NCBI RefSeq assembly: GCF_016127575.1
Contig: NZ_CP066019.1
Coordinates: 1,920,001-1,952,000, forward strand
Direction: 5' to 3'
Length of the DNA stretch: 32,000 nucleotides
Source: Cupriavidus necator
Lineage (GTDB): Bacteria > Pseudomonadota > Gammaproteobacteria > Burkholderiales > Burkholderiaceae
Made by a program: the position numbers and the translations under genes. The notes beneath the pieces are model-generated. The model was given only the letters and a program-made list of their open reading frames with translations. It made no database searches and had not been told where the DNA came from. Below, piece after piece: positions 1 through 32,000 of the stretch (position 1 is the first letter of the stretch; the number at the start of each line of letters is the position of its first letter).

Positions 1-1
1 C

Positions 2-412
2 CGCTTTATCTGCCGCACAGGACATCCGCTTGTGCAACAGGCTGCCGGCGGAGACGCCGTATCGTTTGACGATGTCATGCGTTATCCGCTGGCTTCCGCC
101 CCGCTCAGCACGGAAGTCGCGCGCAACCTGGTGAAGCGCTTCGGTCCACGCGCGGATCCGGAGCATTGCCTTAGCCTCAGGTGCGAGAATGTCCGGAGCC
201 TGGTCGAAGCTGTGCTGGATTCCGACGCGATACTGTTCAGCATCGTCGCCGCAGTGCGTGCGGAGATTGCCGCAGGAAAACTATGCGAACTGGTCACGAC
301 CCCAGCGGTCGATGATGGCCCCCGCTATGCCTCTTTCACCCTGGCGGGGCGGACCGAGGCGCCCAGCATGGAAATATTCCGGAAATTCACGGACGAGCAT
401 TTGCGTGACTAG
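2..412 (+). CDS. LysR-family transcriptional regulator, C-terminal (effector-binding) part; the 5' end lies outside the window
   Basis: The frame is open from position 2 (RFICRTGHPLVQQAAGG...), with no stop before 412. The sequence pattern is typical of the C-terminal half of a LysR substrate-binding domain. The listed ORF start at 32 is only an internal GTG. Confidence 0.55.
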   Translation, partial: RFICRTGHPLVQQAAGGDAVSFDDVMRYPLASAPLSTEVARNLVKRFGPRADPEHCLSLRCENVRSLVEAVLDSDAILFSIVAAVRAEIAAGKLCELVTTPAVDDGPRYASFTLAGRTEAPSMEIFRKFTDEHLRD

Positions 413-584
413 CCGCCAGGCGAGCTGTTCCCGATCGGCAGCGTTATGCTTGAATCCATTCAGGGCAATGATGTGCCTTGTCGATGCACAATAAGAGTTC
501 CTTGGATCACCCAACCTCCACTCCGAGACCGGTACCGGAGCCGTCCCGTGAGTTCCCGTTCCTTATTCAAAAGCGGATGCCGGT

Positions 585-1388
585 ATGCCAAGGCCCCAGA
601 TCCTGACCTATGTCGACGCCGGCGCTTCCGACTGGACCGCATGCCTGATGCGGACCATCGGGCACCAACTCCACGCCAGCACCTACGAGAACCGTGCGGT
701 GATGGCAGACGACATCCGGCACGACGCCACGCTGTTCGATGGGGCGGTGCTGTTTGTCTTGCCGGGAGGCGCCGACCTTCCCTACTGTGCAATGCTGAAC
801 GGTGCCCCGAACGCGCGCATCCGGCGTTTCGTCGAACAGGGCGGCGTCTACCTCGGGATTTGCGCGGGCGCTTACTACGCATGTCGGGAACTGGCGTTTC
901 ACGCCGGCACCAGGGGCGCAATCTGCGGCCCGCGCGAGCTGTGCTTTGTCGACGCCGTGGCAGTGGGCTCGCTGCCAGAACTGACTGACGGCATGCTGTA
1001 TGACGGCACGCCGCGTACCACGGCCGCGGTGAAACTGCGCACCACGGACAGCCTGACCGATGTCCCGATGTCGCTATACACCCACTACCATGGCGGCTGC
1101 CGCTTTGACTTCGGCGACGCTCCCGGCGCTGACACGCAGGTCCTGGCCGTCTATGCGGATATCGATGGCACGCCGCCGGCCATCGTCAGTTCACGGGTTG
1201 GCAAGGGCCGCGCGGTGCTCGCCGGCGTCCACCTTGAGATCTCCGAGCGGGAGTGCAAGGATGCGCTGCGCGGACACAGCGATATGCGTGAACACCTCCA
1301 TGTCTGCGACCGGCTGGCGGAGACCGGCGATACACGCCTGGCGGTGTTTCGCCGGTTGCTGGCGCACGCGGGGCTGGTGCTGAACTGA
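585..1388 (+). CDS. Stand-alone BPL_N-like protein (biotin-protein ligase N-terminal domain, class-I glutamine-amidotransferase-like fold)
   Basis: 267 aa. The motifs FVLPGGADLPY, GGVYLGICAGAYYA, PRELCF and AAVKLRT line up with the conserved blocks I recall from the N-terminal domain of yeast Bpl1 and holocarboxylase synthetase. No BirA catalytic domain is attached. The start is ATG and the RBS is weak. Confidence 0.7.
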   Translation: MPRPQILTYVDAGASDWTACLMRTIGHQLHASTYENRAVMADDIRHDATLFDGAVLFVLPGGADLPYCAMLNGAPNARIRRFVEQGGVYLGICAGAYYACRELAFHAGTRGAICGPRELCFVDAVAVGSLPELTDGMLYDGTPRTTAAVKLRTTDSLTDVPMSLYTHYHGGCRFDFGDAPGADTQVLAVYADIDGTPPAIVSSRVGKGRAVLAGVHLEISERECKDALRGHSDMREHLHVCDRLAETGDTRLAVFRRLLAHAGLVLN

Positions 1389-1427
1389 GCGGCGCGCCCT
1401 ACCCTTTGGCCGGCATTCTTAGTGAAT

Positions 1428-3158
1428 TCACACAATGTTGACCAGCCGCGTCCCCGCCGTCAGGAACGTGCCTGCGGCCGCCTGCCACGTTACGCGGCCG
1501 CCGCGATGAGCATGGACTTGCATCTCCATCTTCATGGCTTCCATCACGGCGATCAGATCGCCTTCCTTGACCTCGTCGCCAACTGCGACCTTCCAGGTCT
1601 GCACGGTGCCGGCGATCGGGGATGGCAGGTCGGCCGGGTCAGTAGCGGCGGCCTGGGCCGGCGCCGCGGCGCTGCCTTGCCCGGGCGCGTCGGCGAGGCC
1701 GCGCAGCAGCTGCGCCGGCAGCCCCAGCACCATGCGGCGGCCGTCGATCTCGATGGCGGTGCGCAACAGGCTGGCATCGTGCCGGGGCTCGGCACGGGTG
1801 GCCGCTGCCAGCGGTTCGGCGAAGTCGGACTCGATCCAGCGCGTGTGGACCCTGAAGCCATCCGCGCCGAGGAAATCTGCGTGGTCGATCACCGCACGGT
1901 GGAACGGCAGCACCGACGCCACACCCTCGATACGGAACTCGCGCAGCGCACGGCGTGCGCGCGCCAGCGCCTGTTCGCGCGTGGCACCGGTCACGATGAG
2001 CTTGGCCATCAGCGAGTCGAATGTGCCGGGGACCACCGAGCCCGACTGCACACCCGAGTCCACGCGCACCCCGGGGCCCGACGGAGCTTCGAAGGTCTGC
2101 ACCGGCCCGGGCGTGGGCAGGAAGCCGCGGCCCACGTCCTCGGCGTTGATGCGGAACTCGATTGAATGGCCCAGCGGCGCCGGGGTTTCGGTAATGGAGA
2201 GCGGCAAGCCATCCGCCACGCGCAATTGCTCGACCACCAGGTCCACGCCGGTGGTCTGCTCGGTCACGGGGTGCTCCACCTGCAGGCGGGTGTTGACCTC
2301 CAGGAAGGAGATCGCGCCGCTGGCGCTGAGCAGGAATTCCACGGTGCCGGCACTGGTGTAGCTGGCCGCCGCGCAGATGTCGCGGGCGGCGGCGTGGATA
2401 CGCGCGCGCTGCGCGTCGGTCAGGAACGGCGCGGGGGCTTCTTCGACCAGCTTCTGGTTGCGGCGCTGCAGCGAGCAGTCGCGCGTGCCCAGCACCACGA
2501 CATTGCCATGCTGGTCGGCCAGTACCTGCGCTTCGATATGGCGGGGCTTGTCGAGGAACTGCTCAACGAAGCATTCGCCGCGGCCAAAGGCAGTGACAGC
2601 CTCGCGCACGGCGGAGGCGTACAACTCCTCCACCTCATCCATGCGCCATGCGATCTTCATGCCGCGGCCGCCGCCGCCGAAGGCTGCCTTGATGATGATC
2701 GGCAGGCCGTACTGCTCGGCAAAGGCCAGTACCTCACTGGCATCCACGACCGGGTCGGGCGTGCCGGCGACCAGCGGGGCGCCAACCTGCAAGGCGATCT
2801 TGCGCGCTTCCACCTTGTCGCCCAGCCGCGCAATCGTGGCGGGAGACGGGCCAATCCAGACCAGGCCGGCATCGATCACGGCCTTGGCAAAGGCTTCACT
2901 TTCCGACAGGAAGCCGTAGCCTGGATGCACGGCATCTGCCCCGCTGCGCCGGGCGATATCGAGCAGCTTGGGAATGTTCAGGTAGGTGTCGGCCGGACGG
3001 TCGCCATCCAGGCCGTAGGCCTCGTCGGCCAGCCGCGCGTGCAGCGCGTCGATATCAGCATTGGCATACACGGCCACCGACCCGACTCCGTAGTCGGCAC
3101 AGGCGCGGATGATGCGGACGGCAATCTCGCCACGGTTGGCAATCAGGACTTTCTTCAT
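1428..3158 (-). CDS. Biotin carboxylase fused to a C-terminal biotin carboxyl carrier (BCCP) domain
   Basis: 576 aa. The N-terminus [20 protein letters not shown] and the ATP-grasp region are typical of AccC-type biotin carboxylases. An Ala/Pro-rich linker is followed by the biotinyl domain ending ...[13 protein letters not shown]. The AMKM lysine codon is at 1530-1532. Confidence 0.93.
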
Positions 3159-3185
3159 CGCAAATCTCGGTTGGGGCTTGTGCGC

Positions 3186-4829
3186 TCAGGCGGCAGACGA
3201 TCGCTGCGCCGACAGTTGCAGTTCTGACGGTTGAAGTTCTTCGAAGGCGCCGAGCGGGTTGAAGCGCAGCCAGGCGCCAACCGGAATCTGTCCGGCGCGG
3301 TCCAGGTGGTAAGGCGCCACGGCCCCGATCACGGGGTAGCCGCCGGTCAGCGGGTGGTCGGCCAGGAACAGCACGGGTTGGCCGCTTGGCGGCACCTGCA
3401 ACGCACCCAGGGCGGTGCCCTCGCTGGGCAGCTCGCCGGTGATGGCGCGCTCCAGCGGCACCTCGCCGGCCAGGCGCAGGCCCACGCGGTTGGATTGCGG
3501 GGTGACTTGCCAGCGCTGCGCAGCAAGGCGCGCCACGGACTCCGCAGTGAACCAGTCGGTGCGGGGACCGAGCACCACATCCAGCACGACGTCCTGCTCC
3601 ACCGTGGGCAGATCGGCGGCAGGCAACCCGGGGGTGCCCACGACGGCGCCGGCCGGTGCGGGCAGCAGGTCCAGCACATCGCCCACGGCCAGTGGCGCGG
3701 GACCGACCTTGGCCAGCGAGTCAGTCGCACAACTGCCCAGGACCGGCGTGACGGCAAACCCGCCGCGTGCTGCCACATAGCTGCGGGCGCCGGCAAGAGG
3801 CTGACCGATGCTCAGCGTGTCGCCATCGGCCAGCGCCACGGCCTGGTGGTTCGGGACGCTCCATTGGCGACCATCGGCAGTGCGCACCGTCAGCGCCGCA
3901 TCGGCGCCAGTGACAGCCAGCACGGTTTCACCCACGCTCTGCAGTTGCAGGCCGCCGCCCACGGTCTCGAGCGCCGCGCCGTCGCTGCGGTTGCCGACCA
4001 GGCGGTTGGCCATCTTGAGGGCGGCCTGGTCCATCGCACCCGAGGCCGAGACGCCCTGCCCCGCCTGGCCGTGCCGGCCCAGGTCCTGGAACACGGTCTG
4101 CAGCCCGGTGGCCCTCACCTTCAGCGCCGCGGCAGCAGCCGCCTTGTCCGTCGGCAACGGCTGGCGCGCCGGGGCGCCGGCGGCGATGGCGCTGCCCGCA
4201 TCGAGCACGCCATCGAGCGTGGCGATGTCGATGAAGCGCACGCGATAGCCGGGCTGCAGCAGCGCAGGCTGTTCGCGATTCAGGTCCCACATGGCCACGG
4301 GGGTAACCCCGATGATCTGCCAGCCGCCCGGGCTGGCCTGCGGGTACACGCCGCTGAAGGTGCCAGCCAGGCCCACGGCGCCGGCGGGAATACGCGTGCG
4401 CGGCGTACTGCGGCGCGGCACGTCGAAGCTGGGATGGCCGCCGCTGAGATAGGCAAAGCCTGGCGCAAAGCCGGTAAAGGCAACGGTGTATTCGCTGCCG
4501 GTGTGGCGGCGCACCACTTCCCTGGGCGTGATGCCAAGCAGCTGGGCCACCTCGGCCAGGTCCTCGCCGTCATAGCGCACCGGAATCTCGACCAGGATGT
4601 TGCTGCGCTCGACGCGCTGCGACAGGTCGCGCGCGGCGATGGCCGATACCAGCGCGGCGGCGCTGATGGCCGATGGGCGGAAGTGAACGAGGATGGTGCG
4701 CGCGGCGGGCACCAGCTCCGCCACGCCGTGCACGGGATCGCGCTGCAGCGAGGCCAGCAGGGCCAGGGTCTGGTCCAGGTCGGCCAGTTCCACCAGCAGT
4801 GCATTCGAAGTGACGGGCAGAAAACGCAA
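3186..4829 (-). CDS. Fused KipI/PxpB-KipA/PxpC protein (carboxyltransferase CT_C_D + CT_A_B domains, the former 'allophanate hydrolase subunit 1+2' family)
   Basis: 547 aa. The N-terminal ~205 aa (MRFLPVTSNALLVEL...YRVRFIDI) are KipI-like. After an Ala-rich linker, LKVRATGLQTVFQDLGRHG...GGYPVIG is KipA-like. TTG start at 4829, with GGAG 6 nt upstream. The gene lies 27 nt downstream of the DUF1445 gene and 27 nt upstream of the BC-BCCP gene. Confidence 0.88.
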   Translation of the reverse strand: MRFLPVTSNALLVELADLDQTLALLASLQRDPVHGVAELVPAARTILVHFRPSAISAAALVSAIAARDLSQRVERSNILVEIPVRYDGEDLAEVAQLLGITPREVVRRHTGSEYTVAFTGFAPGFAYLSGGHPSFDVPRRSTPRTRIPAGAVGLAGTFSGVYPQASPGGWQIIGVTPVAMWDLNREQPALLQPGYRVRFIDIATLDGVLDAGSAIAAGAPARQPLPTDKAAAAAALKVRATGLQTVFQDLGRHGQAGQGVSASGAMDQAALKMANRLVGNRSDGAALETVGGGLQLQSVGETVLAVTGADAALTVRTADGRQWSVPNHQAVALADGDTLSIGQPLAGARSYVAARGGFAVTPVLGSCATDSLAKVGPAPLAVGDVLDLLPAPAGAVVGTPGLPAADLPTVEQDVVLDVVLGPRTDWFTAESVARLAAQRWQVTPQSNRVGLRLAGEVPLERAITGELPSEGTALGALQVPPSGQPVLFLADHPLTGGYPVIGAVAPYHLDRAGQIPVGAWLRFNPLGAFEELQPSELQLSAQRSSAA

Positions 4830-4856
4830 AACGAGCTCCGCAATGACCCGGAGGTC

Positions 4857-5669
4857 CTAGACGTGATACGTGCTGTCTGGCACGTCGGTAATGAACATGT
4901 GGCCCGGCGCATGCGTCACGGCGAACGGCACGCCTGACGCCATCACGGCCGCCTGGGGCGTGACGCCGCAAGCCCAGAACACCGGGATCTCGCCCGGCTC
5001 GATACGCACGGCGTCACCAAAGTCAGGCCTGGCGAGGTCGGCAATGCCCAGCGCGGCCGGATCGCCGACATGGACGGGCGAGCCGTGCACCGACGGGAAG
5101 CGTCCGCTGATGGAAACCGCATCGGCAACCCGATGCGCAGGGATGGGCCGCATGGACACGACCATCTCGCCATGCAGGCGGCCAGCCGGGCGACACTGGC
5201 GGTTGGTGCGGTACATCGGCACGTTGGAACCGTCGGCGATATGCCGCACCTCGATGCCTGCCTCTTGCAGCGGCGTCTCGAAGGTGAAGCTGCAGCCGAT
5301 CAGGAAGGTGACCAGGTCCGGGTGCTCAGTCCACAGGGGCGTGGCATCCGCCACCTCCTCCGCCAGCTTGCCGTCGCGCCACACGCGATACAGCGGGATA
5401 TCGGTGCGGATATCGGCCCCTTGCGCCAGCACGGTCTGCTGTGCACCCGCTTCGATCACGTCGAGCACGGGACAGGCCTTGGGGTTGCGTTGCGCGTACA
5501 GCAGGAAGTCCCAGGCCCAGTCGCGCGGCAACGCGATCATGTTGGCTTGCGTCATCCCCGGTGCAATGCCGGCGGTAGGCTGTACCGTGCCGGCACGGTA
5601 GCTTGCGCGCGCTGCGCGCGCGGCGTTCACGGCGGCGATGCGGGTGCGTTCCAGTGCGGAATCTTGCAT
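4857..5669 (-). CDS. DUF1445 / UPF0317 'putative hydro-lyase' (D-glutamate cyclase-like family)
   Basis: 270 aa from the ATG at 5669 ([28 protein letters not shown]...). GGAG lies ~9 nt upstream. The longer listed ORF (to 5816) would overlap the MFS gene and looks like an artefactual extension. Family recognised from conserved blocks ([29 protein letters not shown]). Confidence 0.8.
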
Positions 5670-5697
5670 GCGTGTTGCTCCAGTGTCTTGGATCAGA

Positions 5698-6951
5698 TCA
5701 ATGCGCGGCCTCGGCCCCGGCTTCGGCGAGCAATTCGCGCCCTTGCGTTTCCGGCAACAGCAGGCAGGCGATAACGACCAGCCCATAGGCGCCGGCGGCG
5801 AGATAGCCGATGGCAACCCCCAGCGACATCGATGCGCTCATATGCCCGATCATGGCCGGGAATATGGAACCGACCGCACGGCCAAAGTTGTAGCAGAAGC
5901 CCTGGCCGGAGCCGCGGATATGGCTCGGATACAGCTCCGTCAGGTAGGCCCCCATCCCCGAGAAGATCCCGGACAGGAAGAAACCCAGGGGGAAACCCAG
6001 CACCAGCATCGCGGCGTCGGTGATCGGCAACTGCGTATAGCAGATCACGAGGAAGGCCGCGCTCACCGCAAACAGCATGAAGCAACGCCGGCGCCCCAGG
6101 CGGTCGGACAGCCAGGCGCTGGTCAGGTAGCCGGCGAAGGACCCGGCGATCAGCACCATCAGGTAGCCGCTGGTGTTGAGCACGGAGAGATTGCGTTCCA
6201 TCTTGAGGTAGGTGGGCAGCCAGGTCGTCACCGAATAGTAGGCACCTTGCATGCCGGTCGCCAGCAGGCTTGCCAGCACCGTCACGCGCAGCACGCCGGG
6301 CTTGAAGATCAGCATGAAGTTATTGCTTTGCCCGGTGCGGGCCAGCTTGGCCCTGGTTTCCTGATACACCTCGGGCTCGGAGATATTGCGGCGGATATAC
6401 AGGATAAAGACCGCCGGCAGCACGCCGGCCCAGAACAGCACGCGCCATGCGTATTGCTGCTCGAACACGGCATAGACCGCCCAGAATGCAATCGCCGACA
6501 GGCCCCAGCCGATGGCCCAGCTGCTTTGCACCAGTCCGACCGCCTTGCCACGGTGGCGGGCCCGGATCATCTCGGCGATCAGCAGGGAACCGACTGACCA
6601 TTCGCCGCCAAAGCCCAGGCCTTGCAGCATGCGGGTCAGGAACAGTTGCTCGGGGGACTGGGTGAAGCCGCTCAGGAACGTGAAGAAACTGAACCAGAGC
6701 ACGGTCAGCTGCAGGATCCGCACGCGACCATATTTGTCGGCCAGGATGCCGGCCAGCCAGCCGCCGATGGCCGAGCTGATGAGCGCGCCCGTCGCGATGT
6801 AGCCAGCCTCGGCCTTGGTCATGCCCCACACCAGGATGAAGGTGGGGATCATGAAGGTGTAGATCATGTAGTCGAAGGCATCGACCCCATAGCCGACGAA
6901 GGCGGCAAAGAGCGTCTTGCGCTCCGCCTGATTTGTTTCTTTAAGCCACAT
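5698..6951 (-). CDS. MFS transporter (metabolite:H+ symporter-like)
   Basis: 417 aa from the ATG at 6951; the listed ORF begins at an upstream TTG. There are multiple hydrophobic helices and the MFS signature [13 protein letters not shown] lies between TM2 and TM3. It is the first gene of the minus-strand operon. Confidence 0.88.
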
Positions 6952-7126
6952 GGTTGCGCTCACTATGGATAAGGACAAAGCGTGGACAAGGCTCGTCGCG
7001 ATGTCTTCACGACGAAGTTCCGGTAGCGAGCAAGACCACTAAGACAGCGGCCCCGCACCCCAGCCGCTGTTTAGCAAAACACATGCCATGTTCATCTATC
7101 TGCACGTATGACTCAACCACCGTGAC

Positions 7127-7143
7127 ATATTGTTGAACAATAT
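7127..7143. promoter_or_regulatory. Perfect 8-1-8 palindrome ATATTGTT-G-AACAATAT; candidate GntR/FadR-type operator
   Basis: Read directly from the sequence. It contains the GT-N-AC core typical of GntR-family operators. It lies in the divergent region between the MFS operon and the gntR gene. Confidence 0.55.
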
Positions 7144-7214
7144 TGGCTGAGGTTCGATTCTCGTATACACCTAAGTCACGTCTGCAGGGCAGACTTCGCA
7201 CCAATCTTGTGCCT

Positions 7215-7226
7215 ATTGTTCAACAA
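7215..7226. promoter_or_regulatory. Second, shorter copy of the operator core (ATTGTT-C-AACAA)
   Basis: Same core as the palindrome at 7127-7143. Located 61 nt upstream of the gntR ATG. Confidence 0.45.
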
Positions 7227-7286
7227 AGTGAGATAACATCGCCGCACGGGGCATGCCTGAACCTGTCGCCCCTGACGCAAGCCAAC

Positions 7287-7955
7287 ATGACATCCAGTAC
7301 TGACGTAAGAAACCTGGCCGAGCGGGTCACGGAGCAGATTCGCCAGCGCATCGTGCATGGCGAATTCGCGCCCGGGCAGCGCTTGTCGGAAGCCGCGCTT
7401 AGCGAGAGCCTGCAGATCTCGCGCAACACCTTGCGCGAGACCTTTCGCGTGCTGACCAAGGAAGGCCTGCTCAAGCACGAACCCAACCGCGGGGTATCCG
7501 TGGCAATTCCCAGCATTGCGGCCATCATCGACATCTACCGCGTGCGCCGCATGATCGAGTGCCAGGCCATCGCCCAGGCCTACCCCAGCCATCCAGCCAG
7601 GAAGCACCTGCGCGAAGCGGTGGAAATGGGACTGCGCTGCCGCGACAGCGGCGACTGGCAAGGCGCGGGTACCGCCAATATGGAGTTCCATATGGCGATC
7701 GTGGAACTGGCCGACAGCGAGCGGCTGAACGTGATGTTCGCCCACCTGCTGGCCGAGCTGCGCCTGGCTTTCGGCATGCTGCAGGATCCCGAATTCCTGC
7801 ATGGCCCATATGTCGAGCTGAACCAGCACATCCTGCAGTTGTTCGAGGCGGGCAAGCTCGCAGAGTGTGCCGCAGCCCTCAACGACTACCTGGTGCAGTC
7901 CGAGCGCATCGTGCTGTCGGTTTGCGCCCGGCACCCGATTTTCAAGGGGCGTTGA
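7287..7955 (+). CDS. GntR-family transcriptional regulator, FadR subfamily (FCD C-terminal domain)
   Basis: 222 aa from the ATG at 7287 (MTSSTDVRNLAERVTEQIRQRIVHGEFAPGQRLSEAALSESLQISRNTLRETFRVLTKEGLL). The winged-HTH is followed by an all-helical C-terminal domain. The listed ORF start at 7143 is an extension into the intergenic region. Confidence 0.88.
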   Translation: MTSSTDVRNLAERVTEQIRQRIVHGEFAPGQRLSEAALSESLQISRNTLRETFRVLTKEGLLKHEPNRGVSVAIPSIAAIIDIYRVRRMIECQAIAQAYPSHPARKHLREAVEMGLRCRDSGDWQGAGTANMEFHMAIVELADSERLNVMFAHLLAELRLAFGMLQDPEFLHGPYVELNQHILQLFEAGKLAECAAALNDYLVQSERIVLSVCARHPIFKGR

Positions 7956-8063
7956 ACGCCGGTGCGGCGCATCCATGCATAGCTGCTGCACGCCGAGCCG
8001 CAATGGCCCCCGCCTGCTCAAGATGCGGAGCCATGCATTGTCGTCGGTAAGGCGCCAGTGTCC

Positions 8064-8963
8064 TCACTTCACGGCAAGCGTAAACGGCAGCAGCAGCGCA
8101 TTCACAAGCAGCAAGCCATAGACGACCACCGCCGCCGCCGGGATGGCGAAACGCGTCCGATCCTGTGCGCGCGCGGCACGGCGCGTCCACAGGAACCCCG
8201 CACCCATCACGACCAGTCCTGAAAGCAGGCTCTCCACGGCAAGGGCTGCCGGATGGGACTTGTCCGGGCGGCTGTTCTTGTTCTCGGCAACGGGAGGCGC
8301 TGTGGCTTGCCAGACAGGCAGCGTTTCAACAGCCGGAGCCGTCGGCCGTGTTGGTTCGACGGGTTCCGGTCCAGCCGCCTCGGCAAGCGGCTCTGCCGGC
8401 GGCGGCTCTTCTTGCACGCGCTGCGTCGGCGCAGGGATCTGCGTTGAGGTCTGCGAGCCCTGCGCGGAAGACACCGCAGGCGGCGGTGCCGCCTCCTGGC
8501 TGGCGGGTGGCGACACCGCCGTTGCTGCTTGATTCGCGGAGTCGGACCGGCCCGGTGCGATTCGCATCGAATCCCGCTCCCGCCAGAATTTCGCGAACAT
8601 GCTTTCCAGGCAGCGCACCGAGCCGCACGCATCGCGCCGGCCGCGCCACGCCGCGATGTCCGAGTCCAGGATCCTGCCCTTGCGCAGCATCCTCTGCTGC
8701 TCGGCGTAAATGCGCTCGTAGCGCTCTGACAGCCTGGGGGAATCGCAGATCAGATGCCGCGGGCGCGCCTGCGGACCGGCCTCGTCCGTCGCAAGGCTGC
8801 ATCTCACCCCGGAGCCATCCGGATTGTTGCAGCGTACGGGGGATTCGCGCGCAATTGGCTTGCAGACGATGTCAGAGGCCCACGCGCCGCTTGCGGCAGT
8901 AAGGCCCGCTGCTACACCCACGGAGACAATGGTGGCCAGGCGCCCTGTGATCCTCTTCATCAT
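8064..8963 (-). CDS. Hypothetical exported, membrane-anchored protein (signal peptide, Cys-containing domain, Pro/Ala-rich linker, two C-terminal TM helices)
   Basis: 299 aa. Signal-like N-terminus MMKRITGRLATIVSVGVAAGLTAASGAWA. The Cys-bracketed segment ICDSPRLSERYERIYAEQQRML...AAWRGRRDACGSVRCLESMF is reminiscent of LprI/DUF1311-like periplasmic modules. A low-complexity P/A/E/Q region follows, and the hydrophobic C-terminus appears to hold 2 helices. Confidence 0.6.
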   Translation of the reverse strand: MMKRITGRLATIVSVGVAAGLTAASGAWASDIVCKPIARESPVRCNNPDGSGVRCSLATDEAGPQARPRHLICDSPRLSERYERIYAEQQRMLRKGRILDSDIAAWRGRRDACGSVRCLESMFAKFWRERDSMRIAPGRSDSANQAATAVSPPASQEAAPPPAVSSAQGSQTSTQIPAPTQRVQEEPPPAEPLAEAAGPEPVEPTRPTAPAVETLPVWQATAPPVAENKNSRPDKSHPAALAVESLLSGLVVMGAGFLWTRRAARAQDRTRFAIPAAAVVVYGLLLVNALLLPFTLAVK

Positions 8964-9227
8964 GATGCCCCATCAAAGCGGCCCAAGGCTTTCAAGCTAG
9001 TCGATAGTTGCCGGGTATTCCAGGCACGCAATGCGGGGCGCGCGCGGTAAGCCACCTTGCCCGGCACCGACAGGTCCGGATGCGTCGCGCGATGAACAAT
9101 GCATTGCGAAGCCGCAGCAACTTCTCACGCCGCGAGATTTCATGGCATTCTCGATACCCTCCGACACAGCCTCGCCTTCGAAAATTTCCCGAGCGGAATC
9201 ATGCACATCAAAGCGAAAGAGACTCTC

Positions 9228-10352
9228 ATGGACACTTCCAGGCCTTCCAGCCAGCGCCGCAACCTTTGTTCGATCCTGGGCATTTCCACGCCCATCATCC
9301 AGGCGCCCATGGCCGGTGTCAGCACAGCGGCCATGGCTGCAGCCGTGTCAGAGGCCGGCGGGCTGGGCTCGCTCGGCGTCGGGGCAATGGATGCCGAAGC
9401 GGCGCGAAAGACAATCCGCGAGACACGAGCGCTGACCGGCAAGCCATTCAACGTCAACCTGTTCTGCCACGCCCCCGCCAAGGCCGATGAGGTGCGCGAG
9501 CAGGCCTGGCTCAGCTACCTTGCCGCCCAGTTTGCCGAGCACGGCGCGACCACACCCGCCAGCTTGCGCGAGATCTACAGGAGTTTCGTGGCCGACGACG
9601 CCATGTTCCAGATGCTGCTGGAAGAAAAGCCAGCGGTTGTGAGCTTCCATTTTGGCCTTCCCGCCAAGCAGAAAATTGACGCGCTGCGCGCGGCCGGCAT
9701 TGTGCTGCTGGCCAGTGCAACGTCCCTGCATGAGGCCCGCCAGATAGAGGCCGCCGGCGTGGACGCCATCGTCGCGCAAGGCATTGAAGCTGGCGGACAC
9801 CGCGGCGCCTTCGACACCGATGGCTACGACGAAGGCCTCGGCACGCTGGCTCTGGTGCGTCTTCTGGTGCTGGGCACGAAACTTCCGGTGATTGCCTCGG
9901 GCGGCATCATGGACGGGGCAGGCATTGCCGCGGTACTGGCTCTCGGGGCAGAAGCCGCCCAGCTTGGCACCGCATTCGTCGCCTGCCCGGAGTCATCTGC
10001 CGATGCCGCCTATCGCGCGGCGCTGACCGCGCCCCAGCCGCGCGCGACCACGCTCACCCGCGCCATATCGGGCCGCGCGGCCAGGGGCTTCACCAACCGG
10101 CTCACGGCACTCGGCGCCGCCGCCGACGCACCTCCGGTGCCGGACTACCCGATCGCCTATGACGCGGGAAAGGCGCTTCACGCCGCTGCCAAGGCCGCGG
10201 GGAGCGCTGAGTACGCGGCGCAGTGGGCCGGGCAGGCAGCGCCGCTGGCCAGGTCCCTGCCGGCCGCGGAGCTGGTGGCGCAACTCAGGTCGGAGCTCAG
10301 GCAAGCGATCCTGCGCATGGCGACGTTTGCGGACCCGCAGGACGCAGCCTGA
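9228..10352 (+). CDS. Nitronate monooxygenase (NMO / 2-nitropropane dioxygenase family, FMN TIM barrel)
   Basis: 374 aa from the ATG at 9228 ([32 protein letters not shown]...). Contains [17 protein letters not shown] and IASGGI motifs. An alternative start at 9201 is possible. Confidence 0.88.
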
Positions 10353-10435
10353 GCGTATCTATAACAATTATTTGAATGTACTGACTGCCGGCTCTACGAT
10401 GGCGCAACCCAACGTCGCCACTCCCACGAGGCCCC

Positions 10436-11032
10436 ATGCATATCGCCATCCTGACCTTCGAAGGCTTTAACGAAATCGACTCGCTGATCGCGCTCTCCAT
10501 CCTCAACCGGGTCAAGCGGCCCGGCTGGCGGGTTTCGATCGCCAGTCCGGCGGCCAAGGTGCGTTCGCTGAACGGTGTGGTGATGGAGGCGCAAGCATCG
10601 TTGGAGGACGCATGCAACGCGGACGCTGTGCTGGTGGGTAGTGGGATACGAACCCGGGAAGTCGTCGCCGATACCGCGCTGATGTCGCAACTCCGCTTCG
10701 ACCCGACGCGCCAGTTGTTGGGCGCGCAATGCTCGGGCACGCTCATACTAGCCAAACTGGGCTTGGTGAACGACGTTCCGGCCTGTACGGACCTGATCTC
10801 CAAGCCATGGGTAGTGGAGGCAGGCGTGGCTGTGCTCGATCAGCCGTTTGTCGCCAGGGGAAACGTTGCAACCGCCGGCGGATGCCTGGCGTCGCAGTAC
10901 CTGGCCGCCTGGTTCATCGCCCGTCTGGAAGGCGTCGAGGCTGCACGCAACGCGATTGACTATGTGGCGCCAGTGGGCGAGAAGGTGGCCTACGTGACGC
11001 GCGCGATGGCGAACATTGCGCCGTTCCTCTGA
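10436..11032 (+). CDS. DJ-1/PfpI family protein
   Basis: 198 aa. MHIAILTFEGFNEIDS... with the nucleophile-elbow Cys in GAQCSGTLILAKLG. GAGG RBS upstream. Confidence 0.85.
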   Translation: MHIAILTFEGFNEIDSLIALSILNRVKRPGWRVSIASPAAKVRSLNGVVMEAQASLEDACNADAVLVGSGIRTREVVADTALMSQLRFDPTRQLLGAQCSGTLILAKLGLVNDVPACTDLISKPWVVEAGVAVLDQPFVARGNVATAGGCLASQYLAAWFIARLEGVEAARNAIDYVAPVGEKVAYVTRAMANIAPFL

Positions 11033-11061
11033 TGTGCGCCCCGGTCGAGCCGGCGCGCCAG

Positions 11062-12441
11062 CTAAGCCTGTAGCCGCAATTCCTGCAGCAGCGTCGGTAC
11101 CAGCTCCGACACCGTCGGATGGATGTGCATCGCGCGGCTGATGGTGGTATAGGGTGCCTTGGCATACATGATGTCGAGCAGTGAGTGAATCACCTCGTCG
11201 CCGGTCACGCCGAGGATCGCGGCGCCCAGGATCATGCGGGTATCGGCGTCGACCACGACCTTCATGAAGCCCTGGCTCTCGCCCTTCTCCACGGCTCGCC
11301 CGACGCGGCTCATGGGGCGAGAGCCGACCAGCAGCCTGCGTCCGGATTGCCGGGCTTCTGCTTCCGTCATGCCGGCGCGGCCGAGCGGAGGGTCGATGAA
11401 CATGGCATAGGCTGCGATGCGGTCCGTCACCTTGCGGGGATCGTTGTCGAGAAGGTTGGCAGCGACGATCTCATAGTCGTTGTACGACGTATGCGTGAAC
11501 GCTCCGCGGCCATTGCAGTCGCCAAGCGCCCAGATGCCGGGGACATTGGTGCGCAACTGTTCGTCTACCTGGATATAGCCGCGGGCGTCGGTCTCCACCC
11601 CCGCCTGGTCCAGCCCCAGGTCCTCCGTGTTGGGCACGCGCCCGACCGCCAGCAGCAGGTGCGAGCCGTGGACGTCGCGCGCCCCGTCCGAACAATCCAG
11701 CCCGACCGCAATGTGGTCGCCTTCCCTGCGCGCGCTCAGGCAGTTGGCATTGAGCCGGATTTCGATCCCCTCGCGCTCCAGGATCTCCAGCACCGCCTGC
11801 GACACATCCTCGTCTTCGCGCTGGATCAGGCGCGAGCCTTTTTCGACAACGGTCACCCTGGCCCCAAAACGCCGGTACATCTGGCCAAACTCAAGGCCAA
11901 TGTAGCTGCCGCCAACGATGATCAGGTGCTCCGGCAGGAAATCCACCTCCATCATGCTCGAGTTGGTCAGGTACGGCACCTGGTCCAGCCCGGGCATGGG
12001 CGGAACCAGGGCCCGGCCGCCGACGTTCACGAAAATCCGGTCAGCTTCCAGCAGTTCGCCGTTGACCCGCACGCTATGCGCGCTTTCAAAGCGGGCATGA
12101 CCTTGATACACCGTGACGTTCTCCAGCCCGCGCATCCACTGTTCCACACCGTTGCTGGAACGGCCGGAGATCTCGTCCTTGCGTGCCTTCACCTGCTTCA
12201 TGTCGACGGCGACCGGCCCGCCGATGGTCACGCCGTACTCGGCAGCCCGCCGCGCCAGTTGCGCTGCGTACGCGCTTGCGATGAGGGTTTTGGTGGGAAT
12301 GCAGCCGGTGTTCACGCAGGTGCCGCCAAAACGCGCGCGCTCGATGACGGCCGTTTTCATGCCCGCGCCGGCCAGCCGCGCAGCGAGTGCGGGACCGGCT
12401 TGTCCGGTGCCGATGATGATCGCGTCGAATCCTTGAGCCAT
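11062..12441 (-). CDS. FAD-dependent pyridine nucleotide-disulfide oxidoreductase (class I, dihydrolipoamide dehydrogenase / mercuric reductase-like)
   Basis: 459 aa from the ATG at 12441, with an AAGGAGA RBS. Contains the GxGxxG motif (IIIGTGQAGPA) and the redox-active GGTCVNTGCIPTK disulfide motif. There is a C-terminal dimerisation domain, and no NmerA or C-terminal Cys pair. Confidence 0.88.
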   Translation of the reverse strand: MAQGFDAIIIGTGQAGPALAARLAGAGMKTAVIERARFGGTCVNTGCIPTKTLIASAYAAQLARRAAEYGVTIGGPVAVDMKQVKARKDEISGRSSNGVEQWMRGLENVTVYQGHARFESAHSVRVNGELLEADRIFVNVGGRALVPPMPGLDQVPYLTNSSMMEVDFLPEHLIIVGGSYIGLEFGQMYRRFGARVTVVEKGSRLIQREDEDVSQAVLEILEREGIEIRLNANCLSARREGDHIAVGLDCSDGARDVHGSHLLLAVGRVPNTEDLGLDQAGVETDARGYIQVDEQLRTNVPGIWALGDCNGRGAFTHTSYNDYEIVAANLLDNDPRKVTDRIAAYAMFIDPPLGRAGMTEAEARQSGRRLLVGSRPMSRVGRAVEKGESQGFMKVVVDADTRMILGAAILGVTGDEVIHSLLDIMYAKAPYTTISRAMHIHPTVSELVPTLLQELRLQA

Positions 12442-12509
12442 CACGATTCTCCTTGCCTGGTATCGCAAAGCCACAAGGTACTTTAGATGGTGCGACGCTG
12501 CCCTGCCAG

Positions 12510-13427
12510 CTACGCGTAGGCGTCGACGCCCCGCACCAGCAGCCTGGCCAGCCGAGGCCGTCGCAACTGCTCCAGCCACCATTGCAGCGCGCGGCCTTCG
12601 TGATCGCCGCGCCAGCCCACGTAGAGCAGGTTGGGCTCGCGCGGGTCGGCGGTGCGCTTCTCTATCAGTTCGCCGCGCTGCAGCAGCGAGCCGACCCGGT
12701 GCCTGGGCAGCCAGCCGATCCCCAGGCCATCGCGCTGCGCCAGGGTCTTGGCTCGCACGCTCGGCACGGCCAGCAAGCGCTGACCACCCACCATGCCGTA
12801 AGCGCGGCCGCCCGTGAGGCGTGATGAATCTGCCACCACCACGGCACGATGGCGGGCGATCTCCTCACGTGTCAATGGTTCGCGCGCGGCCGCCAGCGGA
12901 TGCCGGGGCGAGACCGCAAACACCCATTCGATCACGCCCAGCTCGAACCACCCCAGGTTGGGGATGGCGGGCGGCTCGTTGGTGGCACCGATGACCAGAT
13001 CGGCGCGGCCATCCCGCAGCGCTTCCCAGGTGCCGGCCAGCACTTCGTGTGTGACGCGCAGCGCCACGCCGGATTCCTGCGCGTCGAACGCATGCATGAC
13101 GGGCATCAGCGTCTCGAATTCCATCAGCTCGTCGGTCACGATCCACAACCGGTCTTCCCAGCCATTGGCGACCTGCCGCACGCGCTGTGTGACGCGCGCG
13201 ACATCCTGCGCAAGCCGGGCGGCTTCTTCGGTGAGCAATTCGCCGGCGCGCGTCAGCTGCAGGCGGTAGCCGCGGCGGTCGAACAAGAGTGCATCAAAGC
13301 GCTGCTCCAGCTGCCGCGCGGCGTGCGACACCGTGGACGGCGCCTTGCCCAGCCTGGCCGCCGCGCGCGACAGGCTGCCGGCCTCCCGGATGGCCTCCAG
13401 CAGGGCCAATTCGTCCTCCGACAACAT
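12510..13427 (-). CDS. LysR-family transcriptional regulator
   Basis: 305 aa from the ATG at 13427, with a GGAG RBS. The N-terminal HTH is LLEAIREAGSLSRAAARLGKAPSTVSHAARQLEQ. It is divergent from the SDR-ABM pair and lies upstream of the FAD oxidoreductase. Confidence 0.9.
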   Translation of the reverse strand: MLSEDELALLEAIREAGSLSRAAARLGKAPSTVSHAARQLEQRFDALLFDRRGYRLQLTRAGELLTEEAARLAQDVARVTQRVRQVANGWEDRLWIVTDELMEFETLMPVMHAFDAQESGVALRVTHEVLAGTWEALRDGRADLVIGATNEPPAIPNLGWFELGVIEWVFAVSPRHPLAAAREPLTREEIARHRAVVVADSSRLTGGRAYGMVGGQRLLAVPSVRAKTLAQRDGLGIGWLPRHRVGSLLQRGELIEKRTADPREPNLLYVGWRGDHEGRALQWWLEQLRRPRLARLLVRGVDAYA

Positions 13428-13540
13428 GTGCAACTCCTTCGAACGTGTTCGTCGGATTGATCGTATGGCAAACCGGAGGCCAGCGCCCATACTCCAGTCA
13501 CGCAATTGTTCAAATTCACCTTTCCCGATTGGAGGACATC

Positions 13541-14290
13541 ATGAATCGCTTCGAAGGCAAGACCGTTCTGATCACTGGCGGCAACAGCGGCATCGGCCTG
13601 GCGGCTGCCCAGGCATTCGCCCAGGAAGGCGCCCGCGTGGTCATCACCGGCCGCGACGCAGCGGCACTGGAGGGCGCCCGCGCCACGCTCGGCAACGAGG
13701 CCATCGCCATCCGCAACGAAACCGGCACCGTGCAGGCCGCGCGTGACCTGGCTCGCCAGCTGACCGACGCAGGCATCCGCCTGGACGCCGTCTTCATCAA
13801 CGCCGGCATTGCCAAGTTTGCCGCCGTTGCCGATGTGGACGAGGCACTGTGGGACGCCACCTTCAACGCCAACGTGAAGGGCGCGTACTTCCAGATCCAG
13901 GCGCTGCTGCCGCTGCTGAACCGGGGCACGTCGATCGTGCTGAACGGCTCGATCAATGCGCGCATCGGCATGCCGATGTCTTCCGTGTATGCCGCCAGCA
14001 AGGCAGCACTGATCTCGCTTGCCAGGACCCTGTCGGGTGAGCTGGTCAGCTCGGGCATCCGGGTAAATGTGGTCAGCCCCGGGCCGGTGACGACGCCGCT
14101 GTACGGCAAGCTGGGCCTGGAAGCCGACACCCTGTCGGCCACTGCCGCGCAGATCCAGAGCCGGATTCCGCTGGGCCGCTTCGGCCTGCCGGCGGAGATT
14201 GCGTCGACGGTGCTGCATCTGTCGGCGCCCGAATCGGCCTTCATCGTCGGTACGGAAATCATCGCCGACGGCGGCATGAGCCAACTGTAA
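13541..14290 (+). CDS. Short-chain dehydrogenase/reductase (SDR)
   Basis: 249 aa. TGGNSGIG cofactor motif and YAASK catalytic motif. Strong GGAGGA RBS 4 nt upstream of the ATG at 13541. The listed ORF start at 13289 is an extension. Confidence 0.92.
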   Translation: MNRFEGKTVLITGGNSGIGLAAAQAFAQEGARVVITGRDAAALEGARATLGNEAIAIRNETGTVQAARDLARQLTDAGIRLDAVFINAGIAKFAAVADVDEALWDATFNANVKGAYFQIQALLPLLNRGTSIVLNGSINARIGMPMSSVYAASKAALISLARTLSGELVSSGIRVNVVSPGPVTTPLYGKLGLEADTLSATAAQIQSRIPLGRFGLPAEIASTVLHLSAPESAFIVGTEIIADGGMSQL

Positions 14291-14363
14291 GTCAATGCCT
14301 CTGCGGGCCGCGGCGTGGGCGCGGTCTGCGCATGAGGTGGCCCATCCTGCCTGGAGCAGCTTC

Positions 14364-14705
14364 ATGAACCAATCCATTGCCTTTATCGTCCATCTGCCGG
14401 GCAAGCCCGAGCGGCGCGCTGAGCTAGAGTCGAGACTGCTTGATGTCCTCGAGCAGATGTCGAAGGAGCCGGACTTTATCAACACGTATCTGCACCGCTC
14501 GCTCGAAGATCCTGACACCCTGGTTCTCTATGAGAACTGGGCCTGCAGCGAGCAGCATTTCAGGGACCACCACCTGAAAGCGTCCTACCGGCGCGAATAC
14601 GAGGCGGTGCTGGCCGATCTGCTGAAAGCACCACGCACGCCGGAGTTTCTAACGCCGGCGATGTCTCGCCTTGTGCCAGCGTGCCGGCCGGATCTTCACG
14701 CTTGA
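14364..14705 (+). CDS. Antibiotic-biosynthesis-monooxygenase (ABM) domain protein
   Basis: 113 aa from the ATG at 14364 (MNQSIAFIVHLPGKPERRAELESRLLDVLEQM...LVLYENW). The last ~15 codons run antisense through the OMF gene remnant, so the native C-terminus is uncertain. Confidence 0.7.
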   Translation: MNQSIAFIVHLPGKPERRAELESRLLDVLEQMSKEPDFINTYLHRSLEDPDTLVLYENWACSEQHFRDHHLKASYRREYEAVLADLLKAPRTPEFLTPAMSRLVPACRPDLHA

Positions 14706-14760
14706 TCAGCGCCGAGAAGGCATTTTCGACATCCTCGGTCGCGCGCAGCACAGTCTGACG
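14650..14760 (-). pseudogene. Remnant of a NodT-family outer-membrane-factor gene (internal C-terminal fragment only)
   Basis: The minus-strand translation ...RQTVLRATEDVENAFSALIKREDPAGTLAQGE matches YRKAMLRATEDVENAIITLTQLE of the intact OMF at 28453-29931, with 10 consecutive identical residues encoded by different codons. An in-frame TGA lies immediately upstream, and recognisable similarity ends after ~35 codons. Boundaries are approximate. Confidence 0.6.
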
Positions 14761-14808
14761 GCATAGTCATGTCGTGATTGGTGATTTCCATGAATGGGCG
14801 AAGGCTGC

Positions 14809-15747
14809 TCAGCCAGCCGTCTGGTGCGCAGCGCGCTGGCGCTCATAGACCTGCAGGTGGCAATATGCCGCACGGCTCAACGGAAGCTCATGCCCGTACC
14901 CGGCTGCGCGCTTGATGAGATCGCCGACGATGGCGTCGGCTTCTATGCGTGGGGCGCCCCGCGCTATATCCCGCATCATCGAGGCAGCCCAGGTCGATGC
15001 TTCGTCCAGCAGTCGGGCCTGCATGGCAGCGACAACGGGTTCAGGGATGGCATGGCCGTACAGTTGCGCCACCGTGCGGCACTCCGCAATCGCGTCAAGC
15101 ATCAGGCGACGGCCATCCTGGGTCTTCATGATGTCCGCCACGGTCCCGCGCATCAGGCATGTCATCACTGCGCCGGCGGCAATCATGGCCCACTTGTTCC
15201 ACAGCTCCTGCCCGATGGCGCCCGATAGCTCACGCGTACCGGCCGCCCTGGACACCAGCGCATGGAAATCCGCGGCCAATGCCGACCCCTGCGCGGCGCG
15301 CGGGCCGACTACCAGCCGGTCCATGCGGCCGGCGTGCACGACGGTTCCATCCGCCGCCAGCGTTGTCGCTATGTATGCGACTCCACCCAGCACGCGTTGC
15401 CTGCCAAAGCACTGGTCGAGCCGGTCATAGGCGTCAAGGCCGTTGAGCAGAGGCAATACCGCAGTGTCCCGGCCAACGGCCGGGCTGATGGCCCGGATCG
15501 CGTCGGCAAGGTCGTAGGCCTTGCATGCCAGCAGTACCACGTCGAACTGCGCGCCGACCTGACCGGCCAGGACCATCTTTACCGGGCGGTGGAAGTCGCC
15601 AAGTTCGCTACGCACGGCCAGGCCAACCCGTTCCAGCGCCCGCGCGCGGCCGGGCCGCAACATGAAGGTGACATCCGCGCCTGCCTCGATCAGGCGCGCG
15701 CCATAGTAGCCGCCCATGCCCCCGGCACCGAGTACAAGAATCTTCAT
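14809..15747 (-). CDS. 2-dehydropantoate 2-reductase family protein (PanE/ApbA-like ketoreductase)
   Basis: 312 aa from the ATG at 15747 ([19 protein letters not shown]...). Its start overlaps the stop of the upstream MaoC gene (ATGA), which suggests translational coupling. Confidence 0.85.
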
Positions 15748-16217
15748 GACGCCTCTGCCTGCGCGGCGGCTGCGGGGCGGCACTGGACGATCAGGTTGCC
15801 GGTGAAAACCTGCACTGGCTCGTCGGCCTGGTTGAAGGTTGTGGTACGCACCTTCACCACGCCCTGGTCGGGGCGCGATTTCGAAATCCGCACTTCAAGT
15901 ATCTCGCTCTCGATATGCAGTTCATCGCCAGGGCGAACCGGCCTTGGCCAGCGCAGCTCCTCGAAGCCCGCGCCGACGATGCCGCCCGCGGGCCGGAATT
16001 CGCCGTCGACCAGCAGGCGCATCGTCAGCGCAGCGGTATGCCAACCGCTCGCAGCCAGTCCACGAAACAGTGTGTCGCGGGCGGCGGCTTCATCGAGATG
16101 GAAGGGCTGCGGGTCGAACTCGGCAGCAAAGGCCTTGATCCGTTCAGGCGCGACGGTCAGCCGCCCCGAACCGTATCGTTGGCCCGCCGCGAGATCCTCG
16201 ATGTATTGAATGTTCAT
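15744..16217 (-). CDS. MaoC-like (R)-specific enoyl-CoA hydratase/dehydratase (hot-dog fold)
   Basis: 157 aa. [31 protein letters not shown] is typical of the MaoC dehydratase domain. GGAGGAGA RBS. Confidence 0.88.
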
Positions 16218-16282
16218 TTTCTCCTCCAGATGGTTTGTGCTGAACTTTGCATCAATGCACGCCCGCTACGAGAACAGACGGA

Positions 16283-17470
16283 TCAGGCCAGCGTCTCGAG
16301 CGCCAGCGCAATCCCTTGTCCGCCGCCGATGCACAGCGTGACGATGCCGCGCCGTATGCCGTCGGCGCGCATGGCATGCAGCAGCCGCGTCGTCAGCACC
16401 GCGCCGGTCGCACCGATCGGATGGCCGTGGGCAATGGCGCCACCGTCGACGTTGATGATGTCGTGCGGCAATCCGAGCTCCACCGCGACAGCCAGCGGCA
16501 CCGCGGCAAATGCTTCATTGATCTCGATGCGTTCAATGTCGCCCAGCTCCCAGCCGGCGCGTTGCAGCGCCTGCCGCACCGCCGGGACCGGGCCCAGCCC
16601 GAACATGCCGGGCTCCACGGCCCCGACACCGTAAGCGGCCAATCGTCCCAACGGCTGCAGCCCCCTGGCTTCAGCCAGCGCACGTTCGGCAATGATCATG
16701 GCCGCTGCGCCGCTGTTGAGCCCGGGCGCATTGCCGGCGGTAATCGTGCCGTCCGGGCGAAACGCCGGCTTGAGCCGGCCGAGCGTATCGAGGCTGGTAT
16801 CAGGGCGGTTGGCTTCGTCCACTTCGAACATGGCCGTACCGCCCTTCCCTTTGGTCGCCACCCCGGCAATCTGGCCGGTGAATCGCCCGTTCGCCTGCGC
16901 CAGCGCGAAATTCCGCTGCGAACGCTCGGCCCAGCGGTCTTGGGCCTCGCGGGTCAGCGCGTAGCGGGCGACAAGGTCCTCGGTATGCCATCCGGAGTGC
17001 TCACCGGAGAAGGCGTCAAACAGGCCGTCGTGCAGCATGCTGTCGTACAGGACGGAATCGCCCATGCGTTGACCCCAGCGGCCGGACGGCATCAGGTATG
17101 GCGCGCGATCCATGTTTTCCATGCCGCCGGCGATGGCGATATCTACATAGCCGAGCCGTACCTCGTCCGCTGCCGTGGCGATGGCCTGGGCCCCCGAGCC
17201 GCAAACGCGGTTGACGGTCATCGCCGGAACCGAAACCGGCAGCCCTGCCCCAATGGCAGCCTGCCGGGCCGGGTTCATGCGGTTGCCGGCCTGGATCACA
17301 TTTCCGAACACCACGCTGCCGACCTCGCCTGGATCGATTCCCGCCCGTGCCACGGTTGCCCGTATCGCTGCGGCGCCGAGATCAACCGCCGGAACGGCCT
17401 TCAGTGAGCCGTTGTAGGCGCCAATGGCGGTGCGCACCGGCTGGCACAGCACGACATCTCTTGCATGCAT
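16283..17470 (-). CDS. Acetyl-CoA C-acetyl/acyltransferase (thiolase)
   Basis: 395 aa from the ATG at 17470, with a GGGAGA RBS. Contains NRVCGSG (active-site Cys), the GHPIGATG motif and the C-terminal CIGGGQG motif. Confidence 0.93.
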   Translation of the reverse strand: MHARDVVLCQPVRTAIGAYNGSLKAVPAVDLGAAAIRATVARAGIDPGEVGSVVFGNVIQAGNRMNPARQAAIGAGLPVSVPAMTVNRVCGSGAQAIATAADEVRLGYVDIAIAGGMENMDRAPYLMPSGRWGQRMGDSVLYDSMLHDGLFDAFSGEHSGWHTEDLVARYALTREAQDRWAERSQRNFALAQANGRFTGQIAGVATKGKGGTAMFEVDEANRPDTSLDTLGRLKPAFRPDGTITAGNAPGLNSGAAAMIIAERALAEARGLQPLGRLAAYGVGAVEPGMFGLGPVPAVRQALQRAGWELGDIERIEINEAFAAVPLAVAVELGLPHDIINVDGGAIAHGHPIGATGAVLTTRLLHAMRADGIRRGIVTLCIGGGQGIALALETLA

Positions 17471-17586
17471 CGCATTCTCCCTACCAAACAATCAGTTTCA
17501 ATCGGCCGCACGCACTCCATGCGGTATGCGCCCGGTAGCCGGGTCTTGAAGGTTGCAACAAGAATTGGCTGCGCGGGAAATCCGGC

Positions 17587-18075
17587 TCAGGCTTCCGCCG
17601 AGCGCGACAGCCGCTGGCGCACGCGGTCACTGGCGGCGGGGCCGGGTGCAAGGTGATAGTCGGCATCGGTGACCGGGCGCCCGTTGGCGGGGTCGACCAG
17701 CACAGGCTCCACGCGCACGCCGGTGCGCCGGTTCGTCAACTGCACGCTTTCACCTTCAGGCGCGAGATGCTTGTTGCCCCAGGCCAGCATCGCCAGCAGC
17801 ACCTGGCGGAAATCGCGCCCGCGCTCGGTCAGGATGTACTCGGAGCGGGGCGGGCGGTCGCAGTACTGGCGACGCTCAAGCATGCCTTCTTCGACAAGCG
17901 AGTTCAGGCGACGCGTGAGCATATTGGGCGCGATAGCCAGGTTTTGCTGGAACTCGTCGAACCGGGTCACGCCGTAAAAGGCTTCGCGCAGGATCAATAC
18001 GCTCCAGCTGTCGGCGACGCGGGCCGCGGTGCGAGCGATCGGACACGGCGTTTCGCCAAGTGGCTTCTTCTGCAT
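17587..18075 (-). CDS. HxlR (MarR/DUF24)-family transcriptional regulator, copy 1
   Basis: 162 aa. The conserved N-terminal CPIAR...SWSVLILREAF motif is followed by the wHTH region and then a ~50-aa C-terminal extension. GAGGAAG RBS. It is about 83% identical (hand count) to the protein at 27842-28330. Confidence 0.9.
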   Translation of the reverse strand: MQKKPLGETPCPIARTAARVADSWSVLILREAFYGVTRFDEFQQNLAIAPNMLTRRLNSLVEEGMLERRQYCDRPPRSEYILTERGRDFRQVLLAMLAWGNKHLAPEGESVQLTNRRTGVRVEPVLVDPANGRPVTDADYHLAPGPAASDRVRQRLSRSAEA

Positions 18076-18110
18076 GATTGGCTTCCTCGAGAGACCTGCT
18101 TGCTATCGAT

Positions 18111-18148
18111 TTGAAAGTCAGTCTAGGGTAGTCACTATCATCGTGCAA
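18111..18148. promoter_or_regulatory. Overlapping divergent sigma70-like promoters with an embedded TAGT-N-ACTA palindrome (candidate HxlR operator)
   Basis: Plus strand: TTGAAA (18111-18116), 19-nt spacer, TATCAT (18136-18141). Minus strand: TTGCAC (18148-18143), 17-nt spacer, TAGACT (18125-18120). The palindrome TAGTCACTA is at 18129-18137. All elements recur at the same offsets in copy B. Confidence 0.5.
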
Positions 18149-18279
18149 GTTCGTTTTTCGCTTGTGCTGTATTCCGCGCCCGCGAGGCACCGGAAGCACG
18201 CCCCTGCCCACACCGTCTATGTGGAGGGCACCGCCGCCCAGACGCCGATTCTGCACACTGCCCGGCCTCAACCGTTTAC

Positions 18280-18315
18280 TTCGCACACGAACTATCTATA
18301 TACTTCGCATGCGAA
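18280..18315. promoter_or_regulatory. Tandem TTCGCA-N-CGAA sites: imperfect TTCGCACACGAA (18280-18291) and perfect palindrome TTCGCATGCGAA (18304-18315). Candidate MarR operator pair over a TTTACT-N16-TATATA promoter.
   Basis: Read directly from the sequence. The same perfect 12-mer occurs upstream of marR at 19643-19654. Confidence 0.5.
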
Positions 18316-18368
18316 CTTAATCGCGATGCCTGCACGGCAGCGTGCAACTCTCACCTGGAGACCGACCA

Positions 18369-19145
18369 ATGACCCCCGAAATCCGCATTGACCTCACCGG
18401 CGGCGTGCTGACCATGACGCTTGCGCGGCCGGACAAGATGAACGCCTTGACGAACGAGATGTACGGCGCACTTGCCGACACCATCGAGCAGGCACAGCAG
18501 GACCGGGCTATCCGGGTATTGCTGCTGCAGGGGGACGGGGACAGCTTTACGGCCGGCAATGATCTCGGCGAATTCGCGGCGATCGCGTCGGGAAATGGCC
18601 CCAGCGAACGTCACGTGCATCGCTTCCTGCGCGCCCTTGCCAATTCGACCGTACCGATTGTCGCCGCGGTCAATGGCAAGGCCGTCGGCGTCGGGACCAC
18701 CATGCTGCTGCATTGTGATTACGTGGTGCTCGGCCAGGACGCGCAACTGATCACGCCTTTCGTCAATCTCGCCTTGGTTCCCGAAGCGGCTTCGAGTTAC
18801 CTGCTGCCGCTGCGGATCGGGCACGTCAGGGCTTTCGAGATGTTCGCGCTGGGCGAGCCGCTTGACGCGCAAACGGCCTTGGCATGGGGCATCGCGAACA
18901 AGGTTTGCGCCAATGACCAGCTGCGCACGGATGCGCGCCGGATGGCCGAGAAGATTGCCGCCAGGCCGGCCGGCTCCCTGAGCGCAATGAAACAGCTCAT
19001 GCGCAATGCGGAAAAACTGGTTTCGCAGATGAACAGCGAAAGCGCCAGGTTCGAGGAGCGGCTGGCCAGTGCGGAAGCCCGGGAAGCATTCTCGGCCTTC
19101 GCCGAAAAGCGCAAACCAGACTTCACCAGGGTTGCCGCGCAGTGA
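18369..19145 (+). CDS. Enoyl-CoA hydratase/isomerase (crotonase) family protein
   Basis: 258 aa from the ATG at 18369, with GGAG 8 nt upstream. MTPEIRIDLTGGVLTMTLARPDKMNAL...FTAGNDL...AAVNGKAVGVGTTMLLHCD is typical crotonase-fold sequence. Confidence 0.9.
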   Translation: MTPEIRIDLTGGVLTMTLARPDKMNALTNEMYGALADTIEQAQQDRAIRVLLLQGDGDSFTAGNDLGEFAAIASGNGPSERHVHRFLRALANSTVPIVAAVNGKAVGVGTTMLLHCDYVVLGQDAQLITPFVNLALVPEAASSYLLPLRIGHVRAFEMFALGEPLDAQTALAWGIANKVCANDQLRTDARRMAEKIAARPAGSLSAMKQLMRNAEKLVSQMNSESARFEERLASAEAREAFSAFAEKRKPDFTRVAAQ

Positions 19146-19152
19146 GTCGACT

Positions 19153-19178
19153 GCCTCGCTCTCCGGCCGCTGCGAGGC
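19153..19178. terminator. Hairpin between the convergent enoyl-CoA hydratase and marR genes (GCCTCGC-N12-GCGAGGC)
   Basis: A 7-bp GC-rich stem read from the sequence. There is no clear U-tract on either side, so a terminator function is uncertain. Confidence 0.3.
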
Positions 19179-19612
19179 TACACCTCGCCCTCGTCCGCGG
19201 CCGGAAACTTTGTCTGGAGGCTGGTCAGCCAGCGCGCCACCACGTCGATCTCGGCGGCGGTGAAACCTTCGGTGAGCCTGGTATTCAATGCCTTCATGCT
19301 CGCCTTGGAACGCTGGCGCGCCAGGCGCCCTGCCTCCGTCAGCCACAGGCGCGAGGCACGGCCATCGTTCTCGTCCGGCCGGCGCTCGATCAGGCCGGCC
19401 CTTTCGGTCCGGTCGGCCAGGCCGCTCATCCCGGGCGCGCCCAGGTCCAGCGCCGCGGCAGCCTCGCTCGTCAGCGCGCCATCGTTGCTGCCCAGGAAGA
19501 AAAGCAGTCCGGCCTGGGCTGATGTCACGCCACCCGCGGCAGTGCGCGCTTGTGACCACCGCTGCAGGCGCCGCTGACCCACGTTCAACAGGTAGACGAG
19601 GCGATGTTCCAT
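19178..19612 (-). CDS. MarR-family transcriptional regulator
   Basis: 144 aa from the ATG at 19612 (MEHRLVYLLNVGQRRLQRW...LTSEAAAALDLGAPGMSGLADRTERAGLIERRPDENDGRASRLWLTEAGR), which includes the wHTH. An alternative upstream ATG at 19663 would place the palindrome inside the coding sequence. No clear RBS exists for either start. Confidence 0.8.
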   Translation of the reverse strand: MEHRLVYLLNVGQRRLQRWSQARTAAGGVTSAQAGLLFFLGSNDGALTSEAAAALDLGAPGMSGLADRTERAGLIERRPDENDGRASRLWLTEAGRLARQRSKASMKALNTRLTEGFTAAEIDVVARWLTSLQTKFPAADEGEV

Positions 19613-19642
19613 GTCTGGTGCGTCATAAAGGGTGAGATTTCG

Positions 19643-19654
19643 TTCGCATGCGAA
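19643..19654. promoter_or_regulatory. Perfect 12-bp palindrome TTCGCATGCGAA upstream of marR (candidate autoregulatory operator)
   Basis: Read directly. It lies 31 nt upstream of the preferred marR start and is identical to the 12-mer at 18304-18315. Confidence 0.5.
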
Positions 19655-19708
19655 TATTATCATGCGCCGGTGTCCCGAATAGCGTGACGCACAGCGCCTG
19701 GCCGTCCG

Positions 19709-20668
19709 TCACACGGCGGCCGGCTCTTCGCTGCGCCGCGCACGGGCGGCACGCTTGAGGGATTGCGGCGGCTCGCCGAAAATCCGCAAGAACGCCCGGC
19801 GCATGCGCTCCGGGTCGGAGAAGCCGGTCTTGCTGGCGATGCGCTCGATCGTCAGCGTGCCGGCTTCCACGAGCAGGCGGGCCGTGTCGGCGCGCAAGCG
19901 CTCGACGGCACGTGCCGGGGACTGGCCCGTGCTCTGCCGGAACTCGCGGCTGAAATGCCGCGGGCTCATGTTGGCGGCGCTGGCGAGCAGCTCCACCGAC
20001 AGATCCTGGTGCAGATGATTCCTGGCGTAGGTCAATGCCGCTTGTATGCGCTCTGACCTCGATTCCAGTTCCGACAACATCGAGAACTGGGACTGCCCCC
20101 CGGCACGGCGGTGATGAACCACGAGCTTCTTCGCGACTGCGCGCGACACGTCGGTCCCCAGGTCTTGCTCTACCAGTGCCAGCGCAAGGTCGATGCATGC
20201 CGTCATGCCGGCCGATGTCCACACCGTTCCGTCCCGGACAAAGATGCGGTCGTCTTCGACGCGCACCGCAGGAAAGCGCTGCCGCAGCGTACTGGCATGG
20301 TGCCAATGCGTAGTAGCCCGCCGGCCGTCCAGGATGCCGGCCTCGGCGAGGATGAACGCCCCCGTGCAGATGCTGGCCATGCGCCTGGTCGGCTCGAGTG
20401 CATGGCCTAGCAGGCGCAGCAGCCTGGGCGATGGCGCCGGCACCGAGGTAGCGCCCCCAACCATCAGCGTGTCAAAAGCCAGCGGATCCATCGCGGTGGT
20501 CTGGATCGCCGTGCCCATTGAACTCTTCACGGCCCCGCCGCGTTCCGAGACGACATGGATTTCGTAGGCCGGGACCCGCACTTCGAGGTTAGCCATCTCG
20601 AAGACCGACACCGCCGCCAAATCGAGCATCTGAAAGCCGGGGAAGAGCACGAGGCCGATTTGGTTCAT
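19709..20668 (-). CDS. GlxA-family transcriptional regulator (DJ-1/PfpI-like N-terminal domain + AraC-type HTH)
   Basis: 319 aa. The N-terminal MNQIGLVLFPGFQMLDL...ASICTGAFILAEAG is followed by C-terminal AraC HTH repeats (...LSVELLASAANMSPRHFSREFRQSTGQSPARAVERLR...). Confidence 0.92.
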   Translation of the reverse strand: MNQIGLVLFPGFQMLDLAAVSVFEMANLEVRVPAYEIHVVSERGGAVKSSMGTAIQTTAMDPLAFDTLMVGGATSVPAPSPRLLRLLGHALEPTRRMASICTGAFILAEAGILDGRRATTHWHHASTLRQRFPAVRVEDDRIFVRDGTVWTSAGMTACIDLALALVEQDLGTDVSRAVAKKLVVHHRRAGGQSQFSMLSELESRSERIQAALTYARNHLHQDLSVELLASAANMSPRHFSREFRQSTGQSPARAVERLRADTARLLVEAGTLTIERIASKTGFSDPERMRRAFLRIFGEPPQSLKRAARARRSEEPAAV

Positions 20669-20670
20669 GT

Positions 20671-20705
20671 TGTCCTGAAACGAGGGAAGTTCGTCATTCA
20701 GGACA
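20671..20705. promoter_or_regulatory. Inverted repeat TGTCCTGAA-N17-TTCAGGACA in the glxA / MAPEG divergent region
   Basis: The 9-bp arms were read directly. It starts 3 nt upstream of the glxA ATG. A second small dyad, TAGGA-N5-TCCTA, lies at 20711-20725. Confidence 0.4.
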
Positions 20706-20791
20706 AAGGCTAGGACCCTATCCTAAAACTGTCAATCAACTCCCGATGGGCTTCTCCCAATGCGCGCTATCGACCATCCACGAGGTATCGA

Positions 20792-21181
20792 ATGAACATC
20801 ATTGCGCTGGCCTGCACCACTGTCCTCGGTCTGCTTCTGTTCTCGCTCGGACTCGCCACCTCGGTGCAGCGGTCCAGGATCGGCGTGCTGAGCGGCTACC
20901 CATCCGAGCCCGATCAACTGCTGGCACGGCTGATTCGCGCTCACGGCAACACCACCGAGTACGCGCCGTTCCTTGCGGTGCTCTTCCTGTACCTCGGAAC
21001 TCAGCATCCGCCTGGCTGGGCGGTCTGGTGCATGGCAGGTGCAACTGCCTGTCGCGTGCTCCTGGTGGTTGCACTGCTTGCCTGGCCCTCCATGTCCAGG
21101 CCGAATCCGGCCCGCGCCGTTGGTGCCCTGGGAACGTATGCCTTCGGGACAGCCCTTTGCGTGGCCGCCCTCACCGTCTGA
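20792..21181 (+). CDS. MAPEG-family membrane protein (microsomal glutathione-S-transferase-like)
   Basis: 129 aa with about 4 hydrophobic helices. The RAHGNTTEYAPFL motif is typical of MAPEG loop/helix 2. GAGG RBS. Confidence 0.8.
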   Translation: MNIIALACTTVLGLLLFSLGLATSVQRSRIGVLSGYPSEPDQLLARLIRAHGNTTEYAPFLAVLFLYLGTQHPPGWAVWCMAGATACRVLLVVALLAWPSMSRPNPARAVGALGTYAFGTALCVAALTV

Positions 21182-21252
21182 CCCGGGCTGCCGATGCCGG
21201 CAGAGCGGCCACTCTCCAATCCCATTAGTACCTGACCCTTAAGGGGAATCGC

Positions 21253-22074
21253 ATGAAGACATTGAATACGTTCATCAGGACTGCGGCGCTTGTTGCCACC
21301 GTCAGCAGCCTTGCAGCCGCTGCGAGCACAGCCGCCGCCGCACCGGCTGCTGACACCCGCGCTACCACGGTGGTGTTTGTGCACGGCGCCTTTGCCGACG
21401 GATCGGCCTGGGACAAGGTCATTGCCCTGCTCCAGTCCAAGGGGCTTCATGTTGTATCGGTCCAGAACCCGCTGTCTTCCCTGGCCGACGACGTGGCAGC
21501 CACGCGCCGCGCGCTCGACAAGCAGGCCGGACCGGTCGTGCTGGTGGGGCATTCCTGGGGCGGTGTGGTGATCTCTGAAATCGGACAGCATGAGCGCGTC
21601 AAGGCCCTGGTCTATGTCGCGGCGTTTGCACCTTCGGAAAACCAGTCGGTGGCGGACCTGGCCAAGGATTACCCAAAGCCCGAGGGATCCAGCTTCATCG
21701 TCGCTGACAAGGACGGTTTCCTGACGCTGACGCCCGAGGGGATGTCCAAACACTTCGCCCAGGACGTGCCGGCGGCCCAGACCCGGATCATGGCGGCGAC
21801 ACAGGGACCCGTCAGCGGCAAGAGCTTCGAGGACAAGGTCACGGTTGCCGCATGGCGGACCAGGCCGTCCTGGTACATCCTCAGCGAGCAGGATCACATG
21901 ATCCAGCCCGCCTTGCAGAAAGCGATGGCACAGAAGATCTCCGCCCGCATCGTGACACTGCCGACGAGCCACGTACCGCAGCTGTCAAGGCCGAAGCAGG
22001 TTGCGGATGCCATCTACGCCGCCGCGGTGTATCAACCGAAACCCGACGTGCACCCGCCAACGACACGCCGCTGA
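21253..22074 (+). CDS. Exported alpha/beta-fold hydrolase (Ser nucleophile)
   Basis: 273 aa. Sec-type signal (MKTLNTFIRTAALVATVSSLAAAAS...). VVFVHGAF followed by the nucleophile elbow GHSWGG. AAGGGGA RBS. Confidence 0.85.
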   Translation: MKTLNTFIRTAALVATVSSLAAAASTAAAAPAADTRATTVVFVHGAFADGSAWDKVIALLQSKGLHVVSVQNPLSSLADDVAATRRALDKQAGPVVLVGHSWGGVVISEIGQHERVKALVYVAAFAPSENQSVADLAKDYPKPEGSSFIVADKDGFLTLTPEGMSKHFAQDVPAAQTRIMAATQGPVSGKSFEDKVTVAAWRTRPSWYILSEQDHMIQPALQKAMAQKISARIVTLPTSHVPQLSRPKQVADAIYAAAVYQPKPDVHPPTTRR

Positions 22075-22107
22075 CCGGATTCCACTTTCCCTCTACCTGG
22101 TATCGAC

Positions 22108-23427
22108 ATGAAACTCCACGCAACACGCACGGCACCTGCCATCGCCACGATCGCTTTATGCCTGGCTCAATTGGCCTTGCCAAGCCACGCCCAGGCATCG
22201 CCGGCCGCCGAAGGCGGCGCAATCCCGCAACGCGCGGCGACCGAGGACGCATCCATTCGCCCCTTCCACGCCAGCTTCCCGCAAGCGGCACTGGCCGACC
22301 TGCGCCAGCGCATCGCCGCCACGCGCTGGCCAGACCGCGAGACGGTATCCGATCAATCGCAGGGCGTGCAGCTGGCGAAGATCCAGGAGCTGGTGCGCTA
22401 TTGGGGCAACGACTACGACTGGTTCAAGGCAGAGCAAAAGCTGAACGCCTACCCCCAGTTCGTCACCAGGATCGACGGGCTCGACATCCACTTCCTGCAT
22501 GTGCGATCGCGCCATCCCAATGCGCTGCCGCTCGTCATCACCCACGGCTGGCCGGGCTCGGTCTTTGAACTGCTGAAGGTGATTGGCCCGCTCACCGATC
22601 CCACCGCCTACGGCGGCCGTGCCGAGGACGCCTTCGATGTGGTGATTCCGTCGATGCCCGGCTACGGCTTCTCCGGCAAACCCGTCGGGACCGGCTGGGG
22701 TCCCGACCGCATTGCAGGTGCGTGGGATGTGTTGATGAAGCGGCTGGGCTACACACGTTATGTGTCACAGGGCGGCGACTGGGGCTCGGTCGTGGCGCAT
22801 GCGCAGGGCCGCCAGGCACCACAGGGCTTGCTCGGCATTCACGTCAATATGCCCGCCACCGTGCCAGCGGACGTCGCCCGGGCGCTGAAGAACGGCGAAG
22901 CAGCGCCGGCCGGCCTGTCCGCCGCCGAAAGGTCAGCCTTCGAGTCGATGAACAAGTTGTATACGCTGGGCGGCGGCTATGCCGCGATGATGGTGACCCG
23001 CCCGCAGACCGTGGGCTATGGCCTGGCGGATTCCCCCGCAGGGCAGGCGGCATGGATCTATGACAAGTTTGCCGCCTGGACCTTCAGCGGTGGCAACCCC
23101 GAGCGCTCGCTGACCAGGGACGAGATGCTCGACGACATCACGCTCTACTGGCTCACCAACAGCGCCACGTCGTCAGCACAGCTATATTGGGAAAACAACA
23201 CCAACAACTTCAACGCCGCCGAGCAGATGACCGCACAGATCAAGGTGCCTGTAGGCGTGACGGTATTTCCCGGCGAGCTCTATCAAGCCCCGCGCAGCTG
23301 GGCCGAGCGCGCCTACCCCCGGCTGACCTACTTCAACAAGGTCGACAAGGGGGGGCACTTCGCGGCATGGGAAGAGCCGCAGCTGTTCGCTCAAGAGTTG
23401 CGCGCAGCGTTCAGGTCGTTGCGCTGA
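22108..23427 (+). CDS. Exported epoxide hydrolase (microsomal-type, with N-terminal EHN domain)
   Basis: 439 aa. Signal peptide ending AQLALPSHAQA. The EHN-type segment is IRPFHASFPQAALADLRQRIAATRWPD...GLDIHFLHVRS. Contains the HGWPGS oxyanion motif and the GGDWGS Asp-nucleophile elbow. Confidence 0.88.
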   Translation: MKLHATRTAPAIATIALCLAQLALPSHAQASPAAEGGAIPQRAATEDASIRPFHASFPQAALADLRQRIAATRWPDRETVSDQSQGVQLAKIQELVRYWGNDYDWFKAEQKLNAYPQFVTRIDGLDIHFLHVRSRHPNALPLVITHGWPGSVFELLKVIGPLTDPTAYGGRAEDAFDVVIPSMPGYGFSGKPVGTGWGPDRIAGAWDVLMKRLGYTRYVSQGGDWGSVVAHAQGRQAPQGLLGIHVNMPATVPADVARALKNGEAAPAGLSAAERSAFESMNKLYTLGGGYAAMMVTRPQTVGYGLADSPAGQAAWIYDKFAAWTFSGGNPERSLTRDEMLDDITLYWLTNSATSSAQLYWENNTNNFNAAEQMTAQIKVPVGVTVFPGELYQAPRSWAERAYPRLTYFNKVDKGGHFAAWEEPQLFAQELRAAFRSLR

Positions 23428-23448
23428 GCGCGGCAGGCGGGCGGCGGC

Positions 23449-23481
23449 GGGCGCTGAAGCATGGCAATGCCTTCAGCGCCC
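23449..23481. terminator. GC-rich hairpin between convergent hydrolase genes (GGGCGCTGAAG-N11-CTTCAGCGCCC)
   Basis: A perfect 11-bp stem read from the sequence. The loop can pair further (CAT/ATG with one bulge). No obvious U-tract, so it could be a bidirectional terminator or a REP-like element. Confidence 0.45.
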
Positions 23482-23636
23482 GAGCCGCCCTTGCTTCGTG
23501 CCCGCTTATCCGGGCGCATGGTCCGGGGCATGCCCGACCATGCGCACCGATGGCCAGCGCCGCCCAGCTCCGATGCCAGCGCTGACAGCGTCATGGCAGC
23601 CAGTATCAGCAATCTGCGCATTGCGCCCCTCATGCG

Positions 23637-24689
23637 TCAGCGCCTGTCTACATCGAGCACCGCCTGCGCAAACGCCGTGGGCGCTTCCTGCGGCGGGTTG
23701 TGGCCGATCCCGCCTGTCAGTTCCCGGTGCTCGTAGCGGCCCGTGAACTTGCTGGCATAGGCGCTGGGCTCGGGGTGCGGCGCGCCGTTGGCATCGCCCT
23801 CGATGGTGATGGTGGGCACGCCGATGGCGGGTGCCGTGGCGAGCCGCTTCTCGAGGTCGTCGAACCTGGCTTCCCCGCTGGCCAACCCCTGCCGCCAGCG
23901 GTAGTTGTGAATGGTGATTTCGACGTGGTCGGGATTGTCGAAGGCGGCGGCGCTGCGGTTGAACGTCGCATCATCGAACTTCCATTGCGGCGATGCCAGT
24001 TTCCAGATCAGCCTGGCGAACTGGTGGGTGTACTTCTGGTAGCCGGCGCGGCCCCGGTCGGTGGAGAAATAGAACTGGTACCACCACTGGAGCTCGGCCT
24101 CGGGTGGTAGCGGCTGCTTGCCGGCTGCCTGGCTGCCGATCAGGTAGCCGCTGACCGCGACCAGCCCCCTGCAGCGGTCCGGCCAGATCGCCGCCATGAT
24201 GTCGGCGGTGCGCGCGCCCCAGTCAAAGCCGGCCACTACGGCATTGCGGATATTCAGCGCGTCCATCAGCGCGATCATGTCGGCGGCTATCGCTACGGGC
24301 TGGCCGTTGCGCATGGTGTCGGCAGACAGGAAGGACGTCGAGCCAAAACCACGCAGGTGGGGAATGATCACGCGATAGCCGCGGGCCGCCAGCAGCGGCG
24401 CCACGTCGACAAAGCTGTGGATGTCGTAGGGCCAGCCGTGCAGCAGCAGCGCGACCGGCCCTGTGGCAGGGCCGGCCTCGGCGTAGCCGATATTGAGCAC
24501 GCCGGCGTTGACTTGCTTGACCGGCGCGAAGCTGGCATGGGTGCCCGGCGTGGTCAAGGGCAGCGCCGGCGCCTTCGACAGACCGGTTTGCGCGCGGGCG
24601 GCCTGCGGCAGCCCGAACGGCGCGGTGGCCAGCGTCACTGCCGCTGCACCCAGAAAGCCTCGACGAGGTAGATCGACTGTCTTCGACAT
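23637..24689 (-). CDS. Tat-exported alpha/beta-fold hydrolase, epoxide-hydrolase/haloalkane-dehalogenase type
   Basis: 350 aa. Twin-arginine signal MSKTVDLPRRGFLGAAAV...AARAQ. Contains the HGWP motif (LLLHGWPYD) and the Asp nucleophile elbow AGFDWGA. GGGAGAAG RBS. Confidence 0.88.
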   Translation of the reverse strand: MSKTVDLPRRGFLGAAAVTLATAPFGLPQAARAQTGLSKAPALPLTTPGTHASFAPVKQVNAGVLNIGYAEAGPATGPVALLLHGWPYDIHSFVDVAPLLAARGYRVIIPHLRGFGSTSFLSADTMRNGQPVAIAADMIALMDALNIRNAVVAGFDWGARTADIMAAIWPDRCRGLVAVSGYLIGSQAAGKQPLPPEAELQWWYQFYFSTDRGRAGYQKYTHQFARLIWKLASPQWKFDDATFNRSAAAFDNPDHVEITIHNYRWRQGLASGEARFDDLEKRLATAPAIGVPTITIEGDANGAPHPEPSAYASKFTGRYEHRELTGGIGHNPPQEAPTAFAQAVLDVDRR

Positions 24690-24847
24690 TTGCTTCTCCC
24701 GTTTGCGTGATCAATGTGAGCACGAGTCTAGGAGGCCATGGCAAGCGGAATGTGTCGGATTTCAGGGGATTTGTATCGCTGTGTATGTATCCGCGATGGC
24801 GACATACTTGGATACAAAGCAGCCCGGCTGAAGGACTGGCACGCCAG

Positions 24848-25039
24848 TCAAGCGGACTCTCCCTGCGGCACGCCTTGCGGCATTGGCCTGTTGCCCTGAT
24901 CTGGAAGATTGCAATAGGCATTAGCTGCACGAGCGCACGCCACACCGTTTTCGCGCGGGCGCTCCCCCGCATATGCCACCGTGGCGCTCGCCACGATCAG
25001 CGCGACAGGCAGGAGCCGATTGCACAGACTGACTTTCAT
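24848..25039 (-). CDS. Possible small secreted protein (63 aa) immediately downstream of emrB
   Basis: The ATG at 25039 lies 14 nt after the emrB stop. The peptide MKVSLCNRLLPVALIVASATVAYA/GERPRENGVACARAANAYCNLPDQGNRPMPQGVPQGESA has a signal-like N-terminus and a mature part with two Cys. Third-position GC is lower than in neighbouring genes, and I recognise no family. Confidence 0.3.
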   Translation of the reverse strand: MKVSLCNRLLPVALIVASATVAYAGERPRENGVACARAANAYCNLPDQGNRPMPQGVPQGESA

Positions 25040-25052
25040 GGTCGTTCCACAA

Positions 25053-26651
25053 TCAATGCGCGTCTGCCGACGGACCCTTCGGCGCTGCAACCTTGCGCAT
25101 CAGCGGCACCATGGCGGTGGCGATCGCGAAGCAGACCAGGATCAGCAGGAAGATGTCGCCAAAGGTCTGGGTCTGCGCCTCGCGCCAGGCCAGTCCCCAC
25201 AATTGCCTGAGGGCGGCGGTCTGCGCATCGAGGGCATCGTGCCCGACCGCGACGAACTGGTCGCTGATCCCTTGCAACAGGTTGCCCATGGCTTCATTAC
25301 GGATGTTCAGGTGCTCTGCCTCGCGCAGGAAGTGCAGGTTGCCGCGGTTGTTGAGCGCGGTCGCGCAGGCGGCGATGCCGATGGCCCCGCCCAGGTTGCG
25401 CATCAGGTTGAACAGCCCGGACGCAAGCTTGAGCCGCTCCGGCGGCAGGCTGCCCAGGGTCAGTGTCACCGTGGGCGCCACCGCGAACTGCTGGGCCATG
25501 CCGCGCAGCGCCTGCGGCAGCAGCAGTTGCGCCGCGCCCCAGTCGTGCGTGATGGGCGCGAAGTACCACATCGACACCGCGAACAGCCCCAGGCCGATCA
25601 TCATCAACCAGCGCAGGTCGACCCGGTTGGCCAGGAAGGCATAGAGCGGGATCGATGCCATCTGGAACACGCCCGTGGAAAATACCGCCAGCCCGATATC
25701 GAGCGCGCTGAAGCCGCGCACGCGCCCCAGGAACAGCGGCGTCAGGTAGATGGTGGCAAAGATGCCGATGCCGGTGACAAAGGAGAAGAAGCAGCCGAGC
25801 GCGAAGTTCCGGTCCTTGAGCGCGCGCAGGTCCACCACGGGGTTGGCATAGGTCAGCGTGCGCCAGATGAAGCCCACGCCCGACAGGCCGGAGATCCAGG
25901 CGGTGGCCAGGATCACGTCGTCGCCGAACCAGTCCCAGCGCGGCCCTTCCTCCAGCGTGTATTCGAGGCAACCCAGGAACAGCGCCATCAGCACCATGCC
26001 CAGGTAATCGGCACCGCGCACCAGCGACCAGTCGGGCCGGTCGATCTTGACCAGCAGCGGCACGGCGATGGTGACGAAGATACCCGGCACCAGGTTGATG
26101 AAGAACAGCCAGTGCCAGGAATAGTGATCGGTGATCCAGCCGCCGATGGTGGGCCCCAGCGTCGGCGCCAGCGAGGCCAGCCCGCCGACCGTGGCGGCGG
26201 CGATGACACGCTGGGGGCCGACGAAGAAGGCAAAGGCCGTGGTGAACACCATCGGGATCATCGAGCCGCCCAGGAAACCTTGCAGCGCCCGGAACACGAT
26301 CATGCTGTTGATGTCCCACGCCACCCCGCACAGCAGGCTGGCCACCGTGAAGCCCGCCGCGGAGGCGGCGAACAGCCAGCGCGTCGACATCACGCGCGAC
26401 AGCCAGCCGGACAAGGGAATGACGATGATCTCGGCGATCAGGTAGCTGGTCTGCACCCACACGGTTTCATCGGCGCCGGCCGAGAGCGCGCCGCCGATAT
26501 CGCGCAACGAGGCGGAGACGATCTGGATATCGAGCAAGGCGATGAACATGCCCACGCACATCGTGCTGAAGGCGAACACCTTGGCGGCAGTGGACATCTC
26601 GTCCGGCATCGCCACGGCGGACGCAGGGGTGGTCAGGGTAGCCGTGGTCAT
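25053..26651 (-). CDS. emrB: MFS DHA2-family (14-TMS) drug efflux permease, EmrB/QacA type
   Basis: 532 aa from the ATG at 26651; a GTG one codon upstream is also possible. FIALLDIQIVSASL...VQTSYLIAEIIVIPLSGWL...FRALQGFLGG is typical of EmrB. Its start overlaps the emrA stop. Confidence 0.9.
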   Translation of the reverse strand: MTTATLTTPASAVAMPDEMSTAAKVFAFSTMCVGMFIALLDIQIVSASLRDIGGALSAGADETVWVQTSYLIAEIIVIPLSGWLSRVMSTRWLFAASAAGFTVASLLCGVAWDINSMIVFRALQGFLGGSMIPMVFTTAFAFFVGPQRVIAAATVGGLASLAPTLGPTIGGWITDHYSWHWLFFINLVPGIFVTIAVPLLVKIDRPDWSLVRGADYLGMVLMALFLGCLEYTLEEGPRWDWFGDDVILATAWISGLSGVGFIWRTLTYANPVVDLRALKDRNFALGCFFSFVTGIGIFATIYLTPLFLGRVRGFSALDIGLAVFSTGVFQMASIPLYAFLANRVDLRWLMMIGLGLFAVSMWYFAPITHDWGAAQLLLPQALRGMAQQFAVAPTVTLTLGSLPPERLKLASGLFNLMRNLGGAIGIAACATALNNRGNLHFLREAEHLNIRNEAMGNLLQGISDQFVAVGHDALDAQTAALRQLWGLAWREAQTQTFGDIFLLILVCFAIATAMVPLMRKVAAPKGPSADAH

Positions 26652-27757
26652 CACTGCACCTGCTTGCCTGGCTGCGTGTTGACCTGGGCGATCACCGACA
26701 GGCCCGGGCGCAGGACCCCAAGCCGGGCATCCTGCTCGTCCAGGCGGATCCGCACCGGCACGCGCTGGACGATCTTGGTGAAGTTGCCGGTGGCATTCTC
26801 CGGCGGCAACACGCTGAACTGCGCACCGGTGGCCGGCGCCAGGCTGGCGACGTGGCCATGGAAGACCCGCCCCGGCAGCACATCGGCTTCAATTTCGACC
26901 GGCATGCCGGGGCGCATGTGCGCCAGTTGCCCTTCCTTGAAGTTGGCGTCCACCCACAGCCCGCTGGCCGGCACGATGGACAGCAACTGGCTGCCGGCAC
27001 CGGCAAAGGCGCCGACGCGGGCGCGCCGGTTGCCCACGGTGCCGTCCACGGGCGCGCGCAGTTCCGTATAGCCAAGGTTCAGCTTCGCGATGTCGCGCTC
27101 GGCGGTCGCCTGCGCCAGCGACGCCTGCGCCTGCTGCTTCTGCGTGCCGATCACGTCCAGCTGGCGCTGCGCGGCCAGCAGCGCCGCACGCGCCTTCTCG
27201 CCATTGGCCTGGGCCTGCTTGTAGTCCGAGTCAGCCTTCTGCGAGCTCTGGATGGAGACAGCCGCCTTCGCCACCAGGCTGGCGTAGCGCACCTGGTCGT
27301 CGCGCGCCCGTACGGTGTCGGCATTGGTGGCCGCGATGCCGGCCTTGGCCTGGGCGATGACCGCCTCCTGCAGGCGCGCGGTGGCATCCAGGTTTGCCAG
27401 CAGTGCCTGTTGCGCCGCCACGGCGCCTTCGGCCTTGGCCAGTGCGGCGCGGTAGTCGCGGTCGTCGATACGCACCAGCACATCGCCCGCGTGGACCGTC
27501 TGGTTGTCCGTCACCGCGACTTCCGCGATGTAGCCCCCGACCTTGGCGCCGATCACCGTGACATCGCCGCCGACGTAGGCGTCGTCGGTACGCTGCAGGT
27601 GGCGAGCCGATGTCCACCAGTGGTAGCCGTATCCGATTGCGGCCAATCCGGCCACAACCAGCGCGCCGGTCGCCAGCAGCCGCCTGGGGCTGGCCTTGGA
27701 TTTCGAAGCGGGAACGGGTTCGGTACCCGCCCGTTCAGTCAGCGTATTACTGCTCAT
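26651..27757 (-). CDS. emrA: HlyD-family periplasmic adaptor (EmrA type)
   Basis: 368 aa. One N-terminal TM helix, then TDDAYVGGDVTVIGAKVGGYI...GDVLVRIDDRDY (lipoyl-like), a long coiled-coil and a beta-barrel. AAGGAAG RBS. Confidence 0.9.
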   Translation of the reverse strand: MSSNTLTERAGTEPVPASKSKASPRRLLATGALVVAGLAAIGYGYHWWTSARHLQRTDDAYVGGDVTVIGAKVGGYIAEVAVTDNQTVHAGDVLVRIDDRDYRAALAKAEGAVAAQQALLANLDATARLQEAVIAQAKAGIAATNADTVRARDDQVRYASLVAKAAVSIQSSQKADSDYKQAQANGEKARAALLAAQRQLDVIGTQKQQAQASLAQATAERDIAKLNLGYTELRAPVDGTVGNRRARVGAFAGAGSQLLSIVPASGLWVDANFKEGQLAHMRPGMPVEIEADVLPGRVFHGHVASLAPATGAQFSVLPPENATGNFTKIVQRVPVRIRLDEQDARLGVLRPGLSVIAQVNTQPGKQVQ

Positions 27758-27841
27758 GGCACTTCCTTTCTGCTTTCAGGACTTATCCCGCCTGCGAGGC
27801 GGCATGGGTGGAGGGTTCGGTAGGGTTCGGGATAGTTCGGG

Positions 27842-28330
27842 TCAGGCTTCGGCCGAGCGGTCCAGCCGGCGCCGCAGGCCGTCGGTAGCCGCCGGCCCGG
27901 GGACGATGTGGAAATCGGGGTCGGTGACGGGGCGGCCGCTGGCGGCATCGACCAGTACCGGCTCGACACGCTCGCCAGTGAGTCGGTTGACGAGCTGCAC
28001 GCTTTGGCCCTCGGGCGCGAGATGCTTGTTGGCCCAGGCCAGCATGGCCAGCAGGACCGGGCGGAAGTCATGGCCGCGCTCGGTCAGGATGTACTCGGAA
28101 CGGGGCGGGCGGTCGCAGTACGGGCGGCGCTCCAGCAAGCCGTCCTCGACCAGCGAGTTCAGGCGGCGGGTCAGCATGTTGGGGGCGATGCCCAGGTTCT
28201 GCTGGAACTCATCAAAGCGCGTCACGGCATAGAAGGCTTCGCGCAGGATCAGGACGCTCCAGCTGTCGGCAACGCAGGCCAGCGTGCGAGCGATGGGGCA
28301 AGGCGTCTCAGCAAGCGGCTTTCTCTGCAT
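27842..28330 (-). CDS. HxlR (MarR/DUF24)-family transcriptional regulator, copy 2
   Basis: 162 aa, the same length as the copy at 17587-18075 and alignable to it without gaps. Same CPIAR...SWSVLILREAF motif, plus an extra Cys at residue 19. Located 84 nt upstream of emrA on the same strand. Confidence 0.9.
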   Translation of the reverse strand: MQRKPLAETPCPIARTLACVADSWSVLILREAFYAVTRFDEFQQNLGIAPNMLTRRLNSLVEDGLLERRPYCDRPPRSEYILTERGHDFRPVLLAMLAWANKHLAPEGQSVQLVNRLTGERVEPVLVDAASGRPVTDPDFHIVPGPAATDGLRRRLDRSAEA

Positions 28331-28365
28331 GAGTGGCTTCCTCCGAAATTGTGGTTGCTATCAAA

Positions 28366-28403
28366 TTGAAAGTTAGTCTAGAGTAGTAACTATCATCATG
28401 CAA
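28366..28403. promoter_or_regulatory. Overlapping divergent promoters and TAGT-N-ACTA palindrome, copy B
   Basis: Plus strand: TTGAAA (28366-28371), 19-nt spacer, TATCAT (28391-28396). Minus strand: TTGCAT (28403-28398), 17-nt spacer, TAGACT (28380-28375). The palindrome TAGTAACTA is at 28384-28392. Confidence 0.5.
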
Positions 28404-28452
28404 GTTAGTTTTTGGCTTGTGCTTTATTCGTCGCTGTTGAAAGGTGTCCGTC

Positions 28453-29931
28453 ATGCCCCAAAGTCCATTCCGCCCCCCGCTCCGGCGCACCCGCGCCGGT
28501 ATCGCCCGCCTCCTGCCCACCCTGCTTGCGGCCAGCGCCGCGGCCGCCCTGGTGGCCTGCGCGGCCGGCCCCGATTACCACATGCCGGCCTCGGACATGC
28601 CCGCGGCCTACCCGCACGCAGCGGCGCTGGACGCCCGCGAGGCCACGCAGCCCGCGCCGTCACTGGACAGCTGGTGGCTGGGCTTTGACGATCCCACGCT
28701 GACGCGCGTGATCCAGCGCGCGCTGGAGCAGAACCTCGACCTGGCGGCGGCGATTGCGCGGGTCGACCAGGCCCGCGCCGCGGCCAGCCACGCCGGCGCC
28801 GAACTGCTGCCGCAGGCATCGTTGTCCGGCAGCGTGGCCAGGCAGCGCCAGTCGCTGGAAGGGCCTTTGGGCAGCCTCGGCAAGAACGCGCCGGGCTTTG
28901 AGCGCAACAAGACGGTGTACAGCGCTGGTGTGGGAGCAAGCTGGGAGATCGACGTGGCCGGCGGCCTGCGGCGCGGCGCCGAGGCCGCCAGCGCGGAGGC
29001 CCAGGCCGCGGAAGCCGAGCACATGGGCGTGCGCGTGCTGGTAGCCGCCGAAGCGGCCGATGCCTACTTCCGCGTGCGCGGCGCGCAGCAGCGCATCGCC
29101 ATCGCGCAACAGCAGGTGCGGACCAATGCAAAGCTGCTCGAGCTGGTGCAGCTGCGGCTGGCCGATGGCATCGGCGCCGAGCGGGAACGCGCGCAGGCGG
29201 AAGCACAGCTGGCACAGACCCGCGTGACCATCCCGCCGCTGCAGATCGAACTGGAGACACAGCTGAACCGGCTCGATGTATTGATGGGCGCGCATCCGGG
29301 CACCTATGCCGCTGAACTCCTGACGCCGACCGAGCGCACCGCCGTGCCGCAGATCGCCGTGGCGCAAGGTCCGGCCAACCTGCTGCAACGCCGCCCGGAC
29401 GTGATTGCCGCGGAGCGCCGGCTGGCGGCATCCAGTGCCCGCATCGGCGTGGCCACTGCCGAGTACTACCCGAAGCTGTCGCTGTCAGCGCTGCTCGGCT
29501 TCGAGAGCCTCTCCGCCGGCAAGCTGTTCACCGGGTCCGCCTTCCAGCCCGCCGCGATCGCGGGACTGCGCTGGCGGCTGTTCGACTTCGGCCGGGTCGA
29601 TGCCGAAGTGGCGCAGGCCAAAGGCGCCAACGCCGAAGCCCTGGCCACCTACCGCAAGGCCATGCTGCGCGCCACCGAGGACGTGGAAAACGCGATCATC
29701 ACGCTGACCCAGCTGGAGTTGCAGGGCAAGGAGCTGACCGTGGAAGTGGCTGCCCACGCGCGCTCGCGCGGCGCCGCCGAGGACGCCTACAAGGGCGGCG
29801 CGGTCAGCCTGTTCGAAGTGCTGGAGGAAGACCGCCTGCTGCTGGCCGCGCGCGACCAGCAGGCACGTGTGGGCGCCGACAATGCCCGCGCGGCGGTGGC
29901 AACGTTCCGTGCGCTGGGGGGTGGCTGGTAA
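28453..29931 (+). CDS. Efflux transporter outer-membrane factor lipoprotein, NodT family
   Basis: 492 aa from the ATG at 28453; a GTG at 28444 is also possible. Lipobox LVAC followed by AAGPDY. The two-repeat alpha/beta-barrel architecture and the C-terminal FRALGGGW are typical of this family. Confidence 0.92.
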   Translation: MPQSPFRPPLRRTRAGIARLLPTLLAASAAAALVACAAGPDYHMPASDMPAAYPHAAALDAREATQPAPSLDSWWLGFDDPTLTRVIQRALEQNLDLAAAIARVDQARAAASHAGAELLPQASLSGSVARQRQSLEGPLGSLGKNAPGFERNKTVYSAGVGASWEIDVAGGLRRGAEAASAEAQAAEAEHMGVRVLVAAEAADAYFRVRGAQQRIAIAQQQVRTNAKLLELVQLRLADGIGAERERAQAEAQLAQTRVTIPPLQIELETQLNRLDVLMGAHPGTYAAELLTPTERTAVPQIAVAQGPANLLQRRPDVIAAERRLAASSARIGVATAEYYPKLSLSALLGFESLSAGKLFTGSAFQPAAIAGLRWRLFDFGRVDAEVAQAKGANAEALATYRKAMLRATEDVENAIITLTQLELQGKELTVEVAAHARSRGAAEDAYKGGAVSLFEVLEEDRLLLAARDQQARVGADNARAAVATFRALGGGW

Positions 29932-29947
29932 CGTAGCGGGCGGCGGC

Positions 29948-31252
29948 TCAACCCACCCTGAGCCGCGCCTCCAGGCCACCGCCCTCGCGATTGCGCAGCG
30001 TCAGTGAGCCGCCGATGGCCAGCGCAAGCTGGTGCGCAATCGCCAGGCCCAGGCCGGTGCCGCCGGTCTCCCGGTTGCGCGATGCCTCAAGCCGGACAAA
30101 CGGCTGCAGCACGGACTCCAGCTGCTCAGCCGGGATGCCGGGCCCGCGGTCGAGCACGCTGATGGTCACCGCGCCGCCGTCCTCGCGGTGCACGCTCAGC
30201 TCCGCCGCCCCGCCGAACTTGAGGGCGTTGTCGGTCAGGTTGGTCAGGATGCGGCGCAAGGCGTGCGGGCGCGTGTCGAGGGTGCCGCCGGCACGCTGCA
30301 GGATGGTGACGGCCTTGCCGGTGTCCTGGTAGTCGTAGACCAGGCTCTCGACGAACGAGCCGATGTCGATCCGCGACGGCGTCTCGCCATCGCCATGCAT
30401 GGCGCGCGCGTAGGCCAGCCCCTCCTTCACCAGCGTTTCGATCTCGGTGAGGTCTTGCACCAGCTTGCGCTTTTCCTCAGAGTCTTCCGTCATTTCTGCG
30501 CGCAGCTTCATCCGCGTGATCGGCGTCTGCAGGTCGTGGGAAATCGCGGCCAGAATCTGCACGCGCTCCTCGACAAAGCGGGCAATGCGTTCGCGCATGG
30601 CATTGAATGCGCGCGCGGCGCGCACCAGTTCGGTGGGCCCGGTCTCGCCCAGCGGCTGGGTCCTGGCATTCGGGTCGAGCGCGTCGGCGGCATTGGCCAG
30701 CGCCACCAGCGGGCGGATCGCCAGGCGCACGCCAAGCCAGCAGCACAGGATCAGCAGCAGCAACTGGATAAGCAGCACATAAGGCAGCCATTGCGCGACC
30801 GGCGTCGGCTTCGGATGCACGTCGATGGTCAGCGGGCTGCCATCGCTGAGGGTCAGGTGGGCCTGCATGCGCTTGCCCTGGCCGGGGATGGACTCGACCC
30901 TGACCGGGAAGCGGCCGCCGCTCGCTTCCATGATCCGGTCGGCAACTTCCGTGGCCTGCGCGGACATCTCTGGCACGCCCGGCAGCCCCGGCCCCAGGAT
31001 GTATTGGTAGGCGCCGCGATTCACGTGGCGCAGCCACTGCGGGCGCTCCGCCGCGGGCAGGCGGTCGAGGATGGCGATCGAGGTGGAGACGTCGGTCTCC
31101 AGGGTGCCGAGCATGACCTTGCGCGCGGTAATGTAGCGCTCGGCAAACAGTACGCCGAACGACAGGCCATGGGCGACGATGAGGCCGGCCAGCAGGATCA
31201 GGAACAGCCGCGCGCCCATCGTACGGGGCCAGGGCAAGGCACGGAGATTCAC
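29948..31252 (-). CDS. Sensor histidine kinase (EnvZ-like: 2 TM, HAMP, HisKA, HATPase_c)
   Basis: 434 aa with a GTG start that overlaps the response-regulator stop (GTGA). Contains the H-box ISHDLQTPITRMKLRAEM, the N-box LTNLTDNALKFG and the G-boxes DRGPGIP...GGTGLGLAI. Confidence 0.9.
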   Translation of the reverse strand: MNLRALPWPRTMGARLFLILLAGLIVAHGLSFGVLFAERYITARKVMLGTLETDVSTSIAILDRLPAAERPQWLRHVNRGAYQYILGPGLPGVPEMSAQATEVADRIMEASGGRFPVRVESIPGQGKRMQAHLTLSDGSPLTIDVHPKPTPVAQWLPYVLLIQLLLLILCCWLGVRLAIRPLVALANAADALDPNARTQPLGETGPTELVRAARAFNAMRERIARFVEERVQILAAISHDLQTPITRMKLRAEMTEDSEEKRKLVQDLTEIETLVKEGLAYARAMHGDGETPSRIDIGSFVESLVYDYQDTGKAVTILQRAGGTLDTRPHALRRILTNLTDNALKFGGAAELSVHREDGGAVTISVLDRGPGIPAEQLESVLQPFVRLEASRNRETGGTGLGLAIAHQLALAIGGSLTLRNREGGGLEARLRVG

Positions 31253-31992
31253 TGGCGTGCCTCCCGGATCTCCACGGGCGTCGAGAAGACATAGCCCTCG
31301 CTGCGCACGGTCTTGATGTAGCGGGGCTCGCGCGCGTCGTCCCTGAGGTGCTGGCGCAAGCGGCTGACCAGCAGGTCGATCGAGCGCTCGAACATTTCCG
31401 CTTCGCGGCCCTGCGTGAGGCTGAGCAGCTGGTCGCGGTTGAGCACGCGCTGCGGATGGTCGACAAAGACGCGCAGCAGCCGGTATTCCGCGCCGCTCAG
31501 CGCGACGATGACGCCATCCTGGTCAATCAGGTGGCGCGCGGTGGTGTCGAGCTGCCAGTCGCCAAATGCAAGCAGCTGCCCCGCCTCGGTGATCTGCAGG
31601 TTGGGCGGAAGCATCCGGGTCCGCCGCAGCACCGCCTTGATGCGGGCCAGCAGCTCGCGTGCGGCGAAAGGCTTGGCAAGATAGTCGTCGGCGCCCATTT
31701 CCAGGCCGATGATGCGGTCGGTCTCGTCGCTGCGCGCGGTCAGCATCAGCACCGGGGTGGCCTTGTGCTTGCCCGCCCGCAGTTCACGGCACAGCACCAG
31801 GCCATCGTCGCCCGGCATCATCACATCCAGCACGATCAGGTCGACGCTGTTCACGTCCAGGAACGACCGCATGTGCCGCCCGTCAGGCACCACGGTAACG
31901 CGCAAGCCGTTCTTGGTGAGGTAGGTTGAGACCAGTTCACGGATTTCGCGGTCGTCATCCACGATCAGGATGTGGTCGGTGTGTGCTTCCAT
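31249..31992 (-). CDS. OmpR-family response regulator
   Basis: 247 aa. The receiver domain (ILIVDDD...LDVMMPGDDG...GADDYLAKPF) and the winged-helix output domain (RYIKTVRSEGYVF) are closely colinear with E. coli OmpR as I recall it. Confidence 0.92.
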   Translation of the reverse strand: MEAHTDHILIVDDDREIRELVSTYLTKNGLRVTVVPDGRHMRSFLDVNSVDLIVLDVMMPGDDGLVLCRELRAGKHKATPVLMLTARSDETDRIIGLEMGADDYLAKPFAARELLARIKAVLRRTRMLPPNLQITEAGQLLAFGDWQLDTTARHLIDQDGVIVALSGAEYRLLRVFVDHPQRVLNRDQLLSLTQGREAEMFERSIDLLVSRLRQHLRDDAREPRYIKTVRSEGYVFSTPVEIREARQ

Positions 31993-32000
31993 CGGCGTCA

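Follow-up and report, generated by a model that had tools for sequence, protein, structure and literature searches.

A stand-alone BPL_N gene of Cupriavidus necator: predicted class-I amidotransferase fold, Cys-His-Glu triad and biotin-related neighborhoods of the family

The stretch of DNA analyzed here (hereafter the window) comprises 32,000 nucleotides of the second chromosome of Cupriavidus necator, the genome of which totals 7.4 Mb on three replicons. The gene under study is located at 585..1388 on the forward strand and encodes a protein of 267 amino acids without signal peptide. It is preceded on the same strand by the 3' end of a LysR-type regulator gene (2..412; full gene at L001:402-1313, assigned by Pfam), from which it is separated by an intergenic region (413..584). 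Downstream, a 39-nt spacer (1389..1427) separates its stop codon from that of a convergent gene on the reverse strand (1428..3158), assigned by Pfam and encoding a 576-amino acid fusion of a biotin carboxylase with a biotinyl-carrier domain (BC-BCCP). The latter is the last gene of an operon composed of MFS, DUF1445, KipI-KipA and BC-BCCP genes; past BC-BCCP, the order is a KipI-KipA (PxpB/PxpC-like) fusion, a DUF1445 hydro-lyase, an MFS transporter and a divergent GntR/FCD regulator. Both the LysR gene and the BC-BCCP gene are included as context only.

Two further observations were made on the genes of the window. The longest open reading frame (ORF) of the DUF1445 hydro-lyase (4857-5816, reverse strand) overlaps the MFS gene (5698-6978, reverse strand) by approximately 120 nt; since its NCBIfam match starts at residue 62, the gene probably starts further downstream than the first TTG. 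At 19709-20668 (reverse strand), an AraC-type regulator carries an N-terminal DJ-1/PfpI domain, making it the second protein with a GATase-like fold in the window, with an ordinary, known architecture.

The product of 585..1388 was assigned to the BPL_N family (PF09825) with an E-value of 3.6e-45 and a score of 154.5 bits against a cut-off of 24.2, the match covering positions 3-265 of the 283 of the profile; the same result was obtained when the search was repeated on the genome. A preliminary description of the sequence had named three motif blocks of the N-terminal domain of eukaryotic biotin protein ligases and proposed that no ligase domain is present. These blocks were found at residues 60 (PGGADLPY), 86 (GGVYLGICAGAYYA) and 116 (PRELCF), and Pfam detected BPL_N only, with no BPL_LplA_LipB or BPL_C domain in the product. 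As the ORF stops at residue 267 and BPL_N is its sole domain, the protein is not a class III biotin protein ligase. A CN_hydrolase domain was likewise absent according to Pfam, placing the protein outside the nitrilase-superfamily biotinidases. The NCBIfam library contained no model for the product. Public records already label the gene 'BPL-N domain-containing protein'.

A structure model was generated with AlphaFold2 from an alignment of 28 homologues (pLDDT 93.8, pTM 0.93). Foldseek matched this model to class-I glutamine amidotransferases (GATases) in all top hits, namely PdxT/Pdx2, PurQ, HisH and gamma-glutamyl peptidase, at E ~1e-8, and the protein is therefore predicted to adopt a class-I GATase-like alpha/beta fold. 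By sequence, the best match in the PDB was PdxT (E 0.02), with the nucleophile elbows aligned (GTCAG in PdxT). As the PDB matches were marginal throughout and restricted to GATases, no BPL_N structure has been solved according to this search. A search of the ESM Atlas gave no usable lead.

Alignment with the family and with PdxT placed the nucleophile-elbow cysteine at Cys93, in G-I-C-A-G (TGC codon at 861..863, forward strand). The His-x-Glu of the triad was located by the family alignment at His216-Leu-Glu218, in GVHLE (codons at 1230..1238, forward strand), corresponding to H215 and E217 of yeast Bpl1 (PMC12582158). Among 117 aligned family members, the cysteine was retained in 117, the histidine in 108 and the glutamate in 106. 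Losses of histidine or glutamate were nearly all confined to second tandem paralogues, the remainder being a few algal proteins, and the motifs outside the triad (PGGADLPY, REL, YHGG) were all retained. The profile and structure checks that the preliminary description had called for came out in favor of its assignment, the Cys-His-Glu triad that it suggested looking for is present, and the short distance it reported between the two convergent stop codons was confirmed.

Pairwise dN/dS values of 0.12-0.21 against eight orthologues indicated purifying selection, and BPL_N was present in 47 of the 77 other Cupriavidus species genomes. Together with sense-strand RNA (see below), these results establish 585..1388 as a real gene. 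By profile, alignment and model, its product is a free-standing BPL_N protein, predicted to be cytoplasmic, with the fold of a class-I glutamine amidotransferase and an intact Cys93-His216-Glu218 triad.

Transcription was assessed from the raw reads of four stranded RNA runs (X21-X24). First mates were taken to read antisense, because the reverse-strand operon dominates the column of first mates on the forward strand. Sense-strand depth over BPL_N was 28-49 in X21-X23 and 65-79 in X24. The operon followed the opposite trend, with depths of 150-1300 in X21-X23 but 2-23 in X24. Just ahead of the BPL_N start codon, sense depth in X24 rose from ~22-25 in bin 235-468 to ~77 in bin 469-702, a step that points to a promoter within 413-584; BPL_N would accordingly be transcribed from its own promoter. 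A consensus scan of 413-584 gave no sigma-70 match. At the other end, operon RNA continued past the spacer to cover ~250-450 nt at the 3' end of BPL_N, and the RNA of BPL_N decayed across ~1 kb of BC-BCCP antisense. This mutual read-through is expected, since the spacer measures 39 nt and a scan of 1389..1427 revealed no recognizable terminator.

The same reads contained two unusual junctions in the operon. Two 24-nt stretches, at 1524-1547 and 6274-6298, were joined in opposite orientation by 30-200 reads, identically in all four runs. In the joining reads, the stretches were flanked by foreign sequence on either side, and each contained one mismatch (1539 T>C and 6290 A>G); the stretch at 1524-1547 encodes the conserved biotinyl-lysine (AMKM) region. 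These reads probably come from another expressed locus sharing both short stretches. Furthermore, position 1974 was joined to 4457 with five extra letters (ACATC) in 3 to 25 reads of X21-X23, leaving out 2.5 kb of BC-BCCP and KipIA. A chimera, a minor deletion variant and an engineered strain are all possible sources of this junction.

Gene neighborhoods of the family were analyzed in a first set of 80 genome loci with 10-kb flanks and a second set of 80 metagenome loci (~160 in total). ORFs were called with a custom script and neighbors were clustered; the caller is crude in high-GC DNA and missed the overlapping DUF1445 gene. Within the genome loci, three close relatives (89-95% identity) were the only ones with the BC-BCCP, KipIA, DUF1445 and MFS genes beside BPL_N; the flanks of 16 other Cupriavidus loci and of every distant locus contained none of them. 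Outside the Cupriavidus/Burkholderiales clade, no KipI/KipA or BC gene was found at distances of up to 10 kb from BPL_N in genome loci or up to 6 kb in metagenome loci.

Within the genus, 78 species genomes were compared, of which 48 carried BPL_N, 34 a KipIA orthologue and 26 both. The two were adjacent in 5 of these 26, and on one metagenome contig; eight genomes had the operon without any BPL_N and 22 had BPL_N without the operon, the operon being conserved without BPL_N in most Cupriavidus genomes. In the five genomes and on the contig, the tail-to-tail position was kept despite a differing upstream flank. In a BPL_N protein tree (quick IQ-TREE), the adjacent cases formed one young subclade, which also held a non-adjacent member. 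Elsewhere in Cupriavidus, orthologous operons ended beside a deaminase and HipA, PhoD, or an alpha/beta hydrolase. The neighbor upstream of BPL_N varied as well among species (LysR, AsnC, AraC, LysE, PAS-cyclase or porin). The possibility that a pxpA gene normally lies 3' of BC-BCCP and was replaced by BPL_N was considered and rejected, as four other Cupriavidus genomes simply varied in the gene at this place and their scanned ORFs gave no match to a LamB/YcsF-family (PxpA) domain.

For the co-occurrence test of BPL_N with BC-BCCP/KipIA loci suggested in the preliminary description, the raw odds ratio within the genus was 3.25 (p 0.02). Genome size and kinship confound this value, which fell to 0.7 in Cupriavidus genomes under 7 Mb, and it was not counted as support. 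Given the adjacency in 5 of 26 genomes, the convergent orientation and the uncoupled RNA levels, BPL_N is not a component of the BC-BCCP operon and its neighbor is a lineage-specific juxtaposition. On the other hand, the genome contains only eight biotin carboxylase genes, which makes adjacency to one of them mildly improbable by chance: we estimate roughly 0.25% per random gene, and perhaps 3-4% over the approximately one dozen contexts in the genus. On the basis of this rough estimate, BPL_N may have a looser link to biotinylated proteins. The window thus also serves as a caution that an eye-catching neighbor gene is not necessarily a conserved partner.

Across the ~160 loci, clustering of neighbors yielded three recurrent partner kinds of BPL_N, all of them biotin-related: bioY, birA and avidin-like genes. 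The bioY gene directly adjoined BPL_N in 22 loci. Twelve of these were among the 80 genome loci, in Pasteurellaceae (divergent), Brevinema (divergent) and Chlamydiae (overlapping and co-directional); ten were among the 80 metagenome loci, three of which read ABC_tran-CbiQ-BioY-BPL_N (bioMNY-BPL_N). Fusions were also found. In Chlorokybus protein P0180 (489 amino acids), BPL_N (4-269) is fused to BioY (318-470, 33 bits), and in fungal class III ligases BPL_N is fused to BPL_LplA_LipB. Green-algal BPL_N proteins of ~500 amino acids (P0141, P0147, P0157 and P0216) were observed to lack a ligase domain, one of them carrying a PAP2 domain and the others having no domain assigned to their C-terminal halves. 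No conserved synthase neighbor was found in the ~160 loci. The family comprised 4,684 clusters at E <= 0.001 and 2,348 at E <= 1e-10; among the best 150 of the 4,684 clusters, nearly all lengths were 200-300 amino acids. A bioB match over the cut-off was absent in 12 of 15 carrier genomes outside Burkholderiales; the genomes without a match were mostly incomplete metagenome-assembled genomes but included one complete Micavibrio genome. The genome of the window has bioB and one birA (C1:1365306, chromosome 1), and BioY is absent.

In the Burkholderiales clade to which the window protein belongs, an avidin-like gene was found tail-to-tail with BPL_N in four Cupriavidus genomes and on seven contigs from soil, the BPL_N copies concerned being 69-80% identical to the window protein. 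The avidin-like protein (131 amino acids, starting with MTIRVGRW) has no signal peptide; it was assigned to Avidin by Pfam (34 bits) and matched wilavidin and streptavidin at E 2e-6 to 5e-4. The avidins known to us are secreted, and a cytoplasmic avidin-like protein is therefore unusual. On four of the seven contigs, L090, L092, L093 and L094 (L092 and L093 being near-identical), a second birA gene lies beyond the avidin-like gene, two genes from BPL_N. It overlaps the avidin-like gene by 4 nt in L092 (avidin-like gene at L092:3604-3999, second birA at L092:3996-4853, both on the reverse strand) and directly adjoins it in L090, L093 and L094. Further avidin-like genes were located at L163:4891-5283, L164:5059-5451, L165:4679-5071 and L015:10812-11204. 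Seven Cupriavidus genomes had any avidin-family gene, and four of these had one beside BPL_N. Genome G047 has two BPL_N genes, one adjoining the avidin-like gene and the other the BC operon. The avidin-like neighbor fits a link to biotin and is no specific pointer to hydrolysis.

These neighbors (bioY/bioMNY, birA, avidin-like) and the fusions clearly tie the whole BPL_N family to biotin. Of the accessory role in biotin metabolism that the preliminary description proposed, the broad connection to biotin is strengthened, and the dedication to the BC-BCCP protein is not supported, given the infrequent adjacency and the uncoupled RNA levels.

Tandem BPL_N pairs, frequently located close to dnaA or gidA, were observed in Micavibrio-type, Bdellovibrio-like and alphaproteobacterial genomes (loci L021, L022, L024, L035, L038, L039, L041, L045, L062, L064, L073, L080, L088, L103, L104, L150 and L154). 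High divergence marks the second copy, in which the histidine and glutamate of the triad are often lost, with an intact copy alongside, and this arrangement suggests pairs of an enzyme and a pseudo-enzyme. In Micavibrio-type loci, the second tandem genes were considered as birA; this was rejected, as Pfam identified them as divergent BPL_N paralogues. Five genomes, four of them with tandem pairs, were searched for biotin genes: BioY was found in none, and bioB was absent in four, the exception being G008 (single-copy locus L030), in which bioB gave a sub-threshold match only.

The best reading of these data is that the protein works in the cytoplasm as a cysteine hydrolase of a biotinyl-acyl substrate, independently of the neighboring operon, and biotinidase-like salvage is our first guess at its role; we give this reading an even chance of being correct. 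A biotinyl-acyl substrate is favored because a strict Cys-His-Glu triad in an acyl-enzyme fold is combined with three independent kinds of biotin-related partners. Cys93-His216-Glu218 would form an acyl-enzyme with the biotinyl substrate, and the likeliest reaction would be hydrolysis of biotinyl-lysine (biocytin) or of biotinyl-peptides arising from protein turnover. The free biotin released could then be re-attached by BirA, amounting to a biotinidase-like salvage step. In variants of the scheme, the compound hydrolyzed would be biotinyl-5'-AMP, or biotin would be taken off holo-carrier domains. In this BioY-less biotin prototroph, the step would recycle the cell's own biotin and would not be specific for the neighboring enzyme. 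We know of no biochemical activity for any BPL_N protein, and we infer the substrate from gene neighborhoods only. Release of biotin fits the abundance of the family in host-dependent or predatory bacteria without biotin synthesis, as well as the fusion to the re-attaching enzyme. The salvage logic is weaker here than in auxotrophs, because this genome makes biotin and lacks BioY, and it also counts against salvage that most Cupriavidus BPL_N copies have neighbors unrelated to biotin.

Three other explanations were weighed against this reading. BPL_N could be a dedicated accessory of its neighbor that specifies, proofreads or reverses biotinylation of the 576-amino acid BC-BCCP protein, or that supplies a hydrolytic step of the operon's pathway. 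The persistence of the tail-to-tail arrangement next to changing upstream flanks speaks for such a role, as do the small number of biotin carboxylase genes by which chance adjacency was estimated, the position of other clade members tail-to-tail with the gene of another biotin-binding protein, the avidin-like one, and the view that the N-domain of eukaryotic ligases contacts biotin-domain substrates (PMC12582158). These points are outweighed by the many genomes having either gene without the other, by the restriction of adjacency to one young subclade that itself includes a non-adjacent member, by the variable genes at the end of orthologous operons, and by the lack of KipI/KipA/BC genes near BPL_N in all loci outside the clade. 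Moreover, BPL_N and the operon converge and have separate promoters, a GntR regulator belonging to the operon is located at its far end, and RNA levels are opposed, all of which renders a dedicated accessory quite improbable. A non-catalytic role in trans, in which BPL_N binds BirA and/or apo-carrier domains to tune substrate choice and the triad serves structure or ligand binding only, draws on the covalent joining of the same domain to the ligase in fungi (31-42% identity), on the second birA two genes off in L090, L092/L093 and L094, and on yeast, where the domain is needed for full ligase activity and is glutaminase-negative (PMC12582158). Against it, the genome's BirA is encoded on another chromosome, and the conservation is of a kind typical of catalysis, the cysteine persisting in all 117 sequences and the histidine and glutamate in every primary copy despite very large distances. 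Paralogues in second tandem position that lack histidine or glutamate beside an intact copy are likewise as expected for an enzyme and pseudo-enzyme pair, and we consider the partner role unlikely.

It is just as unlikely, in our estimate, that BPL_N in Cupriavidus is an amidase or glutaminase unrelated to biotin, having kept fold and triad while drifting to another amide substrate, with biotin neighbors reflecting the wider family only. Such a drift would agree with the prevalence of neighbors unrelated to biotin in Cupriavidus, often with a LysR, AsnC or AraC regulator upstream, with the prototrophy of a genome lacking BioY, and with the closest solved folds being glutaminase subunits and gamma-glutamyl peptidase. 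However, avidin-like neighbors, some with a second birA, occur inside the same clade at 70-80% identity, a partner synthase gene is never adjacent, and the family motifs besides the triad are all kept.

Extended beyond Cupriavidus, the hydrolase reading leads to a more tentative proposal, which we regard as possible but doubtful: stand-alone BPL_N proteins and the N-domain of fungal and animal holocarboxylase synthetases may form widespread, undescribed biotinyl-amide (biocytin/biotinyl-peptide) hydrolases or biotinyl-transferases, giving microbes a biotinidase-like recycling. If true, such a family would explain why BPL_N travels with bioY, birA and cytoplasmic avidin-like genes. To our knowledge, decades of work on the eukaryotic biotin protein ligases have not yielded a function for their N-terminal domain. 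The free-standing bacterial BPL_N proteins constitute a large family that shares the triad and whose neighborhoods point to the uptake, attachment and binding of biotin. Because they are simple and soluble, consist of a single domain and occur in tractable hosts (C. necator H16, Mannheimia), the role of the domain is directly testable. If the activity is release of biotin from biocytin or peptides, it would fill the microbial biotinidase gap and would matter for biotin scavenging by parasites and predators. A full-text search returned no literature on stand-alone BPL_N proteins, and no described bacterial gene of this kind was found in the literature on biocytin/biotinidase/BioY and avidin gene clusters.

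Among known systems, the N-domain of class III ligases (S. cerevisiae Bpl1, human holocarboxylase synthetase) has both PF09825 and the GATase-like fold in common with the window protein. The triad of yeast Bpl1 (C89/H215/E217), for which a 2025 study reported absence of glutaminase activity and a role of the domain that is not known (PMC12582158), occupies nearly the same positions as C93/H216/E218, and fungal ligases align at 31-42% identity across most of the length. In contrast to these ligases, the window protein is encoded by a separate gene of 267 codons for amino acids, without linker, catalytic domain or C-terminal cap, and the sole BirA is encoded on chromosome 1. The class I GATase subunits (PdxT/Pdx2, HisH, PurQ) and gamma-glutamyl peptidase GGP1 have the same fold (Foldseek E ~1e-8, TM 0.5-0.7), the G-x-C-x-G elbow and H-x-E. 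BPL_N differs from them by its marginal sequence similarity (best E 0.02), by extra C-terminal helices (221-261) and by the absence of a synthase partner gene, and its yeast homologue does not hydrolyze glutamine (PMC12582158). The bioY-linked BPL_N proteins of Pasteurellaceae, Brevinema, Chlamydiae and metagenomes belong to the same family (~230-270 amino acids, with the triad, 33-47% identity). Relative to bioY, their genes are overlapping, downstream or divergent, or else they lie downstream of bioMNY, in mostly bioB-less genomes, whereas that of the window has another neighbor in a genome with bioB and without BioY. Animal biotinidase (EC 3.5.1.12) is a cysteine-nucleophile amidase that frees biotin from biocytin; it is secreted and belongs to the nitrilase superfamily, with a CN-hydrolase fold and a Glu-Lys-Cys triad, whereas BPL_N has a different fold and is predicted to be cytoplasmic. 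Only the proposed chemistry is common to both, and biotinidase would thus be an analogue of BPL_N, not a relative.

Follow-up and report, generated by a model that had tools for sequence, protein, structure and literature searches.

A trimmed, probably 5-oxoproline-directed operon of the biotin carboxylase-coupled Pxp kind in Cupriavidus necator H16

Genes and encoded proteins

The window analyzed here, 32,000 nucleotides in length, belongs to chromosome 2 of Cupriavidus necator H16 (AM260480.1), and the genes under study carry the locus tags H16_B1757 to B1761 (Table 1). Four genes lie on the minus strand with spacers of 28, 27 and 27 nt, as computed from the ORF coordinates, and a GntR regulator gene is divergent from them. 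An initial annotation had described this arrangement together with two palindromes and an AMKM biotinylation motif, and all of these features were found in the window. Its domain assignments for the four proteins were upheld by Pfam and NCBIfam profile searches.

Table 1. Genes and sites of the H16 locus, in positions of the window
Feature	Coordinates	Strand	Basis
H16_B1757, biotin carboxylase-BCCP fusion, 576 aa, 61 kDa	1428..3158	(-)	Pfam Biotin_carb_N, CPSase_L_D2, Biotin_carb_C, Biotin_lipoyl
H16_B1758, PxpB-PxpC (KipI-KipA) fusion, carboxyltransferase-like component, 547 aa, TTG start	3186..4829	(-)	Pfam CT_C_D, CT_A_B
H16_B1759, DUF1445 / UPF0317 "putative hydro-lyase" (YcsI/MumU family), 270 aa	4857..5669	(-)	PF07286 (D-Glu_cyclase/DUF1445), 231 bits
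Deletion scar, 28-nt MFS-DUF1445 spacer where relatives hold pxpA (~750 nt)	5670..5697		Alignment with C. necator A5-1 (L011) and UYPR2.512 (L004)
H16_B1760, MFS transporter, presumed substrate importer, 417 aa	5698..6951	(-)	MFS_1 and Sugar_tr matches
Operator 1, ATATTGTTGAACAATAT, predicted PxpR-type 17-bp palindrome	7127..7143		Sequence match to PxpR site
Operator 2, CTATTGTTCAACAAAGT, predicted less perfect PxpR-type site, ~66 nt 5' of the regulator start	7213..7229		Sequence match
H16_B1761, GntR/FCD (FadR-subfamily) regulator, 222 aa	7287..7955	(+)	GntR and FCD domains

The biotin carboxylase (BC)-BCCP protein H16_B1757 retains unbroken BC motifs (GGGGRG and EVNTR) and the biotinylation motif EAMKME, with AMKM starting at residue 541 and K543 as the predicted biotinyl-lysine. 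The protein scores under all NCBIfam equivalog cut-offs for ACC, PC and UC. H16_B1758 carries CT_C_D (residues 1-191) followed by CT_A_B (259-524), which confirms the proposed split layout resembling urea carboxylase, with one BC-BCCP chain and one chain in the order C_D then A_B. The NCBIfam profile TIGR00370 (PxpB) matched at 148.1 (cut-off 145.55) and TIGR00724 at 230.2 (cut-off 230.2), and the NCBI name is "5-oxoprolinase subunit PxpB". The start position is kept in relatives as TTG, GTG or ATG. Among relatives in the PDB, TTHA0988, itself a KipI-KipA fusion, and MSMEG_0435/0436 match best (E 1e-57 to 1e-59); urea carboxylase is weaker (E 1e-34), and YbgJ/K is a further relative. Because the domains follow the order of the pxpB and pxpC genes and because of these best solved relatives, the fusion most likely arose from pxpB and pxpC rather than through fission of a urea carboxylase, in agreement with the initial annotation.

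The DUF1445 protein H16_B1759 reaches 417.8 bits on NCBIfam NF003969 (cut-off 324) and is very near 2PIF (E 9e-150) and 3DB9 (E 5e-140), both structures of unassigned function. DUF1445 identity is 75-98% across alpha-, beta- and gammaproteobacterial operons. For the transporter H16_B1760, the nearest NCBIfam subfamilies fall under their cut-offs; NRAMP, TRAP or DUF969/DUF979 occupy the MFS position in other operons. As noted before, the window holds no gene for PxpA (LamB/YcsF): a tblastn search with verified PxpA found none in the 32 kb, and none of the other large ORFs matched LamB/YcsF or amidase in Pfam.

The operon family and the loss of pxpA

The H16 operon belongs, in shortened form, to a widespread operon family that is already known, and it is not a new enzyme design. 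We surveyed orthologous loci in 80 species, with 72 loci with complete flanks used for pxpA counts. The BC-BCCP gene neighbors the PxpBC fusion in all 80 and lies directly 3' of it in ~79/80; stop and start are -4 to +48 nt apart in 70/79 loci. Among the loci with complete flanks, BC-BCCP is present in 72/72, pxpA lies just upstream in 65/72, and pyroglutamyl peptidase with DUF969/DUF979 occurs in 30/72. DUF1445 and pxpA stand together in 23 of the 29 DUF1445-containing orthologous loci, and PxpA is found in 17/18 metagenomic loci with DUF1445 and PxpBC, the metagenomic locus L109 (DUF1445-PxpB-PxpC) having no PxpA within 7 kb. The neighborhood survey suggested earlier yielded co-occurrence as the norm and not replacement, and these counts do not support the idea that DUF1445 stands in place of PxpA by design. 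DUF1445 is more probably an accessory member of BC-coupled Pxp operons. The mumTLUHC operon of Acinetobacter baumannii has the same gene set (PMC5050338, PMC2848557) and is an operon of the same kind, though labeled "urea carboxylase" there. The A. tumefaciens operon was counted as pxpABC by Niehaus et al., as quoted in PMC10448178, and our locus L081 is of that type.

The absence of pxpA in H16 is a deletion, since its nearest relative UYPR2.512 retains a 54-nt relic (MQIHLLGRDGVKIRAFA*) with the 5' and 3' ends of pxpA joined, and several different deletion junctions are found. Another 95 nt, bounded by TGATC, are missing from H16. The C-terminal tail of the MFS transporter, compared with relatives, is shorter after the same rearrangement that removed pxpA. 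With at least three different junctions in Cupriavidus, pxpA was lost there on three or more separate occasions. The ancestral Cupriavidus layout appears to have been gntR(pxpR)< MFS> pxpA> DUF1445> pxpBC-fusion> BC-BCCP>, from which H16 deleted pxpA and kept the others.

Loss of pxpA could have inactivated the H16 pathway and left the remaining genes to become pseudogenes, which we consider improbable. The Cupriavidus locus is deletion-prone, with three pxpA deletion types, loss of DUF1445 but not PxpA in the C. gilardii clade, and a large deletion in C. laharis, after which a DUF1445 3' relic is all that is left. The dN/dS values are also higher between H16 and UYPR2.512 (PxpBC 0.32, DUF1445 0.25). 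However, this is a very recent split, and raised dN/dS at dS ~0.05 is a usual short-timescale effect. All four ORFs are intact and full length, the operators and regulator are conserved, and dN/dS for MFS, DUF1445, PxpBC and BC-BCCP is ~0.01-0.18 among pairs of pxpA-less species (dS 0.16-0.47), the same range as in comparisons with pxpA-containing strains. The genes left in the H16 operon continue to evolve under purifying selection.

Operators and the predicted substrate

Operator 1 has half-sites ATTGTT-N-AACAAT in common with the PxpR operator of Corynebacterium glutamicum (AGATTGTTCAACAATCT), which was validated experimentally and by mutation (PMC13274462). No further ATTGTTNAACAA occurs elsewhere in the 32 kb, with 0.01 expected by chance. 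Most of the Cupriavidus-clade loci have a second site in the corresponding place (~+60 from the regulator start). The regulator start in public gene calls is 7287 and not 7143. The regulator gene is divergent from the operon in 72/83 fetched loci, and the operator is always alongside. The spacer between regulator and operon contains the palindrome ATTGTTSAACAAT in 69/72 loci. Across the fetched loci whose GntR gene is divergent, TTGTTNAACAA occurs 92 times, 88 of them in such spacers, and this motif equals the validated C. glutamicum site. In metagenomic loci with NRAMP-DUF1445 and pxpA-pxpBC-BC/BCCP as separate units, the operator precedes both. The ligand of C. glutamicum PxpR is 5-oxo-L-proline, bound at a Kd of 726 nM (PMC13274462). 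By analogy, H16_B1761 is likely a PxpR-like repressor sensing 5-oxoproline, the effector being read only from operator identity. The operator match and the pyroglutamyl peptidase of sister operons speak against the earlier view that the substrate is unknown. The locus is thus probably a PxpR-controlled operon for 5-oxoproline uptake and ring opening of the BC-coupled Pxp kind, with pxpA lost.

A distinct biotin-dependent carboxylase or ring-opening enzyme, with DUF1445 in the role of PxpA, is conceivable but rather unlikely. Its substrate would be another imported amide, lactam or cyclic amino-acid derivative instead of 5-oxo-L-proline, with 5-oxo-D-proline or D-glutamate as candidates. The repeated pxpA losses, confined to DUF1445-containing operons, and the purifying selection on the remaining genes, as well as locus L109, are in line with such an enzyme. 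Loci without pxpA are more frequent among DUF1445 operons (6/29) than among others (1/43; Fisher p=0.015, kinship ignored), and DUF1445 never shares an operon with the L-pyroglutamyl-peptide genes Pcp and DUF969/979 (0/29 vs 35/43). DUF1445 is also half of mammalian D-glutamate cyclase, the homologue pointed out earlier; that link is weaker than first described, as the enzyme is a DUF1445+DUF4392 fusion whose catalytic domain was left unassigned (PMC5339696). Against a distinct enzyme, most DUF1445 operons keep PxpA, the C. gilardii clade went the reverse way, and regulator and operator are identical in both operon flavors. The pxpA-less state is known for the H16 operon and window, and an unlinked pxpA might exist in H16. 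Within the preferred 5-oxoproline operon, DUF1445 may handle the D-enantiomer or serve as a second ring-opening component.

A possible route of ring opening

We suggest that the GntR/FCD repressor would act on the two ATTGTTSAACAAT operators and be released by 5-oxoproline, as the C. glutamicum operator match implies, and that the MFS protein would import the substrate. Going by known BC/BCCP chemistry and the unbroken motifs, H16_B1757 would consume ATP and bicarbonate in its BC domain and so carboxylate the biotin that K543 of its BCCP domain carries. The PxpB-PxpC fusion, in the CT-domain role of urea carboxylase, might then transfer the carboxyl group to the lactam nitrogen of 5-oxoproline. 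This would activate the ring and couple ATP use to an otherwise unfavorable ring opening. A hydrolytic partner could open the activated lactam, and the resulting N-carboxy-glutamate would lose CO2 to give glutamate. The partner is normally PxpA; in H16 it would have to be either DUF1445 or a PxpA encoded elsewhere. This carboxybiotin-driven mechanism is our inference. Canonical PxpABC was reportedly reconstituted by Niehaus in 2017 from three recombinant proteins without BC/BCCP and, if so, carboxybiotin is not obviously needed for 5-oxoprolinase chemistry. Meister's 18O work on 5-oxoprolinases is likewise said to have pointed to a phosphorylated, not a carboxylated, intermediate.

The locus could also encode a split urea carboxylase or urea amidolyase, with BC-BCCP and the KipIA fusion converting urea to allophanate as in the reading of A. 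baumannii mumC/mumH, but this is very improbable. CT_A_B and CT_C_D are the domains of the urea carboxylase CT domain, and the A. baumannii mumC (BC-BCCP) mutant fails to grow when urea is its sole source of nitrogen and shows sensitivity to urea at 700 mM (PMC5050338). Yet growth on urea nitrogen persists in the mumH (PxpBC) mutant, in which the sole CT-like component is missing (PMC5050338), a difference that the 5-oxoproline model does not explain. The urea carboxylase profile TIGR02712 yielded 494.8 and 161.5 bits against a cut-off of 1303.85, and an amidase-type allophanate hydrolase is absent from the window and not conserved across the 80 neighborhoods. The homologous MSMEG_0435-0436/LCC preparation had no urea carboxylase activity, with key residues missing (PMC13012033). 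The operon context of PxpA, pyroglutamyl peptidase and a PxpR-type operator also argues against urea.

In favor of the biotin link in the 5-oxoproline model, the homologous MSMEG_0435 binds the biotin of a BCCP domain in a pose "positioned to participate in a carboxylation reaction" (PMC13012033). By analogy with MSMEG_0435-0436 binding the BCCP domains of mycobacterial LCC, and with the control of KinA by KipI/KipA, the H16 proteins might form a regulatory or biotin-sequestering complex and not an enzyme. The cryo-EM structure, in which a KipA/KipI homologue grips the biotin of a BCCP domain, and the original description of KipI as a kinase inhibitor are in line with such a complex. We nevertheless regard it as extremely unlikely, given a dedicated BC-BCCP protein with intact catalytic motifs that is co-transcribed in all orthologous loci. 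The operon also has a transporter and a hydrolase under a metabolite-sensing repressor, the signature of a catabolic pathway.

Architecture and conservation of the operon

The H16 locus is probably a 5-oxoproline-type operon of the biotin carboxylase (BC)-coupled Pxp kind that has lost pxpA. Exact-sequence look-ups identify the source as C. necator H16 chromosome 2, with an identical fusion protein on AM260480.1 and locus tags H16_B1756 to B1761. Pfam and NCBIfam profile searches bear out the layout in the initial annotation, with four minus-strand ORFs exactly where it had placed them and with the domain content it had described, spacers of 28, 27 and 27 nt, a genuine divergent GntR/FCD regulator and two palindromes upstream.

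Features of the H16 locus, in window coordinates
Feature	Position	Strand	Description
H16_B1756	585-1388	+	267 aa, BPL_N domain only
BC-BCCP, H16_B1757	1428-3158	-	three BC Pfam domains and Biotin_lipoyl
PxpBC fusion, H16_B1758	3186-4829	-	CT_C_D at residues 1-191, then CT_A_B at 259-524
DUF1445 / D-Glu_cyclase protein, H16_B1759	4857-5669	-	matches the 'putative hydro-lyase' equivalog
MFS transporter, H16_B1760	5698-6951	-	assigned by domain content
Palindrome ATATTGTTGAACAATAT	7127-7143		regulator-operon spacer
Palindrome CTATTGTTCAACAAAGT	7213-7229		regulator-operon spacer
GntR/FCD regulator, H16_B1761	7287-7955	+	start from public gene calls, 222 aa
299-aa ORF	8064-8963	-	signal-peptide-like N-terminus (MMKRITGRLATIVSVGVAAGLTAASGAWAS)

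The BC motifs of H16_B1757 are intact (GGGGRG at residue 161, EVNTR at 287), and so is the AMKM biotinylation motif at 541 that had been read from the sequence, with K543 as the predicted biotinyl-lysine. An intact BC together with a BCCP bearing the biotinylation motif is the general mark of a biotin-dependent carboxylase, and H16_B1757 has both as judged from its sequence. Set beside these motifs, a role as a biotin-sequestering regulator seems barely plausible. The PxpB-like CT_C_D domain of the fusion reaches 220.8 bits with PF02682 and 148.1 with the PxpB equivalog TIGR00370 (cut-off 145.55), and the PxpC-like CT_A_B domain reaches 274.6 bits with PF02626 and 230.2 bits with TIGR00724, exactly the cut-off of that model. 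With the PxpC equivalog NF045499 the fusion scores 169.9 bits, far under the cut-off of 500. H16_B1758 is named '5-oxoprolinase subunit PxpB' at NCBI. Predicted subunit sizes are 61.1 kDa for BC-BCCP, 56.5 kDa for PxpBC and 26.8 kDa for the PxpA of relatives. An AlphaFold single-sequence model of the DUF1445 protein has a pLDDT of 33, too low for use, and consensus scans of the spacer and the operon 3' end gave no sigma-70 or terminator match.

The survey covered one genome per species and yielded 80 loci with fusion orthologues (56-96% identity) from beta-, gamma- and alphaproteobacteria. Home-made gene callers gave shadow ORFs at 65-70% GC and were replaced by a self-trained codon-usage caller; neighbours were clustered, Pfam-checked and then located by tblastn with a verified protein panel, the source of all counts. 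The BC-BCCP gene directly follows the fusion in essentially all loci, usually with a gap of -4 to +48 nt, and pxpA (LamB/YcsF) lies just upstream in 65 of the 72 loci with a complete upstream flank. No extra gene is conserved in the 80 neighbourhoods. The operons come in two flavours. The order gntR< DUF969 DUF979 pcp pxpA pxpBC BC-BCCP is found in Comamonas, Variovorax, Acidovorax, Photorhabdus and Labrys, and the order gntR< (MFS, NRAMP or TRAP) pxpA DUF1445 pxpBC BC-BCCP in most Cupriavidus (including C. necator A5-1 and EM36), Paracidovorax, rhizobia and Pseudomonas. DUF969/979, with pyroglutamyl peptidase, and DUF1445 are mutually exclusive per operon (0/29 vs 35/43), and the regulator, operator and core enzyme genes are identical in kind between the two. 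The presence of pyroglutamyl peptidase and PxpA ties the whole family to 5-oxoproline. The H16 locus is a pxpA-deleted, MFS-type form of this known operon kind.

Two flanking genes were considered separately. H16_B1756 converges on the BC-BCCP gene. BPL_N is the N-terminal GATase-like domain of eukaryotic biotin-protein ligase, and some records name H16_B1756 'biotin apo-protein ligase', yet it lacks the ligase catalytic domain. It was rejected as a component and probably lies outside the system because it adjoins the operon in just 6 of 83 loci; its location beside a biotin enzyme is still curious. The 299-aa ORF beyond the regulator matches no Pfam or NCBIfam model, and its conservation is confined to the closest Cupriavidus loci.

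Regulator, operators and substrate

The palindrome core ATTGTTNAACAA has no other occurrence in the 32 kb (chance expectation 0.01). Of 72 loci, 69 have the sequence TTGTTNAACAA between gntR and the operon, and 88 of its 92 occurrences in the loci examined fall in such spacers, whichever the operon flavour and in each of the three proteobacterial classes. In metagenome loci split into NRAMP-DUF1445 and pxpA-pxpBC-BC/BCCP units, the operator stands before both. The operator corresponds to the 17-bp inverted repeat AGATTGTTCAACAATCT of C. glutamicum PxpR, a site validated by mutation. This GntR-type repressor, transcribed divergently from the pxpTABC genes that it controls, has a Kd of 726 nM for 5-oxo-L-proline and showed no binding to Glu, Gln, Pro or Asp (PMC13274462). 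The H16 spacer has a GntR regulator and two AGATTGTTCAACAATCT-like sites, a PxpR-type arrangement matched by operator and not by regulator sequence. Operator identity and context suggest 5-oxoproline as the effector of H16_B1761.

Resemblance to PxpABC/PxpR systems (B. subtilis pxpA-ycsG-ycsI-pxpB-pxpC, E. coli ybgJKL, C. glutamicum pxpR-pxpTABC) extends to the PxpB- and PxpC-like domains, a leading transporter gene and a divergent regulator gene of the GntR type, with ATTGTT-N-AACAAT half-sites common to the 17-bp palindromic operators. DUF1445 (ycsI) and NRAMP (ycsG) occur in the B. subtilis operon as well, and pxpA, often with pyroglutamyl peptidase, is found in the operons orthologous to that of H16. 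Departures from PxpABC are the fusion of PxpB with PxpC, the dedicated BC-BCCP gene always present alongside and, in the H16 copy, the missing pxpA. The initial annotation had proposed a split, urea carboxylase-like enzyme derived from pxpB and pxpC, with DUF1445 in the place of PxpA and an obscure substrate. The architecture stands. The substrate is not obscure, as the PxpR-type operator, pyroglutamyl peptidase and PxpA point to 5-oxoproline, and the idea of DUF1445 standing in by design fails on the occurrence of pxpA in orthologous and metagenome loci and on the origin of the H16 state by deletion.

Deletion of pxpA and the place of DUF1445

The 32-kb window contains no LamB/YcsF (PxpA) gene, an absence already recorded in the initial annotation, and no second pxpA copy lies within the 10-kb flanks of any locus. 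A search with C. necator A5-1 PxpA gave orthologues throughout the 120 closest listed, a set in which a paralogue would not appear. The gene is absent from only a subset of Cupriavidus, with three types of junction. The first is shared by H16 and its closest relative, Cupriavidus sp. UYPR2.512 (fusion protein 96% identical). At this position UYPR2.512 (locus L004, ~9080-9133) has a 54-nt mini-ORF, MQIHLLGRDGVKIRAFA plus stop, in which the first 5 pxpA codons are joined to the last ~9. This relic is direct evidence that pxpA was deleted in the H16 lineage; relative to UYPR2.512, a further 95 nt between TGATC repeats is gone from H16. A clean and distinct second junction occurs in C. lacunae and strain TMH.W2, and a third, with a decayed pxpA 3' end, in C. 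yeoncheonensis, C. numazuensis and C. pinatubonensis. The MFS protein of H16 and UYPR2.512 ends early in AEAGAEAAH (window 5698-5760), compared with GETETGTEGPADAATSRTVA in pxpA-containing strains, a transporter tail altered by the same rearrangement that took out pxpA.

Erosion also ran in the reciprocal direction. The C. gilardii clade (loci L013, L014, L016, L018 and L021) has the order MFS-pxpA-pxpBC-BC/BCCP, with DUF1445 gone and a spacer of 31-43 nt in its place. In C. laharis (L017), MFS, pxpA and most of DUF1445 are deleted between gntR and pxpBC, leaving a recognisable DUF1445 3' relic, and the PxpBC and BC-BCCP genes are still full length. Such losses would fit a decaying remnant, a reading that we consider improbable. 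Among pxpA-less species pairs, dN/dS of MFS, DUF1445, PxpBC and BC-BCCP is ~0.01-0.18, the same range as against pxpA-containing strains, so the trimmed operon is still under purifying selection.

Scanning metagenomes with an alignment of DUF1445 yielded 80 loci, and counts were taken from the 22 whose flanks reach 3.5 kb or more on each side. PxpB/PxpC, fused or split, lies within 7.5 kb in 18 of the 22, with PxpA too in 17 of these 18; BC-BCCP is present in 9 of the 22, and 4 of the 22 have no pxp genes. A single flanked locus (L109) has PxpBC but no PxpA. DUF1445 is thus a regular accessory of pxp clusters and no usual substitute for PxpA. It is also unusually conserved, at 75-98% identity across alpha-, beta- and gammaproteobacterial operons, compared with only 56-96% for the adjoining PxpBC fusion; two genome loci (L051, L072) have a divergent copy (52%) in a different position. 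We regard it as rather unlikely that DUF1445 truly replaced PxpA, or that the operon has specialised in the D-enantiomer or a different lactam. DUF1445 may have 5-oxo-D-proline or D-glutamate as its specific substrate and may suffice alone in Cupriavidus that lack pxpA, H16 among them. Mammalian D-glutamate cyclase (DGLUCY / 9030617O03Rik) shares the DUF1445 domain (PF07286) and glutamate to 5-oxoproline interconversion chemistry, but there PF07286 is fused to DUF4392 (PF14336), whereas in H16 it stands alone, and activity has been demonstrated for the whole mammalian protein only (PMC5339696). PF14336 was not found in the H16 window or the 80 genome loci. With its genetic tractability and an operon naturally devoid of pxpA, C. 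necator H16 offers a ready system for the question of DUF1445 in place of PxpA.

Some metagenome loci have further neighbours. A stand-alone GLUCM-like_C gene (PF14336, formerly DUF4392) adjoins DUF1445 in L136, L154, L162 and L163, and in L154, L162 and L163 it also adjoins pxp genes. A soil clade (L109, L115, L133, L142, L144 and similar) has the order D-2-hydroxyacid dehydrogenase, DUF1445, PxpB, PxpC, class-III aminotransferase, PxpA, which may represent a different pathway around the same core.

Urea carboxylase-like relatives and a possible carboxybiotin mechanism

The A. baumannii virulence operon mumTLUHC encodes NRAMP, LamB, DUF1445, fused 'allophanate hydrolase' subunits 1 and 2 and a COG4770 carboxylase (PMC5050338, PMC2848557). 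Its core of DUF1445, fused PxpBC and BC-BCCP is common with H16 in the same order, and its exact gene order recurs in rhizobial and Pseudomonas orthologues of the H16 operon (L074, L075, L080 to L083). H16 differs in having MFS for NRAMP, a deleted LamB gene and a GntR/PxpR-type regulator for the LysR regulator MumR, and intermediates between the two layouts exist, namely the full mum-order loci and C. necator A5-1 with MFS and LamB. The mum operon is the NRAMP flavour of the BC-BCCP-coupled pxp family. An A. tumefaciens operon, the type represented by L081, is counted as a pxpABC cluster by Niehaus et al., as quoted in PMC10448178. The mum authors interpreted MumC as a urea carboxylase and MumH as an allophanate hydrolase and gave the LamB and DUF1445 genes no role (PMC5050338). 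The urea carboxylase label rests on annotation and on the mumC phenotype, since the mumC mutant had lost the ability to use urea as a nitrogen source, which the mumH mutant kept (PMC5050338). The gene labels "urea carboxylase / allophanate hydrolase" are probably wrong, those of the mum operon included.

With urea carboxylase and urea amidolyase (K. lactis 3VA7, 5I8I; O. sagaranensis) and guanidine carboxylase, the H16 enzyme shares BC, BCCP and a carboxyltransferase (CT) of cyclophilin-like A_B and C_D domains; the logic that they would have in common is ATP-driven amide N-carboxylation followed by hydrolysis. A split urea carboxylase is nonetheless very improbable. The domains of urea carboxylase follow one another in a single chain as BC, A_B, C_D, BCCP, whereas H16 has two chains with C_D before A_B, and the scores of 494.8 and 161.5 bits remain below the cut-off of 1303.85 of the urea carboxylase equivalog TIGR02712. 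No amidase that could act as allophanate hydrolase partner lies in the window, and the regulatory and neighbourhood context is that of 5-oxoproline, not urea. Continued urea use by the mumH mutant is also hard to square with MumH as the only CT-like partner (PMC5050338).

The best solved relatives of the fusion are TTHA0988 of Thermus thermophilus (PDB 3OEP), with the same KipI-then-KipA fusion as H16, and MSMEG_0435-0436 (3MML, 9YX5). In a cryo-EM structure, the biotin carried by a BCCP domain is bound by the KipA/KipI homologues MSMEG_0435-0436 in a pose that looks catalytic; urea carboxylase activity was absent from the preparation, and MSMEG_0435 is reported to lack urea-binding and catalytic CT residues (PMC13012033). 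MSMEG_0435-0436 has no dedicated BC-BCCP and borrows AccA3, and neither it nor TTHA0988 has a defined function. The LamB/YcsF (PxpA) family was founded on lamB of Aspergillus nidulans, which together with lamA serves lactam catabolism. If LamA (UniProt P38095) is, as we take it to be, a urea carboxylase-like biotin protein, lamA/lamB would be the fused eukaryotic counterpart of BC-BCCP, PxpBC and PxpA. They differ in being eukaryotic, with a BC-CT-BCCP single chain, 2-pyrrolidinone as substrate and no DUF1445.

At stake is how PxpB/PxpC couple ATP hydrolysis to the opening of the 5-oxoproline ring, and why they do so via a urea carboxylase-type fold. The constant pairing of PxpBC with a private BC/BCCP and a 5-oxoproline-type regulator in alpha-, beta- and gammaproteobacteria points to carboxybiotin-activated lactam hydrolysis. 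In such a mechanism, 5-oxoproline would release a PxpR-like repressor and the MFS protein would import the substrate. BC would carboxylate biotinyl-K543, and the PxpBC fusion would pass the carboxyl group on to the lactam nitrogen, in the way that urea is carboxylated by the homologous CT domain of urea carboxylase. PxpA, or in H16 DUF1445 or an unlinked PxpA, would hydrolyse the activated ring, and decarboxylation of N-carboxy-glutamate would yield glutamate. We place clearly less confidence in the carboxylation chemistry than in the overall identification. Canonical PxpABC has reportedly been reconstituted without BC/BCCP, and classical 18O data are said to indicate a phosphorylated intermediate, both of which count against carboxybiotin. 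The broader proposal, that Pxp-type 5-oxoprolinases in general work by carboxybiotin-driven lactam N-carboxylation (a 'lactam amidolyase') with BC-BCCP as the hidden partner encoded here and DUF1445 as a second partner, is tentative and on balance doubtful. Under this proposal PxpBC proteins that stand alone would draw on a housekeeping BCCP by analogy with MSMEG_0435-0436 and AccA3, and DUF1445 would be a PxpA-independent second hydrolytic or cyclase partner.

We found no biochemical study of the BC-BCCP-coupled type, or of the combination of BC-BCCP, PxpBC and DUF1445, in the literature. Should the simple reading be true, the H16 locus is an ordinary, slightly eroded pyroglutamate-utilisation operon. 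Its main value lies in a tractable test of biotin dependence in the BC-coupled 5-oxoprolinase branch and of the role of DUF1445. Meister's two-component 5-oxoprolinase of P. putida is described, as quoted in PMC8453981, as a component A of 64 + 51 kDa and a component B of 82 kDa. As a lead only, this enzyme could be a BC-coupled system of BC-BCCP (61 kDa), PxpBC (56.5 kDa) and three PxpA (~80 kDa).
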